Below are positions 1 to 64,000 of a stretch of DNA of 64,000 nucleotides, in pieces. The notes under the pieces were generated by a model, which was not told the DNA's origin, did no database searches, and was given only the letters and a program-made list of their open reading frames with translations. The position numbers and the translations under genes were made by a program. Each line of letters starts with the position of its first letter. The first letter of the stretch is position 1. The DNA is from Candidatus Dormiibacterota bacterium (GTDB lineage Bacteria; Chloroflexota; Dormibacteria; CF-121): assembly GCA_036390825.1 (NCBI GenBank), contig DASWBA010000116.1, positions 37,442-101,441 on the forward strand, read 5' to 3'.

Positions 1-198
1 CACGTGTCCGCCGTGGGGGCCACGGGTCGATTGCACCAGGCCGGCGCGGCGCAGCGTCATCAGCACCTGGTCGAGGAAGGGCCCGGGGATGACCTGCCGG
101 CGCGCGATCTCGCCGCTTTGCAGGGCTCCTCGCCCAGCGTTGGCCGCCAGTTCCACGATGGCCCTGACTCCATACTCCGTCTTCATCGACAGGCGCAT
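1..198 (-). CDS. Rrf2 family transcriptional regulator (C-terminal part cut by window edge)
   Basis: Minus-strand ATG at 198-196 opens MRLSMKTEYGVRAIVELAANAGRGALQSGEIARRQVIPGPFLDQVLMTLRRAGLVQSTRGPHGGHV, a typical Rrf2/IscR-type wHTH N-terminus. The frame stays open to position 1. It is absent from the ORF track because no stop lies in the window. Confidence 0.75.
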   Translation of the reverse strand, partial: MRLSMKTEYGVRAIVELAANAGRGALQSGEIARRQVIPGPFLDQVLMTLRRAGLVQSTRGPHGGHV

Positions 199-250
199 TC
201 GCACTCGGCTCCCCTCAATAGTTGATCGGACCAGTCAAGTATAGGAGATT

Positions 251-703
251 TCAGAGGGAGATTCGGAGCGCCAGCACGACGAACAGCAGACCAAGGACGA
301 CGAGTGGCACCGTGGTCGCGATCAGGCTCAAGCTGCGTAACCCGATGGCGCGTCGTTCCTCATTCGAGGAGCGCACCCGGTTACGCAGCACAAAGCCCTC
401 GAAGGCGAGCAGCAATGACGACCCGCCGAGACCGAGCGCCACCATGACGATCGCCCAGATCGTGCTCGGCGTCCCCTCCGTCTGCGAGAAGGCGTTGAAA
501 CTGGCGGCCAGCACGCCCACCAGCGCGACCAGCACACCGAGGGGGACGAGCGTGAGGTTGATGAAGCGCATCGACCGACCCGGCTCCGGACGGCGCGAAA
601 ACTGCCAGGCCGAGACCAGGACGAAGGCCATATAGGCCGCGATCACGACGTAGAAAAACAGTGGCGTCAAGACTTCGCCAAAACTCAGGGCCGCAGGGAT
701 CAC
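251..703 (-). CDS. hypothetical integral membrane protein (about 4 TM)
   Basis: 150-aa ORF with several long hydrophobic stretches (LFFYVVIAAYMAFVLVSAW, LVPLGVLVALVGVLAASF, IWAIVMVALGLGGSSLLLAF, TVPLVVLGLLFVVLAL). The opposite-strand ORF 222-635 is low complexity. Confidence 0.5.
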   Translation of the reverse strand: MIPAALSFGEVLTPLFFYVVIAAYMAFVLVSAWQFSRRPEPGRSMRFINLTLVPLGVLVALVGVLAASFNAFSQTEGTPSTIWAIVMVALGLGGSSLLLAFEGFVLRNRVRSSNEERRAIGLRSLSLIATTVPLVVLGLLFVVLALRISL

Positions 704-754
704 GCGATCAATTTAGTCCTCGGCGCCGCCCATCCGGGCGTGAGAGCGCGGGGA

Positions 755-1123
755 CTAATTGAGAATTCGGTAGACGTTGTTGATCACGGCAAAGGTGGTG
801 ATCCAGGCCGCGATCAGGTAGGCGTTCCAGATGGCACTGCTTCGACGCCCGTAGAGCAGCAGAAACACCACCAGCATGCCGACCAGGCCGAGCTTGAGGC
901 CGTAGACGGCCAGCTCTCCGTTGTGGGCGATGATCCATGCGGCCACCCCGTTGAGCTCCTGGCGTCCCTGCGAAAGGCCGATGTGGGTCGTCGTCACGTC
1001 GAGCAGTTGCGCCGTGCAGAACCCGCCGAGGATGAAGGCTTTCTTTCGTGTCGGGACCTCTTTCTTGCCGAAGAATCTCGCCCGTTTGCTGACCGCGCTC
1101 CCCACGTCCCCAATCCCCAGCAT
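755..1123 (-). CDS. small membrane protein (possibly DUF5658-like)
   Basis: 122-aa ORF with 3-4 hydrophobic helices (FILGGFCTAQLLDV, LKLGLVGMLVVFLLLY, AYLIAAWITTFAVINNV). The family assignment is from memory only. Confidence 0.45.
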   Translation of the reverse strand: MLGIGDVGSAVSKRARFFGKKEVPTRKKAFILGGFCTAQLLDVTTTHIGLSQGRQELNGVAAWIIAHNGELAVYGLKLGLVGMLVVFLLLYGRRSSAIWNAYLIAAWITTFAVINNVYRILN

Positions 1124-1267
1124 GGAAAAGACTCTATAGCGGCGTTATCAGAAAAGCAACGTCCAAGCTGGCGCTTTCTGAATTCCGACAGCTTCCCTTC
1201 ATCGAACTGCCCGGATTATATGGGCAGCACTACGACTCGTCTAGGGTCAAGTTTCCCGAGCTTTCGG

Positions 1268-1843
1268 TCAGGCGGCTTTCTTGCTGTTGCCGAGGATCTC
1301 GCGGCGCCGCCCGATGAGATATGGGATCGCGATCACCAGTCCACCGACGACCAGGACCCCTGCGCCGATGCGCAGGTACAGCGTCCAGTCGGAAGGCGGA
1401 TCGAGTGCCGGGTCGTAGAGGGTGCGGGCATTGAGCTTGAAACTGAGCGCGCCCACCGTACCGTTCAGACTCCAGATGCCGACCGTGGTCACCTCGTGGT
1501 TCCAGCGCTGGTCCTCATTGACGGCCGGTAGGCTGGCGCACGGCCAGACGCCGGCCGTCGGCAGATGAACGGGGATGGGCGGACGCGGCGTGGCTGCTTT
1601 CGGTTGAGCGGCGAAACGGAAGGGCTTAGGCGGCTTGCTCATGTCGAAGAGGACGACGTCCTGGCCGGTCTGGTTCTGGAGCAGCAAGTCGCAACCGCCG
1701 GTCGAGCCCTCGATGGTCAGGCCGGGCGTCTTGGGCACGATGGTGTCCACGACCGTCTTGAACGGCTGATCCTCGGCCAAAGCGGTCGCCGAGAAGATCA
1801 GCAGCGCGCCAACCGGGGCGATGACCGCAGCCAGCCGCTTCAC
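1268..1843 (-). CDS. secreted, C-terminally membrane-anchored hypothetical protein
   Basis: N-terminal signal peptide MKRLAAVIAPVGALLIFSATALAEDQ and a C-terminal TM helix (IGAGVLVVGGLVIAIPYLIG) followed by RRRE. No recognisable catalytic motif. Confidence 0.5.
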   Translation of the reverse strand: MKRLAAVIAPVGALLIFSATALAEDQPFKTVVDTIVPKTPGLTIEGSTGGCDLLLQNQTGQDVVLFDMSKPPKPFRFAAQPKAATPRPPIPVHLPTAGVWPCASLPAVNEDQRWNHEVTTVGIWSLNGTVGALSFKLNARTLYDPALDPPSDWTLYLRIGAGVLVVGGLVIAIPYLIGRRREILGNSKKAA

Positions 1844-1926
1844 GAGCCTATAACGCCGATTCGGTCGATGGCTGGCACCGGTCGGCCGGCGGCTCCCCGG
1901 ATAGACTTGGCCCGCAGGAGGGAGAG

Positions 1927-2700
1927 ATGGCCTACGAGTTCGTGCTTACCGAGACCGACGGCGCGGTCGGGATCGTCAGGATTAACCGGCCGCAGGTCCG
2001 CAATGCCCTCAACCCCCAGACGATTGCGGAGCTGGTCGACGCCCTGGAAACATTCGACGGCGACGACGCCATCCGCTGCATGATCCTCACCGGCGACGAT
2101 CGGGCGTTCGCGGCCGGTGCCGACATCACGCAGATGGTGGAGGCCAGTGCGGTCGACGTCCTCAACGACGACAACTTCGCGCGTTGGACGCGCTTTCGAG
2201 CGATCCACAAACCGGTGATCGCCGCCGTCAGCGGCTACGCCCTCGGCGGCGGTTGCGAGCTGGTCCTGATGTGCGACCTGGTGGTGGCGTCCGAGACCGC
2301 CCAGTTTGGCCAGCCGGAGGTGAAGATCGGGATCATCCCAGGGGCGGGCGGCACCCAGCGCTGGGCACGGTCGGCGGGAAAAGTCCGCGCCATGGAGGCG
2401 GTGTTGACCGGTGAGCCGGTGAACGCACTGGAGGCGGAACGGCTCGGCCTGGTGAACCGCGTCGTTCCGGCCGGGACCCACCTGGACGAGGCGCTCCGGC
2501 TGGCGAAGCTGATCGCGCAGCGCCCGCCGCTGGCCGTGCGCCTTGGAAAGGAGGCCGTCAATCATGCGATGGAGGTCGGCCTCACCGCCGGCCTCGACTT
2601 CGAGCGCAAGCTGTTCTACCTTTTGTTCGCCTCCGATGACAAGCGCGAGGGGATGCGCGCCTTCCTGGAGAAACGGCCCGGTCGGTTCACCGGTCGATGA
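1927..2700 (+). CDS. enoyl-CoA hydratase (crotonase family)
   Basis: 257 aa with crotonase hallmarks: VRINRPQVRNALN, ILTGDDRAFAAGADI, AAVSGYALGGGCELVLMCD, GQPEVKIGIIPGAGGTQR. Confidence 0.9.
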   Translation: MAYEFVLTETDGAVGIVRINRPQVRNALNPQTIAELVDALETFDGDDAIRCMILTGDDRAFAAGADITQMVEASAVDVLNDDNFARWTRFRAIHKPVIAAVSGYALGGGCELVLMCDLVVASETAQFGQPEVKIGIIPGAGGTQRWARSAGKVRAMEAVLTGEPVNALEAERLGLVNRVVPAGTHLDEALRLAKLIAQRPPLAVRLGKEAVNHAMEVGLTAGLDFERKLFYLLFASDDKREGMRAFLEKRPGRFTGR

Positions 2701-3500
2701 GCGAGGTCCTTCGCAGCGCCGTCGACGCCGGCGTCCTGACGCTCACGCTGGACCGGCCCGAGGCGCTCAACGCCCTCAATCGCGAAATGACGAGCGCGCT
2801 CCGCGACGGCATCGAGGCGGCGGCCGGCGATAGCGGCGTGAAGGTGGTGATCATCACCGGGTCCGGCCGCGCGTTTTGCGCCGGAGCCGACCTCAAGGAC
2901 GTCGTCGCCCGACGCGAGGCAGGCGAACGCGATCTCGGTGACGACCTGCGCACCAACTACACGCCGATGATTCGCGCCATCCGAGCCTGTCCCAAGCCGG
3001 TCATCGCGGCCATCAACGGAACGGCGGCCGGCGCCGGCCTCAGCCTTGCGCTGGCCTGCGACCTGCGGGTCGCGGCCGCCGGCGCTCCCTTGATCGTGGT
3101 CTTCGTTCGCGTCGGCCTGGTCCCCGATGCTGGCAGCCTCTTCTTCCTCACGCGGATGCTGGGACTGAGCAAGGCGACCGAGCTTGCGATGTCAGGCGAT
3201 CCGCTGACGGCGGAGGACGCCCACCGGCTCGGCCTGGTGGCGGCGGTCGTTCCGCCGGAGCAGCTGATGGTGTCGGCGATGGAACGCGCCCGGCGCCTCG
3301 CCGATGGACCGCGCCAAACGTACGCCTTGATCAAGCACGGTCTGGAACGCGCGCTCGACCTCGACCTGGAGCAGGCGATGGAGCTCGAGGCACAGTTGCA
3401 GTCGCTGGCGGCGGCAACGCCCGACGCCAGAGAGGCGATGCACGCATTCCTCGAGAAGCGAAAGCCGCAGTTCGGCGGCGGCGGAGGGGTGGGGCTCTAA
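2697..3500 (+). CDS. enoyl-CoA hydratase/isomerase family protein
   Basis: 267 aa: LTLDRPEALNALN, IITGSGRAFCAGADL, AAINGTAAGAGLSLALACD. ATGA overlap with the upstream crotonase gene (2697-2700). Confidence 0.85.
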   Translation: MSEVLRSAVDAGVLTLTLDRPEALNALNREMTSALRDGIEAAAGDSGVKVVIITGSGRAFCAGADLKDVVARREAGERDLGDDLRTNYTPMIRAIRACPKPVIAAINGTAAGAGLSLALACDLRVAAAGAPLIVVFVRVGLVPDAGSLFFLTRMLGLSKATELAMSGDPLTAEDAHRLGLVAAVVPPEQLMVSAMERARRLADGPRQTYALIKHGLERALDLDLEQAMELEAQLQSLAAATPDAREAMHAFLEKRKPQFGGGGGVGL

Positions 3501-3507
3501 TAAAGAA

Positions 3508-3533
3508 AGAGCGGCGGTGTTACCCGCCGCTCT
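3508..3533. terminator. bidirectional hairpin terminator between convergent genes
   Basis: Perfect 10-bp stem agagcggcgg / ccgccgctct with loop tgttac. On the minus strand it is followed by a T-rich run (ttctttatta), which suits termination of the mgtC-like gene. Confidence 0.6.
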
Positions 3534-3590
3534 CACCTAAATCAACTAATGCCATGGGCACCACCTCCCAGTTCTTAGATCGAAATTGTA

Positions 3591-4250
3591 TCAATTCCCG
3601 GCACGAACGCGGTCCTCGATGAGGTCGCGGGAGATGAGGACCTGGCGCGCCCCCTGCAGGGTTCGCAGCTGACGCAGCAACTCGGCGGTCGTCCGGTTGG
3701 CGGGCAGGCCGACATCGACCTCGAGCCGATCGTCGGTTTCGGTGAGTTCGTGAATTCGGATCGCGAGCGGAAAGGCGCCGATCACGCCCAGCGCGGTCCG
3801 TAGCTCCTCGATCTCACCATCGCGGCGTGGAACGATGATGCTGACCTGGGCCTCGCTTGGTCGCTTGAAGAAGCGTTTTTCGATCGGCTTCAGCACCATC
3901 AGCACGCCCAGGATCAGGAGCGTCGTGAAGCCGGCCTCGAAGTATCGAGCGGTGCCGGCCGCCATGCCGATGGCCGCCACCGTCCAGATGGTCGCGGCGG
4001 TGGTCAGCCCTCGCACCAGGTCCTTGCGAAGAAAGATCGTCCCGGCGCCTAAGAAACCGATGCCGGTGACGATCTGGGCAGCCACCCGTGATGGGTCGGT
4101 GTTGGAGAAGCCGTAGGCGCCGATGATCGTGAAGAGGCAGGATCCGAGCGACACCATGGTCACGGTCCGTAGCCCCGCTGCCCGCTCCTGCCGCTCCCGC
4201 TCCAGGCCGACGATGGCGCCGAGAGCCAGCGCCACCAGCAGGCGCAGCAT
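3591..4250 (-). CDS. MgtC/SapB family membrane protein
   Basis: MLRLLVALALGAIVGLERERQERAAGLRT...AAQIVTGIGFLGAGTIF is the MgtC signature. The track ORF (to 4517) is over-extended through an Arg/Gly-rich stretch that also overlaps the next gene, so I chose the ATG at 4250. Confidence 0.8.
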   Translation of the reverse strand: MLRLLVALALGAIVGLERERQERAAGLRTVTMVSLGSCLFTIIGAYGFSNTDPSRVAAQIVTGIGFLGAGTIFLRKDLVRGLTTAATIWTVAAIGMAAGTARYFEAGFTTLLILGVLMVLKPIEKRFFKRPSEAQVSIIVPRRDGEIEELRTALGVIGAFPLAIRIHELTETDDRLEVDVGLPANRTTAELLRQLRTLQGARQVLISRDLIEDRVRAGN

Positions 4251-4315
4251 GAGATCGGCGACATTCGGCACGGCGCTATGGTACTGCCGCGCGCCCGCTG
4301 GTGACGGAAGAGGTC

Positions 4316-4696
4316 TTAGGCGGCGCTGAAGAGCGTGTTGTCGTAGCCCTGGACGTCGGCGTCGGGAGAGGGGCCGTGACGTTCGGTGAAGAGCGCCTCC
4401 TCGACCGCGAACAGCGCGTCCATCAGCTTGGAGATCCCGACCTTTACCTTGATGTTGGCCAGGTCTTCGGCGAGCGACTGCACGGGGCCCACCAGCCGAA
4501 GGATCTCCTCCAGGCACGGCTCGTACGACATCGGAACCCGCTTGAAGCCTTTCAGGTTGAGCTCCTCGAGTTCCTGCAGCAACCGATCGATCAACTGCAC
4601 CGGTCGGCGAACCCGATCTTGCCGTGCCTTGAGGTCCTTGGACTGGCGCTCGGCATCGCGAATGTAGGCGTTGGTCTGGGCAAGCAATCCTGTCAT
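4316..4696 (-). CDS. hypothetical helical protein
   Basis: 126-aa ORF with balanced composition and heptad-like helical character (DRLLQELEELNLKGFKRV, ISKLMDALFAVEEALF). No motif recognised. Confidence 0.45.
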   Translation of the reverse strand: MTGLLAQTNAYIRDAERQSKDLKARQDRVRRPVQLIDRLLQELEELNLKGFKRVPMSYEPCLEEILRLVGPVQSLAEDLANIKVKVGISKLMDALFAVEEALFTERHGPSPDADVQGYDNTLFSAA

Positions 4697-4828
4697 CGAA
4701 GACCCCTCATTCGATAGCGCTGAAAATACACGTCAAATTCGCAAACCGAATCCGCCAGGGGTTTATTCCCGGTAGCCCGAACCAACCTGAGGGCGGGGTC
4801 CAGGAGGCGGCCGTAGACTTTCGGTGAC

Positions 4829-6709
4829 ATGCCGATGCTACGCGTCGACCGGCTGGCCATCGTGTACGGCGCCACCGAGGTGGTGCGCGACCTGAGCTTC
4901 CAGGTCGAGCCCCGGCAGCGGCTCGGGATCGTGGGCGCCAACGGGAGTGGCAAGTCCAGCCTGCTGAAGACGATCTCGGGAGAAATCATCCCTACGCGGG
5001 GCACGCTGACACTGGCGCCGCGCGCCAAGACCGCCTACCTGGCCCAGGAGATCGAGGCGAGCCCGCATGAGAGTGTCTACGAGGACGCGCTACACAGCCG
5101 GCCCGACATCATCGGTCTTCGCACCCGGCTCGCCGAGCTCGAGACCGCCATGGCCGGCGGCACGGGCGCCGAGCTGACGATGCTCGTCGAGAACTATGGC
5201 GACGTCCAGCACGAGTACGAGCGTCTCGACGGCTACGCCTACGACAACCGGGTCGCTGAGGTGCTCCATGGGGTTGGTCTCACCGAGGCGGACCAGGCGC
5301 TGCCGCCGAGTGCGCTCAGCGGCGGACAGCGCCGCCGCCTGGCGCTGGCCCGCCTGCTCCTCCAGGATGCCGACCTGCTGCTGCTGGACGAGCCGACCAA
5401 CCACCTCGACCTCGAGGCGATCGAGTGGCTGGAGGAATTCCTTCGGCTCTCCCGCGCCGGCATGCTGATCGTCTCGCACGACCGACGTTTTCTCGAGCAC
5501 ACCGCCGACGACATCCTCGAGCTACAGGCCGGATTCGGCGAGTGGTACCCGGGCAATTACCGCCAGTACCTGCGGCTGCGCCGCGAGCGGCGGGCGGTCC
5601 GGCAGAAGGAGTACGACGCCCAACAGGATTACATCGCCCGGACCGAGGAGTTCATCCGTCGCTACAAGGCCGGGCAACGGGCTCGCGAGGCGCGTGGCCG
5701 GCAGACGAAGCTCGACCGTCTCGACCGGGTCGTACCACCGTCGGATGACCAGCAGATCAGAATCCGCTTGCGGGCCTCGAGCACCAGCGACCTGATCTTT
5801 CAGAGCGACGGACTGACGCTCTCATACCCATCTCCTGCTGGCTCCGCCTGGCAGCTCGCCATGCCCGCCTTCACCATCAACGCCGGAGAACGGGTCGCCA
5901 TCGTCGGGCCCAATGGCTCCGGCAAGACGAGCCTGCTCAAGGCGCTACTGGGCGAGCTTCGCCCGCTCAAAGGCCGGGTGAAAACCGGGCCGCGGGTCAC
6001 GATGCGCTATTACGACCAGCACCTGGCCGACCTCGATCCAAACAAGACGGTCCTGACCGAGCTGCAGGACGCCTTCGGCCTGCCCGAGGAAACGTTGCGC
6101 ACCTTCCTTGGCCGCTTGCTGTTCAGGGGCGAGGACGCCTTCAAGTTGATCCGGTCCTTGAGCGGGGGCGAGAAGAGCCGCGTGGCGCTGGCCAAGCTGA
6201 TGCTCGACGACGCCGGGCTGCTGCTGCTGGACGAGCCCACCAACCATCTCGACATCCCGGCCCAGGAAATGCTCGAGGAAGCGCTGCAGGACTTCGAGGG
6301 CACCATCGTCTTCGTCTCGCATGACCGCTACTTCATCGATGCCATCGCCACCCGGCTGTGGGTGGTCGATCAGGGCCACGTCACGACGCACCTCGGCAAC
6401 TACACCGACCTGGAGCGATCGCGCCAGCGGGCGGGCCGGCTGGTGATGGCGGCCGAGCCCGAGCCCACGCCTCGACGCGAGCGGCGCCGAGAGGTTGGCG
6501 CCCCGGCCGGTACGGTTGTGCCTGGCGCCGGCGTCGAGCAGCAAATCGGTGAGCTCGAGGCGGAAATCCGGCGCCTCGAGGAACAGCTCGCCGACCACCA
6601 AACCTACGACGACCCGCCGCGGGTGGCACAGCTTGCGAAGGCGCACGAGGATGCCTCCCGGCGGCTTCGAGCCCTCTACCAGGAATGGGAGCAAGCCGCC
6701 GGCGAATAG
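4829..6709 (+). CDS. ABC-F family ATPase (two ABC domains, no TMD)
   Basis: 626 aa with two Walker A sites (GANGSGKSS, GPNGSGKTS), two signature motifs (LSGGQRRR, LSGGEKSR), two Walker B sites (LLLLDEPTNHLD twice), an inter-domain linker and a C-terminal coiled coil. Confidence 0.9.
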   Translation: MPMLRVDRLAIVYGATEVVRDLSFQVEPRQRLGIVGANGSGKSSLLKTISGEIIPTRGTLTLAPRAKTAYLAQEIEASPHESVYEDALHSRPDIIGLRTRLAELETAMAGGTGAELTMLVENYGDVQHEYERLDGYAYDNRVAEVLHGVGLTEADQALPPSALSGGQRRRLALARLLLQDADLLLLDEPTNHLDLEAIEWLEEFLRLSRAGMLIVSHDRRFLEHTADDILELQAGFGEWYPGNYRQYLRLRRERRAVRQKEYDAQQDYIARTEEFIRRYKAGQRAREARGRQTKLDRLDRVVPPSDDQQIRIRLRASSTSDLIFQSDGLTLSYPSPAGSAWQLAMPAFTINAGERVAIVGPNGSGKTSLLKALLGELRPLKGRVKTGPRVTMRYYDQHLADLDPNKTVLTELQDAFGLPEETLRTFLGRLLFRGEDAFKLIRSLSGGEKSRVALAKLMLDDAGLLLLDEPTNHLDIPAQEMLEEALQDFEGTIVFVSHDRYFIDAIATRLWVVDQGHVTTHLGNYTDLERSRQRAGRLVMAAEPEPTPRRERRREVGAPAGTVVPGAGVEQQIGELEAEIRRLEEQLADHQTYDDPPRVAQLAKAHEDASRRLRALYQEWEQAAGE

Positions 6710-7413
6710 ACCGGCGCCTGAGCGCGTCGGCCGCGCCGCTTGGCCCGGTGGCGAGCAACGACCACCCATGGCTCATCCCCGCGGTGTCCATCGCCTACGC
6801 GGCGGCGCTCGCCGCCGCTGTGCTGGCGGTCGACCAGCTGGCCGAGTACATGCCGGGAGCGTGGGTCGACGTCCTGGGCGCCGCGCTGCTCCTCTTGTCC
6901 GTGATGACGATCGTGCTCTGGCTGCGTGCCGCCTGGCGCCGGCGGCGCGAACGATTGGGCCGCCGGGCGCTGCTCTGGGCGGGTGGCGCCATCGGGCCCG
7001 CGGTGCTGGCCGTGTTCTCCGTCCTGGTGCTGGTTCAGAACGCGCAGATCGCGTCCGAGATCAGCGGCGCTGATGTTCACCTCACCCGCCCGCTGATCGA
7101 ATCCCTGCCTCGGCCACCCGGCACCAGGCTGCTCGACCAGCGGCCCGGTCTCGCCGACACCGAGAGCATCTCCGACGACTTCAGCGCCCAGGACCTGAGC
7201 AGCATCCTTCCCTTCTACGAGGCCCAGCTGGCGAAGGACGCCTGGGTCGAGGACAAGGCGTCGGCGACGACGTCGATCGTCTGGTTCACCAAGGGCACCT
7301 ATCTGCTGTCGGTGGCGATCGACGCCCCATCGAGCAGCTACACGCTGACCGTCGACCGCATCAATCCGGACCTGCTGGGTTCACCCTCTCCTTCGGTCAG
7401 CCCCAGCCCCTGA
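6685..7413 (+). CDS. hypothetical membrane protein with extracytoplasmic C-terminal domain
   Basis: Three TM-like helices followed by a soluble domain and a PSPS tail. The start is uncertain (GTG at 6748 is also possible) because the listed start overlaps the ABC-F end by 25 nt. Confidence 0.5.
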   Translation: MGASRRRIDRRLSASAAPLGPVASNDHPWLIPAVSIAYAAALAAAVLAVDQLAEYMPGAWVDVLGAALLLLSVMTIVLWLRAAWRRRRERLGRRALLWAGGAIGPAVLAVFSVLVLVQNAQIASEISGADVHLTRPLIESLPRPPGTRLLDQRPGLADTESISDDFSAQDLSSILPFYEAQLAKDAWVEDKASATTSIVWFTKGTYLLSVAIDAPSSSYTLTVDRINPDLLGSPSPSVSPSP

Positions 7414-7537
7414 CGCCATTGGGCGGGGCGCACAAAAAGGGGGGCCCCAACTCGTCGTCCCGGACCGATGACGCGGCCGGTCGCCGTCTCTAGGATCGAG
7501 CCAGTCGGATCACTGCGTTCACGGAGGGAAACTCTTT

Positions 7538-8995
7538 ATGGCGATTGATCAGGGCGTGCGCTCGAAAAAGGAAACCCGGGCGGATGCCCAGTCCGTCATC
7601 GATCTCGCCCACAAGCAAGGGTTGAAGATCGTCGACCTCAAGTTCATCGACTTGATCGGGACCTGGCAGCATTTCTCGATTCCAGTCCAGGAGCTGTCCA
7701 AGGACCTGTTCAGCGAGGGCATCGGCTTTGACGGTTCGAGCATTCGCGGCTTTCAGCACATCCACGAGAGTGACATGCTGTTGATCCCGGATCCGTCGAC
7801 GGCGAAGGTCGACCCGGTCCTGAAGGTACCGACGCTGACCATCAACTGCGACGTGATCGACCCGATTACCCGCGAGCCCTATTCGCGCGACCCGCGCTAC
7901 GTCGGAAAGAAGGCGGAGGCCTTCCTGCTGTCGACCGGTATCGCCGACACCAGCTTCTTCGGCCCGGAATGTGAGTTCTACATCTTCAACAGCATGCGGT
8001 TCGACCAGAACCAGTTCTCCGGCATGTATGAGATCGATTCGGTCGAAGGCGTCTGGAACTCGGGCAAGAATTCCGAGCCGAACCAGGCCTACCGGCCGCG
8101 CTACAAGGAAGGCTATTTCCCGGTACCGCCGACCGACAAGCTGCAGGACCTTCGTTCCCAGATCGTCCTCAAGCTGATCGAGGCGGGCGTCGACGTCGAG
8201 GTCCACCACCACGAGGTCGGCACCGCCGGCCAGACCGAGATCGACATGCGCTACGACACGCTGGTCAACATGGCGGACAAAGTCATGATGTACAAGTACG
8301 TCGTCAAGAACGTCTGTGCCCAGAACGGCTTCGTGGCGACCTTCATGCCCAAGCCGCTGTTCATGGACAACGGGTCAGGCATGCACACTCACCAGAGCCT
8401 CTGGAAAGACGGCATGCCCTTGTTTTATGACAAGGCCGGCTATGCGGGCATCAGCGACATGTGCCGCTGGTACATCGGCGGCCTGCTCAAGCACGCGCCG
8501 TCGCTGCTCGCCTTTGCCGCGCCGACGACCAACTCGTACCGCCGGCTGGTACCTGGATACGAAGCCCCGATCAACCTCATCTATTCCAAGCGCAACCGCA
8601 GCGCCTGTGTCCGCATCCCGATGTATTTCGACAACCCCAGGGCGAAGCGGCTCGAGTTCCGGACGCCCGACCCATCGTGCAACCCGTACCTGTCGTTTGC
8701 CGCCTGCCTGATGGCCGGGCTGGACGGCGTCATCAACAGGATCGAGCCGCCCAAGCCGATCGACGAAGACCTCTACGAGCTCGATCCCGAGATGAAGCGG
8801 CAGGTGAAGAGCACACCGGGGTCGCTTACGGAAGTGCTCGACGCGCTCGAGATCGACAACGACTACCTGACCCGCGGTGGGGTATTCACCGAGGATCTGA
8901 TCGAAACCTGGATCGACTACAAGCGCGTGCGCGAGGTCGATCAGGTGGCGCTCCGGCCGCATCCGTGGGAGTTCTACCTCTACCACGACATCTAG
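7538..8995 (+). CDS. glnA: glutamine synthetase, type I
   Basis: 485 aa: KIVDLKFIDLIGTWQHF, FDGSSIRGF, MPKPLFMDNGSGMHTHQSLW, NSYRRLVPGYEAP, RIEFRTPDPSCNPYL-type motifs. SD ggaggg lies 8 nt upstream of the ATG. Confidence 0.95.
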   Translation: MAIDQGVRSKKETRADAQSVIDLAHKQGLKIVDLKFIDLIGTWQHFSIPVQELSKDLFSEGIGFDGSSIRGFQHIHESDMLLIPDPSTAKVDPVLKVPTLTINCDVIDPITREPYSRDPRYVGKKAEAFLLSTGIADTSFFGPECEFYIFNSMRFDQNQFSGMYEIDSVEGVWNSGKNSEPNQAYRPRYKEGYFPVPPTDKLQDLRSQIVLKLIEAGVDVEVHHHEVGTAGQTEIDMRYDTLVNMADKVMMYKYVVKNVCAQNGFVATFMPKPLFMDNGSGMHTHQSLWKDGMPLFYDKAGYAGISDMCRWYIGGLLKHAPSLLAFAAPTTNSYRRLVPGYEAPINLIYSKRNRSACVRIPMYFDNPRAKRLEFRTPDPSCNPYLSFAACLMAGLDGVINRIEPPKPIDEDLYELDPEMKRQVKSTPGSLTEVLDALEIDNDYLTRGGVFTEDLIETWIDYKRVREVDQVALRPHPWEFYLYHDI

Positions 8996-9027
8996 TTCGC
9001 GTCGCTGAATCCGTTCGTCCGACCGTG

Positions 9028-9061
9028 AGGCGGTTGCCACTCGCCCTGGCAACCGCCTTTA
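9028..9061 (+). terminator. intrinsic terminator after glnA
   Basis: 11-bp stem aggcggttgcc / ggcaaccgcct with loop actcgccct, followed by ttta. Confidence 0.6.
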
Positions 9062-9298
9062 TCGACCATTAGAAGAGGAGCAACGTCATGGAGCAACCGG
9101 CAGAGAGAGACAAGCCCTGGCGACCCGGCGACCACCCGCGTCCCGGCCCATCGTGGGGCGAGGACGATCGCCCGCGAACGGCCGTACCGACGGAGGTCCC
9201 CGACGGCGAAGACTGACGCGGCCGCGAGCCGTACCACATCGCTGACCGTCGAGCGCGCGCTGGAGCGGCTGTCCGAGCGCGGCATCCGCTTCCTCGAC

Positions 9299-10573
9299 TT
9301 GCGCTTCGTCGACGTGCTGGGGACGGTCAAGAGCATCACCATCCCGGCGCAACGGCTGCCACACGCCGTCCGCAACGGTGAGTGGTTCGACGGCTCATCG
9401 GTCGAGGGCTTTGCCCGGGTCTTCGAGAGCGACATGTTTCTTCGCCCGGATCTCGACACCCTGACCATCGGCGACCCCGACGGCGTGCTCGGCGCCCAGG
9501 TGATCTGCGATCTGTTCACCCCCGACGGCGAGCGCTTCGCCGGTGACCCCCGCGGCGTCCTGGCGCGGGCGCTGGCCGAGGCCGCCGCCCTGGGTTTCGA
9601 CTACGCGGTCGCGACCGAGCTCGAGTTCTTCCTGCTGAACACCGACGCCGCCAGTGGTGGTGTTCGCCCCGGCCGGCACGACCGGGCCAGCTACTTCGAC
9701 CATCCGGTCGATGTCGCCAGCGACGTCCGCCAGGAGATCGTGAGCGCCCTCGACCATCTGGGCATCACCGTGGACGCCAGCCACCACGAGGTCGCGGCGG
9801 GCCAGTACGAACTGGATCTCGCGCTCAGCAACGCGCTGAAGAGCGCCGACCACCTCGTCACCCTCAAGCACGCCGTCAAAGCGGTGGCACAGCGCCGTGG
9901 ATTGCTGGCCACCTTCATGCCGAAACCGATCTTCGGCGCGGCCGGGTCAGGGATGCACACTCACCAGGCGCTCACCGATCTGGGCAAAGACTCTAATGCG
10001 TTCTACGATCGCGCCGACCAGTACCAGCTCTCGCCGGTCGCAAAGCACTTTATCGCCGGCCAGCTGGCGCACGCGCGTGGACTGTGCGCACTGGTCGCGC
10101 CCCTGGTCAACTCCTACAAACGATTCGTGCCCGGTTTCGAAGCCCCGGTCGCGATCACCTGGGCACAGGTGAACCGTTCGGCATTGATCCGCGTGCCTCG
10201 GGCGGGAAGCGGGGATCGCGGCGCCATCCGGATCGAGTTTCGCGCCCCCGACCCCTCGTGCAATCCCTACCTCGCCTTCGCCGCCATGCTGCACGCCGGC
10301 CTCTCGGGCATCCGTCAGAAGCTGCCGCTGCCGCCGCCGGTCGAGGAAAATCTCTACGCCTTCGACCCGGAGGCGCTCGCCCGCCACCAGGTCGGCCAGC
10401 TGCCCAGATCCCTCGCCGAGGCGTTGCGTGACCTTCGCCAGGACGATGTGATGCGGGACGCGCTGGGTGTCCACCTCCTGGAACGTTTCATCGAAGCGAA
10501 GGAGATGGAGTGGCAGAGCTATGAGAAGCAGGTCACCGGTTGGGAGCTCGACGCCTACCTCGACGCGTACTGA
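9299..10573 (+). CDS. glutamine synthetase family protein (second, divergent type-I-like paralogue); 5' end unresolved
   Basis: FDGSSVEGF, FMPKPIFGAAGSGMHTHQAL, NSYKRFVPGFEAP, RIEFRAPDPSCNPYLAFAAML. The listed start is TTG 9299, but homologous-looking N-terminal residues (SLTVERALERLSERGIRFLDL) lie upstream in frame with no ATG/GTG/TTG (see findings). Confidence 0.85.
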   Translation: MRFVDVLGTVKSITIPAQRLPHAVRNGEWFDGSSVEGFARVFESDMFLRPDLDTLTIGDPDGVLGAQVICDLFTPDGERFAGDPRGVLARALAEAAALGFDYAVATELEFFLLNTDAASGGVRPGRHDRASYFDHPVDVASDVRQEIVSALDHLGITVDASHHEVAAGQYELDLALSNALKSADHLVTLKHAVKAVAQRRGLLATFMPKPIFGAAGSGMHTHQALTDLGKDSNAFYDRADQYQLSPVAKHFIAGQLAHARGLCALVAPLVNSYKRFVPGFEAPVAITWAQVNRSALIRVPRAGSGDRGAIRIEFRAPDPSCNPYLAFAAMLHAGLSGIRQKLPLPPPVEENLYAFDPEALARHQVGQLPRSLAEALRDLRQDDVMRDALGVHLLERFIEAKEMEWQSYEKQVTGWELDAYLDAY

Positions 10574-10874
10574 GCGGCTCCGTGACCCGCGCGTCATTGC
10601 TCTTCTCGCGATCCTCATCCCGCTTGCCGGCTTTTATGTCATCGAGGCGTTCACCGCGCCCAGCCCGATCCTTCGCATCGTGCTTCGCACCTCGCCGGTG
10701 CTCCCGGTCGCGGTCTGGACCCTGTGGTTCGATCCGGCACGCCCCTTTCGAGAGCGGCCCCCGGCGGTCAGGCTCAGCTGGCGCCTGGCGCTGCTGGTGC
10801 TGGTCATGGCTTTTGCCGTTGCCCTTCTCGGCTTGGGCCTCAACTGGCTCTACGATCCGAGTCGCGTGATCTGA
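10521..10874 (+). CDS. small membrane protein (3 TM), start uncertain
   Basis: Hydrophobic helices VIALLAILIPLAGFYVIEAF, VLPVAVWTLWF, LALLVLVMAFAVALLGLGLNWLY. The only canonical starts overlap the GS gene end. Confidence 0.35.
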   Translation: MRSRSPVGSSTPTSTRTERLRDPRVIALLAILIPLAGFYVIEAFTAPSPILRIVLRTSPVLPVAVWTLWFDPARPFRERPPAVRLSWRLALLVLVMAFAVALLGLGLNWLYDPSRVI

Positions 10875-10887
10875 TCGATGCGACCGA

Positions 10888-11598
10888 ATGACTGACGCGC
10901 TGAGCACGCACATCGTCGCCCTCGGTGGAGGGGGCTTCTCCGACGGGGGACCATGGTCGAACCTCGACGAGTACATCCTGGCCCTGGCGCGGTCACCTCG
11001 ACCACGCGTCTGCTTCCTGCCTACGGCCGGGGCCGATGCCGACAGCTACGTCGCCATGTTCTATCGAGCCTTCAGCCCGAGGGATTGCCAGCTGTCGGAC
11101 CTCGCGCTCTTTCGTCGAACCGTCGTCGACCTCCGCGCCTTCCTGCTCAGGCAAGACGTGATCTACGTGGGCGGTGGCAATACCGCAAACATGCTGGCCA
11201 TCTGGCGCACCCATGGCGTCGATCGCATCCTTCGCGAGGCCTGGGAGCAGGGCATCGTTCTCGCCGGGGTCAGCGCCGGAGCCATCTGCTGGTTCGAAGC
11301 CTCGGTGACTGATTCCTTCGGCCTCAACCTCGCGGGTCTCCGCGATGGGCTCGGCCTGATCGCCGGCAGCGCCTGCCCGCATTACAACTCGGAGGAACGG
11401 CGTCGCCCGGTCTACCGGCAACTGGTCGGCAGCGGGTTCCCGCCCGGGTACGCGATCGACGACCAGGTCGGCCTGCACTTCGTCGACGGCAAGCTGGCCG
11501 AGGTGGTAAGCGCTGCCGAAGGGCGATCCGCCTACGAGGTCAGGCTGGAAGGCGCGGCTGTCCGGGAGCGCCCGCTCGCGCCGCGGAGTTTGAGCTAG
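10888..11598 (+). CDS. peptidase S51 family protein (dipeptidase E-like)
   Basis: 236 aa: IVALGGGGF, VCFLPTAG, IYVGGGNTANML, and the nucleophile motif LAGVSAGAICWF typical of S51 peptidases. Confidence 0.8.
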   Translation: MTDALSTHIVALGGGGFSDGGPWSNLDEYILALARSPRPRVCFLPTAGADADSYVAMFYRAFSPRDCQLSDLALFRRTVVDLRAFLLRQDVIYVGGGNTANMLAIWRTHGVDRILREAWEQGIVLAGVSAGAICWFEASVTDSFGLNLAGLRDGLGLIAGSACPHYNSEERRRPVYRQLVGSGFPPGYAIDDQVGLHFVDGKLAEVVSAAEGRSAYEVRLEGAAVRERPLAPRSLS

Positions 11599-11666
11599 CA
11601 GTCCTGCCGCGCGCGCGGGATAATGGCGGCCATGACGTGGGGGGCAGTTCACGGGAGGTTTTTGTG

Positions 11667-12068
11667 ATGGCGCACCACTTTAAGGACCTGACGATCGAGC
11701 TCGAGGAGAAGGCCGGAACCGTCGCGGCGGCGGCCGAAGCCCTGGGAAAAGCCGGCGTCAACATCGAAGGGATCTGCGGTTTCGTCGTCGGTGACAAGGG
11801 CGTTGGCCATGTGCTGGTCACCGACGCCGCGAAGGCCCGCCAGGCGCTCCAGAGTGCCGGGGCCCGTGTCACCGGCGAGCAGGAGGTCCTCGTCCTCGAG
11901 ATCGAGGACAAGCCCGGTGCCCTGGGGAAGGTGACCCGCAAGATCGCCGACGCCGGGGTCAGCCTGAACGCGGTGTACCTGGCGACGAAGACGCGCGTGG
12001 TGATCGGCGCCCGCGACCTGCAGAAGGCGCGCGCGGCCGTCGGCGAAGGCGCTGCCAGTCGTCCGTAG
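11667..12068 (+). CDS. ACT domain-containing protein (tandem ACT)
   Basis: Two repeats of the bab-fold pattern (LTIELEEKAGTVAAAAEALGKAGVNIEG and LVLEIEDKPGALGKVTRKIADAGVSLNAVY). ATG 11667 is preceded by gggagg 9 nt upstream. Confidence 0.65.
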   Translation: MAHHFKDLTIELEEKAGTVAAAAEALGKAGVNIEGICGFVVGDKGVGHVLVTDAAKARQALQSAGARVTGEQEVLVLEIEDKPGALGKVTRKIADAGVSLNAVYLATKTRVVIGARDLQKARAAVGEGAASRP

Positions 12069-12594
12069 TCATCGCCCAGCGCTGGTGATCGCGCCAGCGG
12101 CCGGCAACCTTCAGATAGCGCGGCGAGAAGCCCTCGAGCCGAAAGCCTGCGCGCTTGACCAGCGCGATCGAGGCAACGTTCTCCGGCTGGACGTTGGCCT
12201 CGACGCGATGCAGCTTCATGCTGATGAAGCTGTGCCGCAGCACCAGCTGCAAGCCCTCGGTCATGTAGCCCTGACCAGCAAACGGCTGCTCAGCGTAGTA
12301 GCCGAGGTAGGCACTCTGAAAGAGCCGCCGAACGATCTGGCTGAGCGTAAAGACGCCGGCAATCGCGCCATCCTCGAGCCGGCAAACGAGGAAGCACTGC
12401 ACATTCGCTTGACGGCAGCGCACCATCCACTCCGCGAAGCTGCGGGTGTCAGTCGGCGGGGTCACCCAGCCGCGATGGAGCGCTCGGCTGGCAACGTTTC
12501 GCGCCACGATCTCCACCTGGTCACGGTTGGTGGGTTCGCGCAGGTAGACTCGTTCTCCGATTTCGAGGGCACGGTCCAGATCAGGCTTGCGCAC
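11959..12594 (-). CDS. GNAT family N-acetyltransferase (RimJ/RimL-like)
   Basis: VYLREPTNRD...FLVCRLEDGAIAGVFTLSQI...AYLGYYAEQPFAGQGYMTEGLQLVLRHSF..LHRVEANVQPENVASIALVKRAGFRLEG. GTG 12594 was chosen because the track ORF is over-extended into the SDR gene. The 3' tail overlaps the ACT gene. Confidence 0.75.
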   Translation of the reverse strand: MRKPDLDRALEIGERVYLREPTNRDQVEIVARNVASRALHRGWVTPPTDTRSFAEWMVRCRQANVQCFLVCRLEDGAIAGVFTLSQIVRRLFQSAYLGYYAEQPFAGQGYMTEGLQLVLRHSFISMKLHRVEANVQPENVASIALVKRAGFRLEGFSPRYLKVAGRWRDHQRWAMTTDDWQRLRRRPRAPSAGRGRRSPRASSSPGTPRSG

Positions 12595-13375
12595 GCCGAG
12601 CCCAGCCTCGCAGAATCGCGCTGATGGCCCAGCCGGCGAGCCAGTTGGCCGCAACCGCGGCACGGTCCGGAATCCAGGAAATGTAGACCGAATGCTGATT
12701 GCGTTCGACGGCGTTCGCGATCCGTCGCGCGACTTTCTCGGCGGGCACCGGTGGAAGCCGCTGATGCGCCTGGCGGCCGCGGGCCCCGAGGCGGTTCTCG
12801 CCAAAGCTCGAGCGCGTCGTCCCGGGGAACACATTCATCACCTTGATGCCGCGATGACCCTCCTCCATCCGCAGCGCATCGCCGATCGCGGTCAACGCGA
12901 ACTTGCTCGCCGAGTAGTAACCGATGCGCGGAACCACGATCCGGCCGGCGATCGACGAGATGTTGATGATCATCCCGTCGTGCTGCGCCCGCATGATCGG
13001 CAGCACGGCGCGGATGGCGGCGGCCGCCGCCAGCACGTTGAGGGCGAACACCGCCTCGACATCGGCGCTCGAGGCGTCACCAATGGGTGTCGTCATTCCG
13101 ATGCCGGCGTTGTTCACCAGGATGTCGATGCCACCGAGCTCGCGGATGGTGGCTTGCGCCAGCTGCTCGACCGCGCCCGCGACCGTGACGTCGGTCGGGA
13201 TGACGATCGCCGAACCACCCTGTGACCTGATCGAAGCCGCCAGTTCGTCCAAGGCCGCGCGGTTGCGCGAGCCGAGTGCCAGCCGTGCCCCACGGCGTCC
13301 GAACTCGAGCGCGATCGCCCGTCCAATGCCCTGCGAGGGACCCGTCACGATGACGCGGGCATTCTTAAGTTGCAC
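12581..13375 (-). CDS. SDR family oxidoreductase
   Basis: VIVTGPSQGIGRAIA (TGxxxGIG), NNAG, and YSASKFAL (YxxxK). GTG 13375 lies 3 nt after the Fpg stop. Confidence 0.85.
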   Translation of the reverse strand: MQLKNARVIVTGPSQGIGRAIALEFGRRGARLALGSRNRAALDELAASIRSQGGSAIVIPTDVTVAGAVEQLAQATIRELGGIDILVNNAGIGMTTPIGDASSADVEAVFALNVLAAAAAIRAVLPIMRAQHDGMIINISSIAGRIVVPRIGYYSASKFALTAIGDALRMEEGHRGIKVMNVFPGTTRSSFGENRLGARGRQAHQRLPPVPAEKVARRIANAVERNQHSVYISWIPDRAAVAANWLAGWAISAILRGWARRAQA

Positions 13376-13377
13376 GG

Positions 13378-14181
13378 CTAATGCTGGCAACCACGACAGA
13401 AGTCGGTCGCCTCGCCACGGGCGGTCAGCTCGGAGATGCGGTGGCCACAGCGTGGACACTTCTCCTTCCCCTTGGTGTGGACCTTCATGAAGCTGCGGTC
13501 CTGCTTGTGCGGCTCGTATTTCGGCTGCGCTTTGATCGCCTCGATGGCCTCGCGCAGGACTTTTCCGGTTGCGGCGTGGAGGCGTACCACCTCATCCGGC
13601 TTGAGCGTGGTCCGCTTGCGTAGCGGCAGCAGGCCGGCCTCGTGCAGGATCTCGTCGGAGTAGGCGTTACCAACGCCGGCGATGAACGCCTGGTTGCGCA
13701 AGAGGTTCTTCAGCTCGCCCGGGTGCCGGCGGATGCGCTGCGAGAACTCGGATAACGAGACTGTCAGCGCGTCGGGACCAAGCTCGGCCCAACCGGGAAT
13801 CGTGGGGAACGCGCCAGGCACGACCCAGTAGACGCGGCCCATCTTCACGGTGTCGAGGAAGCGCAGCTCGTCCCCGCCTTCGAGGGTGATTCGAAACACG
13901 GTCGCGGCCGCAACTTTCTCCGACGCCGTCGTCCATTGCAGGCGGCCCCCGAGCATCGGGTTGATGACCAGATGCTGACCGCTGATGTCGAAGATGAGGA
14001 ACTTGCCACGGCGCCAGACCCGTTCGAAGGTGCCGCCGACCAGCTGGCGTGCGTACTCGTCGGGCGGCGTCCGTAGCAGGAAACTCAACTTGGGGGAGGT
14101 CCAGACCTGCGCAATCTTCCGCCCCTCGAGCCGTGGGCCGAGGTATTCACGGAGCACTTCGAGCTCGGGGAGTTCAGGCAC
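13378..14181 (-). CDS. formamidopyrimidine-DNA glycosylase / endonuclease VIII family (Fpg/Nei)
   Basis: N-terminal MPELPELE, an H2TH region (LLRNQAFIAGVGNAYSDEILH) and a C-terminal zinc finger CPRCGHRI...FCRGCQ. Confidence 0.9.
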   Translation of the reverse strand: MPELPELEVLREYLGPRLEGRKIAQVWTSPKLSFLLRTPPDEYARQLVGGTFERVWRRGKFLIFDISGQHLVINPMLGGRLQWTTASEKVAAATVFRITLEGGDELRFLDTVKMGRVYWVVPGAFPTIPGWAELGPDALTVSLSEFSQRIRRHPGELKNLLRNQAFIAGVGNAYSDEILHEAGLLPLRKRTTLKPDEVVRLHAATGKVLREAIEAIKAQPKYEPHKQDRSFMKVHTKGKEKCPRCGHRISELTARGEATDFCRGCQH

Positions 14182-14223
14182 TGGCGGTCAGGCTACCGCA
14201 TGAACGGCGCATGAAAATGCTAC

Positions 14224-14252
14224 TTGACAAGACTGGACGTCCAGTCTAGTCT
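14224..14252 (+). promoter_or_regulatory. putative promoter with TetR-type operator
   Basis: ttgaca (14224-14229) is immediately followed by the perfect 18-bp palindrome agactggacgtccagtct (14230-14247), 20 nt upstream of the TetR gene start. Confidence 0.45.
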
Positions 14253-14266
14253 CATGTTAGAGATAT

Positions 14267-15043
14267 ATGCCAGCGGCCGAGATGCGCAGGGAGCGGATCA
14301 TGAACGAGGCGGCGCGCTTGCTCTCCAAGGACCGGCGGTCATCGATCGAGGAGATTGCGTCGGCGGCCGGTGTGTCGCGAACCACGTTCTACCGGGCCTT
14401 CACATCGCGGGCCGACCTGCTCCACGCGCTCGAAGTCCAACCGGAGCCTGATACGCGTCAGCGGGTTCTCGATGCGTCGATCCACATGCTGCACAAGCAG
14501 AGCCTGAAGGACCTGTCCATGGATGAGCTTGCTTCCGAGGCCGGCGTCTCGCGCGCCAACCTCTATCGCCTCTTCCCCGGCAAGGCCGCGTTGTTCCGGG
14601 ACATCGTAGTCGCCTACTCGCCGATTGAGCCGGTGCTGGCTGTCCTTGCCCGCGCCGGTGACCGCCCACCTGACGAGGTCATTCCGGAGATCGTGCTCGC
14701 CGCCTATCGAACCGTGGCCGGACGAACCGGCATCGTTCGGACGCTGCTGCTCGAAATCACATCCATGAATGCGGAGCTCAGCCAGGCATTCGCCGAGACC
14801 GGCTTGCGAGCCTTTGGCGCCTTTGGCCAATACCTCGCTGCTCAGATGGCCGCGGGTCGACTGCGGCGCATGCATCCGATCCTCGCCATGCAGAGCCTCG
14901 TCGGTGGCGTGATGTTTCACATGCTGGCCGCGCCGGTGCTGAGCCATGCGACCCTCGACGTACCCGCCGGTGAAGAGGTCGCGGTGCAGTTCGCCGCTGT
15001 CTGGTTGCGCGGCATGCGCCCGGAGGCCGCGGGTGGCAACTGA
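14267..15043 (+). CDS. TetR/AcrR family transcriptional regulator with duplicated N-terminal HTH
   Basis: Two TetR_N-like segments: SSIEEIASAAGVSRTTFYRAF and LSMDELASEAGVSRANLYRLFPGKAALF. Confidence 0.85.
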   Translation: MPAAEMRRERIMNEAARLLSKDRRSSIEEIASAAGVSRTTFYRAFTSRADLLHALEVQPEPDTRQRVLDASIHMLHKQSLKDLSMDELASEAGVSRANLYRLFPGKAALFRDIVVAYSPIEPVLAVLARAGDRPPDEVIPEIVLAAYRTVAGRTGIVRTLLLEITSMNAELSQAFAETGLRAFGAFGQYLAAQMAAGRLRRMHPILAMQSLVGGVMFHMLAAPVLSHATLDVPAGEEVAVQFAAVWLRGMRPEAAGGN

Positions 15044-15752
15044 GACATTCGCGGTCGACGCCGAGGGCATCGTCAAACAATTCGGCAAGCAGCGGGCGCT
15101 CGACGGCGTGACCTTCCGCGTCCGCCGCGGCGAGGTCTACGGCCTGCTCGGTCCCAACGGCGCCGGCAAGACGACGTTGATCCGAAGCCTGGTCGGCCTG
15201 GTGGCTCCCGAGGCAGGCACGGTGTCGGTCCTCGGCCACCGCATGCCGCAACTCGAGGTGCTGGCGCGGATCGGCTACATGACCCAGCAAGCCGCCCTCT
15301 ATCCCGACCTCTCGGCCGAAGAGAACGTGCACTTCTTTGGCGCGATCTATGGCCGCGTCGAGGGGGTTCGCGACGCGCTCGAGCTCGTCGACCTCTGGGA
15401 CCGCCGCCAATCGGTGGTGAGCACCTTGAGCGGCGGGATGCGGACGCGATGCTCGCTCGCCTGCGCCCTCGTCCACAAGCCGGACCTGCTCCTCCTCGAC
15501 GAGCCCACCGTCGGCGTCGACCCGCAGCTGCGGGTTCAACTCTGGGATCGGTTTCGGAAGATGGCGGCCGAGGGCACCACCATCGTTGTCTCGAGCCACG
15601 TCATGGACGAAGCCGAGCGATGCGACCGGCTGGGATTGATCCGGTTCGGCAAACTGCTGGCCGAAGGAACCGTCCCTGAGATCAAAGCCAAGGCGGGTGT
15701 CGATCGGTTGGAGGATGCGTTCCTCAAGCTATCCGAGGCGTCGCCGGCATGA
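15033..15752 (+). CDS. ABC transporter ATP-binding protein (ABC-2/DrrA-like)
   Basis: GLLGPNGAGKTT, LSGGMRTR, LLLLDEPTVGVD. GTG 15033 overlaps the TetR stop. The track start at 14946 is over-extended. Confidence 0.9.
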   Translation: MATETFAVDAEGIVKQFGKQRALDGVTFRVRRGEVYGLLGPNGAGKTTLIRSLVGLVAPEAGTVSVLGHRMPQLEVLARIGYMTQQAALYPDLSAEENVHFFGAIYGRVEGVRDALELVDLWDRRQSVVSTLSGGMRTRCSLACALVHKPDLLLLDEPTVGVDPQLRVQLWDRFRKMAAEGTTIVVSSHVMDEAERCDRLGLIRFGKLLAEGTVPEIKAKAGVDRLEDAFLKLSEASPA

Positions 15753-16846
15753 ACGCAAGGCGCGTCGAGGCCATCACGCAACGGCTGCTACACCAGTTCC
15801 GGCGAGACCGTCGCACGCTCGCCCTTCTCTTCGGCGCACCGCTCGTCATCCTCGGACTCCTCGGTTACCTGCTGCGCGGCGGTGGCGACGTGCCGAAGAT
15901 GGCTGTCGTCAATCTCGATGGCGGCCCGTTGGGGAGTCTCGTCGCCTCGACGCTCGAGAACTCGAAGACTGTATCCGCGTCGACCATGTCCCAGGCGGGC
16001 GCCGAGGCGAGGCTGCGGTCCGGCGACATCGCCGGATACGTGCTGCTGCCGGCCGATTTCACGACACAGGTGCAGCAACATCGCATCGTCGCCCCAGAGG
16101 TGCATCTGGAAGGAAGCCAGCCCGGGCTCTCGCAGACCATTCTGCAGTCGGTCAGTCAATCATTCGTCGCCCTTGCCGGCCAGGCCGGCGGCGTTCAATT
16201 CACACCGCGGATTACCTTCCTTTACGGCGGGCCGAGCTTCGACACCCTCGATTACTTCGGCGCGGCATTTATCGGACTCGTGGTCTTCTTCCTGGTCTTC
16301 GTCATCACCGCGGTTGCCTTTCTCCGCGAGCGCGGCCAGGGAACGCTCGAGCGCCTGATGGCGAGCCCGCTGCGGCGGGCGGAGATCGTGCTCGGCTACA
16401 TGTTGGGCTTCACCGTGCTGGCGCTGGTGCAATCCGCCGAGGTGCTGGCGTTCAGCCTGCTGGTGCTCCACGTCCACAACGTCGGCAACGTCGCCCTGAT
16501 CTTCCTGCTCGAAGCCCTGATGGCGATCGCCGCCGTCAACCTCGGCATCTTCCTGAGCATGTTCGCCCGCACCGAGTTCCAGGCGGTGCAGTTCATTCCG
16601 CTGGTGATCGTTCCGCAGATGCTGCTGGCCGGCATCATCTTCCCCATCAGCACGGAGCCGGGACCACTCCAGGCCCTCTCCCGAGTCCTGCCGCTGACCT
16701 ACGCCGTCGAGGGACTGCGCAACATCATGATCAAGGGCGCCGACCTGAGCTGGTCATCATTGCAGCTCGACGTCGGCGTGGTACTCGGCTTCTGCGTCCT
16801 GGTCATCCTTGCCGGTGCCGCGACGCTTCGTCGCCGCATCGCCTGA
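15749..16846 (+). CDS. ABC-2 type transporter permease
   Basis: 365 aa with an N-terminal TM, a large extracytoplasmic loop and five C-terminal TMs. ATGA overlap with the ATPase gene. Confidence 0.85.
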   Translation: MNARRVEAITQRLLHQFRRDRRTLALLFGAPLVILGLLGYLLRGGGDVPKMAVVNLDGGPLGSLVASTLENSKTVSASTMSQAGAEARLRSGDIAGYVLLPADFTTQVQQHRIVAPEVHLEGSQPGLSQTILQSVSQSFVALAGQAGGVQFTPRITFLYGGPSFDTLDYFGAAFIGLVVFFLVFVITAVAFLRERGQGTLERLMASPLRRAEIVLGYMLGFTVLALVQSAEVLAFSLLVLHVHNVGNVALIFLLEALMAIAAVNLGIFLSMFARTEFQAVQFIPLVIVPQMLLAGIIFPISTEPGPLQALSRVLPLTYAVEGLRNIMIKGADLSWSSLQLDVGVVLGFCVLVILAGAATLRRRIA

Positions 16847-16852
16847 TCACGC

Positions 16853-17233
16853 ATGCTCGATAGACTGAAGGGGATGAAGCCATTGATTTCTGGCGCGCAT
16901 GTCATCATCTACAGCCGCGATTCCGTGGCCGACCGCGCCTTCTTCAAAGACGTCCTGGGTCTCGACTCGGTGGATACCGGCGGCGGCTGGCTTATCTTCG
17001 CCCTTCCTCCCTCCGAGCTCGCCTTCCATCCGACCGAGGAAAAGGACCGTCACGAGCTGTACCTGCTTTGCGATGACATCGAGGCAACCGCCAGGGAGCT
17101 GGAACGAAAAGGGGTCCCGCTCAAGCGCCCATTCGACGAGGCGCGGTGGGGACGCGTGACCGAGCTCACCCTGCCGGGGGGCGGACGGGTCGGGCTCTAC
17201 CAACCGAAACATGCGCTCGCTCATCAGCGGTAA
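16853..17233 (+). CDS. VOC (glyoxalase/bleomycin-resistance) family protein
   Basis: 126 aa with a bab-repeat pattern: AHVIIYSRDSVADRAFFKDVLG ... GGRVGLYQPKH. Confidence 0.7.
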   Translation: MLDRLKGMKPLISGAHVIIYSRDSVADRAFFKDVLGLDSVDTGGGWLIFALPPSELAFHPTEEKDRHELYLLCDDIEATARELERKGVPLKRPFDEARWGRVTELTLPGGGRVGLYQPKHALAHQR

Positions 17234-20200
17234 TTCCGCGAGGTCGGGAAGACATCTTCTTCGGGAAGTGATGGAGCGGCTTCGACGTGGTCGATGAGCA
17301 CGCTCAGCACGCCGTCCTGTTTCTGCAGCCGCCCGTCCATGATCAGGATCGGCTCGAGATTGGCCACCTGCCGGTAGCGCTGATAGATCGGCGGTCGCAG
17401 GATGACGTCGACATGGCCGAACTCATCGGCCAGCGTGAAGAATTTGAATTCCTTGCCGGTCGAGGGCGACTGGCGCGTGATGACCAGGCCGCCGACGCGC
17501 ACCTTGGCGCCATCGCGGACACTCTCGCGGATCGTCTTCGAGTCGATGACGCGGAGCTGATTGAACTGCGGCCGGTAGAAATGAATCAGGTGATCCGTCG
17601 TCGAGAGCGAGAGCAGCCGGTAGTCGGTCGCCACCCGCTCGCGGTGCGTCATCGGCGCGAGGCTTACGGATTCCGATGGCTCGGCGAGCATGGGTGAACG
17701 CTGCCACTCGTCGGCGCGCTCGTTGAATCGCCAGACGGCTTCGCGGCGATTCGGCTCGAGTCGATCGAAGGCGCCGGCTAGGACCAGGTTCTGAACCTGT
17801 GCCCTGGTGAGCCCGTTGCGGGACTGCGTGGTGAGGCGGATACGGCGGCAGAATCCTTCTAGTGAGGTGATCGGCCCCTTCAGCTGCGCTTCCTCGAGGA
17901 CCTCGAGCGCCTTGTCACCCACGCCGTGCACGTAGTTGAAGCCCAGCCGCAGCGCACCGCTCTCCACCGTGCAGCGCACATAGCTCTTGTTGATGTCGAC
18001 CGGCAGGATCTTGACGCCGTGGTGCTTGGCGTCCTCGACGAGCACGTGCGGGTGGTAGAAGCCCATCGGCTGGTTGTTGAGCAACCCGGCATAGAGCGCA
18101 GGCGCGTGATGCAGCTTGAGCCAGGCCGTTTCGTAGCAGGTGCGGGCGAAGGCGGCCGCATGGGACTTGGTGAAGCCGAACTCGGCGAACGCCGCCAGCT
18201 TGGTGAAGATCTCCTCGGCGGCCGCTTGCGGGATCTCGTTCGCGGTGCAGCCACTAAGAAATCGGTCGCGGATCGCCGCCATCAGGTCGTGTGAGCGATG
18301 GTTGCCCATCGCCCGCCGGAAACGGTCGGCCTCGGAACTGCTGAACCCGGCGCAGTCCATCGAGATCTTCAGGATCTGCTCCTGGTAGAGCACGACCCCG
18401 AGCGTTTCCTCGAGGATCGGCTTGAGGCGCGGGTGGATGTACATCACCGGCTCCCTGCCCTGCTTGCGCCGCAAGTAGGGATGCACCGCGTCGCCCTGGA
18501 TCGGTCCGGGGCGGATGATGGCGACCTCGACGACGAGATCGTTGAAGGTCTCCGGGCGCGAGCGCGGCAGCGTCTGCATCTGCGCCCGGCTCTCGATCTG
18601 GAAGACGCCGATGGTGTCCGCCTCGGTGCACAGGTCGTAGACCTCCTGGTCCTTGAGGTCGAGCGCGTCGAGGTCGGGGCGCTCGCCGGTGTCGGCCTCG
18701 ATCAGGTCGAGCGCCTCGGCCACGACCGAGAGCATCCGCAGGCCGAGCATGTCCATCTTGATCAGGCCCAGCTCCTCGACGTCGTCCTTGTTGAACTGGA
18801 CCACCATCCGGCCCGGCATGGTGGCGCGCTCGACCGGCACGATGTCGATCAAGGGCTCGCCGGTGACCAGCATCCCGCCGACATGGATCGAGAGGTGACG
18901 GGGGAAATCGAGGATCTGGGTGGCGAGGTCGAACAATTGCTGCCAGGGCGTGGCAACGTTCGCCGTCGGGTAGCCCGCCGCCTGGGCAATCGTCTCGGGG
19001 CTTTCGGGGTGCCAGGCGGAGGCCGACTTCGCGAGGTGATCGATCGTCTCCTCCTTGAAGCCGAGCACCTTCCCCACCTCCCGGATCGCCGAGCGCTGCC
19101 GATAGGTGACGACGTTGCAAACCATGCCGGTGCGCTCCGGTCCATATTTGTCGTAGATGTACTGGATCACCTGCTCGCGGTGCGCGGTCGAGAAGTCGAT
19201 GTCGATGTCCGGCGTGGTCGTCATCTCTTCGTGCAGGAAGCGCTCGAAGAGCAGGTTGTGTTCGATCGGATCGACCCGGGTGATGCCCAGCAGGTAGGCG
19301 ACGATGCTGTCCGCCGCCGAGCCACGCCCCTGGCCCGGAATGCCGCGCGCCTTCGCGAAACGCATCAGGTCCCAGTTGATGAGGAAAAACTCGGAAAAGC
19401 CGGTCTTGTTGATGACGTCGAGCTCCTTCTGCAGCCGGGCCGCGACCTCGGAGGTGACCGGGCGATATTTCTCGCGCACCGCGTCGTGGCACAGCTTGTA
19501 GAGGAAGGAGTAGGGCGTCTCCCCCACCGGGACTGGAAAGCCGGGAAAGCGCGCGCTCACCAGGTCGAAGCTGAAGCGGCAACGCTGCCCGATCTCCGCG
19601 GCGTGCGCCATGCCTTCATCAACAACCTTCCGCGGATACCGGCTGAAGACCTGGCGAAGCTCGGCGCCTGACTTGAGGTAGTGCTCGGCGTTCGGGTGCA
19701 GGTAGCGTTGCGCCTCATCGAGCGTGGTGCGATGGCGAATCGCGGTCAGCACGTCGTGGAGCTTGTGCCGATCCGGTGTCGCATAAAACACCTCATTGGT
19801 GATGACCAGGGGCGCGTCGTGCCGCGCGGCCAGGTCGAGCAGCGCCTGGTTGCGCGAGCGGTCGTCAGGAGCTAAGTGGTCGTGCAGTTCGATGAAGACC
19901 CGGTCGTGGCCGAAGACCTCCTGGTAAAACGGCAGCTGCTCTTTCGGATCGGCGACCAGCGCGATCAGACGGTCGCTCAACCCCGCCAACTTGTCTGCAG
20001 CTAACCGTGCCATGCCTTTGGCGTTGGGCATCTGCGCCATGCTGATCAGGCGGCAGAGGTTCATGTATCCGACCTTGTCTTCGGCGAGCAGCAGCAGTCG
20101 GTCACCCCAGCGGTCGTAATCCACTCGGTCCTTGGGCGGCTTGCTGCCGTCGTCGATCGTCAGCTCGGTGCCCACGACCGGCTGGATGCCGGCGCGCTGC

Positions 20201-20367
20201 GCGGCGCCGAAGAACTTGACCGCGCCGTAGAAGCCGTTACGGTCGGTGATAGCGAGCGCCGGCATCTCCAGGTCGCGCGCACGCGCCACCAGCTCGTCGG
20301 GATGAGAGGCACCCTCGAGGAAAGAGTAGTTGGAGTGACAGTGGAGCTCGACGTATCCGCTAGTCAT
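17224..20367 (-). CDS. dnaE2: error-prone DNA polymerase III alpha subunit DnaE2
   Basis: MTSGYVELHCHSNYSFLEGASHPDELV (PHP domain), then palm/fingers and an OB fold. About 1047 aa. The operon context with imuB supports the call. ATG 20367 was chosen because the track start at 20568 is over-extended. Confidence 0.9.
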   Translation of the reverse strand: MTSGYVELHCHSNYSFLEGASHPDELVARARDLEMPALAITDRNGFYGAVKFFGAAQRAGIQPVVGTELTIDDGSKPPKDRVDYDRWGDRLLLLAEDKVGYMNLCRLISMAQMPNAKGMARLAADKLAGLSDRLIALVADPKEQLPFYQEVFGHDRVFIELHDHLAPDDRSRNQALLDLAARHDAPLVITNEVFYATPDRHKLHDVLTAIRHRTTLDEAQRYLHPNAEHYLKSGAELRQVFSRYPRKVVDEGMAHAAEIGQRCRFSFDLVSARFPGFPVPVGETPYSFLYKLCHDAVREKYRPVTSEVAARLQKELDVINKTGFSEFFLINWDLMRFAKARGIPGQGRGSAADSIVAYLLGITRVDPIEHNLLFERFLHEEMTTTPDIDIDFSTAHREQVIQYIYDKYGPERTGMVCNVVTYRQRSAIREVGKVLGFKEETIDHLAKSASAWHPESPETIAQAAGYPTANVATPWQQLFDLATQILDFPRHLSIHVGGMLVTGEPLIDIVPVERATMPGRMVVQFNKDDVEELGLIKMDMLGLRMLSVVAEALDLIEADTGERPDLDALDLKDQEVYDLCTEADTIGVFQIESRAQMQTLPRSRPETFNDLVVEVAIIRPGPIQGDAVHPYLRRKQGREPVMYIHPRLKPILEETLGVVLYQEQILKISMDCAGFSSSEADRFRRAMGNHRSHDLMAAIRDRFLSGCTANEIPQAAAEEIFTKLAAFAEFGFTKSHAAAFARTCYETAWLKLHHAPALYAGLLNNQPMGFYHPHVLVEDAKHHGVKILPVDINKSYVRCTVESGALRLGFNYVHGVGDKALEVLEEAQLKGPITSLEGFCRRIRLTTQSRNGLTRAQVQNLVLAGAFDRLEPNRREAVWRFNERADEWQRSPMLAEPSESVSLAPMTHRERVATDYRLLSLSTTDHLIHFYRPQFNQLRVIDSKTIRESVRDGAKVRVGGLVITRQSPSTGKEFKFFTLADEFGHVDVILRPPIYQRYRQVANLEPILIMDGRLQKQDGVLSVLIDHVEAAPSLPEEDVFPTSRNYR

Positions 20368-20614
20368 AGATACGCTCGACGAACCATTCCGCGCTGGCGC
20401 GGTTGCAGTAGCACTCCAACGCCAGGTCGTCGTCGACCAGCAGCCGCCAATACTCACGCGAAACCGGGCTGCGCCACCAGTCGCAGTCGATGCGCCAGCG
20501 ATTGAGCACGCGCGACACCGGTTGCCACCCGGCCGCCGACTCGAGATGGGTCGGGACGCCATTCGCATCGACCCGCACTCGGACAGGTCGTGCCGGCGCC
20601 AGCAACTCGGTCAT
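20360..20614 (-). CDS. 84-aa protein resembling the conserved ImuB C-terminal module, encoded as a separate ORF
   Basis: MTELLAPARPVRVRVDANGVPTHLES...RWRIDCDWWRSPVSREYWRLLVDDD...WFVERIYD. ATGA overlap with the imuB stop and an 8-nt overlap (ATGACTAG) with the dnaE2 start. Confidence 0.6.
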   Translation of the reverse strand: MTELLAPARPVRVRVDANGVPTHLESAAGWQPVSRVLNRWRIDCDWWRSPVSREYWRLLVDDDLALECYCNRASAEWFVERIYD

Positions 20615-21801
20615 GCCGGTTTCCAGAGGATCCGGTGATCCGGTAATGGCGCGGCATCGCTGCGTACCTCGACACGTTGGACCAGCGACGCCCCGTACTC
20701 CTCCTGCAGCCTCGCCACTGCGTCGGCAATCGATTCTTTGAATGAGTCGTTGCGGACCAGCAGTCCAGGCTGGCGGACATAGGCTGGCTCGAGCCGGCCG
20801 GCTCGGAGCGTGATCCGCTCCAGCGGCGCCGTGATCGATGCGCGCAGCAAGCGCGGACGAATCCCGTCGAAGATCTCGCCAGCGGTCGTCACCGGGTAGG
20901 CAAAGCGCGCTTCGACCTTGAGCGCGGGGGCCGACTCCTGGTTGAGGGTGATGCGAATCCCGCGCGTGCCTAGGCCTTGCGATAACAGCGAACCGCTCAC
21001 CTGCTCGGCCAGTGCGCGGGCGATGAATTGCAGCGCCTCCGTGTTGTCGACGGGTGGCTCGAGCGGCTCGCTCGCCTCGATTCGAACCGCCGGCCGCCAT
21101 GCGCGCAACCGGCGTCGGTCCGTACCCAGCGCCAGGTCATAGATGTCGAGCGCTTTCAGACCGAACTGGCGGCGAAAGGCGGGGCGCGAAATGGCTTGCA
21201 GTCGACCAATCGTCTTGAGCCCGAGCAGCTCGAGGTACTCGCGTACGTCGTCCTCGAGCGGCAGGACATCGATCGGCAACCGCGCCAAAAAGGCGCGCGT
21301 CTGTTCCGGCTCGACGGTGACGGGCGCGCCGGCCGTGGCGCGGTCGGCGGCGACCTTGCTGACGAACATCGACGACGCCACGCCGATCGCCGGTCTTACG
21401 TGGATCGCGGCGTCGATGGCACGGCTGATAGCCACCAGCAATTGCGAGCGATCGGGCCAGCGCAGCGCCAGCCGGTCGAGACGGAGGAAGGCACAGCCAG
21501 GATCCTCACCGGCAGCCACGTCGGGGGTGAAGTGGTGCAGGGTCAGGAGCAGAGACTGGCGGACCCGGGCGGTGGCCTCCTCGTCGACCGGTTGAAAGGT
21601 CGCGTCGGGTGCAAACTGTTGCGCCTGGTTGAGACTCATCCCGCCGACCACGCCCAGCATTCGCGCTTCGATCGACGCTGTCGTCACCGAACTGCGCTCG
21701 TGTGCGAGTCCGCCGATGATCAGCGGACGGCCGCGCAACGCCGGCGTCTGGAGCCAGGCGGCGACCAGCGATGGATGAGGGGTGCGAATGCAGCAGATCA
21801 T
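20611..21801 (-). CDS. imuB: ImuB (Y-family DNA polymerase-like, mutasome subunit)
   Basis: MICCIRTPHP.. with a Y-family fold pattern and position between the imuA-like gene and dnaE2. ATG 21801 gives an ATGA overlap with the upstream gene. Confidence 0.85.
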   Translation of the reverse strand: MICCIRTPHPSLVAAWLQTPALRGRPLIIGGLAHERSSVTTASIEARMLGVVGGMSLNQAQQFAPDATFQPVDEEATARVRQSLLLTLHHFTPDVAAGEDPGCAFLRLDRLALRWPDRSQLLVAISRAIDAAIHVRPAIGVASSMFVSKVAADRATAGAPVTVEPEQTRAFLARLPIDVLPLEDDVREYLELLGLKTIGRLQAISRPAFRRQFGLKALDIYDLALGTDRRRLRAWRPAVRIEASEPLEPPVDNTEALQFIARALAEQVSGSLLSQGLGTRGIRITLNQESAPALKVEARFAYPVTTAGEIFDGIRPRLLRASITAPLERITLRAGRLEPAYVRQPGLLVRNDSFKESIADAVARLQEEYGASLVQRVEVRSDAAPLPDHRILWKPA

Positions 21802-22475
21802 GGGATGGGATAGGGAACGATCCACTGCTTCTTGAGACCCGGAGGCGCCAGCCGGTTCTTGACGACGGCGGCATCGACCCGCAGACCTTCGAGGTCACCA
21901 TCGCGACGGAAGATCCAGGCGCTGCGCTGGAAGCTCAGGATCAGGCTGGCGTAGTAGCGGATCGCATCATCGGCATCGGCGTCGTGCACCAGAAGCAGCG
22001 TGCACTCGGCTTCGGCGGCACGGTGCAGCAGATGCGGCAGCTCGGCATCGAGTCCCGAAGATCTTGAGCGCGACAGGTCGATGCAGATCAGGTCGACCCC
22101 GGCGCGCGCCAGCACGCGGACGCTCGCCATCCCTTCCCGTAGCGATTTCGGTCGGACCACCAGCAGCTGATCCAATCGCGCATCGAAATGGTTGAGAAAC
22201 TCGGGATCGAGCCGGCTCGGAAAGTCGACATAGGCGACCGGACCCTCGCGGCTGGCGGCGGCGACGCTGCGCTGAGCCAGGGTACGTTTGCCCGAACCCC
22301 TGGGCCCGGCCAGCAAACTCAACCGGCCGACCGGCCACCCACCGATGCCCGTCAGCGCATCGAGTTCCGGGACCCCGGACGGCCTGACCGGACAGGGCGG
22401 GGCCGCCGGGCGGGGTGCGGCGCTCCCGAAGCGGGTCTGGAGCACCGTAATGGCTTGTTGGAGACGATCTGACAT
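21798..22475 (-). CDS. imuA: ImuA'/RecA-fold SOS cell-division-inhibitor-like protein
   Basis: 225 aa: GVPELDALTGIGGWPVGRLSLLAGPRGSGKRTLA (a RecA/SulA-like P-loop region). First gene of a LexA-box-preceded operon with imuB-dnaE2. Confidence 0.7.
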   Translation of the reverse strand: MSDRLQQAITVLQTRFGSAAPRPAAPPCPVRPSGVPELDALTGIGGWPVGRLSLLAGPRGSGKRTLAQRSVAAASREGPVAYVDFPSRLDPEFLNHFDARLDQLLVVRPKSLREGMASVRVLARAGVDLICIDLSRSRSSGLDAELPHLLHRAAEAECTLLLVHDADADDAIRYYASLILSFQRSAWIFRRDGDLEGLRVDAAVVKNRLAPPGLKKQWIVPYPIP

Positions 22476-22563
22476 CTGAGCAGCCCCATAGGAGAGATGA
22501 CGACAACCGCCGCGACATCAGGCCTCCCCGGGGACGCAGGAGCAGATCGCTGAGGCTGGTCAG

Positions 22564-22592
22564 ATCTTATCGAACAAATGTTCGTTCGTCAA
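22564..22592 (-). promoter_or_regulatory. SOS promoter: TTGACG-17-TAAGAT with LexA (Cheo) box in the spacer
   Basis: The minus strand reads ttgacg aacgaacatttgttcga taagat. The box CGAACATTTGTTCG lies at plus-strand 22571-22584, about 95 nt upstream of the imuA' ATG. Confidence 0.7.
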
Positions 22593-22606
22593 GAGGAGGT
22601 GCTGGC

Positions 22607-22894
22607 CTAGCGCGCTTCCTGGAGTCCGACGCTGAACATCGCCTCGAGGTCGTGCTTCGAGTACACCTTGAAGGCGACATGGGTGTGGGTCTTGACGATC
22701 CCGGGGACCTGCGAGAGCTTTGAGGTGACGATGTCGGCGATCTCTTCGTGGTCCTTGACGCGGAGGATCGCCACGAAGTCGAACTCGCCGGTGACCGAGT
22801 AAGCCTCAGCGACGCCAGGCACGTCAGCCAGGGCCGGGCCCAGTTTGGCAATGGCGGAACGCTCCGCCTCGATCAGCACGATCGCGGTGACCAC
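22607..22894 (-). CDS. Lrp/AsnC ligand-binding (RAM) domain protein, stand-alone
   Basis: 95 aa: AIVLIEAERSAIAKLGPALADVPGVAEAYSVTGEFDFVAILRVKDHEEIADIV..KLSQVPGIVKTHTHVAFKV, a typical AsnC_trans_reg domain without an HTH. Confidence 0.75.
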   Translation of the reverse strand: MVTAIVLIEAERSAIAKLGPALADVPGVAEAYSVTGEFDFVAILRVKDHEEIADIVTSKLSQVPGIVKTHTHVAFKVYSKHDLEAMFSVGLQEAR

Positions 22895-22933
22895 GTGTGG
22901 ATTCTCTCACCTCATAAGCCGAGGTCAAAGCCC

Positions 22934-22962
22934 TTGACACTACGAACATATGTTCGTAAAAT
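22934..22962 (+). promoter_or_regulatory. SOS promoter: TTGACA-17-TAAAAT with palindromic LexA box in the spacer
   Basis: ttgaca c tacgaacatatgttcg taaaat. ACGAACATATGTTCGT (22942-22957) is a perfect 16-bp palindrome containing CGAAC-N4-GTTCG. Confidence 0.7.
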
Positions 22963-22968
22963 GTATTC

Positions 22969-23169
22969 GTGAAGATGGGGGTAGGGGGAGTCTCGAAGAA
23001 GACCAGCGTCCGTCTGGAGGATCTGGTCGCAGCCATCGACGAGCACATCCGTCTCACCGACCAGCGCATTGAGGACGAGCTTGCCCGGGCCAGCCGGCTC
23101 CGCCGAGCGCGGCGCCAGCTGGAGCTGCGACTGTGGCGGACGTCCCCGCTCTTTTCCAAGACTTCATGA
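22969..23169 (+). CDS. small coiled-coil ORF, possibly leaderless
   Basis: GTG 22969 lies 7 nt after the -10 hexamer. 66 aa, helical (LEDLVAAIDEHIRLTDQRIEDELARASRLRRARRQLELR). Overlaps the start of the HNH gene by 37 nt. Coding status is uncertain. Confidence 0.3.
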   Translation: MKMGVGGVSKKTSVRLEDLVAAIDEHIRLTDQRIEDELARASRLRRARRQLELRLWRTSPLFSKTS

Positions 23170-24422
23170 GTGCCGTCGCCGCCGCGGAACCGCGCGACCT
23201 GGCTCCGCTGCCTGTCTCCCTCCTCGTCGACGAATTCCGGGAGGCGGTTGTCGGGGACCTGCCCGAAGACGACCTCACGGGGCGGCTCGCGCGGCGCCAG
23301 TACGTGATCGATCGCCTTAAGCTCGATTTCTCTAGAGACGCCGCCCGCCTGGCCGCCCAGTTTGATACGGAGAACGCCGGAGACCTCTTAAACGCGCCCA
23401 CCGCGGGCGAATGGATCCGACACAACTGCAAGACGACGAGCAGCGTCGCCTACGACTCCATCAACGTTGGCAAGCAACTGCACCGGCTCTCAAAATGCGC
23501 CGATGCGGTCGCCGCCGGCACGATCGGCTTCGCGCACCTGTCTGTCATCGCGCGCACAGCTAAGGCCCTTGACGGGCTGAGGACTGAGCCAGCCTTTTCC
23601 GAAGACGAACTACTTGAGCGCGCCAAAGAGTCATCCGCGGGCCGCCTCTGGCACTACTGCATGCGGCTGCGCCATGCCCTTGATCCGGAGGGCGTGGCGC
23701 AGGAGCAGCGCATCGCCGTCGAGGAGCGCCGGCTCCAGTTCAGCGTCTGGGACGATGGGTCGGTTCTTATCAGCGGCCGGCTCGACCCGGTCGGCGGGGC
23801 GGCGCTGCGGACGGCCCTCGAGCCACTTGCACAGCCCATGGGCGAGGGCGACGATCGCTGCCTCGAGCATCGCCAGGGCGATGCGATCGTCGAGCTGTCG
23901 CTTCATTCCCTCGATGCCGGGCTGGTGCCGCAGCACGCGAGCCAGCGCCCACACCTCCAGGTCACCACGACGCTCGAAACGCTGCAGGGATTGCCTGGAT
24001 CGCCCGCGGCTGATCTGGAGTTCTCGACGCCGATCTCGTCGATCACGGTGCAGCGACTCGCGTGTGATGGGAACATCGCTCGGGTCGTGTTCGGTCCTGA
24101 CTCTGTCGTGGTCGATGTTGGCCGGGCGGCGCGAGTTGTGTCGGGCGCAACCCGCCGCGCGTTGAACGCTCGCGACCAGCACTGCCGCTGGCCCGGCTGC
24201 GAGCGGACGGCCTCTTGGAGTGCGGCTCATCACGTGGTTCACTGGACGCAGGGCGGCAAGACCGATCTATCGAACCTGCTTCTGCTCTGTCATCGGCATC
24301 ATTGGATGGTGCACGAAGGTGGATGGAAACTGGCGCGGTCAGATGACGGCCGGGTGCTGGCAATTCCACCGACATACGATTACTGGCGCACAGCCCAACG
24401 GCAACGATCTTCCCGAGAATGA
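23133..24422 (+). CDS. DUF222-domain HNH endonuclease (13E12-repeat-family type)
   Basis: 429 aa. The N-terminal DUF222-like region is followed by the HNH motif ARDQHCRWPGCERTASWSAAHHVVHWTQGGKTDLSNLLLLCHRHHWMVHEGGW. Confidence 0.85.
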   Translation: MADVPALFQDFMSAVAAAEPRDLAPLPVSLLVDEFREAVVGDLPEDDLTGRLARRQYVIDRLKLDFSRDAARLAAQFDTENAGDLLNAPTAGEWIRHNCKTTSSVAYDSINVGKQLHRLSKCADAVAAGTIGFAHLSVIARTAKALDGLRTEPAFSEDELLERAKESSAGRLWHYCMRLRHALDPEGVAQEQRIAVEERRLQFSVWDDGSVLISGRLDPVGGAALRTALEPLAQPMGEGDDRCLEHRQGDAIVELSLHSLDAGLVPQHASQRPHLQVTTTLETLQGLPGSPAADLEFSTPISSITVQRLACDGNIARVVFGPDSVVVDVGRAARVVSGATRRALNARDQHCRWPGCERTASWSAAHHVVHWTQGGKTDLSNLLLLCHRHHWMVHEGGWKLARSDDGRVLAIPPTYDYWRTAQRQRSSRE

Positions 24423-24428
24423 TCGTGA

Positions 24429-25151
24429 GTGGCAGGCTATATCCGCATCGGCTGTTCGGGCTGGTCGTACCCGCACTGGAAAAGGCTGTTCTATCCGGAG
24501 AAGCTACCGGCGCGAGACCACTTTGCCTTCTACGCGCAGCATTTCAACACAGTCGAGCTCAATAACTCCTTCTATCGTCAGCCGACACAGGAGCGGTTCA
24601 TCGCCTGGGGTGCGCAGGCGCCGCCCGGCTTCCTATTTGCCGTCAAGGGCAGCCGCTACATCACGCATATCAAGCGGCTGGTGGTCGAGTCGACGTCAAT
24701 CGACCTTGTCGTCGACGCGGCTCGCGGCCTCAGCGACAGGCTTGGCCCGATCCTCTTTCAGCTCCAGGCAAACTTCCATCTGGACTTACAGCGCCTCGAG
24801 CATTTCGTCGACATGCTGCCGGCGGACCTCCGATTCACACTCGAGTTCCGGCATGACTCCTGGCTCGTGCCGGCCGTGTTCGACGTGCTGCGGGCGCATC
24901 GCATCGCCCTCTGTATTCCCGACCACCCGAGGATGCCGAAGTCGTTCGAGATCACGAGCGACTTCACATATTTAAGGATGCATCTGCCCGCAAACGGCCT
25001 CGGCTACGGCGAGCGAGCTCTCCGGCCGTGGGCAGAGCGTGTACTCGAATGGCGCAGCCAGAAGCTCGATGTCTTCGTGTATTTCAATAACGACATGGAG
25101 GGACACGCCATCAAAGACGCGCAGACGCTACTCTCTTACGTCGCTGGCTAG
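24429..25151 (+). CDS. DUF72 (YecE-like) domain protein
   Basis: IRIGCSGWSYPHWKRLFYPEKLPARDHFAFYAQHFNTVELNNSFYRQP is the characteristic DUF72 N-terminus. GTG start. Confidence 0.85.
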   Translation: MAGYIRIGCSGWSYPHWKRLFYPEKLPARDHFAFYAQHFNTVELNNSFYRQPTQERFIAWGAQAPPGFLFAVKGSRYITHIKRLVVESTSIDLVVDAARGLSDRLGPILFQLQANFHLDLQRLEHFVDMLPADLRFTLEFRHDSWLVPAVFDVLRAHRIALCIPDHPRMPKSFEITSDFTYLRMHLPANGLGYGERALRPWAERVLEWRSQKLDVFVYFNNDMEGHAIKDAQTLLSYVAG

Positions 25152-25185
25152 AGTCGCCAAAGCAGGTTCGTCGCCGATCGCCGTT

Positions 25186-25446
25186 ATGTTCTCCGTGGCA
25201 GAACGGCCGGCCTGGCTGAAGGCGCGAGCTGGAAAGCTAGCGATCACCATCGGGCTGCTGATGTGCGTCCCCGGAATCGTTGGTGTTGTGCTGGGATTCA
25301 TCATCCGCGAACACGAAGGAATCAACGAACCCCTGTGGAGTCCATACCGGGCCGTCAATTTGCCGATCTGGATGGGTCTCCTATTCCTCGGCGGAGGGAT
25401 CGGCTATATCGCCTGGGGCGCGGTGCGCTTGAGAAATCTGCGCTGA
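25186..25446 (+). CDS. small membrane protein (2 TM)
   Basis: MFSVAERPAWLKARAGKLAITIGLLMCVPGIVGVVLGFII...LPIWMGLLFLGGGIGYIAWGAV. The track start at 25039 overlaps the DUF72 gene. Confidence 0.4.
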   Translation: MFSVAERPAWLKARAGKLAITIGLLMCVPGIVGVVLGFIIREHEGINEPLWSPYRAVNLPIWMGLLFLGGGIGYIAWGAVRLRNLR

Positions 25447-25454
25447 TGTCAAAT

Positions 25455-25546
25455 TGGCGGGAAGGCCGGGATTCGAACCCGGGGAGCGGAAACACCCGCT
25501 CAAGCGCTTAGCAGGCGCTCGCATTCGACCACTCTGCCACCTCCCC
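25455..25546 (-). tRNA. tRNA-Ser (anticodon GCT), CCA encoded
   Basis: GGGGAGGTGGCAGAGTGGTCGAATGCGAGCGCCTGCTAAGCGCTTGAGCGGGTGTTTCCGCTCCCCGGGTTCGAATCCCGGCCTTCCCGCCA. It has a 7-bp acceptor stem (one G-U), an anticodon stem AGCGC/GCGCT with loop CTGCTAA, a long variable arm, and a T arm CCGGG-TTCGAAT-CCCGG. Confidence 0.85.
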
Positions 25547-25577
25547 GCGGAGGCGGTAGCCAGTTTACCCTGTTTCC

Positions 25578-25841
25578 ATGAAAGCTTCTGTCGAGCCGCA
25601 ATGGGAACGTTACGGTCGGGCGCTGATCAGCTCGATGAGCGAGGTACTGGACGAAACCCCCGACCATATGCACTCGAACCTGCTCGAAACCGCCGACTAC
25701 TGGCTCTCGCTCGGCCTGGTGCTGGGACTCCGCGAGCCCGAAAAGGCGCAACAGTTGCTCCAGGTGATCGAAGCTTATGAAGCCGAGCGAGGCGAGCTTG
25801 CGCGAGACGCCAAAAGTCTCATCGGCCAGGTCTTCGAGTGA
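25578..25841 (+). CDS. hypothetical small acidic protein
   Basis: 87-aa ORF with non-repetitive helical composition. No motif recognised. Confidence 0.4.
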   Translation: MKASVEPQWERYGRALISSMSEVLDETPDHMHSNLLETADYWLSLGLVLGLREPEKAQQLLQVIEAYEAERGELARDAKSLIGQVFE

Positions 25842-26005
25842 GACGCCGCGGGCTGGTCTCGCAGATGTATGCGGCCGCCCGTCTGGCGAACGACGTCTCG
25901 ACGCTCGCCTCGGGTGATCCGCGCCGGATCGCGCGCCGCGCCAAGAACAAGATCGTTGGCCGGGCGCTCGGCCGCGCCGGCCTGTGGCGGATGCTCTGGC
26001 GCTGA
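25838..26005 (+). CDS. small highly basic protein (below the ORF-track length cut-off)
   Basis: GTG 25838 forms a GTGA overlap with the preceding stop. VRRRGLVSQMYAAARLANDVSTLASGDPRRIARRAKNKIVGRALGRAGLWRMLWR. It resembles short Arg/Lys-rich proteins I recall from actinobacterial genomes. Confidence 0.35.
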   Translation: MRRRGLVSQMYAAARLANDVSTLASGDPRRIARRAKNKIVGRALGRAGLWRMLWR

Positions 26006-26006
26006 G

Positions 26007-26594
26007 CTAAGGCCGCAACCACTGCGCGACGGCGGTCAGATCCCGGACGAAGGCGCGCATCTCGAGTTCGCGCGTTTCGTCGTCGGGCGCACGCAGGATC
26101 GAGGAAGGGTGAACGGTCGCCATCATCGTTGGTAGACCGGGCCACTCGATGAATTGCCCTCGCTGCCGGGTCACCCGAAAGTCGCGCCCGAGGAGCGCCT
26201 GGGCGGCGGTCGCTCCGAGCAGCACGAGGAACTCCGGCTTGACTACGGCGATCTCGCCGTCCAACCAGGGCCGGCAGGCATTGATCTCCGCGGCATTCGG
26301 TCTTTGATGCAGACGCCGCTTGCCCTGGGGCTTCCACTTGAAGTGCTTGACGGCGTTCGTGACGTACACCCCGCGTCGGTTGATGCCGGCCGCCTCCAAC
26401 GCATCATCCAATACGCGGCCGGCAGGTCCGACGAAGGGCTTGCCCTCCCGATCCTCGCGGTCGCCGGGCTGCTCCCCCACGAACATCACCCGCGCATGCT
26501 CGGCGCCTTCGCCGAAGACCGTCTGGGTGCTGTTCTTGTACAGATCGCAGGCCCGACAGCCGGCGGCCTGATCCCGCAGGCCGCCGAGCGTCAA
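26007..26594 (-). CDS. family 4-type uracil-DNA glycosylase of the UdgX subtype
   Basis: CRACDLY (Fe-S Cys), motif A VGEQPGDRED, KPFVGPAG, VTNAVKHFKWKPQGKRRLHQRP (KRRxH loop), motif B HPSSILRAP. The TTG start overlaps the HK stop (TTGA). Confidence 0.85.
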   Translation of the reverse strand: MTLGGLRDQAAGCRACDLYKNSTQTVFGEGAEHARVMFVGEQPGDREDREGKPFVGPAGRVLDDALEAAGINRRGVYVTNAVKHFKWKPQGKRRLHQRPNAAEINACRPWLDGEIAVVKPEFLVLLGATAAQALLGRDFRVTRQRGQFIEWPGLPTMMATVHPSSILRAPDDETRELEMRAFVRDLTAVAQWLRP

Positions 26595-27781
26595 CTGGTC
26601 CGCGGGCTGCTTCTGGCTTCGAGCGGGAGGCTTAATGTGAACTCGCTCCCCAGACCCGGTGTAGAGACGACGCTGATATCGCCGCCGTGCAGGCGGGCAA
26701 GTTCGCGCGCGAGGTAGAGCCCGAGCCCAGTGCCGGGCACGTCGGCCAGCTGGCCGAGACGGCTGAAGCGAACGAACAGCCGGCTCATTCCCTCGGCGGC
26801 GATCCCAATCCCCGTGTCGCTTACCTTCACCAGGGCAAGCCCGCCGTCGGTCGATAGTGCCGTGATGACATCACCTCCGCGTGGCGAGTACTTGATCGCG
26901 TTGTCGACCAGGTTGTTGACGACGATCTCAAGGCGCATCAGGTCACCCATCACCCAGAGCTCGCGACCGACGGTGTCGTCGAACCGAAGCCGGTGCTTTG
27001 GCGTGGCCGTTGTGCCCGCCATCTGCAGCGTCCGACGCACCAGCTCGCGCAGATCGATCCGCTTGCGCTCGAGCTGAAGGGGCCGATCCTCGAGCCGCGC
27101 CGCCTCCACCATCTCGTTGGCGAGCAGACTGATCTGACGCGCCTTCGCCTGCAGCACCGGCACCACGGGACGCAACTTCTGCGGGACCGGGCCGAGGGAC
27201 TCGTCTCCGATCATGGAGAGGTAGCCGGTCAGTGTCGCGGCCGGTCCGCGAAGCTCGTGAGACGCGAGGCGCAGGAACTCCGACTTCGCCTTTTCCAGCT
27301 CGGCGAGATGCTCGGCTTTCTGCCGCAGCCGGTCCGCTTCCTGTTGATGACGATGCCTTGCTTCCAGCTTCTCCCGCGACTGCTCGGCGAGGACCATAAC
27401 GTGGCTCATCGCACCGCCATCCAGGACCGGGTAGGCATCGATATTCCAGATCTGGTTGGTCGTGCCTCGGTCGCCCTCGGCCGAAAAGTAGCTTTGCGGC
27501 TCGCCACTGAAGCGGACCATCTGGAAGAGCTCCACGATGGCATCGTGCTCACCCCGATAGAAGATCTCATCCAGCCTAACTCCCTCCGCGGGGGTTCGTT
27601 CCAGACCGAGCACGTGGGCGAACTCGCGGTTCCCGTAGCGGAAGGTGAATTCATCGCCGCGGAGTTCGAAGAGCCCAATGCCGACCGGCAGCGCCTCGAG
27701 CACGTGCGGCAGCAGCTCGGCCGCCTGACGGTCGGGATAGGGGCGCTCAGGCGTCGGCGACGATGACCCTAGCTTGATCAT
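26591..27781 (-). CDS. PAS-domain sensor histidine kinase (cytoplasmic)
   Basis: A PAS-like N-terminal half, the H-box KSEFLRLASHELRGPAATLTGYLSMI, the N-box VNNLVDNAIKYS, and G-boxes DTGIGI and GTGLGLYLAREL. No TM segments. Confidence 0.85.
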   Translation of the reverse strand: MIKLGSSSPTPERPYPDRQAAELLPHVLEALPVGIGLFELRGDEFTFRYGNREFAHVLGLERTPAEGVRLDEIFYRGEHDAIVELFQMVRFSGEPQSYFSAEGDRGTTNQIWNIDAYPVLDGGAMSHVMVLAEQSREKLEARHRHQQEADRLRQKAEHLAELEKAKSEFLRLASHELRGPAATLTGYLSMIGDESLGPVPQKLRPVVPVLQAKARQISLLANEMVEAARLEDRPLQLERKRIDLRELVRRTLQMAGTTATPKHRLRFDDTVGRELWVMGDLMRLEIVVNNLVDNAIKYSPRGGDVITALSTDGGLALVKVSDTGIGIAAEGMSRLFVRFSRLGQLADVPGTGLGLYLARELARLHGGDISVVSTPGLGSEFTLSLPLEARSSPRTS

Positions 27782-27900
27782 GGATGTAAAAGGTGATATA
27801 TCGAATGGCTGTATTTAGTATAGCTCTACGCTCAATCGCATCACGCAACGCAAAAATGCACCGAAGCGGCGCAATACGAACGCCGGTACACTGTCGACAC

Positions 27901-28884
27901 ATGTCGGACCCTTCCACCCCAGTTCGGCTTGCACCGACCGCGGATGGCGGGCCGGTGGGGTCGGTCATGGTGATCGGGGGCGCAGAGGACAAACTCGGCG
28001 AGCGTGTCATCCTGTCTCGCTTCGTCGAGCTCGCCGGAGGCGACCAGGCGCAGATTGCCGTGATCAGCACCGCCTCCTCGCTGGGTGAGGCGGCGACCGA
28101 CCTCTACCGGCACATCTTCTCGAGGCTGGGGGTCTCGAAGGTGACCGGGCTTCGGCCCGAGACGCGCGAAGAGGCGAATGATCCGGCGACCGTCGACGCG
28201 CTCAAAGGCGTTACCGGGATCTTTATGACGGGCGGCAACCAGCTTCGCCTCTCGTCGGTAATCGGTGGCACCAAGCTCGGCAGTGCAATCCTCGAGGCGC
28301 ACGGCCGGGGGATCGTCGTGGCCGGAACCTCCGCGGGTGCCAGCGCCGTCGCCACCCACATGATGGCCTTCGGCAGCTCCGGCGCCACGCCAAAGAATCG
28401 CATGGCGCACGTTTCCGTCGGCCTCGGGTTGCTCGTCAACGTCGTCGTCGATCAGCACTTCGAGCAGCGGACGCGCCTCGGCCGCCTGCTCGCGGTGGTC
28501 GCGCAATCGCCCTCGCTGATCGGCCTCGGGCTCGACGAGGACACCGCGGCTGTCATCGACGCCCATGACATCCTCGAGGTCATCGGACGCGGCGCCGTGA
28601 CCATCGTCGACGGCTCCGATGTCATCACCGACGCTTTCCAGACCAGCGGCCACAAGCCGATCATGGTGTCCAACGCGCGGCTCCATTCGCTGCCCTCGGG
28701 CTACCAATTCGATCTGCGCGCGCGGCGCGTGCTCCCACGTGACAACGCTCGCAACGAGCGCATCGCCCAGCTGGCGCAGGGCCGCGTCGCCAAGATGGTG
28801 CGTCAAAGCGCCGCCGAGGGCGCCAACGATCGGGCGTTGGAGCGACGCCGCCGGCGCCAAGAGGAACGAAAGGCCTCAGAGTGA
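27901..28884 (+). CDS. cphB: cyanophycinase (peptidase S51)
   Basis: VMVIGGAEDK, IAVISTAS, GIFMTGGNQLRL, the nucleophile motif VVAGTSAGASA, and VVDQHFEQRTRLGRL. ATG 27901 was chosen because the track start at 27793 lies in an AT-rich promoter region. Confidence 0.9.
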   Translation: MSDPSTPVRLAPTADGGPVGSVMVIGGAEDKLGERVILSRFVELAGGDQAQIAVISTASSLGEAATDLYRHIFSRLGVSKVTGLRPETREEANDPATVDALKGVTGIFMTGGNQLRLSSVIGGTKLGSAILEAHGRGIVVAGTSAGASAVATHMMAFGSSGATPKNRMAHVSVGLGLLVNVVVDQHFEQRTRLGRLLAVVAQSPSLIGLGLDEDTAAVIDAHDILEVIGRGAVTIVDGSDVITDAFQTSGHKPIMVSNARLHSLPSGYQFDLRARRVLPRDNARNERIAQLAQGRVAKMVRQSAAEGANDRALERRRRRQEERKASE

Positions 28885-31646
28885 GCGACGCGCGCACGGA
28901 CACGCGAGTCGAGCGCGACGAGGACGCCAAGCACGAGCCTGTCGCCAACAAGCCGCCGGCCAAGCCCGAGCTGAAGATTCTCGAAAGCCAGGTGCTGCGT
29001 GGGCCCAACTTCTGGTCCTATGAGCCGACCATCCGCCTGCTCGTCGATCTTGGCTCGCTCGAGCACTGGCCATCGAACACGCTGCCGGCCTTCACCGACG
29101 CGCTGATCGACCTACTGCCCGGGTTGCACGATCACGGGTGCTCGCTCCACCGCCCCGGCGGATTCATCGAGCGGCTCCGCGAGGGCACCTGGATGGGTCA
29201 CGTGGCCGAGCACGTCGCCCTCGAACTCCAGCGGGAGACGGGCGCTACCACGACCCGCGGCAAGACGCGCCGCGCCGGAACCCCGGGCACCTACAACGTG
29301 GTGTACGGCTACAACGAGGAGCAGGTCGGGCTGGCTGCCGGCAAGCTCGCCGTCCGCCTGATCAACCACCTCGTCCAGGCCAATCCCACTTTCGACTTCG
29401 TCGGCGAGCTGGAGAGCCTGGTCCTGCTGGCCGACCGCGCCGCCTTTGGACCCTCGACGCAGGCCATCCTCGACGAAGCCGCGCGTCGCGACATTCCCTA
29501 CATCCGGCTCAACGAGCAGTCCTTCGTCCAGCTCGGCCAGGGCAAATATCAGCAGCGGATCCGCGCCACCATGACCTCACGCACCTCGGCGCTCGGCGTC
29601 GACATCGCCGGCGACAAGAAGCTGACGACGTCGTTGCTGGCCTCCGCCGGCCTGCCGGTGCCGAGGAGCGAGATGGTGCGCTCCGCCGACGAGGCGGTCG
29701 CCGCGGCCGTGCGCATCGGGTATCCGGTCGTCACCAAGCCACTGGACGGCAACCATGGGCGTGGCGTTGGACTCGACCTGCGCAACGAGGAGGATGTGCA
29801 GCGCGGTTTCGAACGCGCCCTTCGCCAGACACGCAGCGGGGTGGTCGTGGTAGAGAGCTTCATCCACGGCAACGACTACCGGGTGCTCGTTGTCGACGGT
29901 CACATGGTGGCAGTGGCGGAGCGCGTTCCCGCACACGTGGTCGGCGACGGCCAGCACACGGTCCTCGAACTGGTCGAGATCACCAACAAGGATCCACGGC
30001 GTGGCATCGGTCACGAAAAGGTCCTGACCCGCATCAAGGTCGACGAGGCGGCCGAAGAGCTCGTTACGAAACAGGGATTCGCCCTCGACCAGGTGCCGCC
30101 CAAGGATGCCGTGGTCAAGCTGGCGGCGACAGCCAACATGTCCACCGGCGGCATCTCGATCGATCGCACCTTCGAGGCGGACCACGACAACGTCGAGATC
30201 GCGGAGGAGGCCGCCCGTGTGGTCGGCCTGGACGTGGCGGGTATCGACTTCCTCACGCCGGACATCTCCCAGCCGGTGCGTGAAACGGGTGGCGCCATCG
30301 TCGAAGTCAATGCGGCGCCCGGATTCCGCATGCACACCAACCCGACCGAGGGCGAGCCGCAGTACGTCGCCAAGGCGGTGATCGACATGCTCTTCCCCCA
30401 GGGCACACCGGCGCGCATCCCCATCATTGCGGTCACCGGCTCCAACGGCAAGACGACGACCGCCCGCATGATCGCCCACATCGTGAAGGGGCTCGGGCAT
30501 AAGGTCGGGATGACGACCACCGATGGCATCTACATCGATGGCCGCCTGGTCAAGCAGTCGGACGCGAGCGGCCCGCGATCGGCGCGCATGGTGCTCCAGA
30601 ATCCCCGGGTCGACTTCGCCGTCTTCGAGGTGGCGCGCGGCGGCATCCTTCGCGAGGGCCTCGGCTACAGCGCCAACGACGTCGCCGTCGTGCTCAACGT
30701 GACCGGCGATCACCTCGGCTTGAAAGAGGTCCATTCGTTGCGCCAGCTGGCCGCGATCAAGCGGGTCGTGGTCGAGGCGGTTCCCCGCAGCGGCACCGCC
30801 GTCCTCAACGCGGACGACGAGCTGGTGGCCGAGATGCGCAGCCACTGCAGCGGCTCGGTCATCTTTTTTTCCATGCGCGACGACAATCCGCTCGTCGACC
30901 GCTGGGTACGGCGCGGCCGGAAGGCATTTGTCATCGAAACGCAGCCCGGAGGCGGCGAGATGATGGTGCTCCGCGAGGGGCGGCGCAGCACGCAGATCGC
31001 CTGGGTCCATCTGGTGCCGGCGACCTTCGAGGGTCGGGCCCGCGCCAACGTTCAGAACGCGCTGGCGGCGGCGGCCGCGGCCCACGCCGCCGGGGCCCAC
31101 CTCCACGACATCCGTCAGGGTTTGCGTAGCTTCCATCCGTCTTTCCACGAAGCCCCCGGCCGCCTCAACATGTTTGAGCTTCACGGGGTCAAGGTGATCG
31201 TCGATTACGCGCACAACCCCGCCGGCCTGCAAATGGCGGGTGACTTCGTCGAGCGGCTCACGGCTCCCGGCGTCAATGCACCAGGGCCAGAGCCTGGGCG
31301 CCGGATCGCCGTCATCGCCACGCCCGGCGATCGACGCGACGAGGACATGCGTGAGCTGGGTCGGGTCGCCGCCCGCATCTTCGACATCCTGATCGTTCGC
31401 GAGGACGCCAACCCGCGCGGCCGTCAGCGGGGCGACATCGCGCGCCACGTGATGGAGGGCGTCAAGGCGACCCCGGACAGCCGCGTGCAATCGGCCGAAA
31501 TCGTCATCGACGAGCGCCCCGCCATCGACGCGGCGCTGAGCCGGGCCCGGCCGGGCGACGTCGTCCTCCTCTGCGTCGACAAACCCGCCGATACCTGGCG
31601 GGACCTCGAGGCGCGCCGCGCCCTCCCGGTTTCGCCGGGGAACTAA
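28881..31646 (+). CDS. cphA: cyanophycin synthetase (N, ATP-grasp G and Mur-ligase M domains)
   Basis: 921 aa. N-domain: LKILESQVLRGPNFWSYEP. ATP-grasp: DKKLTTSLLASAGLPVP..VVTKPLDGNHGRGV..NDYRVLVV..EVNAAPGFRMH. M-domain: IAVTGSNGKTTT..DFAVFEVARGGILREG..VIVDYAHNPAG. GTGA overlap with the cphB stop. Confidence 0.95.
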   Translation: MSDARTDTRVERDEDAKHEPVANKPPAKPELKILESQVLRGPNFWSYEPTIRLLVDLGSLEHWPSNTLPAFTDALIDLLPGLHDHGCSLHRPGGFIERLREGTWMGHVAEHVALELQRETGATTTRGKTRRAGTPGTYNVVYGYNEEQVGLAAGKLAVRLINHLVQANPTFDFVGELESLVLLADRAAFGPSTQAILDEAARRDIPYIRLNEQSFVQLGQGKYQQRIRATMTSRTSALGVDIAGDKKLTTSLLASAGLPVPRSEMVRSADEAVAAAVRIGYPVVTKPLDGNHGRGVGLDLRNEEDVQRGFERALRQTRSGVVVVESFIHGNDYRVLVVDGHMVAVAERVPAHVVGDGQHTVLELVEITNKDPRRGIGHEKVLTRIKVDEAAEELVTKQGFALDQVPPKDAVVKLAATANMSTGGISIDRTFEADHDNVEIAEEAARVVGLDVAGIDFLTPDISQPVRETGGAIVEVNAAPGFRMHTNPTEGEPQYVAKAVIDMLFPQGTPARIPIIAVTGSNGKTTTARMIAHIVKGLGHKVGMTTTDGIYIDGRLVKQSDASGPRSARMVLQNPRVDFAVFEVARGGILREGLGYSANDVAVVLNVTGDHLGLKEVHSLRQLAAIKRVVVEAVPRSGTAVLNADDELVAEMRSHCSGSVIFFSMRDDNPLVDRWVRRGRKAFVIETQPGGGEMMVLREGRRSTQIAWVHLVPATFEGRARANVQNALAAAAAAHAAGAHLHDIRQGLRSFHPSFHEAPGRLNMFELHGVKVIVDYAHNPAGLQMAGDFVERLTAPGVNAPGPEPGRRIAVIATPGDRRDEDMRELGRVAARIFDILIVREDANPRGRQRGDIARHVMEGVKATPDSRVQSAEIVIDERPAIDAALSRARPGDVVLLCVDKPADTWRDLEARRALPVSPGN

Positions 31647-33325
31647 CGCCGAGCTCGCTGGACCAGTTCGCGTAGACGCGTCGGTCCCACGGCCGCCCCA
31701 CCGCGCGATCGCAACAGCTCGAAGATCTCGGAACGCTGAGCCAGGGCCGTGATGGCCACCACCTCCATGGGCGCCGACTCCTCGAGCATCCACGTCAGCG
31801 CCGCGACCTCGTTGGGAAAAACCGGCGCCGCCTCCTTGCCACCGTCTTCGAGGCCGGCCTGCAGCCGTTCGACGAGATCCTTCGGATCACGCCCGCGCAG
31901 ATAGCGGTGCAGTTCCGCGATGGCGGGCCGGTCGGCGCCCCGCGCGGCCGTGTAGGCGAGCCGGTGCAGGATGGCGTTGGTTCGATCTCCAGCGGTGCCG
32001 AACGCGAGGAAGATCCGGGCTGACCCGGATCGAAGACCCTGGCAGATCTCGACCAGGCCGCGCATGCCGTCCTCGTTGTGGGCGTAATCGATGACGACCA
32101 CCCGGCCGTCGAGCTCGAAGAGGTTGGCCCGGCCGGGGTTGCTGTCCGGGTCGAGCACGAACGACCGCAACCCTTGGGCGACCGCCTCTTCGGAGACGCC
32201 CGCTCCCAGGGCAGCGGCCGCCGCCGCCATCGCGTTGCGGAGGTAGGGGCTGGAGATGCCGGCCAGCGCCACCGGGATGTCCTCGAGGGGGATCAGATGG
32301 TGAACCTGCCGGCGTGACGACATCACCACCAGCATGCGATCGAGAACCGAGATGGCGCGCCCGCCCTCGGCCAGTGTGGTGCGGATCGCCGGATGGTCGG
32401 CATCGAGCGAGAACAGCCATGGACGTCCAGTCGCAAGACGCCGCATCGCCAGGACGCGAGGATCGTCGGCGTTGAGCACATCCCAACCGTCCGGGCGAGT
32501 GATCCGGGTGATGGTGCCCTTGACCTCCGCCAGCTGGTCGATGGTCCGGATCCCGTACTGGTCGAGGTGGTCCTCGGTCACGTTGGTCACCACCGCGACA
32601 TCGTTGTGATCGGTGCCGATGCCGCGCAGCAGGATGCCGCCGCGCGCGGTCTCGAGCACGGCGAAGTCGATCCCCGGCTGCGCCAGCGCCTTGGCCGCGC
32701 CGCTGAAACCTGAATAATCGCCCTCCTCGACCAGCTGCTGATCGCGATAGACCCCGTCGGTGGTGGTGTAGGCGACAGTGTGGCCGGCCGCCCGTGCCAG
32801 GTGCGCGATCAAGCGCACGGTCGTCGTCTTTCCGTTGGTGCCGGTCACCGCGATCACCGGGATCGTCGGGCTCAGCGTGGTCGGGGCAGCCCCAGGTGGC
32901 ACGGTCTCCAGGCGTTGCGCCGCCGCCGCGATTGCGCGATCCATCGACCGTCGCCCGTCGAGCCCGACGGTCAACAAGGGCGCCAGCTCGCGCGCGAAGG
33001 CCTCAGCGGCTCCCCGCCGGCGCCAGGGAAAGGCGATCACGATCTGCTCGGGTGCAGGGCCGGGTCTTCCGCGGACGGCGAGATGCGTGCCGCTGGCGTC
33101 GGCCAGGGTGCGCGTCAGGTGGACCGCGAAACGGGCAACGTAACGGCGCCGCTGGTCGCTCCCCGGCTGGCCGCCGGTCGCCGAGGGGGTAAAGGCGGTC
33201 CGCCGGGTCAGCTGCTCGACCCTGGCCTGGGGCAGTGCCAGCCACGGGGACACGTCGAGCGTGAGTTTGATCGCGGGGCGCGTGAAGTAGAGGTTGGGGC
33301 CGTCGAGCACGCGCAGCTCGACCAT
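31643..33325 (-). CDS. cyanophycin-synthetase-like protein with N-domain + Mur-ligase (M) domain only (no ATP-grasp domain)
   Basis: 560 aa. MVELRVLDGPNLYFTRPAIKLTLDV parallels the CphA N-terminus. At about residue 165 it passes directly to IPVIAVTGTNGKTTTVRLIAHL, then DFAVLETARGGILLRG, VVTNVTEDHLD, VVIDYAHNEDG and FGTAGDR. Its stop overlaps the cphA stop (CTAA). Confidence 0.85.
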   Translation of the reverse strand: MVELRVLDGPNLYFTRPAIKLTLDVSPWLALPQARVEQLTRRTAFTPSATGGQPGSDQRRRYVARFAVHLTRTLADASGTHLAVRGRPGPAPEQIVIAFPWRRRGAAEAFARELAPLLTVGLDGRRSMDRAIAAAAQRLETVPPGAAPTTLSPTIPVIAVTGTNGKTTTVRLIAHLARAAGHTVAYTTTDGVYRDQQLVEEGDYSGFSGAAKALAQPGIDFAVLETARGGILLRGIGTDHNDVAVVTNVTEDHLDQYGIRTIDQLAEVKGTITRITRPDGWDVLNADDPRVLAMRRLATGRPWLFSLDADHPAIRTTLAEGGRAISVLDRMLVVMSSRRQVHHLIPLEDIPVALAGISSPYLRNAMAAAAAALGAGVSEEAVAQGLRSFVLDPDSNPGRANLFELDGRVVVIDYAHNEDGMRGLVEICQGLRSGSARIFLAFGTAGDRTNAILHRLAYTAARGADRPAIAELHRYLRGRDPKDLVERLQAGLEDGGKEAAPVFPNEVAALTWMLEESAPMEVVAITALAQRSEIFELLRSRGGAAVGPTRLRELVQRARR

Positions 33326-33330
33326 GGCGG

Positions 33331-33720
33331 CTAGGGCTGGATCAGGTTCTTTCCAGCGTCCTCGAGGTGCTCGTGCGCTTCGGCCACGGTGTCGTGGAGG
33401 CGCTCGAGCAGGAGACGGTAGTCCGTCATCAACTGCCGGGTCCGCTCGCGCACCTCCCGGTATTCGGTGATCGGTGGCCGGGCCGTTTCCCCGAAGGGCT
33501 GGAGCATGGTGCCGAGCTCACGAGCTTTTCCCGCCATCACCCGCAGGATCATCGCCCGGAGTTCCGGAGAGACGCCCTCCATGATGTCCGCGTAGCCCTG
33601 CAACAAGGACAGGTGTCCACGAACCGTGAGCGCCATCGCCGCGGCCTCATCGTTGGCCCCCGCCTTACCACGCGCGGGAAACCGGATGATCTTTGGGGCC
33701 CGCTGCGGAAGCGCGCTCAT
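33331..33720 (-). CDS. small helical protein with DHp/H-box-like segment
   Basis: 129 aa. LTVRGHLSLLQGYADIMEG resembles a HisKA H-box helix, but no ATPase domain follows. ATGA overlap with the upstream wHTH gene, and it ends 5 nt before the N+M ligase gene. Confidence 0.5.
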   Translation of the reverse strand: MSALPQRAPKIIRFPARGKAGANDEAAAMALTVRGHLSLLQGYADIMEGVSPELRAMILRVMAGKARELGTMLQPFGETARPPITEYREVRERTRQLMTDYRLLLERLHDTVAEAHEHLEDAGKNLIQP

Positions 33721-34256
33721 ATGGTGAAGACCAGCCCGTAGCCGCGGCGAGGCTCACTGACCAGATGGGCGGGAACGCCGCTGGTCGCAAGGTGGCGTCG
33801 CAGGCGGACGATGTAGGTACGAAGTTGCTCTGGTGCCAGGTCGGGCGCGGACCAGGCAAGGCTGACGAGCTGCGAAGCCGAGTAGAACTGCCCCGGCCGC
33901 CTTGCCAGGAAGGCGAGCAACTCCGCCTCGCGACGGGTGAGCGTGATGCGTTTTCCGGCATAGCTGAGGACCCGGCGTCGCACATCGAGGTCGAGACCGG
34001 CGAGGTCCCACAGCCGGCGCTCCCAGAACTCGAGCCGCGACCGCAACCGGCGCAGGTGGGTCTCCATGACCCGCTCGTCCACATCGCCAACCCCGTTGCG
34101 AAGCCGGCTCAGTGTTCGCTCCGAGAATGAGACCAGCTCACGATAGATGCTGACCCATTGGCGAGCGTCTTCGAGGTCGCGCGTCTCGGGGACTTCCCCG
34201 GGGAGCAGATAGAGCTCGACGACAGATTGGCGTGAAACGCTCAGGCGGGCCATCAA
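33717..34256 (-). CDS. OmpR/PhoB-type winged-helix DNA-binding protein without receiver domain
   Basis: The C-terminal part ITLTRREAELLAFLARRPGQFYSASQLVSLAWS...LRTYIVRLRRHLA...VSEPRRGYGLVF matches the Trans_reg_C pattern. The N-terminal ~85 aa are helical with no receiver Asp pocket. Confidence 0.7.
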   Translation of the reverse strand: MMARLSVSRQSVVELYLLPGEVPETRDLEDARQWVSIYRELVSFSERTLSRLRNGVGDVDERVMETHLRRLRSRLEFWERRLWDLAGLDLDVRRRVLSYAGKRITLTRREAELLAFLARRPGQFYSASQLVSLAWSAPDLAPEQLRTYIVRLRRHLATSGVPAHLVSEPRRGYGLVFTI

Positions 34257-34308
34257 CGCGATACTACGCTCAACTGACCCAGTTGTAGCATGGGTCAGGA
34301 GGGGAGCT

Positions 34309-34962
34309 TTGTTGCATCAGGGGCGACCGTCACCCGAGCCGGATGAGGTTGAGCTACCGCTGAAGGCCCGGCCGTTTACCGATGCGGCCTTTGACGTGGT
34401 CGCCCTGGCATCGTCAGCGGGTGGCATTGCCGCGCTGAGTGAGATCCTGGGAAGTCTGCCTGCTGACTTCCCGGCCGCGATCGTCGTCGTGCAGCACCTC
34501 GATCCCCGGCACCGGAGCCTGATGGCCGACATTCTTCGACGGCGGACGCCGCTCGACGTGGTGCAGGCCGCCGAAGGTGATCACATCCGCCCGGGCACGG
34601 CCTACATCGCGCCCCCCGATCGCCACCTGCTGGTTAATCCCGATGGCACCCTCTCCCTCTCCTACTCGGAGCTGGTCCATTTCGTGCGGCCGAGCGCCGA
34701 TCTGCTGTTCGAGTCGGTGGCCGCCAGCTACAAGAAGCGGGCGATTGCGGTGGTGCTCACCGGGACCGGCAGCGACGGCTCGATGGGCATCGGCGCGATC
34801 AAGAAGATGGGCGGGACGGTCGTCGCCCAGGACCAGGCCTCGGCGGAGTTCAGCGGCATGCCAGGGGCGGCGATCCGGTCGGGCAATGCCGATTTCATCC
34901 TTCCGCTCGACGAAATCGCGCCGGCCCTCGTGACACTGGTGATGAAAGAGATGGCCACGTGA
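34309..34962 (+). CDS. CheB-type protein-glutamate methylesterase, catalytic domain only
   Basis: VVALASSAGGIAAL, VVVQHLDP, VLTGTGSDGSMG and SGMPGAAI (Ser-His-Asp triad context). No N-terminal receiver domain. TTG start. Confidence 0.85.
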   Translation: MLHQGRPSPEPDEVELPLKARPFTDAAFDVVALASSAGGIAALSEILGSLPADFPAAIVVVQHLDPRHRSLMADILRRRTPLDVVQAAEGDHIRPGTAYIAPPDRHLLVNPDGTLSLSYSELVHFVRPSADLLFESVAASYKKRAIAVVLTGTGSDGSMGIGAIKKMGGTVVAQDQASAEFSGMPGAAIRSGNADFILPLDEIAPALVTLVMKEMAT

Positions 34963-36821
34963 CCGACGAGCCGGAGGGCCCCGACTTCGAGCGTTTGCTG
35001 CAGTACCTCCGCGAAACGCGCGGCTTCGATTTCAGCGGTTACAAGCGAAATACGCTCTTACGCCGCATCGCAAAGCGGATGACGCACGTCGGGGTCAATG
35101 ATCATGGGGCGTACCTCGACTACCTGCAGGCGAATCCCGACGAATTCGCCGCCTTGTTCAACACCATCCTGATCAACGTCACCAGCTACTTTCGAGATGC
35201 CGAAGCGTGGGACTATCTGCGAGCGGAGATCCTGCCCAAGATCATTGACGCCAAAGCCCCGTACGAACCAATCAGGGTGTGGAGTGCTGGGGTCGCGTCC
35301 GGCGAGGAAGCGTACAGCGTCGCCATGCTTCTCTCCGAGGTGCTCGGCTCGTCCGAATACCGCGAGCGGGCGAAGATTTACGCGACTGACGTCGATGAAG
35401 ACGCGCTGACCCACGCGCGCCAGGGCAGGGCAACCGAGAAGGACCTGGAGGAGGTCGCCGCCAACCTGCGGGAAAAATACTTCGAGCGCGAAGGCGACGA
35501 CCACTATGTCCTTCGGAGCGAGCTACGGCGGTCGATCATTTTCGGGCGCCACGACCTGGTGCAGGACGCGCCGATCTCGCGCATCGATCTGCTGGTCTGC
35601 CGCAACACCCTGATGTATTTCGAGCCGGAGGCGCAGGCAAGGATCCTGGCCCGCCTGCATTACGCCTTGACTGAAAAGGGCTACCTGTTCCTGGGAAAGG
35701 CCGAGATGCTCCTCCGGCGTGACACGCTCTTCGTCCCGGTCGACTTGAAGCAGCGGATCTTCACGAAGATCCCCCGGCCGGGGGCACGGGAACAGCGGGC
35801 CGCGGCCGTCCAGGCGACCACCTTCGACCCTGCCAACCAGTCGCCGCGACATGGCCGTCTTCGTGAGCTCATGGTCGATGCATTGCCGGTCGCCCAAATC
35901 GTGGTTGATCCCGGCGGCATCGTGATCGCCGTCAACGAGCGCGCGCGTTCCGTCTTCGGCCTCGTTCCCGCGGACGTCGGACGGCCGCTGCAGGATCTCG
36001 AAGTCTCGTACCGTCCGATCGAATTGCGCTCGCTGATCGAGCAGGCCTATCGCGACCGGCGCCCGGTGGAGGCCCGCGACGTCGAACGAAGACCAGCGAA
36101 CGGTGAAGCCCAGTATTTCGATCTCAATGTGGTGCAGCTGATCGATAAGGATGGCAGTGTGCTGGGGGCCAGCATTGCGTTTACCGACGTCACGAGCTAC
36201 AACCGCGTCCATCGTGAGTTGGAGCGCTCCAAGCAGGAGCTCGAAACGACGTCCGAGGAGTTGCAGGCTACCAATGAGGAGCTGGAGACGACCAACGAGG
36301 AGCTGCAGTCGACCGTGGAGGAACTGGAGACGACCAACGAGGAGTTGCAGTCGAGCAACGAGGAACTCGAGACCATGAATGAGGAGCTCGAGTCGACGAA
36401 CACCGAGCTGGAGACGATCAACACCGAAATGCAGCAGCGCGGAACGCAGTTGGACCACATCAATGTCTTCATGGAAGACGTCCTGGCCAACGTCAAGACG
36501 GGCGTGGCCGTCCTCGACAAAGACCTCCGCGTTCAGCTCTGGAACCCGCAGTCGGAGGAACTCTGGGGCGTGCGCGCCAGTGAAACGATCGGCCAGCCGC
36601 TGCTGTCCCTCGATATCGGGTTGCCGGTCGGCGAGTTGGTAGCCCCAATCAGTGAGGCGATCAAGAGTGCCAGCGGCTTTCGCGAGGTGACGGTCAACTC
36701 CACCAACCGCCGCGGCCAGCGCTTCCGTTGCCGGGTGCAATGCAGTGCCATGGCGGCCGTCGACGGCGGCCGGGGCGCCATCCTGCTGATGGAAGCGGTC
36801 GAGGCCCAGAAGACACTCTAA
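34959..36821 (+). CDS. CheR-type methyltransferase fused to PAS - coiled coil - PAS
   Basis: FSGYKRNTLLRRI and IRVWSAGVASGEEAYSVAMLL (CheR SAM fold), then a PAS domain, the EEL(Q/E)(S/T)TNEEL heptad array, then a second PAS. GTGA overlap with the cheB-like stop. Confidence 0.9.
   Translation: MTDEPEGPDFERLLQYLRETRGFDFSGYKRNTLLRRIAKRMTHVGVNDHGAYLDYLQANPDEFAALFNTILINVTSYFRDAEAWDYLRAEILPKIIDAKAPYEPIRVWSAGVASGEEAYSVAMLLSEVLGSSEYRERAKIYATDVDEDALTHARQGRATEKDLEEVAANLREKYFEREGDDHYVLRSELRRSIIFGRHDLVQDAPISRIDLLVCRNTLMYFEPEAQARILARLHYALTEKGYLFLGKAEMLLRRDTLFVPVDLKQRIFTKIPRPGAREQRAAAVQATTFDPANQSPRHGRLRELMVDALPVAQIVVDPGGIVIAVNERARSVFGLVPADVGRPLQDLEVSYRPIELRSLIEQAYRDRRPVEARDVERRPANGEAQYFDLNVVQLIDKDGSVLGASIAFTDVTSYNRVHRELERSKQELETTSEELQATNEELETTNEELQSTVEELETTNEELQSSNEELETMNEELESTNTELETINTEMQQRGTQLDHINVFMEDVLANVKTGVAVLDKDLRVQLWNPQSEELWGVRASETIGQPLLSLDIGLPVGELVAPISEAIKSASGFREVTVNSTNRRGQRFRCRVQCSAMAAVDGGRGAILLMEAVEAQKTL
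36234..36431 (+). repeat. about nine imperfect 21-nt tandem units (coding) specifying the heptad coiled coil of the CheR-PAS protein
   Basis: gag gag ctg cag tcg acc aac-type units encode ELETTSEELQATNEELETTNEELQSTVEELETTNEELQSSNEELETMNEELESTNTELETINTEMQ. Confidence 0.7.
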
Positions 36822-37726
36822 CGACGGTGCCCAGCGACGTCGCGGCGATCATGCACCGAGGCAGCAATTGCCCGGACGTGTTCGGGAGAACTGCCGCAGC
36901 AGCCTCCGACCACCTGCGCCCCGGCGTCGACGAAGCGCTGGGCAAACACGGCCATCTCAGCTGGGGTGGTGTCGTAGCGGGCGATCTCGCCAACCATGCG
37001 CGGCAAACCCGCATTCGGCTTGATCCAGAGCGGAATGCCTGCCTTGAGCCCAGCGAGCTCGTGGACAACCTGCTCCATGTCCTCCAGCGATCGACCGCAA
37101 TTGGCGCCGATCGCCGCGACCTCGAGCGGGGCGATCGCCTCCATGACTCGGGTCGGACTGAGACCCATCATGGTGCGGGTTCCCCGATCGAAGCTGAAGG
37201 TGACAACCATCGGTAGGGCTGTGGCGCGCCGCACCCCTTCGATCGCGGCAAGGGCTTCGTCGAGCGCAAAGAACGTTTCCAGGAGAAGCAGGTCAACCCC
37301 CGCCTCGCCGAGCGCGGCGGCTTGCTCGGCGTAGGCATCGGCGGCTGCCGCCGGCGTCAACTCGCCCAACGGTTCCATTAGCAGCCCGGTCGGGCCCATC
37401 GACCCGGCCACCAATACGCCGGGCCTGGCCAAGGCCGCCTCGCGGGCCAGTGCCACGGCGGCATGATTCAGGTCCGTCGTGCGACCGGCGTAACGCGATT
37501 CGCGTAAGCGCGGTGAGGTCGCCCCGAAGGTATCGGTCAGGATGATGTCGGAACCCGACTCGATGAAGGCTCGGTGGAGACCGCGGACCTTCTCGGGCTG
37601 GTCGAAGATCCACTCTTCGGGCGCCACACCGATCGCCATTCCCATCTGCTGATAGTTGGTGGCAGTAGCTCCGTCGGCGATCAGGATTTCGCCCGCCTTC
37701 AGCCGATCGACGAAATCCTTTCCCAC
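36818..37726 (-). CDS. homocysteine S-methyltransferase family protein
   Basis: ILIADGATATNYQ, DIILTDTFGA, IGANCG and VGGCCGSSPEH (zinc-binding Cys residues). 302 aa. Confidence 0.85.
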   Translation of the reverse strand: MGKDFVDRLKAGEILIADGATATNYQQMGMAIGVAPEEWIFDQPEKVRGLHRAFIESGSDIILTDTFGATSPRLRESRYAGRTTDLNHAAVALAREAALARPGVLVAGSMGPTGLLMEPLGELTPAAAADAYAEQAAALGEAGVDLLLLETFFALDEALAAIEGVRRATALPMVVTFSFDRGTRTMMGLSPTRVMEAIAPLEVAAIGANCGRSLEDMEQVVHELAGLKAGIPLWIKPNAGLPRMVGEIARYDTTPAEMAVFAQRFVDAGAQVVGGCCGSSPEHVRAIAASVHDRRDVAGHRR

Positions 37727-37734
37727 GGCGATGG

Positions 37735-38109
37735 CTAGGATCTCCTGGCGACTGCCGCATTGATGGCGGCAGCCGTGGACTCTGGATCGGACACCTCGAG
37801 CACCAACTTTGCGAATCGTTCGTGGTCGAGCTCGATGATTACAGTTCGATCAGGATCATGCACGTCCCAGAAGGCATGTTCTCCGTCGAGAAACAAGAAG
37901 CTACCGGCCATCACGACGTAGGGCACATCGGTTCCAGGCACATGCGCGCGCAGTGGGTTGCCCCACCGTCGGCGCACCTCGGGCGGGCTCACGGCAGCAC
38001 CTTTCACGTGGGCGAGAGGAATACTCAGCTCACTCCTTAGCGCGAGCACCTGGTCGAGGCCCTGAACCCGGGCGACCAGTTGATCATCCTGGATCTCAAC
38101 TCTCGTCAT
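37735..38109 (-). CDS. hypothetical protein (small beta-rich, PH-like?)
   Basis: 124-aa ORF with plausible composition. No motif recognised. Confidence 0.45.
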   Translation of the reverse strand: MTRVEIQDDQLVARVQGLDQVLALRSELSIPLAHVKGAAVSPPEVRRRWGNPLRAHVPGTDVPYVVMAGSFLFLDGEHAFWDVHDPDRTVIIELDHERFAKLVLEVSDPESTAAAINAAVARRS

Positions 38110-38171
38110 GTGAACCCATTCGCGATACGAGGATAGACGACGTAAACCCGATCGCGGCTATCCTTGCTCCC

Positions 38172-38621
38172 ATGACCGAAATGACGACCAATCCGACTAC
38201 ATCGAGCGGTGGCCCCCGTCTCAACGCGAGCTCCCTTGAAGATGCCAGCGCCTTCGTCCGCGCCGCCGGTCTCATCATCGACGAGATCACCGACTCCCGG
38301 GTGACCGGCTACCTGGAGCTGGGGCCGGAGCATCTCACCCCATGGGGGATCGTGCATGGCGGTGTGTACTCGACTGCGGTGGAGAGCGCCGCGAGCGTCG
38401 GCGCGAGCACCGCCGTGCGCGGACGGGGCGAGGTGGCCGTTGGTCTCAGCAATACGACGCACTACTTCCGATCCCTCACCGCCGGGCATGTGCTCGTCCA
38501 AGCGACCGCCCTCTACCAGGGCCGCACCCAACAACTATGGCGGGTCGATATCACCGACGAGACCGGTCGGCTCATCGCGCACGGCGAGGTTCGTCTGCAA
38601 AATGTCGCCGCCCAACCCTGA
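38172..38621 (+). CDS. PaaI/hotdog-fold thioesterase
   Basis: GIVHGGVYSTAVESAASVGA and ALYQGRTQQLWRVDITDETGRLIAHGEVRL are typical of the PaaI family. The track start at 37953 is over-extended across the divergent gene. Confidence 0.8.
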   Translation: MTEMTTNPTTSSGGPRLNASSLEDASAFVRAAGLIIDEITDSRVTGYLELGPEHLTPWGIVHGGVYSTAVESAASVGASTAVRGRGEVAVGLSNTTHYFRSLTAGHVLVQATALYQGRTQQLWRVDITDETGRLIAHGEVRLQNVAAQP

Positions 38622-38677
38622 CACCGCAACCTGAGATTGGATTTGAGATTCGCCAGGTTAGCTGGTATGAGTCGGAC

Positions 38678-40033
38678 GTGAAGCAAACGGTCTCCCGGCC
38701 TCGCGGAGCCCATTCGGAACAAGATCTGTGCCTGGCACCCGGGCGCAGCGTCGATGCTGCCCTCGCCCAGGGCGGCCGTTATGGACGCATGTTTCCCGAC
38801 CTGCCGGCAGTCCTGTTCGATGACGATCGGCTGCTCGCGCTTGGGATCGAAGGCAGTCTCTGCGATGGCGGGGCCTGTGACACCGAGAGTCACATCGAAG
38901 CCGGTCAGCCCTTCTTCGGCCAGTACGTCGCGCACGACCTGACTGCCGATCGTTCGCCGTTACGGGTGCACGGCGACATCAATACACTGCGCAACGCTCG
39001 CACGCCACGCGCGAATCTCGAAGCCCTTTACGGCGCCGGCCCGGTCGGCGCGCCCTACCTCTTCGATCAAACAGATCCAGCCAAATTGCTGCTTGGCGTC
39101 GGCGGTCGCGATCTACCTCGCAACCAGCAGGGCATGGCACTCATCGGCGACCCGCGAAACGATGTGCACGGCTTCATGACGGGTCTCCAGGTGGCATTCA
39201 TCCAGGCGCATAACCGCCTGGTTGATCAGCTGAGGGCCGAAGGCGTTCCAGAGTCCGAACTGTTCGACGATGCTCGGCGGGCGCTGATCTGGCACTACCA
39301 GTGGGTCATCCTCAATGATTTCCTCCCCAACCTGGTCGGCAGCGCGATGACGAGGAGTGTCCTTGAGGATGGACTTCGCTTTTATCACCTCACGGGCGAT
39401 CCGTTCATCCCGGTCGAGTTCGCGGACGCCGCGTATCGCTACGGTCACTCGCAGATCAAAGGCGACTACCAACTCCGGCCGGGTGGTGAGCGCTTCCCCG
39501 TCTTCCCCGATTTGGCTGGTTTCCGGCCACTCGCGCCGGAACATGTGATCGATTGGGCGCTGCTGTTCGATGTGCCGGGCCGCCCGCCGGCACAACGTGC
39601 CAAGCCGATCGATGGCCAGCTGCCAACTTCACTCATTCGACTTCCGGAATCGATCACCGGCACCGTCGAAGTCAGCGCCTATCGGTCGCTTGCCGCGCGT
39701 GACCTGCAGCGCGGAATGGGAACCGGCCTGCCGTCCGGCGAAGCGGTTGCCGGTGCCATTGGCACCAGAGCGCTGAGCCGCCAGGAGCTCGCCCTCGACG
39801 GTTGGCAGGACGAAACGCCGCTCTGGCTGTACATCCTTCGCGAGGCGGCGGTCCGCCGTGGAGGCGACCACCTGGGCGAGGTCGGCGGCCGCATCGTCGC
39901 CGAGGTCCTGGTCGGCATCATTCGCACCGACCCCGAGTCGTATCTCACCAACGATCCATCCTGGCAGCCAACCCTGGCGTCCCACGAGTCGGGAACCTTC
40001 AAGATCCGCGATCTCCTCATCCCCACCAGCTAA
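38678..40033 (+). CDS. animal-haem-peroxidase-superfamily protein (bacterial)
   Basis: FFGQYVAHDLT (distal His context), NLEALYG, LIGDPRNDVH, LQVAFIQAHNRLVDQL, WHYQWVILNDFLP and AAYRYGHSQI (proximal His context). GTG 38678 was chosen. Confidence 0.8.
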   Translation: MKQTVSRPRGAHSEQDLCLAPGRSVDAALAQGGRYGRMFPDLPAVLFDDDRLLALGIEGSLCDGGACDTESHIEAGQPFFGQYVAHDLTADRSPLRVHGDINTLRNARTPRANLEALYGAGPVGAPYLFDQTDPAKLLLGVGGRDLPRNQQGMALIGDPRNDVHGFMTGLQVAFIQAHNRLVDQLRAEGVPESELFDDARRALIWHYQWVILNDFLPNLVGSAMTRSVLEDGLRFYHLTGDPFIPVEFADAAYRYGHSQIKGDYQLRPGGERFPVFPDLAGFRPLAPEHVIDWALLFDVPGRPPAQRAKPIDGQLPTSLIRLPESITGTVEVSAYRSLAARDLQRGMGTGLPSGEAVAGAIGTRALSRQELALDGWQDETPLWLYILREAAVRRGGDHLGEVGGRIVAEVLVGIIRTDPESYLTNDPSWQPTLASHESGTFKIRDLLIPTS

Positions 40034-40066
40034 ACGCCGCGACCCGGGGGCCAACTCCACAGCCAC

Positions 40067-40087
40067 ATTATCAAGATTTGTGATAAT
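40067..40087. promoter_or_regulatory. Fur-family-like (Fur/Zur) palindromic operator overlapping a -10 element
   Basis: attatca agatttg tgataat has 7-nt perfect inverted arms. gataat (40082-40087) lies 8 nt before the GTG start at 40096. Confidence 0.4.
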
Positions 40088-40095
40088 GTCTCATT

Positions 40096-40968
40096 GTGTC
40101 GTTCGATCCCAGGGCGCCGCTTGATCCGAGCCAGGTCGAGGATGCCCGCGGAAGCCGCATCGGTGGCCGAGGCCTCGCGATTGGTGGAGGTGGCATCGGC
40201 ACGGTCGTGCTGTTGGTCGTCTACCTGCTCATGGGAGGCAATCTCACGAGCCTGCTGGGCAGCCAGGATCCGAATTCGGGGCCGCCGCCGCAGACGAGCA
40301 CGCTACAACAGTGCAATACCGGCGCCGACGCGAACCAGCGGGAGGAGTGCCGAATCGTCGGCTACGTCAACAGCATCCAGAAGTACTGGAGCGACGAGCT
40401 GACTCAGGCTGGGCAACAGTACCGTCCGGCGAAAACGGTGATCTTCAGTGACCAGCTATCCACGGGCTGCGGGATCGCGTCCTCCCAGGTCGGCCCGTTC
40501 TATTGCCCACCCGATGAGCGGGTGTACATCGACCTCGGGTTCTTCCAGGATCTGCAATCGAAGTTCGGCGCCCGCGGCGGATCACTGGCCGAGGGTTATG
40601 TCGTGGCGCACGAATATGGGCACCACATCCAGGACCTGGCCGGGCAGCTGTCATCGGGTTCGGGCCAGCAGGGTGCCACTGGCAGCTCCGTGCGCACGGA
40701 GCTGCAGGCCGACTGTTTCGCCGGCGTGTGGGCGAACCACGCGTCGGCCACCGGGTTCCTCGAACCGCTGACGAGTGATCAAATCGCGCAAGCGTTGGAC
40801 GCGGCCGCCGCCGTTGGCGACGACCGGATCCAGCAGAAGACGCAGGGCCAGGTCCATCCGGAAACCTGGACCCATGGGTCGGCGGCCCAGCGCCAGAAGT
40901 GGTTCGCGACCGGCTACAAGCAGGGAAGCCCGGCCGACTGCGACACCTTCCACGCCGTCAATCTCTAG
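40096..40968 (+). CDS. YpfJ-like neutral zinc metallopeptidase
   Basis: An N-terminal TM, then [45 protein letters not shown], the zinc motif [11 protein letters not shown], and [11 protein letters not shown]. Confidence 0.85.
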
Positions 40969-41003
40969 TACAAAATTCTGCTCGGCAGCGGTTGGCTGCC
41001 ATC

Positions 41004-41951
41004 ATGGTGGGTATGCCTTTCTTCGGTTATCACATGCCCAGCTTCACGTTTCCGGATGTGCCCACGGAGCAGCTATTCGATCACGTGGCTGGACTCGCAC
41101 GCTCCGCGGAATCGGCCGGCTTCGAGCTCGTGACCGTGATGGACCACTTCTACCAGATCACCGGCATCGGCGCCGAGGAGGAGCCCATGCTCGAGGCCTA
41201 TACGACGCTCGGGGCTCTCGCGCGCGAGACCAGCAATGTGCGGCTGGCCACCCTCGTGACGGGGGTGACCTATCGCAACCCGGCGCTCGTGGCCAAAATG
41301 GTAACGACCCTCGACGTTCTTTCAAAGGGGCGCGCGGTCTGTGGCATCGGCGCCGCCTGGAATGACTCCGAGCACATCGGGTATGGCTTCGAATTTCCGC
41401 CCATCCCGGAGCGCATGGATCGGCTCGACGAGGCGCTTACCATCTTGAAGTTGATGTTCACGCAGGAGCGGCCATCGTTCGCCGGCACGCACTACCGGAT
41501 CGACCGTGCGCTCAACAACCCCCGGCCGTTGCAAGCCGGTGGTCCGCAGATCCTGGTCGGGGGCGGCGGCGAGAAGCGCACCCTGCGCCTGGTCGCGCGC
41601 CACGCGGACATGTCTCACTGGTTCGGCCCGCTGGCCGACATCAAACGGAAGAGCCAAATCCTGGACCGGTACTGCGAAGAAGAGGGGCGTGATCCAGCAA
41701 CTATCACCAGGACCATGGGCTCCCCGGTCGTCCTCGTCGAGAACGAAGGCCAGGCCAAGGCCGTGATGGAACGGATGCCTCCCGAGCGGCGGGTCATGTT
41801 TCAGCCGGCGACGCCCGAGCAGGCCGCCGAAATCCTGCAGGACTATATTGCCGTCGGTATCCAGGGCTTCACGTTCGGCAATCCCACGCTACGCACGCCG
41901 GAAGAATTCGGACGCGCCCAGCGGCTGATCAAGGCGATCAAGAACCCGTAG
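41004..41951 (+). CDS. LLM-class (luciferase-like) F420-dependent oxidoreductase
   Basis: FGYHMPSFTFPD, TVMDHFYQI, LEAYTTLGALA, LATLVTGVTYRNPALVAKMVTTLDVLSKGRAVCGIGAAW. The alternative ATG is at 41013. Confidence 0.85.
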   Translation: MVGMPFFGYHMPSFTFPDVPTEQLFDHVAGLARSAESAGFELVTVMDHFYQITGIGAEEEPMLEAYTTLGALARETSNVRLATLVTGVTYRNPALVAKMVTTLDVLSKGRAVCGIGAAWNDSEHIGYGFEFPPIPERMDRLDEALTILKLMFTQERPSFAGTHYRIDRALNNPRPLQAGGPQILVGGGGEKRTLRLVARHADMSHWFGPLADIKRKSQILDRYCEEEGRDPATITRTMGSPVVLVENEGQAKAVMERMPPERRVMFQPATPEQAAEILQDYIAVGIQGFTFGNPTLRTPEEFGRAQRLIKAIKNP

Positions 41952-41981
41952 CCGGGGCGACGTCCCCAATTGTCTATCTGG

Positions 41982-42034
41982 CGGAGGGAGAGGGATTCGA
42001 ACCCCCGAAGGCTTGCACCTTAGTGGTTTTCAAG
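41982..42034 (-). repeat. orphan 3' fragment of tRNA-Ser(UGA): distal att repeat of the island
   Basis: 53/53 nt identical to 47893-47945. It is followed on the tRNA strand by CCA (tgg at 41979-41981). No 5' half of a tRNA is present. Confidence 0.85.
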
Positions 42035-42379
42035 CCCGCGGCCGGGCTGTCCGCCAATGTTCGCGGACGTTCGCCAACGTCCGCGCCGTATTTCACGCTA
42101 GCACGTTTCGTCCGCCGACGTTCGCCAACGTTCGCGATAGTTCGCCGCGGTTGCCGTCACGGTAGCCGTCAAGCACGTCTTCGGTGATCACCTTCATCTG
42201 GACGAGTTCGGCGCGCGGATTGAAACTGGTGGTGCACCAGAGTCTCTCGCAGCTGAAGCGAGAGCGCAACGACGGGCAGCCCGGTGACAGCGGCATTCGC
42301 CCGCGTTAGTAAGCAGAGACCTGATTCATGGATCTGCTGAAGTGAGTTGCTCCCGAGGAAGATCGATTACCGTTGCCGC

Positions 42380-43432
42380 ATGAAGGCCTGGGCAGTTAAC
42401 GGTGTCGAGCTTCCCTTCGGAGACGAAACCCGTTCGTGGTGGATCGATGCGTCGGGATTAATCCATGACCGGCCGATCCCAGGGTGCGATCTGCTCCCGG
42501 GCCGGTATGTGCTGTCCGGCCTTGTTGATGCTCATGCCCACCCTGCTATCGGTGCAGGGCCGGCCGCTCCGATGCCTCTGGATAGAAGCGCCGCTCGGAC
42601 GAACCTGATTGCGTGGGCTCAGACCGGAATCACCTTGGTCAGGGACGTCGGCTCTCCGCGAGGCGTGTCCCTCGAACTTGAGTGGGAACCCGGCATGCCC
42701 ATGCTTCAGGCGGCCGGCCGGTTCCTGGCTCCCGCAGGCCGCTACTTCCCGGAGATACTCGGTTTACCGGTGAGCGAGGCCGACCTCGTCAGCGCTGCCC
42801 TCGGCGAGATTGGCAGGGGCGCGACGTGGGTCAAGGTGATCGCTGACTTTCCGGACCTGGCTGCCGGAACTGACGCCGAGGCTACATACCCCATCGATTC
42901 CATCGCTCAGCTCACCGCCGCGGTGCACAAGGCCGGCGGCCGGGTGGCAGCGCACTCGACACTGCCGACCGCGCGTCAGCTCATCACCGTGGGTGTCGAC
43001 TCGATCGAGCACGGATTCGGGCTGGACGAAACCGCCGTCAGGGATATGGCGCGCCGCGGAACGGCGTGGACGCCCACAATCGGCGCCCTGCTCGCCCTGC
43101 TGGACGCTCCTCACCTGCCGCCCGGCCGCCGCCAGAGCCTGCAGGAAGGCCGCGAACGGCTCGCCGAGCTCCTGCCGCTTGCCGCCGGGCTCGGTGTGCC
43201 GGTGTTGGCCGGCACTGACGTCACGGGTTCGATTCCCGTGGAAGTGAGGCTGTTATCAGAGATGGGGCTCAAGGCGACAGACGCCCTCGCGACAGCCAGT
43301 GTCTGGCCCCGCCGGTTCTTCGGCACCGCACCAACCGCCGACATCGTCACCTACCACCACGATCCCCGAGAGGACCCGGACCAGCTGCGGAATCCAGCAG
43401 CCGTCGTGGTCGGCGCAACCAGGCTGCGATGA
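42380..43432 (+). CDS. amidohydrolase family metal-dependent hydrolase
   Basis: GLVDAHAHP (HxH), VKVIADF, AAHS, SIEHG, AGTD. About 350 aa. Confidence 0.7.
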   Translation: MKAWAVNGVELPFGDETRSWWIDASGLIHDRPIPGCDLLPGRYVLSGLVDAHAHPAIGAGPAAPMPLDRSAARTNLIAWAQTGITLVRDVGSPRGVSLELEWEPGMPMLQAAGRFLAPAGRYFPEILGLPVSEADLVSAALGEIGRGATWVKVIADFPDLAAGTDAEATYPIDSIAQLTAAVHKAGGRVAAHSTLPTARQLITVGVDSIEHGFGLDETAVRDMARRGTAWTPTIGALLALLDAPHLPPGRRQSLQEGRERLAELLPLAAGLGVPVLAGTDVTGSIPVEVRLLSEMGLKATDALATASVWPRRFFGTAPTADIVTYHHDPREDPDQLRNPAAVVVGATRLR

Positions 43433-43516
43433 ACGAGCAACTGAGGCCGATCCCGTCTCGGAGTTATTCTTGCGACGCGACGATGGAAAAGGTGGTCGAC
43501 CTGGGCGACCGCGCCG

Positions 43517-43825
43517 GTGCTGTTGATCGGGATGCGTCAAACCCCCGTCGGATACGCCGACCTCGGCGCAACCGGGATGACGGCCGCCGAGAGCTTCAAC
43601 ATCCTATTCACCGCCGTGCCAAGTAGTGCGACGCTCCGACACATCTGGCGTGTCGTTTACGGGCCGGACTATCCGGAAGAGGCTGATCCGTTCAGTTTCG
43701 TGACCGTGACCGATCTCCATCGGATCGCCGGAGAACTGGGGGTTGGGTGGGGGCAAACCGTGCTCGATCTGGCCTGCGGGCCGCGGCGGCCCTGGGCTTT
43801 GGATCGCTGCCCTTTCGAGAGCTGA
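43517..43825 (+). pseudogene. truncated class I SAM-dependent methyltransferase (N-terminal fragment only)
   Basis: The ORF reaches motif I (VLDLACG) and then drifts into PRRPWALDRCPFES and a stop. Nothing after motif I of the Rossmann fold is encoded. Confidence 0.4.
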
Positions 43826-43916
43826 CGGTGCTCTTGACAACTGAGCACGATTAGGTGTCCCCCCAGCGGCTGCGGCCGGCATCTACCGGATCGGGCCAAA
43901 GGCGATGGCTGGCTCG

Positions 43917-44111
43917 CTAACAGCAGCGATTGATGCTGCCGGGCGCGTATCGGTCCTCCGTCCAGCGCCGAAACCATGCCTTCTTCGAAAGGGGTTCTCC
44001 CGGATGGCCGGCCGTCCGATGGTGCTCGAGGTAGCGATCGTAGTCGGACTCCCCCGTCACATCCTGCGCGTAGCGCAGGAGCTGGCGCAGGACGTGCAGG
44101 GAAGTCCGCAT
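43917..44111 (-). CDS. YbdD/YjiX family small protein (CstA-associated)
   Basis: 64 aa: LLRYAQDVTGESDYDRYLEHHRTAGHPGEPLSKKAWFR. It starts 5 nt after the cstA stop, which is the usual cstA-ybdD pairing. Confidence 0.8.
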   Translation of the reverse strand: MRTSLHVLRQLLRYAQDVTGESDYDRYLEHHRTAGHPGEPLSKKAWFRRWTEDRYAPGSINRCC

Positions 44112-44115
44112 CGCG

Positions 44116-46155
44116 TTACGCCACCAACTGCGACTCGACCACCGGCGCCTCGCGCACCGGCTCTCGTTCCGGTGTGGTCAGGATGCGAGCCCAGCGGTAG
44201 ATAGCATCGGCGAGCACGATCAGGACCAGGGCGCCCAGGATGATGGCCAGCGTCCCGTCCAGGCGGTCGTTGAAGATGTTTGCCGCGGGGTTGACGATCG
44301 TCAGCTTGCCGGACTCGATCGCATTGGCGTGGGCGAAGAAGCCGATCCTGAGGCTCGGGTCAAAGGCCTTCTCCCAGGCCGCAGTCAGCGTAACGACCAG
44401 CAGCCAGGCCGCCGGCACCGCCGTCACCCAGATGTAGCGCAGCCTCCCCATCTTGAGGAGGATGGTAGTGGCCACGATCAAGGCGACGCCGGCCAGCAAC
44501 TGGTTGGTGGTGCCAAACAGCGGGAACAGGCTATTGATGCCGCCGAGCGGATCGACGACGACGCCCTGGTAGAGCAGGTAGCCCCAGCCGAGGCAGACCA
44601 CCGCGCTCGCGATCAGCACGCTGGGCATCCAGGACGTGCGGGCAAACGGCTTGTAGACGTTGCCGATCGTGTCTTGCAGCATGAAGCGAGCGACCCGAGT
44701 GCCCGCATCGATCGTTGTCAAGATGAAGAGCGCTTCAAACATGATCGCGAAGTGGTACCACATCGACATCAGGGCGCTTCCACCCAGGAGCCTCGAAAAG
44801 ATCGAGGCCATCCCCACAGCCAAGGTCGGGGCGCCGCCAGAACGCGAGACGATGGTCACTTCGCCGACGTTCTTGGCCAGCGTGTTGAGCTGATCGGCGG
44901 TCACCGGGAAGCCAAGCCCGCTGACCACCTTGGCCGCGTTAGCCGCCGTCTTCAGGGCCGGGATCGTGATCGAGAAGTACTCGCCCGGGATCAGCACGAT
45001 GGCGGCGATCATTGCCATCACGGCGACAAAGGACTCCATCAGCATGCCGCCGTACCCGACGAGGCGGATGTCGCTCTCCTTGCGGATCATCTTCGGGGTT
45101 GTGCCGGAGGCAACCAACGAGTGGAAACCTGACACCGCGCCGCAGGCGATGAAGATGAAGGCGAAAGGAAAGACGCCGCCGGCAAAGACCGGCCCCAACC
45201 CGGTCGACGCGAACTTGGTCAGCGCGGGCATCTGGGTGGCAGGTAGCACCAGCAGCACCCCTAGGGCGAGCAACAGAATGGTGCCGATCTTCATGAAGCT
45301 GCTGAGGTAGTCGCGCGGAGCGAGGAGCACCCATATGGGCAACACCGCCGCCACGAAGCCGTAGATGATCACGGCCCAGACCACCGCTGTGGGGGACAGG
45401 TTGAAGACCTGGCCGAACGATGTGTCGCGGATAACCCCGCCCAGCCAGATGGCGACGAAGAGCAGGCCGACCGCGATCAACGAGCCCTCGATCACCTTCC
45501 CCGGCCGGATGTTGCGCAGGTAGTAGCCGAGGCCGATGGCGATCGGGATAGTGCAGGCGATGGCGAAGACGCTCCAGGGACTGTTCTTGGTGGCGTTGAC
45601 GAAAACCAGCGCAAGCACCGCGATCAGGATGATCATGATCACGAAGACAGCGATCAAGGCCGCCGCTCCGCCGATCGGTCCGATCTCCTCGCGGGCCATC
45701 TGCCCGAGTGACTTGCCGTCGCGGCGGACCGAGGCGAAGAGAATAATCATGTCCTGCACCGCGCCCGCCAGAACGACGCCAATCATGATCCAGAGGATCC
45801 CGGGCAGGTATCCAAACTGGGCGGCCAGGATCGGTCCGACCAGCGGACCGGCGCCGGCGATGGCTGCGAAGTGGTGCCCGTACACCACGCGCCGGTCGAG
45901 CGGCACGAAGTCACGGCCGTTGTTAAGTTTCTCGGCTGGAGTGGCGCGGCTATCGTCCATTCCCAGAACCTTTTCGGCAATGAACTTGCTGTAAAAGCGA
46001 TACATGATCAAGTACAGGCAGACGGCGGCGATCACAAACCACGCGGCATTGACGTGCTCGCCGCGCCATACCGCAATAACGCCGAGGGCGAACGCGCCGA
46101 GCAAGGCGACCGGTATCCAGATGATCGGGTCGAAGCGTTTGAGCCGGGTTACCAT
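44116..46155 (-). CDS. cstA: carbon starvation protein A (pyruvate/peptide transporter family)
   Basis: 679 aa and polytopic. NNGRDFVPLDRRVVYGHHFAAIAGAGPLVGPILAAQFGYLPG is the CstA signature. A strong SD (ggaaggagg) lies upstream. Confidence 0.9.
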   Translation of the reverse strand: MVTRLKRFDPIIWIPVALLGAFALGVIAVWRGEHVNAAWFVIAAVCLYLIMYRFYSKFIAEKVLGMDDSRATPAEKLNNGRDFVPLDRRVVYGHHFAAIAGAGPLVGPILAAQFGYLPGILWIMIGVVLAGAVQDMIILFASVRRDGKSLGQMAREEIGPIGGAAALIAVFVIMIILIAVLALVFVNATKNSPWSVFAIACTIPIAIGLGYYLRNIRPGKVIEGSLIAVGLLFVAIWLGGVIRDTSFGQVFNLSPTAVVWAVIIYGFVAAVLPIWVLLAPRDYLSSFMKIGTILLLALGVLLVLPATQMPALTKFASTGLGPVFAGGVFPFAFIFIACGAVSGFHSLVASGTTPKMIRKESDIRLVGYGGMLMESFVAVMAMIAAIVLIPGEYFSITIPALKTAANAAKVVSGLGFPVTADQLNTLAKNVGEVTIVSRSGGAPTLAVGMASIFSRLLGGSALMSMWYHFAIMFEALFILTTIDAGTRVARFMLQDTIGNVYKPFARTSWMPSVLIASAVVCLGWGYLLYQGVVVDPLGGINSLFPLFGTTNQLLAGVALIVATTILLKMGRLRYIWVTAVPAAWLLVVTLTAAWEKAFDPSLRIGFFAHANAIESGKLTIVNPAANIFNDRLDGTLAIILGALVLIVLADAIYRWARILTTPEREPVREAPVVESQLVA

Positions 46156-46630
46156 CGGTACTGCCTCCTTCCTACGATTGATCGGCCGACGTCAAGGCGC
46201 GACGCATACTTGAGGGCGAGGGGATGCGTCTGGAAGTAGGGCTGCAGCGCGTGGTGGACCATGATGACGATGTCCTGATGCGTACCCCAGGCAACCAGGT
46301 CACGTCGGGGCGCAAGCCGGCGCCGGCCGGCCCAGGCGAGGGACACGCCCGCGGCGACGCTCCATCAACAGGCGACGGCATGGTAGTCGACCACTAACGT
46401 CTGGCCGCGTTTCCCCTGCGCCAGTACCAAGACGGCGCCAGTGAAGGCTACCTCAGCCACAATTCGGAGTATAGGTAGGCTTAAGGTGTGTGTCTAGCCA
46501 TCAGCATGTGTGGGTCCGTGCCGGGTAAGCTGACGGCGGATTGCTTCCGCTGTCGTCCTGGATCCAGGTGGCCGGCGCCGTCCAGCTGGCCATTGGCCTG
46601 ACGAACCTCCTGTGGGGCGGCAAAAGTAAA

Positions 46631-47803
46631 TCACCGAGCCGACTCTAAGCGGACAGGTTCTTGCTTCTTCGCTCTTCCCCTTCCTTGGGCGAGGACAAGA
46701 TCCATGGTCTTCGCCGCCTCCCGATGAAGCGCGGGCGTGAGATGGCTGTAGGTATCCAGCGTCAACCGAATCGTGCTATGTCCGAGCAGCTCTTGGACGA
46801 TCTTCGGATGAACACTACATTCGAGCAGGATGCTCGCCACAGTGTGGCGCAAGTCGTGCACCCGGATGTGCGGCAGGCCGGCGGCCTTCAGAGCGCGAGT
46901 CAGAGCACGGTTGATCTCACCCGACTCGACCGGACCGCCGCGAAGGTTGGTAAAGACAAGGCCGCGGTCGGTCCAGTCCTTTGACTGGGCACGTCGGCCG
47001 GGTGCCCCTTGGCGATGATGGAGCAGGCTTTGCCGGGCCGCTTCCGACAAGTGGATGGTCCGCCGACTCTTGTCCGTTTTTGGCGGGGCAAAGAGTAACC
47101 CACGGCCAGGATGCCGCAACAGCGTCCGCCGGACAACCAACCTTCCGTCTACGAGGTCGATGTCGTCCCATTTGAGGCCGAGCGCCTCCCCGAGTCGCAT
47201 GTCCGTCGTGCCGAGGACGACCCAGAGCACGTGCCAGCGGCTCCCGGCGGAAGAGTCGAACAGCTGCTGAAGCTGGCACCGATTTAATGCCGTCATCTCG
47301 CGGGTCCGCGGCCGCGGCGGCGTGACGAGCTCTGACGGATTGCTCCTGATGATTCCCCAATGCATCGCCTGCTTGAGGGCTAGATGCAGCACGCAATGCG
47401 CTTGCTCCACACTCCGTGGTGAGAGCCCGGATTTCAAGAGTGAGGCGTAGGTCGAGGCGATCATCCCCGGAGTCAGCGCCCGCAATGGCACCCTGCCCAG
47501 GTACGGCACGAATCGCTGGATGTCGATCGTGTAGGCGCGTGCCGTACTTGGCCGCAGTCGAGTTGCGGTGATGGCAAGCCAGCGCGACAAAAACGTCTCC
47601 AACGACGTCGTTCCTGCACTGACTGGCAATCCTTGACCGAGCGCCCAGCGCTCCTGGGAAAGCCGATGAATCACATCCCGCCGGGTGCGCACATAGAAGG
47701 AGCGCCGGCCGCCTCCCGGAATACGAATTTGCCCCTCCCAGCGCCCGTCCGGCCGCCAGTAGACCGCCCGGTAACCGCGTCCGCGTTTGCCCATCGGTGC
47801 CAC
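46631..47803 (-). CDS. tyrosine-type site-specific integrase
   Basis: 390 aa. N-terminal SAM-like domain, then catalytic residues in TDMRLGEALGLKWDD (R), HDLRHTVASILL (HxxR) and LGHSTIRLTLDTYSHL (Y). It sits 90 nt from the tRNA 3' end. Confidence 0.9.
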   Translation of the reverse strand: MAPMGKRGRGYRAVYWRPDGRWEGQIRIPGGGRRSFYVRTRRDVIHRLSQERWALGQGLPVSAGTTSLETFLSRWLAITATRLRPSTARAYTIDIQRFVPYLGRVPLRALTPGMIASTYASLLKSGLSPRSVEQAHCVLHLALKQAMHWGIIRSNPSELVTPPRPRTREMTALNRCQLQQLFDSSAGSRWHVLWVVLGTTDMRLGEALGLKWDDIDLVDGRLVVRRTLLRHPGRGLLFAPPKTDKSRRTIHLSEAARQSLLHHRQGAPGRRAQSKDWTDRGLVFTNLRGGPVESGEINRALTRALKAAGLPHIRVHDLRHTVASILLECSVHPKIVQELLGHSTIRLTLDTYSHLTPALHREAAKTMDLVLAQGRGRAKKQEPVRLESAR

Positions 47804-47892
47804 CTCCTTGGTGGCCTCACGATCGGCGATTGCCAGTCAGGTTGCCAGTCAGACGAGAGCGGGAAGCGTCTTGGGAGACTGAAAATCAAATA

Positions 47893-47977
47893 CGGAGGGA
47901 GAGGGATTCGAACCCCCGAAGGCTTGCACCTTAGTGGTTTTCAAGACCACCGCCATCGACCACTCGGCCATCCCTCC
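47893..47977 (-). tRNA. tRNA-Ser (anticodon TGA), no encoded CCA
   Basis: GGAGGGATGGCCGAGTGGTCGATGGCGGTGGTCTTGAAAACCACTAAGGTGCAAGCCTTCGGGGGTTCGAATCCCTCTCCCTCCG. Acceptor GGAGGGA/TCCCTCC, anticodon stem GTGGT/ACCAC with loop CTTGAAA, a long variable arm, and T loop TTCGAAT. Confidence 0.85.
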
Positions 47978-48018
47978 GGCGACCATCTATGATACGGCCG
48001 GATTTTACGTAGCCTTGC

Positions 48019-49272
48019 TCACCGGATGACGTCGAGTCCGCCCATGTAGGTGCGGAGCGCCGAGGGTACCCGGATGGTGCCGTCCTCCTGCTGGTAATTC
48101 TCCAGAATCGAGACCACCGTCCGAGGGAGGGCGAGACCCGAGCCGTTCAGCGTGTGGACAAAGTCGACTTTTCCGTCCTTGCGCCGGTAGCGGATATTGG
48201 CACGCCGAGCCTGAAAGTCGTTGTAGTTCGAGCAGGACGAGACTTCCAGAAATCGTTTTTCGCCCGGCGACCAGGCTTCGAGGTCATAGGTCTTCGACTG
48301 GCCGAAGCCCATGTCGCCGGTACAAAGCAGGATCACGCGATAGGGGATCTCCAGCCGCTGCAGCACGTCCTCGGCATCCTTGACGAGCAGCTCCAGTTCC
48401 TCGTTCGACCGTTCGGGTTCGACGAACTTGACCATCTCGACCTTGTTGAACTGGTGCAGCCGGATGTAGCCGCGCGTGTCCTTGCCGGCCGCGCCGGCCT
48501 CACTGCGAAAGTTGGTCGACCAGGCGACGTGCTTGATCGGAAGCGCGGAGGCTGGGAGGATCTCCTCTCGATACATGTTGGTCACAGGGACCTCCGCCGT
48601 CGGGACGAGGAACAGATCACGCGCTTCGATGCGGAAGGCGTCGTCCTCGAACTTCGGCAGCTGGCCGGTCCCGGTCATGGAGGCGCGGTTGAGGAGAAAC
48701 GGCGGGAAGACCTCAAGGTAATCGTGCTCGCGGATGTGCAGATCGATCATGAAATTCAGCAGCGACCGCTCGAGACGCGCACCGGCTCCCTTGAGGAACA
48801 GGAAGCGCGAGGTCGCCACTTTGACCCCACGCTCGAAGTCGAAGAGGCCGAGCTGAGTACCCAGGTCGTAATGCGACTTTGGGGTGAAGGGAAATTCGCG
48901 GCCCATGCCCCACTCGCGGATCGTCGGGTTCGCGGACGCGTCCTTTCCTTCCGGAACGGACGGATCGGCAAGATTGGGGACCTCCAGCAGCAAAGCGTTG
49001 AGCCGCGCATCGATGGGCGCCAGCTTCTGTTCGAGCGCCTTGACCTCATCCTTGAGGCCGCGCATGGCGTCGATCCCCGCCTGATCCCGAGTCTTCGCCA
49101 TCGCCGCCGATCGCTTGTTCTGCTCCGCTTTCAGCTGCTCGACTTTCGTAAGCGTTTCCCGTCGTTGCGCGTCGAGCGTCAAGATCTCGTCGACCGGCGC
49201 CGTCTCGCCCTTCTTGCGCGCCCCCTCCTTGACGAGGTCCGCGTTTTCCCGAATGAAGCTAAGGCTCAGCAT
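48019..49272 (-). CDS. serS: seryl-tRNA synthetase
   Basis: [23 protein letters not shown].., an N-terminal coiled-coil arm, and class II motifs ([40 protein letters not shown]). ATG 49272 was chosen. Confidence 0.9.
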
Positions 49273-50752
49273 GGCGGGCCCGCAGGTGCGGAAAGAGGAT
49301 GACGTCGCGGATCGACGGTTGGTCGGTGATGATGGCGGCGAGGCGATCGATCCCCAGGCCCATGCCACCGGTGGGCGGGAACCCGTACTCGAGCGCGGTC
49401 AGGAAATCCTCGTCCATCGGATGCGTTTCCTCATCGCCGGCGGCTCGCGCCCGCGCCTGGTCGACGAAGCGGCTGCGTTGATCATCCGGGTCGTTCAGCT
49501 CGGAGAACGCATTGGCGATTTCCTCACCGGCGATGAAGAGCTCGAAGCGGTCGGTCAATCGCGGGTCGCTCGTGCGCCGCCGGGCCAGGGGCGAGACCTC
49601 GGTCGGATGGCCGAGCACGAACGTCGGCTGCACCAACGTGTCCTGCACCAGTTCCTCGAAGAGCTCGGCTACCAGTCCGCCCCAACCGAGCCCCGGCTTG
49701 GGCTCGATGTTGTACTTCTTGATCAGCCCCTCGAGCGCGGCCACGTCCGCCTTGGTGACATCCTGACCGACGACCTGGCTGACGGCCTCGACCATCTCGA
49801 TGCGTTTGAAGGGCCGGCTGAGGCTGACTTCCTGCCCCTGGTAATGGATCGTAGGCGTGCCCTTCACTCGCTCCACCAGGTGAATGGCCAGTGATTCGGT
49901 GAGCTCCATCATGCCTTCGACGTCGGTGTACGCCTGGTACAGCTCGAGCATCGTGTATTCCGGGCTGTGCCACTGATCCATGCCTTCATTGCGGAAGATG
50001 CGGCCGATCTCGTAGACGCGATCGAAGCCGCCGATGATCAATCGCTTGAGGTACAGCTCGAGGGCGATGCGCAGGTAGAGGTCCATGTCGAGGGCATTGT
50101 GGTGGGTGCGAAACGGTCGCGCCGCCGCACCGCCGGCCAGCGGCTGGAGCACCGGCGTCTCCACTTCGACGAAACCACGGCCCTTCAGGAAGGTCCGGGT
50201 CTCCTCGACCACCCGGCTGCGGGCCAGGAAAACATCCATCACCTCGGGGTTGGCGATCAGGTCCAGGTAGCGCTGCCGGTAGCGCAGCTCTTTGTCTTTC
50301 AGGCCGTGATACTTCTCAGGGAGCGGGCGCAAGGCCTTCGCCAGCAGCACGAAATCCTCGAGCTCGCAGGTGATCTCGCCTCGCTTGGTTCGAAACAGCG
50401 TGCCGTGCACGCCGATGATGTCGCCGAGGTCAAGGTCCGTGAATCGCTGGTAGGCCTCCTGCCCGAGCTTGTCGACCTTGGCCAGCAGCTGGATCCGCCC
50501 GGCGAAATCCTGGATGTGCGCGAAGGTCGCTTTGCCCATGACTCGAATGGCGACCATGCGGCCGGCCAGCGCCACGCGCTCGGTCCGCGTCTCGGCTCCC
50601 CCACTTTTTTCCGCGTGCTCATAGAGCGCCAGCGCCTCCGCCGAGCTGTGCGTGCGATCGAAGCGACTCTTATATGGCTCGATGCCCTGCGAGCGAAGCG
50701 TCGTCAGCTTCTGGCGCCGCTGCAGTTCTTGTTCGGTCCGCTCCCCTTCCAT
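49259..50752 (-). CDS. lysS: lysyl-tRNA synthetase, class II
   Basis: 497 aa: OB anticodon-binding domain ([23 protein letters not shown]), [11 protein letters not shown], and [13 protein letters not shown]. Confidence 0.95.
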
Positions 50753-50788
50753 TCCGCGAAAGTCTAAAGGGTCGCGGCGCTGGACCCG

Positions 50789-51940
50789 CTAGAGAACATC
50801 GAAGGCGCGGCTTTTCATCGGACGGTCGGGCCGGAATGGGTTGTCAATCGGGCGCAGCGTGCCCGTGATCGCATCGACGGCCCGCCGGCTACCGCCGATG
50901 CTGCCCATGATCCCGTGCCCGCTGTAGCCGGTATTGACCGCCAGCCCAGGGATATGCGTGGGCCCGAGCAGCGGCCGTCGATCGGGCGTGTATGTGTACT
51001 GGCCGGCTTGCAGCCACCATTGCAACCGCGACGATCTCCATACGTCGTTCCAGAAGGGGACGATGCGCGCCAGCGCGTGATCGCTGCCGGGATCGAGCAG
51101 GCCGAAGGCGAATGACGCGGAGGTCGGGACGTCGTCGACCGGCGGTTCCGCGGGAGCCGGTGCCGTCCAGAGCGCGTGCGCCCCGGCCCCGGCGGGACGC
51201 CAATGCGCCCCGGTCTCGAAGTCGATCGTCATCGGTGCGCCCGCAGGGATCTGTGGCACCTCGGGAATGATGAGCTTCTGCCGGCGGACCGTCGCCAGCG
51301 GCAGGTCGAGGCCGGCAAGCTTGCCGAGCGGCCCCGATAACGGACCGGCGGCGATCACCACCGTTTCGGCGTCGATCGTACCGTCCGTCGTGGTGACGCC
51401 GCGCACCCGGTCACCGTCGACTCGGAACCCGGTGACCGTGACGCCGGTCAAGATGCGGGCGCCACTGGCTCGGGCGAGTTCGAGGGCGAGGACGCGAGGC
51501 TCGAGCCAGCCATCGCCCTGCCGGAAGCGAGCGTTGACGATGTCCGGCGCCAGGTAGGAAAAGCGCCGCCGCGCCTCACCGCCTTCGATCAACTCGACAT
51601 CGGTCAGCCCCCAGCCCCGCTGCGCGGCGACCAGCTCGGCCTGGGCCCGAGCGCCATCCGGTGTCCTGGTGACGAAGAGGTAACCCTGGTGCCGCAGCCC
51701 GATGTCGACTCGCCGCTGCAGTTCGTCGAAGAACGCCACACTCTCCCGGATCAGCTCGACCTCTTCGACGTTGTCGAACTGCAGCCGAAACGCGCCGGTG
51801 GCGACCGGCGTGGTCAGCGTGGCCAGGGCGGGACGTTTTTCCAGGACGAGGGTCTTGAGCCCGGCGCGCTCGGCAAAGTACGCCGTGGCGCAACCGATGA
51901 TGCCCCCGCCAATGACGACGAGGTCGGCGGTGTCGGCCGC
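50789..51940 (-). CDS. FAD-dependent oxidoreductase (DAO family); start codon unresolved
   Basis: The track ORF starts at 51739 (GTG), but the same frame is open upstream and encodes the Rossmann motif ADLVVIGGGIIGCATAYFAERAGLKTLVLEK (about 51830-51925). There is no ATG/GTG/TTG before it. Confidence 0.7.
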   Translation of the reverse strand, partial: AADTADLVVIGGGIIGCATAYFAERAGLKTLVLEKRPALATLTTPVATGAFRLQFDNVEEVELIRESVAFFDELQRRVDIGLRHQGYLFVTRTPDGARAQAELVAAQRGWGLTDVELIEGGEARRRFSYLAPDIVNARFRQGDGWLEPRVLALELARASGARILTGVTVTGFRVDGDRVRGVTTTDGTIDAETVVIAAGPLSGPLGKLAGLDLPLATVRRQKLIIPEVPQIPAGAPMTIDFETGAHWRPAGAGAHALWTAPAPAEPPVDDVPTSASFAFGLLDPGSDHALARIVPFWNDVWRSSRLQWWLQAGQYTYTPDRRPLLGPTHIPGLAVNTGYSGHGIMGSIGGSRRAVDAITGTLRPIDNPFRPDRPMKSRAFDVL

Positions 51941-52407
51941 TAGCGCACCTCGACGATCAGCATCTTGGTGGAGCCTCCGGGCGTCACCACGGAGACGTCG
52001 TCGCCGACATGCTTGCCGAGCAGCGCTTTGCCGACCGGTGACTCGAGTGAGATCCGGCCCTTGCTCGGTTCGGCCTCGGCCGAGCCGACGATGGTGAAGG
52101 CCTCGTCCCCGTACTCGTCGTGTACCTTCACCGTCGACCCGACTTCGACGATGCCCTTGACGTGCTTGCCCTCGATGATGCTGGCATTGCGGACCAACTT
52201 CTCGAGCAGGAGGATGCGACCCTCGACGAAGCCCTGCTCGTTCTTGGCGTCATCGTATTCGGCGTTCTCGTTGATATCGCCGAACTCTTTGGCCTGCCGG
52301 ATACGCTCGGCGACCTCGGGCCGGCGCTTGCTGCGCAGCACCTCGAGCTCCGCCTGGAGCCGGTTCAACCCTTCCTGGGTGAGATAAACAACCTTGTCGT
52401 TTTCCAT
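51940..52407 (-). CDS. greA: transcription elongation factor GreA
   Basis: MENDKVVYLTQEGLNRLQAELEVLRSKRRPEVAERIRQAKEFGDINENAEYDDAKNEQGFVEGRI... is the classic GreA. ATG 52407 was chosen. Confidence 0.9.
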   Translation of the reverse strand: MENDKVVYLTQEGLNRLQAELEVLRSKRRPEVAERIRQAKEFGDINENAEYDDAKNEQGFVEGRILLLEKLVRNASIIEGKHVKGIVEVGSTVKVHDEYGDEAFTIVGSAEAEPSKGRISLESPVGKALLGKHVGDDVSVVTPGGSTKMLIVEVR

Positions 52408-52480
52408 GGTTCTCCCTTCTCGGAGTCGCCTAGCGGCTCCCAGAGCCGCCGTATTATACGGGATTCCCGCCGCGAGTTCG

Positions 52481-52948
52481 CTACCCCAGAATTTGAATTG
52501 AAAGCGGGGGCAAATTCTCCCGGACCCGGGCTCCAGCACCCATCGGCAGGACGGTCAGGAAGAGCCCGTGGAGCGTGTAGGTTCCGGCCGCCAGCCGGCT
52601 CGAGGTGGGCCAATCGGCAGTGAAGATCGCGGTCTCGCCGGCGGCGAGCTGCTTGTGGCCGAAGGCCATACACATGATCGCGGGCACCGGCTCCTCCCAG
52701 ACGGTCTGGCGCTGGCTGTCCTCGGCCCAGATGTGAAGCGTCTGGACGCAGCCGATCTCGTAGTCGATCGGCCCGGTCACGGTCAGCGTCAGGTGAACGG
52801 TGCCGCCGGCCGCAATTGAGGCCGGCCAGGCCTGGGCCTGAAAGGGGCCGTTCGTTCCCGAGACGCTCGCCGACGGAGCCGGTCCCGCCGCCTGGGCTCC
52901 GCAGCCGGCGACGATCAGGGCGACGAAAAGCGGCCAGATACGGTCCAT
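52481..52948 (-). CDS. lipoprotein (possibly BsuPI-like protease-inhibitor fold)
   Basis: MDRIWPLFVALIVAGCGAQ carries a lipobox (VAGC), followed by a beta-rich mature domain. The fold assignment is speculative. Confidence 0.55.
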   Translation of the reverse strand: MDRIWPLFVALIVAGCGAQAAGPAPSASVSGTNGPFQAQAWPASIAAGGTVHLTLTVTGPIDYEIGCVQTLHIWAEDSQRQTVWEEPVPAIMCMAFGHKQLAAGETAIFTADWPTSSRLAAGTYTLHGLFLTVLPMGAGARVRENLPPLSIQILG

Positions 52949-52985
52949 GCCGGTATGACGGGGCCGGGGCGGAAAAGTTCCCGAG

Positions 52986-54008
52986 TCAGGCCGCTTCGCA
53001 GGAGGCCGGCGTGTCCTCGATCTCGCCATCCAGCCAGAACGGACCTGGATCGATTGCCAGGGCGGCGTCGAGCACGACCGTGACGTCGGTCGGGCTGCTG
53101 ACGGATTGCACCATGGTGCGCAGCCGTGCCGCGCCCCGGAATCCGCGTAGGCCCCAGGCGATGAACTTCCGCAGGAGACGAGGGCCGCGTTCGGGGCCGT
53201 AATACTCGAGCACCAGGTCGCAGTGGCGCCGGACCAGCTCGATCTGCTCCTGCCAGGACAGCGGGGCGATCGTCTCACCGGTCGTCAGGCGAACGACGGT
53301 CTGCCGCACCAGCCAGAGGTTGCCCAGAATGCCGCGGCCCAGCATCACCGCGTCCACCCCGCTCTCGCGCTGGCGCCGCGCCGCGTCGTCGGCGGTGCGG
53401 AGATCGCCGCTCCCGGCCACCGGGATGGTGACCGCGGCCTTGACCTGCGCGATCGCGTCCCAATCGGCCGATGGATCGTAGCGCTGCGACCGGGTGCGGC
53501 CGTGCACCGCGAGCCCCTGGATGCCGGTCGCCTGCAGGCGGGTCGCCATCTCCAGGTGGTTGCGGGTCTCGAAGTCCCACCCTAGCCGGATCTTGACTGT
53601 CACCGGCACGGACACGGCGGCGACCACGGCTTCGGCCACCCGGCTGGCGCGATCGGGATCGCGAAGCAAGGAGGATCCGCCGGAAGTCTTGACCACCTTG
53701 GGCACCGGGCACCCCATGTTGATGTCGACGACGTCGGCGCCGGCCGCCTCCGCCATCCGCGCCGCCTCTGCCATCACGGCCGGGTCGCCACCCATCAGCT
53801 GGACCGAGACCGGTCGCTGATCCCAGCGAAGGTCCATCAGGCGGAACGACTCGCGGTGATTTCGTACCAGCGCTTCGCTACTGATCATCTCGGTGCAGGC
53901 CATGCCAGCCCCGAATTCCCGGGCGATCTTGCGGAAGGGCGCGTCGGTCACGCCCGCCATGGGGGCGACGTAAACAGGCGAGAGGAGGGTATGCCGACCG
54001 ATGTTCAC
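52986..54008 (-). CDS. dus: tRNA-dihydrouridine synthase
   Basis: VYVAPMAGVTDAPFRKIAREFGAGMACTEMISSEAL, DINMGCPVPKV, VTVKIRLGW, VHGRTRSQRY. Confidence 0.9.
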   Translation of the reverse strand: MNIGRHTLLSPVYVAPMAGVTDAPFRKIAREFGAGMACTEMISSEALVRNHRESFRLMDLRWDQRPVSVQLMGGDPAVMAEAARMAEAAGADVVDINMGCPVPKVVKTSGGSSLLRDPDRASRVAEAVVAAVSVPVTVKIRLGWDFETRNHLEMATRLQATGIQGLAVHGRTRSQRYDPSADWDAIAQVKAAVTIPVAGSGDLRTADDAARRQRESGVDAVMLGRGILGNLWLVRQTVVRLTTGETIAPLSWQEQIELVRRHCDLVLEYYGPERGPRLLRKFIAWGLRGFRGAARLRTMVQSVSSPTDVTVVLDAALAIDPGPFWLDGEIEDTPASCEAA

Positions 54009-54023
54009 GGGGCTACCAGCCTA

Positions 54024-54203
54024 TCAGTCTTTTGGGCGCAGCCGAGTCTCGAGGAGCAGCGCAATCACGCCCAGCATCAGGATCGGGCCGACGTTCTGCG
54101 AGTTGATGAAGATGGCGAAGAGCGTGGCCGCGGCGATAAAGACGGCCGCCGGGTCGCTGACCGGCGATGTGTTCTTGGGACTCGGGGTGATCTCGTCAGG
54201 CAT
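54024..54203 (-). CDS. 59-aa membrane protein coupled to coaX (below the ORF-track cut-off)
   Basis: MPDEITPSPKNTSPVSDPAAVFIAAATLFAIFINSQNVGPILMLGVIALLLETRLRPKD has two hydrophobic helices. Its ATG overlaps the coaX stop (ATGCCTGA). Confidence 0.35.
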   Translation of the reverse strand: MPDEITPSPKNTSPVSDPAAVFIAAATLFAIFINSQNVGPILMLGVIALLLETRLRPKD

Positions 54204-54960
54204 TGAGGTCGTGGATCAGCCGGAGCCCCTCCAGCATCAGCCGCTGGTCCACCAGCTCGATCACTGGGGTCTCGGCGGCGATCAACCCCGCCAGCCCGCC
54301 GGTCGCGATTACTCTCGGGTTTTCGCCCAGCTCCTTCTTGATCCGGGCCACCATACCTTCGACCTGCGCCGTGAACCCGAAGATGATGCCGGCCTGCATG
54401 CTCTCTGCGGTGGTCCGTCCGATGACGTTGGTAGGCGCCTTGAGCTCGACACGCTGGAGCCGCGCCGCCCGCTCGTACAGCGCGTCGACCGAGATCCCCA
54501 TCCCCGGCGAGATGGCGCCGCCAAGGTAGTCGCCTTCTTTGGAGACGACGTCGTAGGTGGTGGCGGTCCCGAAGTCGATGATGATCAAAGGGCCGCCGTA
54601 TTTCTTGAAGGCGGCCATCGCCGCCACGATGCGGTCGGCGCCCACCTCCTTGGGATCGCGATAGTGGATTTTCAGGCCGGTCTTGATTCCGGGCCCGACC
54701 ATCATCGGCTCCATACCGAAATAGCGCTCGATTGCCTGGATCAGGCTGCTGTTCAGCGGTGGGACGACGCTGGCCACGACCACCGCGTCGACGCTTTTGG
54801 GGTCGATCCCCTCCTGCCGGATCAGCTGCACCATCAGCAGGCCCAGCTCGTCGGGCATGCTGTCGCGCCGGGTGGCGAGGCGCCAGTCGTGCCGGAGCTG
54901 ATCCCCCTCGAAGAGTCCGAACGCCAGGTTCGTGTTCCCGAGGTCGATCGCCAGCAACAT
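54196..54960 (-). CDS. coaX: type III pantothenate kinase
   Basis: MLLAIDLGNTNLAFGLF, GADRIVAAMAA, LIIIDFGTATTYDVV, GGAISPG. ATG 54960 was chosen. Confidence 0.9.
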   Translation of the reverse strand: MLLAIDLGNTNLAFGLFEGDQLRHDWRLATRRDSMPDELGLLMVQLIRQEGIDPKSVDAVVVASVVPPLNSSLIQAIERYFGMEPMMVGPGIKTGLKIHYRDPKEVGADRIVAAMAAFKKYGGPLIIIDFGTATTYDVVSKEGDYLGGAISPGMGISVDALYERAARLQRVELKAPTNVIGRTTAESMQAGIIFGFTAQVEGMVARIKKELGENPRVIATGGLAGLIAAETPVIELVDQRLMLEGLRLIHDLNA

Positions 54961-54988
54961 CGCCGTCAGTCTACCCGCGCTGAACTCG

Positions 54989-55291
54989 ATGCTTCGGTTT
55001 TTACAATGGTGTGTGGCCACCGCCCCGACGAACGCGGCTGCCGAGGAGATGCGCAAGCTGCGGCCGTTCTGGCGGGACGGCCGGATCCTCCAGTGGCCGG
55101 CTCGCGAAAGCCGCCGAAGGCTCGTTTTGGCGGAGGTTATCAGGGCGATTCCACTGGGCAAGCGCCTGGCGGAGACGGAGGTCGATGCCATCCTGCGCCA
55201 GTCCTGGCCCGATCACTGCCAGTTGCGGCGAGCGCTGATCGAGCGCGAACTGCTGAACCGAAAAGACGGCGTCTACTGGCGGGTGGGTTAG
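54989..55291 (+). CDS. DUF2087-like domain protein
   Basis: RLVLAEVIRAIPLGKRLAETEVDAILRQSWPDHCQLRRALIERELLNRKDGVYWR matches the DUF2087 pattern as I recall it. The start is uncertain. Confidence 0.55.
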   Translation: MLRFLQWCVATAPTNAAAEEMRKLRPFWRDGRILQWPARESRRRLVLAEVIRAIPLGKRLAETEVDAILRQSWPDHCQLRRALIERELLNRKDGVYWRVG

Positions 55292-56121
55292 TAGATGTCT
55301 TCTTTGCGAGAGTCTTCGTCGGCCTCGGGGACTTCCACCTCGTCCTCCGCGGACTCCACCGTATGCATGCCGTCGAGCTCCTCGGCCGGCTCCTCGCCGT
55401 CTTCCTCGGTCTCCTCGGCATCCGCCGCCCGGTTGAGCAGCGAATCTTTGGCGTAGGGCCGGAACTCGTCCCGTCCCGCCTTCTTGATCGGGAATGACGG
55501 CCGGCCGAAGAACTTGGGATCCTGGTAGGTCTCCCGAACGATGACCTTGACCCCGCCCGGGTCGCACGAGGCGACGGCGCCGGAATACTTGTTGCCGCCT
55601 TCGAGGAATTTGATCAGGCGGCGCCCGAGCGCGTGCTCGAGGTGGCCCAGGTAGACGCCGCGCGACGTCTCCACGTTCATGGTGTCGCCGGCCACGATTA
55701 GCTTGACCGGGTCGCCCCCGGAGACCTTGGCGCAGGGGTCACCCTCGGCGTGCATGTGGAGCGCGGTGAGCGCGGTCTTACCCGTCTCTTCGATGAAGGC
55801 ATCGACATTCACCTTCGCCTTCGACGCCGGCACGGGCTGGCCGCCGCGAAGCGCCTGGAGCTTCGCCAGGTTCTTGACGGCGATCGGGTTCACGGGGTTG
55901 AGCTTGAGGGTGCTCTTGTAGGCATCGGTGGCGTTCTCCAGCTGGCCAAGCTCGGTATACGCCTTGCCCAACCGGTTGAGGGTGTCCTCGTCCGGGCCGA
56001 ACCGGTCCATGATGCCCCGATTCACCTGGACCGCTTCCGTCCACTTGCTCGCCAGGGCCAGCTCGATTGCCTCATCGACGTACTGGGCCCGTGGTTTGAT
56101 GCGCTCTGCGAATTCGGCCAA
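55288..56121 (-). CDS. TPR-repeat protein with acidic C-terminal tail
   Basis: TPR-like helices (LNRLGKAYTELGQLENATDAYKSTLKLNPVNPIAVKNLAKL) and a C-terminal EETEEDGEEPAEELD...EDEVEVPEADED tail. Confidence 0.6.
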   Translation of the reverse strand: MAEFAERIKPRAQYVDEAIELALASKWTEAVQVNRGIMDRFGPDEDTLNRLGKAYTELGQLENATDAYKSTLKLNPVNPIAVKNLAKLQALRGGQPVPASKAKVNVDAFIEETGKTALTALHMHAEGDPCAKVSGGDPVKLIVAGDTMNVETSRGVYLGHLEHALGRRLIKFLEGGNKYSGAVASCDPGGVKVIVRETYQDPKFFGRPSFPIKKAGRDEFRPYAKDSLLNRAADAEETEEDGEEPAEELDGMHTVESAEDEVEVPEADEDSRKEDIY

Positions 56122-56278
56122 CGCCTGCCCTCCTGAATGCGTCGTATACCCTACGCGCGGGTGAAAAGCATTGTCAAGCCCGGATACAACTTGCCAGGCA
56201 TCACAACGGGGGACGCGCTCGATGCTTGTGCAAAAGCCGCAAGATTATTAATAGGTATTAGAAGACTTGCCCAATTAG

Positions 56279-56307
56279 TTGCAGGGGCTCGGGCAAGGTT
56301 GTATAAA
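56279..56307 (+). promoter_or_regulatory. putative promoter of the liv-type operon
   Basis: ttgcag-17 nt-tataaa. The -35 element is bracketed by the inverted repeat cttgccc (56266-56272) / gggcaag (56291-56297). A strong SD aaggagga lies before ATG 56366. Confidence 0.4.
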
Positions 56308-56365
56308 GAGCTACGCCTTCGGGTAGCGAGCCGGGGTAGCATTCACCATTTCAAGGAGGACGTAT

Positions 56366-57637
56366 ATGAGATTGCCGAAGTTGCTAGCCGGGCTTGCCGT
56401 CGCAAGCGTGGCGCTGGCGGCCTGCGGCGCATCAGGCGGAACCAGTCAGACGATCAAGGGAGCCATCAAGATCGGCATCGACCTGCCGGTCAGCGGTTCC
56501 GATGCCTCGGATGGCCAGCCGACTCAGAACGGCGCCAAGCTGGCCGTCAAGCTGGCCGGCAAGGTCTGCGGGGCTTCGAGCCACACCGACGCGTGTTTCA
56601 CGCTGACGTCGTTCCCGCTGGATGATGCCGTCAACGGCGTCCACGACGTGGGTCAGGGCGCCAAGAATGTGACCCAGTTCGTCGCCGACAGCAGCGTCCT
56701 CGCCATGGTCGGACCGTTCAACAGCGGTGTGGCCGCCGGCGAAATCCCGATCGCCAATAGTGCCAACATGGCCATGATCAGCCCGGCCAACACGAATGAG
56801 TGCCTGACGCAGGAGCCCGCTGACGGCCACTGCAAGGGCCAGGCGGCCAAGCTCCGTAGTGCTACGGGAAAGAACAACTACTTCCGCGTCTGCACCACGG
56901 ACCTGATCCAGGGCCCCGCCGCGGCGGATTACGCCTACAACAAGCTCGGAAAGAAGAAGGTCTACGTCCTGAATGACCAGCAGCAGTACGGGCTGGGCAT
57001 CGCCAAGAACTTCGCCGCGCAGTTCGCCAAGGACGGCGGCACGGTGCTGAATCCCACGGACCTCGGCGCCTTCGATCCGACCTCCACGACCGACTTCAAG
57101 TCGTCGCTGAGCCGGGCCCAGTCCCTGGGTGCCGACGTCGTCTTCTTCGGAGGCACTACCGCCACCAAGGGCGGACAGATCCGTAAGCAGATGGCCGGGC
57201 TCATCAACGTGCCGTATGTCGCCGGTGACGGCATCTCCGGAAACCAGTTCGCCAAGGACGCTGGCGCCAATGCCGCGGATAGCTACTTCACCGTTGCCGG
57301 TCCGTATCCGTTGAAGCTGGCGACCGCCCAGACCTTCAATGCGGCCTACAAGTCGGAATACGGTGCCGACCCCGGTGCTTACAGCGCGCAGGCCTACGAC
57401 GCCGCCAAGATCATCATCAGCGCGATCAGTAAGGCGATCGACGACGCGGGCGGCAGCATGCCGACCCGCGACCAGGTGCGCGCCCAGGTCGCCAAGACGC
57501 AGGGCTACAACGGCGCCATCGGGACCACCAGCTTCGACGCGAACGGCGACACGACCTTGAAGATCATCACGATCTACAAGTGGACCTCCGCGACCGACAC
57601 CGGCGGTACCTTCGTCGACCAGGTCACCGTCGCCTAA
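56366..57637 (+). CDS. branched-chain amino acid ABC transporter substrate-binding lipoprotein
   Basis: Lipoprotein signal LAGLAVASVALAACG, then a type I periplasmic-binding fold (IKIGIDLPVSGSDA, VGPFNSGVA, YFRVCTTD, VYVLNDQQQYG). Confidence 0.9.
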   Translation: MRLPKLLAGLAVASVALAACGASGGTSQTIKGAIKIGIDLPVSGSDASDGQPTQNGAKLAVKLAGKVCGASSHTDACFTLTSFPLDDAVNGVHDVGQGAKNVTQFVADSSVLAMVGPFNSGVAAGEIPIANSANMAMISPANTNECLTQEPADGHCKGQAAKLRSATGKNNYFRVCTTDLIQGPAAADYAYNKLGKKKVYVLNDQQQYGLGIAKNFAAQFAKDGGTVLNPTDLGAFDPTSTTDFKSSLSRAQSLGADVVFFGGTTATKGGQIRKQMAGLINVPYVAGDGISGNQFAKDAGANAADSYFTVAGPYPLKLATAQTFNAAYKSEYGADPGAYSAQAYDAAKIIISAISKAIDDAGGSMPTRDQVRAQVAKTQGYNGAIGTTSFDANGDTTLKIITIYKWTSATDTGGTFVDQVTVA

Positions 57638-57653
57638 CGGCGTAACCGACGCA

Positions 57654-57677
57654 GGGGCAGGGCCGGCGCCCTGCCCC
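57654..57677 (+). terminator. GC-rich hairpin between the binding-protein and permease genes (partial terminator/attenuator)
   Basis: ggggcagggc cggc gccctgcccc forms a 10-bp stem followed by only a weak T tract. Confidence 0.4.
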
Positions 57678-57746
57678 CTTCCTTGAAGCCGGCGGCCCGG
57701 CTGGCTACACTGTGGGGCAGCCGATTTCGCGAGCCAGGGAGGAGGG

Positions 57747-58658
57747 ATGCGCTTCTTTGTCGAGCAGCTAACCTTTGGACTGACCAACGGGGCCATCTAC
57801 GCTCTCATCGCCCTGGGCTACACGATGGTCTACGGCATTATCGAGCTGATCAACTTCGCACACGGCGACATCTTCACCGTCGGCGGGTTCCTCGGCTTGA
57901 CCGTGATCGGCTTGATCGGCCTCGATCGGGCCCCAGCGATCCTCCTGCTGCCCGGGCTCGTCCTCGTCTTCGCGGTCGCCATGGGCCTGAATGGCGTACT
58001 GGGCGTCGTCATCGAGCGGGTCGCCTACCGACCGCTTCGAAACGCACCCCGGCTGGCGCCATTGATCACGGCGGTCGGGATGTCGTTCGTGCTCGAGGGC
58101 ATCCTCTTCTTGATCAAAGGGCCGAACCAGGTCTCCTATCCCAACCTGCTGCCGTCGGGGAGCGTCAACCTCGGGTTCGCTTCGATTGGGATCGCAGCCG
58201 TCCTGATCGTGCTGATCGCCGTCGCCTTGATGGTCGCGCTAAGCCAGTTCATCGGGCGAACCCGCATTGGTCGTGCCATGCGCGCGACCGCCCAGGATCG
58301 AGACGCTGCCCGGCTGATGGGGATCAACATCAATCGAACGATTGCCACCACCTTCTTCATTGGATCGGCGCTCGCCGCGGCCGGTGGCATCATCTACGGC
58401 TTTTATTTCCAGACGATCGCGTTTGATGTTGGATTCCGCGCCGGCCTGGTCGCATTCACGGCGGCGGTCTTTGGCGGGATCGGCAACGTGGTCGGGGCGG
58501 CCATCGGCGGCTTCGCCATTGGAATCATCGTTGCCATGATCAGTGGATACTTCCAGGGCGGCGCCCAATGGTCGGACGTCGTCGTCTTCAGCATCCTGAT
58601 CCTGACGCTGGTGTTCCGGCCGACGGGACTTTTGGGGATGCGGGTGCCCGAAAAATGA
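57747..58658 (+). CDS. livH: branched-chain amino acid ABC transporter permease
   Basis: 303 aa: NGAIYALIALGYTMVYGIIELINFAHGD is the typical LivH N-terminus. Confidence 0.9.
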   Translation: MRFFVEQLTFGLTNGAIYALIALGYTMVYGIIELINFAHGDIFTVGGFLGLTVIGLIGLDRAPAILLLPGLVLVFAVAMGLNGVLGVVIERVAYRPLRNAPRLAPLITAVGMSFVLEGILFLIKGPNQVSYPNLLPSGSVNLGFASIGIAAVLIVLIAVALMVALSQFIGRTRIGRAMRATAQDRDAARLMGININRTIATTFFIGSALAAAGGIIYGFYFQTIAFDVGFRAGLVAFTAAVFGGIGNVVGAAIGGFAIGIIVAMISGYFQGGAQWSDVVVFSILILTLVFRPTGLLGMRVPEK

Positions 58659-59818
58659 TGCGCCCGAAGGCTCGAACCCAGGGGAGCATCCTCGATCGGG
58701 TGCGCGATTTCGAAGTCCGTGGGCTGGGGGCCATCGGCCGCGGTCGCAACATTCCGTACCTGCTTCTAGGGATCGCGCTGATCCTTTTTCCCATCTTGGA
58801 TTCCGATTCATCGCACGTGAACGTGGCGGCCGATGCCGGCCACTGGATCCTGTTGGCTCTAGGATTGAACATCGTCGTCGGCTACGCGGGGCTGCTCGAT
58901 CTCGGCTACGCGGCATTCTTCGCAATCGGTTCCTACGCGTTTGCCATCCTGGCATCCGGCCAGTTCAACATTCACATCTCATTCTGGATTCTCCTCCCCG
59001 TGTCGGCCCTCATTGCTGCGATCTTCGGCGTCCTCCTCGGAGCGCCTACCCTCCGTCTGCGCGGTGATTACCTGGCGATTGTGACCCTCGGTTTTGGTGA
59101 GATCGTTCCCCGCGTGTTCCGGAATGCCACGCCAATCACCGGTGGTGTGAATGGAATCGTGGGCATCGACCAGCCGAAGCTGCCGCCAATTCTCAGCTGG
59201 GACGGCCGTTTTGGGTTCAATCCGGTTCCCTGGTACTACTTGATCCTGGTCGTGCTCGTCGTCTCGCTGATTCTCATCAACAACTTGCGGAATTCACGCC
59301 TGGGTCGGGCGTGGATGGCGATTCGTGAGGACGAGGTGGCGGCCGCCGCGACGGGCATCAATACGGTCACCACAAAACTGCTGGCCTTCGCCCTTGGCGC
59401 ATCCTTCAGTGGCTTCGCCGGCACGTACTACGCGTCCAAGCTCTTCCTCGTCGTGCCTGAATCCTTCAGCTTCCAAGCCGTTTCGGTGGTCGTACTGGTG
59501 ATGGTGGTTTTGGGGGGAATGGGAAATATTCGCGGCGTCATCGTGGGCGCGATCCTCATCTACTTCATTCAGACCTACCTCTTGATCCAGTTGCCAAGTT
59601 GGATTACGAGCGCCACGGCGGCGCTCAACGTCGACTTCCTCAACAAGCTCGATATCAGCGGCTACGTCCAGCGATCGAACTACCTGATCTTCGGCCTCAT
59701 TCTCGCCGGCATCATGCTGCTGCGACCGCAGGGCTTGATCCCGAGCGCCCAACGAAAGGTCGAGCTGGAACTCGGCACGACCGACGAAGCCGTGGCCGAC
59801 TTCAGCGGCTCGGCGTAG
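58655..59818 (+). CDS. livM: branched-chain amino acid ABC transporter permease
   Basis: LALGLNIVVGYAGLLDLGYAAFFAIGSY and LRGDYLAIVTLGFGEI. ATGA overlap with the livH stop. The track start at 58568 is over-extended. Confidence 0.9.
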   Translation: MMRPKARTQGSILDRVRDFEVRGLGAIGRGRNIPYLLLGIALILFPILDSDSSHVNVAADAGHWILLALGLNIVVGYAGLLDLGYAAFFAIGSYAFAILASGQFNIHISFWILLPVSALIAAIFGVLLGAPTLRLRGDYLAIVTLGFGEIVPRVFRNATPITGGVNGIVGIDQPKLPPILSWDGRFGFNPVPWYYLILVVLVVSLILINNLRNSRLGRAWMAIREDEVAAAATGINTVTTKLLAFALGASFSGFAGTYYASKLFLVVPESFSFQAVSVVVLVMVVLGGMGNIRGVIVGAILIYFIQTYLLIQLPSWITSATAALNVDFLNKLDISGYVQRSNYLIFGLILAGIMLLRPQGLIPSAQRKVELELGTTDEAVADFSGSA

Positions 59819-59825
59819 GGCATCG

Positions 59826-60689
59826 ATGCCGATCCTCGAACTCAAAGGCCTGACCAAGCGGTTCGGCGGCCTGGTCGCCGTCAACAAGGTCGACCTCACC
59901 GTCGACCAGGGCGAGATCTTTGCCATGATCGGCCCCAACGGCGCGGGGAAGACAACCGTATTCAACCTGATTGCCGGGCTTTACAAGCCGACATCGGGCC
60001 AAATCTCTTTCAACGGCAGGTCAATTTATCCGGTGCATGAGTTCTGGCGCACCTATGCACCACCACTCGCCGCCTACTATTCCGTGGCGGACCCGATTCG
60101 GCGTGGCCTTGGCCTGGGGCCGCTGCCGCTGGGCCTCGCGTCGCACGCGGTTACGACGCTGGGCGTGGCCCGCACCTTTCAGAACATTCGCCTTTTCTCC
60201 TATATGACGGCTTTGGAGAACGTCATGGTCGGCGAGCACCCGCGGATGCATGCCAAGGTCTGGGATGCTCTGCTGAACACGCCATTTGCCCGCCGCGAGG
60301 AGCATCGGGTCCGCGACCGGGCAAGAGAGTGGCTGCGGTTCGTCGGACTGGAGCGCTACGCCGATCAATACGCCCGCAACCTCGCCTATGGCATGCAACG
60401 GCGACTCGAAATCGCTCGGGCGCTGGCGACCCAGCCGAAGCTCCTCATGCTCGACGAGCCCGCAGCGGGATTCAACCCCCAGGAGAAGGCCGAACTGATG
60501 GTTCTCATCCAGGAGATTCGCAGCCGCGGCATTACCGTATTCCTCATCGAGCACGACATGAAGGTCGTGATGGAGGTCTCGGAGCGGATCGTGGTCCTCG
60601 ACTACGGCGAGAAGATCGCCGAGGGTCCGCCGCAGAAGGTACGCAGCAATCCCCGGGTCATCGAGGCCTACCTGGGCAAGAGCGCGTGA
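59826..60689 (+). CDS. livG: branched-chain amino acid ABC transporter ATP-binding protein
   Basis: LTKRFGGLVAVNKVDL, GPNGAGKTT, LAYGMQRRLEIARAL, LLMLDEPAAGFN. It carries an internal insertion (see findings). Confidence 0.9.
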   Translation: MPILELKGLTKRFGGLVAVNKVDLTVDQGEIFAMIGPNGAGKTTVFNLIAGLYKPTSGQISFNGRSIYPVHEFWRTYAPPLAAYYSVADPIRRGLGLGPLPLGLASHAVTTLGVARTFQNIRLFSYMTALENVMVGEHPRMHAKVWDALLNTPFARREEHRVRDRAREWLRFVGLERYADQYARNLAYGMQRRLEIARALATQPKLLMLDEPAAGFNPQEKAELMVLIQEIRSRGITVFLIEHDMKVVMEVSERIVVLDYGEKIAEGPPQKVRSNPRVIEAYLGKSA

Positions 60690-61396
60690 CCGCGATCCTG
60701 GACGTCGAGCAGATCGACGTCTTTTATGGACGGATCCAGGCGCTGCGCGGCGTCAGCCTGCACGTGGACGAGGGCGAGATCGTCACCCTGATCGGCGCCA
60801 ACGGCGCCGGGAAGACGACGACGCTGCGCGCGATCTCGGGGCTCACCCCCGCCAGCGCTGGTGCGGTGCGGCTCCGAGGCCAGGACATCACACGGCTGCA
60901 GGCCGAGGAGATCGTGCCGAAGGGCATCGGCCATGCACCGGAAGGCCGGCGGATCTTCGCCCGGATGACCGTTCGCGAGAACCTCGACCTGGGCGCCTAT
61001 ATCCGGCGAGATGGAGAAACCCGCGCAGACATGGACCGCGTCTATACCCTCTTCCCCAGGCTGAAGGAACGGCAGGGGCAACTCGCCGGCACCCTGTCGG
61101 GCGGCGAGCAGCAGATGCTGTGCATCGGCCGGGCCATGATGTCCCGTCCCAAGGTCCTCTTACTCGACGAGCCGTCGCTGGGGCTGGCGCCGCTGATGGT
61201 CGATACCATCTTCCAGGTCATCCGCGAAATCAATGCCGAAGGCACCACCATCCTGTTGATCGAGCAGAACGCCCTGAAGGCACTTGGAGTCGCGGCCCGC
61301 GGCTACGTGCTCGAGACCGGACGGATCGTCAAGGAAGGCACCTCCAAAGCCTTACTCGAGAGTCCGGACGTCCAGCGCGCCTATCTTGGGATCTAA
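60686..61396 (+). CDS. livF: branched-chain amino acid ABC transporter ATP-binding protein
   Basis: GANGAGKTTT, LSGGEQQML, LLLLDEPSLGLAP. GTG 60686 forms a GTGA overlap with the livG stop. The track start at 60329 is over-extended. Confidence 0.9.
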   Translation: MTAILDVEQIDVFYGRIQALRGVSLHVDEGEIVTLIGANGAGKTTTLRAISGLTPASAGAVRLRGQDITRLQAEEIVPKGIGHAPEGRRIFARMTVRENLDLGAYIRRDGETRADMDRVYTLFPRLKERQGQLAGTLSGGEQQMLCIGRAMMSRPKVLLLDEPSLGLAPLMVDTIFQVIREINAEGTTILLIEQNALKALGVAARGYVLETGRIVKEGTSKALLESPDVQRAYLGI

Positions 61397-61414
61397 GTCG
61401 CTGCCAGGCCATCG

Positions 61415-62683
61415 ATGAAGCCTGGCGCGCTGGCCTGGCTGATGGTGGCGGCCATGAGCCTCGCGGGTTGCACGAGTCAAAATGGCAACTCGGCGCGGAC
61501 GCTTGGCGTGATTGCGTTGGGGGCGGATCTCCCGCTCACCGGTGGCGATGGGCCGGATGGGATATCGGCGAAGAACGCCATCGACCTCGCCATCAACCAG
61601 GCGGGACGGGTCTGCGGGGTGAGCCGCCATACGGATGCATGCTTTGACCTGCGGGCAATTGCCGTCGACGATGTCTTGAAGGGCGTCCACGACCCCGCGC
61701 AGGGGGCGAAGAACGTCGAGCTTCTGGCCGGCGACCCGAGCGTCGCCGCCGTAATTGGCCCTCTCTATGACAGCCTGGCGAGGAGCGAGCTACCGGTCGC
61801 AAATGCCGCGGATCTGGCAATGATCAGTCCCGCGGTCACCGACGAGTGTTTGACCCAGGAGCCTGCGGACGGGCATTGCAAGGGGCTGGCCGGACGACTT
61901 CGAGCTCGCGGCCCCAACAACTTCTTTCGTGTCGTGACCACCCAACTGGTGGAGGGGGCGGCCGGTGCCGACCTGGCGTTCAAGACGTTGGGAAAACGGC
62001 GGGCCTTCGTGATCAACGATCAGACCCCGTTCGGACTTGGAATTGCGACGACGTTCGTCGATCGGTTTGTCGCAGACGGTGGGACGATCGTCGACCCATC
62101 GGATCTTGGCGGCTTCGATCCAGCCACGTCGCCGAGCTTTGGATCACGCGTCCAGCGCGCGGTCGGGTTGGCCGCGGATGTCGTCTACTTCGCCGGTGCC
62201 GACATCTACGCGGCCGCGTCGCTGCGACGCGAAATGGTCACCCAAATGCCTCAGGTCCCCCTGATCGGCAGCGATCGGCTGGCCAACGACCAGTTCGCGA
62301 AGTCGGCCGGTTCGACCGCGCGCGGCAGCTATTACACCGTCGTCGGTCCGCACCCCGCCAGCCTCCGACAGGCGCAGGGGTTCGTTCGCGACTATCAGAA
62401 ACGCTACGGCCAGACGGTGGGCACCTATAGCGTGCAGTCGTTCGATGCCGCCAACCTCCTGATCGCGGCGATCGGCCGGGCGATCGATGATGCCGGCGGG
62501 CAACGGCCAAATCGGGCCCAGGTGCTCACCGCACTCAGCCGAACGACGGCCTATCGCGGCGCGATGGGTGTGATCAGCTTCGATTCGCGGGGCGACACCA
62601 GCCTGATGGTGGTCTCCGCCTACCAGTGGCTGGCCGACACCGAGCCCAGCGGCCAGTTCGCCGCGCAGATCACCGTGGCCTGA
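61415..62683 (+). CDS. second branched-chain amino acid ABC substrate-binding lipoprotein (paralogue of 56366-57637)
   Basis: Signal WLMVAAMSLAGC. It is collinear with the first SBP (CFDLRAIAVDDVLKGVHDPAQGAKNV versus CFTLTSFPLDDAVNGVHDVGQGAKNV). Confidence 0.9.
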   Translation: MKPGALAWLMVAAMSLAGCTSQNGNSARTLGVIALGADLPLTGGDGPDGISAKNAIDLAINQAGRVCGVSRHTDACFDLRAIAVDDVLKGVHDPAQGAKNVELLAGDPSVAAVIGPLYDSLARSELPVANAADLAMISPAVTDECLTQEPADGHCKGLAGRLRARGPNNFFRVVTTQLVEGAAGADLAFKTLGKRRAFVINDQTPFGLGIATTFVDRFVADGGTIVDPSDLGGFDPATSPSFGSRVQRAVGLAADVVYFAGADIYAAASLRREMVTQMPQVPLIGSDRLANDQFAKSAGSTARGSYYTVVGPHPASLRQAQGFVRDYQKRYGQTVGTYSVQSFDAANLLIAAIGRAIDDAGGQRPNRAQVLTALSRTTAYRGAMGVISFDSRGDTSLMVVSAYQWLADTEPSGQFAAQITVA

Positions 62684-63541
62684 TCAGCCGATCGGGCGAC
62701 CGGTCACCAGCGCGAGCGCGATCAGGTAGACGCAGATCACGGCGAACAGGCCGTACTCGAACATGATCCGGCGGGAGAGCGAGTCGTCGAGCGCGTGGAC
62801 CGTCAGCCCCTGCCAGGCATACCAGGCAAAGGCGAGGATCACGGCCACGTACTGGCTGCCCTGGTTGAGATAGGTCACCATGCCGAAGGCGCCGAAGGTG
62901 ACGGTGCCGGCCGTCAGGAAGGCGGAGAGCAGGGCGAGGCCCTCTCGCTTGGTGGCGAACCGGAAGCTGCGATAGCCACTCAGCAATGCAACCACGAACA
63001 CCGCGCTGAACTTGATCACGTTGGGCAGGTCGTTCGACTGCAGAATCAAAAAGAAGAGGGCGAGCAGCGCGCAAAAGGTGGTCGCATCCCGCAGGAAGCG
63101 GTGCAGCGGACGCTCGCGACCCATGCCCCGCGAGAGGTCGACGTAGCAGCTGGCGAAGATGAACGCACCCATGGTCACCATCGCGAGCGCGTGGACCCGA
63201 TAGTCGGGCGCCAGGATCGAGAAAGCCGACGCGGCGATGATGATCAGGACCGGCGAGATGTAGTGATCGAGGCTCAGCCACGCGGGTGTGCGGTTTCGCG
63301 CGTGAAGGAAGACCAGTCCAAGGGTGGTCAGGGCCGCGAGTCCGGCCGTTGCTTGCCAGACCTGGGTGGGGGACAGTAACTCGGACTTGAAGCTGAGGCC
63401 GATCGCAACCGCCCATGCCGACAGCAACCCCAGGTAGCGGGTGCCCAGCTGCACCGGGCGAGGCGCGGGTCGTGATCGAGGCCGCGCTCGGACTTGTCCT
63501 GGCGGAAGGGTTGCGGAAGAACTCGCCAGGGCTTCCGACAT
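62684..63541 (-). CDS. polytopic membrane protein of unknown function
   Basis: 285 aa with about 8 hydrophobic helices and an Arg/Pro-rich cytoplasmic N-terminus. Confidence 0.6.
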   Translation of the reverse strand: MSEALASSSATLPPGQVRARPRSRPAPRPVQLGTRYLGLLSAWAVAIGLSFKSELLSPTQVWQATAGLAALTTLGLVFLHARNRTPAWLSLDHYISPVLIIIAASAFSILAPDYRVHALAMVTMGAFIFASCYVDLSRGMGRERPLHRFLRDATTFCALLALFFLILQSNDLPNVIKFSAVFVVALLSGYRSFRFATKREGLALLSAFLTAGTVTFGAFGMVTYLNQGSQYVAVILAFAWYAWQGLTVHALDDSLSRRIMFEYGLFAVICVYLIALALVTGRPIG

Positions 63542-63615
63542 GGCGGCTAGTCTAGCAGGGAAACGTCCGTTTGGGGCTGGGGGAAAGCCGCCATCCGCAA
63601 TCCGGAATTTGTATT

Positions 63616-63631
63616 CGAAAACAAATGTTCG
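63616..63631 (-). promoter_or_regulatory. degenerate LexA-box-like element upstream of the membrane protein gene
   Basis: The minus strand reads ctgacg tCGAACATTTGTTTtcg aataca. The left half and spacer are identical to the imuA' box, and the right half is GTTT instead of GTTC. Confidence 0.35.
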
Positions 63632-63700
63632 ACGTCAGCCGCCGCCGCTGTGGAAACTGTGGAAAGTCGAACGTGGAGACCCCCCGCCCGACCTGGCGGT

Positions 63701-64000
63701 CTATGCCGTGCTCGTACCCTGCCGGCCGTACTTGTCCTCCAGCCGGACGACGTCGTCGATCTCCGGGGTCGAGACCTCGAAGAACTCGCACTCCTCGACG
63801 CCGATCATCCGGTGCTTGCGCCCCGGCATGACCCGCCGCGACATCCCGGGCGTGAGCCGGTGGGTCTCCATCTGGCCCGCGTCATCTTCGAGTTGGAGGT
63901 CCATCGCGCCCTTGACCACCAGCAGCGTTTCGTCTTTCTGCCGGTGGTACTGCAGGCTGAGCATCTCCCCGCTGTTGATGTGGATCACTTTGCCCAGGTA
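63701..64000 (-). CDS. cupin-domain protein (mannose-6-phosphate isomerase type II C-terminal-like), 5' end outside the window
   Basis: YLGKVIHINSGEMLSLQYHRQKDETLLVVKGAMDL...GRKHRMIGVEECEFFEVSTPEIDDVVRLEDKYGR. The frame is open to position 64000. Confidence 0.7.
   Translation of the reverse strand, partial: YLGKVIHINSGEMLSLQYHRQKDETLLVVKGAMDLQLEDDAGQMETHRLTPGMSRRVMPGRKHRMIGVEECEFFEVSTPEIDDVVRLEDKYGRQGTSTA

Follow-up and report, generated by a model that had tools for sequence, protein, structure and literature searches.

A CphA-like Mur-type ligase without an ATP-grasp domain, encoded convergently to cphA1 in a Dormibacterota genome

Biosynthesis of the nitrogen-storage polymer cyanophycin is currently explained by CphA1, in which the G and M sites reside in one protein, and by CphA2, which uses G only. 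In CphA2, as published, G is the only active site, the M domain is truncated and inactive, and beta-Asp-Arg is polymerised. The N domain of CphA1 has been reported to hold the polymer only loosely, with (beta-Asp-Arg)-Asp being the smallest primer; the substrate of the M domain is therefore a free, diffusible species. The primer-generating peptidase site Cx19HxxEH is found in 83% of CphA1s and is not strictly defining, and the Y14/I17 loop (GPNYW loop) of SuCphA1 forms the N-M interface. Published functional residues of the M domain comprise K499, T500, T522, E558, R731 and H748 in TeCphA1, of which R731 and H748 contact the ATP phosphates, and D585 and H586 in SuCphA1, where D585A/H586A abolish M activity. 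The cphA1 gene itself occurs in just 6% of complete genomes.

The window analysed here, a stretch of 64,000 nucleotides from a Candidatus Dormiibacterota bacterium, encodes on its minus strand (31643..33325, stop codon included) a 560-aa protein, hereafter the ligase, which starts with ATG and whose N-terminus reads MVELRVLDGPNLYF. Pfam models for Mur_ligase_M (PF08245, aa 160–372; 80.8 bits, cut-off 24) and Mur_ligase_C (PF02875, aa 398–526; 42.6 bits, cut-off 28.4) were matched above their gathering scores, while ATP-grasp models gave no match to the ligase at E ≤ 0.01 and eight of them matched the neighbouring CphA1. Since the ORF occupies the entire interval 31643..33325, a frameshifted G domain cannot hide in it. 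In a BLASTP comparison with the CphA1 of the window, 37% identity was found between aa 155–526 and 513–898 (E 6e-57), and all motifs quoted in the preliminary description were recovered. That description had the P-loop following the N domain directly after about 165 residues; the direct junction holds, but the N domain stops at approximately aa 145 and the P-loop IPVIAVTGTNGKTTT begins at aa 155. The proposed N+M architecture was thus confirmed: the ligase is built from an N domain of the CphA type that has diverged (aa 1 to approximately 145) and, joined directly to it, an entire Mur-ligase M domain of the same type (aa 155 to approximately 530). Lacking the G domain, it is therefore unable to extend the Asp backbone.

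The N-like domain (32891..33325, minus strand) escapes sequence-profile libraries. No match of PF18921 to the ligase N-terminus was obtained even at E ≤ 10, the first 154 aa gave nothing against Pfam and NCBIfam at the same threshold, and PF18921 matched none of 23 ligase family members; these searches alone would therefore wrongly imply that the N domain is absent. Collinearity with the CphA N-terminus, as claimed beforehand, scores poorly in a pairwise BLASTP comparison (30% identity across 40 aa, E 0.005) and stands as homology: with hhalign, 23 family N-termini were aligned to 15 CphA1 N domains with a probability of 98.3% (E 2.1e-14, 155 columns), and for a model of the N-terminus only (pLDDT 94.2) the top 15 Foldseek hits were exclusively CphA1 and CphA2, which also gave the only significant PDB matches (TM 0.56–0.63). 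Despite its weak pairwise score, the ligase N-terminus is truly homologous to the CphA N domain. The GPN loop is kept (L7, G9, P10, N11, P17) and is the sole strongly conserved N motif within the family. Of the Cx19HxxEH site only the second His (H69) is left, the Cys being absent, the first His replaced by Arg and the Glu by Val; a retained primer-making peptidase was excluded on the grounds of this degenerate site. The side chains that contact cyanophycin in the SuCphA1 N domain (S60, R70, Y110) are unconserved in the ligase family.

Every M-domain residue that is invariant in CphA1 is also invariant across the 23 ligase family members. In Mcore (aa 155 to approximately 390; 32156..32863, minus strand), the P-loop G162-T168 with K166, T189, E225, ARGG 227–230, N248, D252-H253, K269 and N285/D287/D288 are invariant in the 23 members and conserved in 15 CphA1s. 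Mlid (aa approximately 391–530; 31736..32155, minus strand), corresponding to Pfam Mur_ligase_C, contains R399, D413, H416-N417, E418, G446-D447-R448, E471, Y475, R477-G-R479 and E506. Among the columns without any variation in 23 diverse members are those of the P-loop, the Mg ligands and the DH pair, the carbamyl-Lys position with its Lys, R399 and H416. They map onto published CphA1 residues: K166/T167/T189/E225 align with TeCphA1 K499/T500/T522/E558, R399 and H416 with TeCphA1 R731 and H748, and D252/H253 with SuCphA1 D585/H586. The intact ligase active site implied by the preliminary description is supported. An AF2 model of the ligase (pLDDT 93.9, pTM 0.92) was superposed on SuCphA1 (7LGQ/7LG5) with TM 0.80–0.81 over about 870 alignment columns, compared to approximately 0.55 for MurE; the N domain therefore docks on M as in CphA1. 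Comparison with the L001 orthologue gave a dN/dS of 0.149 overall, with the M part at 0.13 and the N part at 0.20. As judged from sequence, the M domain is complete and apparently active. Differences from CphA1 were found as well: an Arg (R274 in the ligase; 74% of the family) stands where SuCphA1 has the polymer-contacting E607, the conserved acidic E841 of CphA1, located in the region equivalent to the DNPR specificity motif of MurE, has an E or D counterpart in no more than roughly half of the family (E471 in the ligase), and R234, E418, Y475, T261 and T276 are conserved specifically in this family. Together with the unconserved N-domain contacts, these positions are a hint that either the acceptor or the amino acid differs.

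The ligase belongs to a family with members in Dormibacterota, Actinomycetota and Chloroflexota, with identities of 37–63% and a length of 560–570 aa shared by more than 120 homologues. In alignment A1, with the window protein as first row plus 22 representatives to which it is 33–62% identical, it displays the family features, i.e. about 520–590 aa end to end, an (L/V)ExRxLDGPN N-terminus, VAFPW, YLRGR and AHNE. Some orthologues bear a C-terminal TPR_5 protein-interaction domain. At NCBI, relatives are named merely 'Mur ligase family protein'. TIGR02068 (CphA) gave 363.7 bits at model positions 476–847, below its cut-off of 850, and among the MurE models NF001126 gave 110 bits (cut-off 373) and TIGR01085 101 bits (cut-off 257); with MurE, MurF, FolC and other Mur equivalog models the ligase reached at most 110 bits at cut-offs of 211–1023 bits. 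Sequence comparison with the PDB gave 220 bits for CphA1 (7LG5) and 68 for MurE, in agreement with the earlier assignment, which placed the closest homology with the M domain of CphA and not with MurC-F/FolC. The structure 7TZI, considered as a closer relative, is a pseudomurein ligase and is not closer. A recent origin from the local cphA1, be it as a paralogue or by truncation, had to be abandoned, for the ligase falls within a deep monophyletic family outside the CphA1 M-domain clade; on sequence grounds, this family is old and set apart. As noted before, no characterised member is at hand: the literature search returned no publication on an N+M, G-less CphA-like enzyme.

The gene is located next to a canonical cyanophycin locus. 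The plus-strand cphA1 (28881..31646) encodes a three-domain cyanophycin synthetase of 921 aa with matches to TIGR02068 (1170 bits, cut-off 850), PF18921, ATP-grasp and Mur_M/C and with intact Cx19HxxEH, P-loop and ED..RGR motifs; translation probably begins further downstream than the first GTG. Upstream of it lies the cyanophycinase gene cphB (27793..28884, plus strand; TIGR02069 245.8 bits, cut-off 126.6; Peptidase_S51), the true start of which likewise probably lies further downstream (the L001 orthologue has 310 aa). Ligase gene and cphA1 are convergent with a 4-nt overlap, in which the plus-strand TAA spans 31644–31646 and CTA at 31643–31645 is read as TAG on the minus strand, so that the overlapping stop codons described earlier are correct. 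A terminator scan between the two genes found none, and a promoter scan at the locus was uninformative. Five nucleotides upstream of the ligase start, a 129-aa ORF (33331..33720, minus strand) with no assigned function and no Pfam or NCBIfam family is kept in L001/L002 (57% identity, dN/dS 0.39) and missing from non-Dormibacterota loci. It overlaps by 4 nt with the gene of a 179-aa winged-helix protein (33717..34256, minus strand; Trans_reg_C, PF00486, E 3.8e-16, aa 101–174), which heads an apparent three-gene operon; this protein has no receiver domain, its N-terminal half gave no family match, and it is lineage-specific (74% identity in L001). The regulator-like genes mentioned in the preliminary description are hence present, but as Dormibacterota-specific genes they are not part of the conserved unit.

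Conserved is the association with cphA1. An intact convergent cphA1 was found within 0–6 kb of the ligase gene in 11 of 13 informative loci from three phyla, down to 37% identity and with variable spacers, usually accompanied by cphB; at L007 and L013 no cphA1 was present within 8 kb. Distances of ligase and cphA1 are correlated (r = 0.945, Mantel p = 0.0002), a correlation that is equally expected from simple vertical co-inheritance. No further neighbour was consistent across the Kribbella, Terrabacter, Actinomycetota MAG, Sphaerobacteraceae and Chloroflexia loci, which carry lineage-specific genes for SDRs, an MFS transporter, an M20 peptidase and a GH2 enzyme, or an ECF sigma factor with DyP and PCuAC. 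The partner CphA1s retain the G motif, Cx19HxxEH, P-loop, E.ARGG, NxxxDH, GDR and ED..RGR; compensation for a defective M domain of the partner was rejected on the basis of these intact motifs.

A second group of G-less proteins with a CphA-type M domain, the DUF4938-type short Mur-like ligases (PF16292, about 570 aa), resembles the window family in its N-terminal CphA-N-like region ('RRLTGPN'; hhalign 97%), the Y-L-R-G-R motif and adjacency to cphA1. Both form separate clades in the tree: DUF4938-type proteins score 570–760 with their own family HMM and 365–420 with the other, window-family orthologues score 587–703 bits on their own profile and 401–429 on the DUF4938-type profile, and PF16292 matched neither the ligase nor the 23 members of its family. 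DUF4938-type genes, from Proteobacteria, Myxococcota, Planctomycetota and Acidobacteriota, are mostly co-directional with and directly downstream of cphA1 (one locus reads amidohydrolase-cphB-cphA1-short ligase), and their products mostly retain the acidic residue at the E841 position. Related G-less ligases also occur in tandem (L085) and as fused double M modules (P0136), arrangements that the DUF4938-type family sometimes shows. A literature search on DUF4938-type ligases found nothing relevant.

A side-chain-ligase function may reasonably be inferred from the sequence, and a trans-acting, ATP-dependent ligase for cyanophycin intermediates, i.e. a stand-alone active 'M module', is the most likely reading, with about an even chance. 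Architecture, fold, conserved catalytic residues, purifying selection and the conserved linkage to cphA1/cphB are demonstrated here, and from them we infer the acceptor, the amino acid added and the cooperation in trans with CphA1. The acceptor groove would be formed by the N domain, of CphA type, as docked on Mcore; in CphA1 it is exactly these two that flank the cyanophycin chain at the M active site. ATP-Mg would be taken up by the P-loop (K166, T167, T189, E225), a cyanophycin-type chain with an undecorated terminal Asp, (beta-Asp-Arg)n-Asp, would occupy the N/Mcore groove, and its beta-carboxylate would be phosphorylated, a step for which D252/H253 are predicted to be essential. Upon closure of Mlid (R399, H416), an alpha-amino acid bound to R477/R479/E506, in the window orthologue probably with participation of E471, Y475 and E418, would attack to give the isopeptide bond, and the neighbouring CphA1 could, with its G domain, lengthen the released chain once more. 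In trans, the ligase may thus add side-chain ligase capacity or change the choice of the attached amino acid, the likeliest substrate being Arg or another basic residue, e.g. Lys or Orn. Against this stand the M domain already intact in partner CphA1s, the unconserved S60/R70/Y110 and peptidase motif, the exchange of E607 for R274, the variable E841, the residues conserved in this family only and the two loci L007/L013 without cphA1. Re-decoration of trimmed cyanophycin or poly-Asp, as put forward initially, is unsupported: no Arg-stripping enzyme was seen at the locus, and none is known.

Several of these points would also fit the same Mur-type chemistry acting on another carboxylate within that system and leading to a modified polymer or peptide instead of ordinary cyanophycin, be it on the free alpha-carboxylate of the Arg side chain (a second layer), on beta-Asp-Arg dipeptides or short oligomers, or with a non-basic added residue. 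This reading, possible but clearly less probable, is favoured by the family-specific exchanges at residues of polymer contact and specificity (R274 for E607, E841 no longer conserved, E418, Y475 and R234 gained), by the unconserved N-site contacts, by the seeming redundancy of a duplicate reaction next to an intact partner M domain, and by the tandem (L085) and double-M (P0136) ligases, which recall the stepwise logic of MurC-F; yet the entire N/Mcore acceptor module and the invariant M-site residues are retained, the window orthologue still has an acidic residue, E471, where CphA1 has E841, and natural cyanophycin is not known to bear second-layer residues. An unlikely role is that of a non-catalytic partner (scaffold, chain-length regulator or granule-associated factor) binding cyanophycin or CphA1. 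While TPR_5 domains in some orthologues, the inactive structural remnant known from the CphA2 M domain and the convergent overlap with cphA1, suggestive of coupled regulation, would suit it, inactive remnants do not normally keep a full-length M domain with catalytic residues invariant in 23 members and a dN/dS of 0.13.

Equally improbable is a Mur-type ligase unrelated to cyanophycin (cell wall, cofactor, poly-gamma-glutamate), with cphA1 adjacency as the relic of an ancient duplication. Matches above the Pfam Mur_ligase_M/C thresholds, the two loci without nearby cphA1 and the NCBI naming of relatives speak in its favour; the best matches are, however, CphA M domains by a wide margin, with MurE, MurF, FolC and other equivalog models far under their cut-offs, a CphA-specific N domain takes the place of the MurC-F UDP-binding domain, and the adjacency persists in three phyla, with spacers that vary, and recurs independently in the sister family. 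That the gene is a pseudogene or assembly artefact, i.e. a frameshifted or internally deleted cphA1 copy, has a negligible probability and is already refuted. True CphA1s with independent G-domain loss do exist (P0204, P0232, P0236, P0254), with a canonical N domain plus M and nested within the CphA1 clade; the ligase, in contrast, has an intact ORF, the length of which is constant among over 120 homologues drawn from many samples, belongs to a deep monophyletic clade, is under purifying selection (dN/dS 0.15), yields a confident fold prediction and lies alongside an intact cphA1.

A conserved, apparently active enzyme that has only M and that, in three phyla or more, is genetically linked to cphA1 suggests an undescribed step of cyanophycin metabolism, possibly ligation of side chains in trans, a control over composition or a decoration of a new kind, and the sister G-less family extends the association with cphA1 to several more phyla. 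It is conceivable, though rather doubtful, that G-less CphA-like ligases including the DUF4938-type constitute an unrecognised class of trans-acting cyanophycin-tailoring enzymes that attach non-canonical or additional residues. If so, many soil bacteria would make chemically distinct, so far undetected polymer variants, e.g. with the Asp beta-carboxylate bearing another amino acid or the free Arg alpha-carboxylate carrying a residue of a second layer. With Kribbella, Terrabacter and Nocardioides as cultured carriers the question is directly testable, and a stand-alone side-chain ligase would be useful for tailored cyanophycin or poly-aspartate materials.

Compared with known systems, the ligase shares with Mur ligases (MurE/MurC-F, Mpl, FolC, pMurE) the central P-loop domain, the C-terminal domain and alignable DxAHN, GDR and RGR/'DNPR-region' motifs, and by analogy probably the acyl-phosphate mechanism; the UDP-MurNAc-binding N-terminal domain of MurC-F is absent and a CphA-type N domain is present instead. 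With CphA1 (SuCphA1 7LG5/7LGQ, TeCphA1 7WAE) it has in common the N fold and its docking on Mcore, a complete M domain (Mcore and Mlid) with all catalytic residues at 37–40% identity, and the gene neighbourhood with cphB and cphA1. It differs from CphA1 by an N domain without Cx19HxxEH and polymer-contact side chains and by the missing ATP-grasp G domain (about 330 aa), so that the full synthesis of multi-L-arginyl-poly-L-aspartate is not expected of it. Like CphA2, it represents a reduced CphA1 plan keeping the N domain, and it would be the complementary reduction, in which G is gone and M is full length and apparently active.

The 560-aa ligase encoded at 31643..33325 (−) was matched in Pfam by Mur_ligase_M (aa 160–372) and Mur_ligase_C (aa 398–526) and by no ATP-grasp model, and the window's CphA1 was matched by PF18921, eight ATP-grasp models and both Mur domains. 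Judged by sequence, its Mur-ligase (M) part is of the CphA type: TIGR02068 scored 364 bits (model positions 476–847) versus at most 110 bits for any MurE model, PDB comparison gave 220 bits for the cyanophycin synthetase SuCphA1 (7LG5) versus 68 bits for MurE, and M-domain identity to the window's CphA1 was 37%. For the first ~150 aa no Pfam match was obtained even at E ≤ 10, and pairwise similarity to CphA1 was marginal (E 0.005). A profile of 23 family N-termini was compared with one built from 15 CphA1 N domains and aligned over 155 columns (98.3% probability, E 2e-14). The AlphaFold model of the protein (pLDDT 93.9, pTM 0.92) was superposed on full-length SuCphA1 with a query-normalised TM of 0.80–0.81 over ~870 alignment columns (MurE ~0.55); since M makes up only 71% of the query, the N part also superposes, in the same placement relative to M. 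With a model of the N part only (pLDDT 94.2), the top 15 matches of a PDB fold search were all CphA1 or CphA2 chains (probability 0.96–1.0, TM 0.47–0.63), and matches after these dropped to probability ≤0.13. By these three independent tests on profiles and predicted structures, the first ~150 aa are assigned to the CphA N domain. The preliminary description had proposed an N domain fused to M, lacking the ATP-grasp (G) domain and closer to CphA than to Mur ligases; both architecture and kinship are borne out, including by superposition on CphA1.

All M columns invariant in CphA1s were also invariant in the present family of G-less N+M ligases. The family-invariant residues comprise the P-loop G162–T168 with K166 and T167, T189, E225, D252/H253, K269 (the position of the carbamylated Lys in Mur ligases), R399, H416, the GDR and RGR motifs, and E506. 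K166, T167, T189 and E225 align with the ATP- and Mg-binding TeCphA1 residues K499, T500, T522 and E558, and D252/H253 with SuCphA1 D585/H586, the double mutation of which serves to inactivate M; R399 and H416 align with TeCphA1 R731 and H748, through which the Mlid subdomain contacts the ATP phosphates. Family-specific changes in M included R274 at a position that is Glu in CphA1 and contacts the polymer in SuCphA1 (E607), YLRGR by insertion of a Tyr, AHNE for AHNP, and R234. At the CphA1 E841 position, in the region equivalent to the MurE DNPR motif, conservation was lost: about half of the members have E/D there, as does the window protein (E471). The N domain of the window protein has lost the Cx19HxxEH metallopeptidase motif kept in the window's own CphA1 (the Cys is absent, and Arg65 and Val68 replace the first His and the Glu), as well as the polymer-contact side chains of the SuCphA1 N domain (S60 → P47, R70 → D57, Y110 → I95). 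The only strongly conserved N motif of the family was the GPN loop (L7, G9, P10, N11, P17), the SuCphA1 counterpart of which is a hydrophobic loop docking N onto M. Against a 79%-identical orthologue, dN/dS was 0.20 for N and 0.13 for M, indicating purifying selection on both domains.

On sequence and model, the N+M protein is thus predicted to be fully equipped for acceptor binding and catalysis in the side-chain step and to keep nothing of the backbone step, and it is read as a putative trans-acting side-chain ligase. Such an ATP-dependent enzyme would operate alongside CphA1, joining an amino acid onto cyanophycin intermediates at the free beta-carboxylate of their terminal Asp; the SuCphA1 N domain holds the polymer only loosely, and the minimal free primer is (beta-Asp-Arg)-Asp. 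We consider a trans-acting ligase beside CphA1 the most economical reading. In view of the substitutions at positions for polymer contact and specificity, and of the intact M domain of the partner CphA1, with which a second enzyme of the same specificity would be redundant, the acceptor or the amino acid may be another one; this is the main rival reading. A purely structural role of the ligase is unlikely, as its catalytic residues are invariant in the family, whereas a structural remnant is exemplified by the truncated, inactive M domain of CphA2.

An exhaustive search yielded many proteins of 520–590 aa that aligned end to end with the window protein at 37–63% identity (alignment A1). In the M-domain tree, the 23 members formed one clade outside the CphA1 clade, which rules out that the window protein is a recently truncated copy of the local cphA1. 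Close homologues were annotated from Chloroflexota/Candidatus Dormibacteraeota MAGs, and among species-representative genomes the family was found in Kribbella, Terrabacter, Nocardioides, other Actinomycetota, Sphaerobacteraceae and Chloroflexia. A C-terminal TPR_5 was present on two N+M orthologues, that of Terrabacter sp. BE26 (L009, 7899..10175) and P0125 (745 aa), with E 8e-24 and 2e-22, respectively; this fusion suggests a protein partner for the ligase.

Flanks were usable for 13 family loci (the window, L001 with the near-identical L002, L003, L005, L007–L013, L024 and L083). A three-domain cphA1 with all motifs intact lay convergent with the ligase gene within 0–6 kb in 11 of the 13, with cphB usually coming next after it; among complete bacterial genomes, only 6% carry cphA1. 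Pairwise distances of ligase and cphA1 were correlated (r = 0.945, Mantel p = 0.0002), with the ligase evolving ~1.5–2× faster, which shows that the two are co-inherited as a unit; the distance correlation alone is no proof of functional coupling. No other neighbour was consistently conserved across the family loci examined. A 4–5 kb insertion separated ligase and cphA1 in the Kribbella/Actinomycetales loci L005, L008 and L011, in L005 (9689..14669) encoding an ECF sigma factor, a DyP peroxidase and a PCuAC copper chaperone, and in Kribbella, Terrabacter and the L007 MAG the ligase was preceded by an SDR pair.

In the window, cphB (27793..28884, +) and cphA1 (28881..31646, +) converge on the ligase gene with overlapping stop codons, as had been described: the cphA1 TAA lies at 31644–31646 and the ligase CTA, read as TAG on the minus strand, at 31643–31645, and the two genes overlap by 4 nt (31643..31646). 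Scanning of this junction gave no terminator-like structure, and L001 and L002 likewise have the overlap and no terminator, so that transcription of either gene must run antisense into the other; such read-through could render cphA1 and ligase expression mutually exclusive. Upstream of the ligase lie genes for a 129-aa protein (33331..33720, −), without a detectable family in the family searches, and a 179-aa Trans_reg_C winged-helix protein (wHTH; 33717..34256, −). The junctions, a 4-nt overlap between the wHTH gene and the 129-aa ORF and a 5-nt gap before the ligase, suggest a translationally coupled operon. The regulator-like upstream genes of the preliminary description are present, but among the family loci compared they are confined to those of Dormibacterota, where the 129-aa ORF shows 57% identity and a dN/dS of 0.39. 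Divergent from this putative operon is a gene pair (34309..36821, +) whose arrangement is shared by L001: a CheB methylesterase gene runs into the start of the next gene, for a 620-aa CheR-PAS-coiled-coil-PAS protein, which carries EELETTNEELQS heptad repeats and lacks a kinase domain. A 429-aa ORF at 23133..24422 (+) with a C-terminal HNH nuclease motif (CRWPGC...HHVVHW...LLCHRHH, read by eye) may encode a mobile-element-type endonuclease.

G-less ligases of other types were also found. P0204, P0232, P0236, P0254 and P0234 (~610–660 aa) combine a canonical PF18921 (Cyanophycin_syn) N domain with Mur_M/C and no ATP-grasp; they were placed inside the CphA1 M-domain clade and appear to be independent, more recent G losses. 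A large G-less clade with an 'RRLTGPN' N-terminus, the DUF4938 type, was sister to the present family under midpoint rooting. Its members adjoin a full cphA1, mostly directly downstream on the same strand (co-directional in L033, L061, L068, L070, L078, L080, L082 and L086; convergent in L075), in Luteimonas, Lysobacterales, Steroidobacteraceae, Rubrivivax, Planctomycetaceae and Plesiocystis, with such neighbours seen across Gammaproteobacteria, Betaproteobacteria, Myxococcota, Planctomycetota and Acidobacteriota. The gene order in the metagenomic locus L086 was amidohydrolase, cphB (cyanophycinase), cphA1, short ligase. Two short ligase genes stand in tandem in L085 (at 435.. and 2328..), and in P0136 (972 aa) two complete Mur_ligase_M plus Mur_ligase_C modules are fused, which hints at multi-step, MurC-F-like tailoring.

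Relatives carry the database names 'cyanophycin synthetase' or 'Mur ligase family protein', and NCBIfam holds no equivalog covering G-less N+M ligases. No G-less CphA-like ligase was found in the largely non-subscription literature searched, which included a dedicated survey of cyanophycin gene clusters. The ligase suggests that cyanophycin metabolism includes a step yet to be described, which is approachable in cultured Actinomycetota. Compared with the reduced form CphA2, the ligase is the mirror image, having kept M and lost G.
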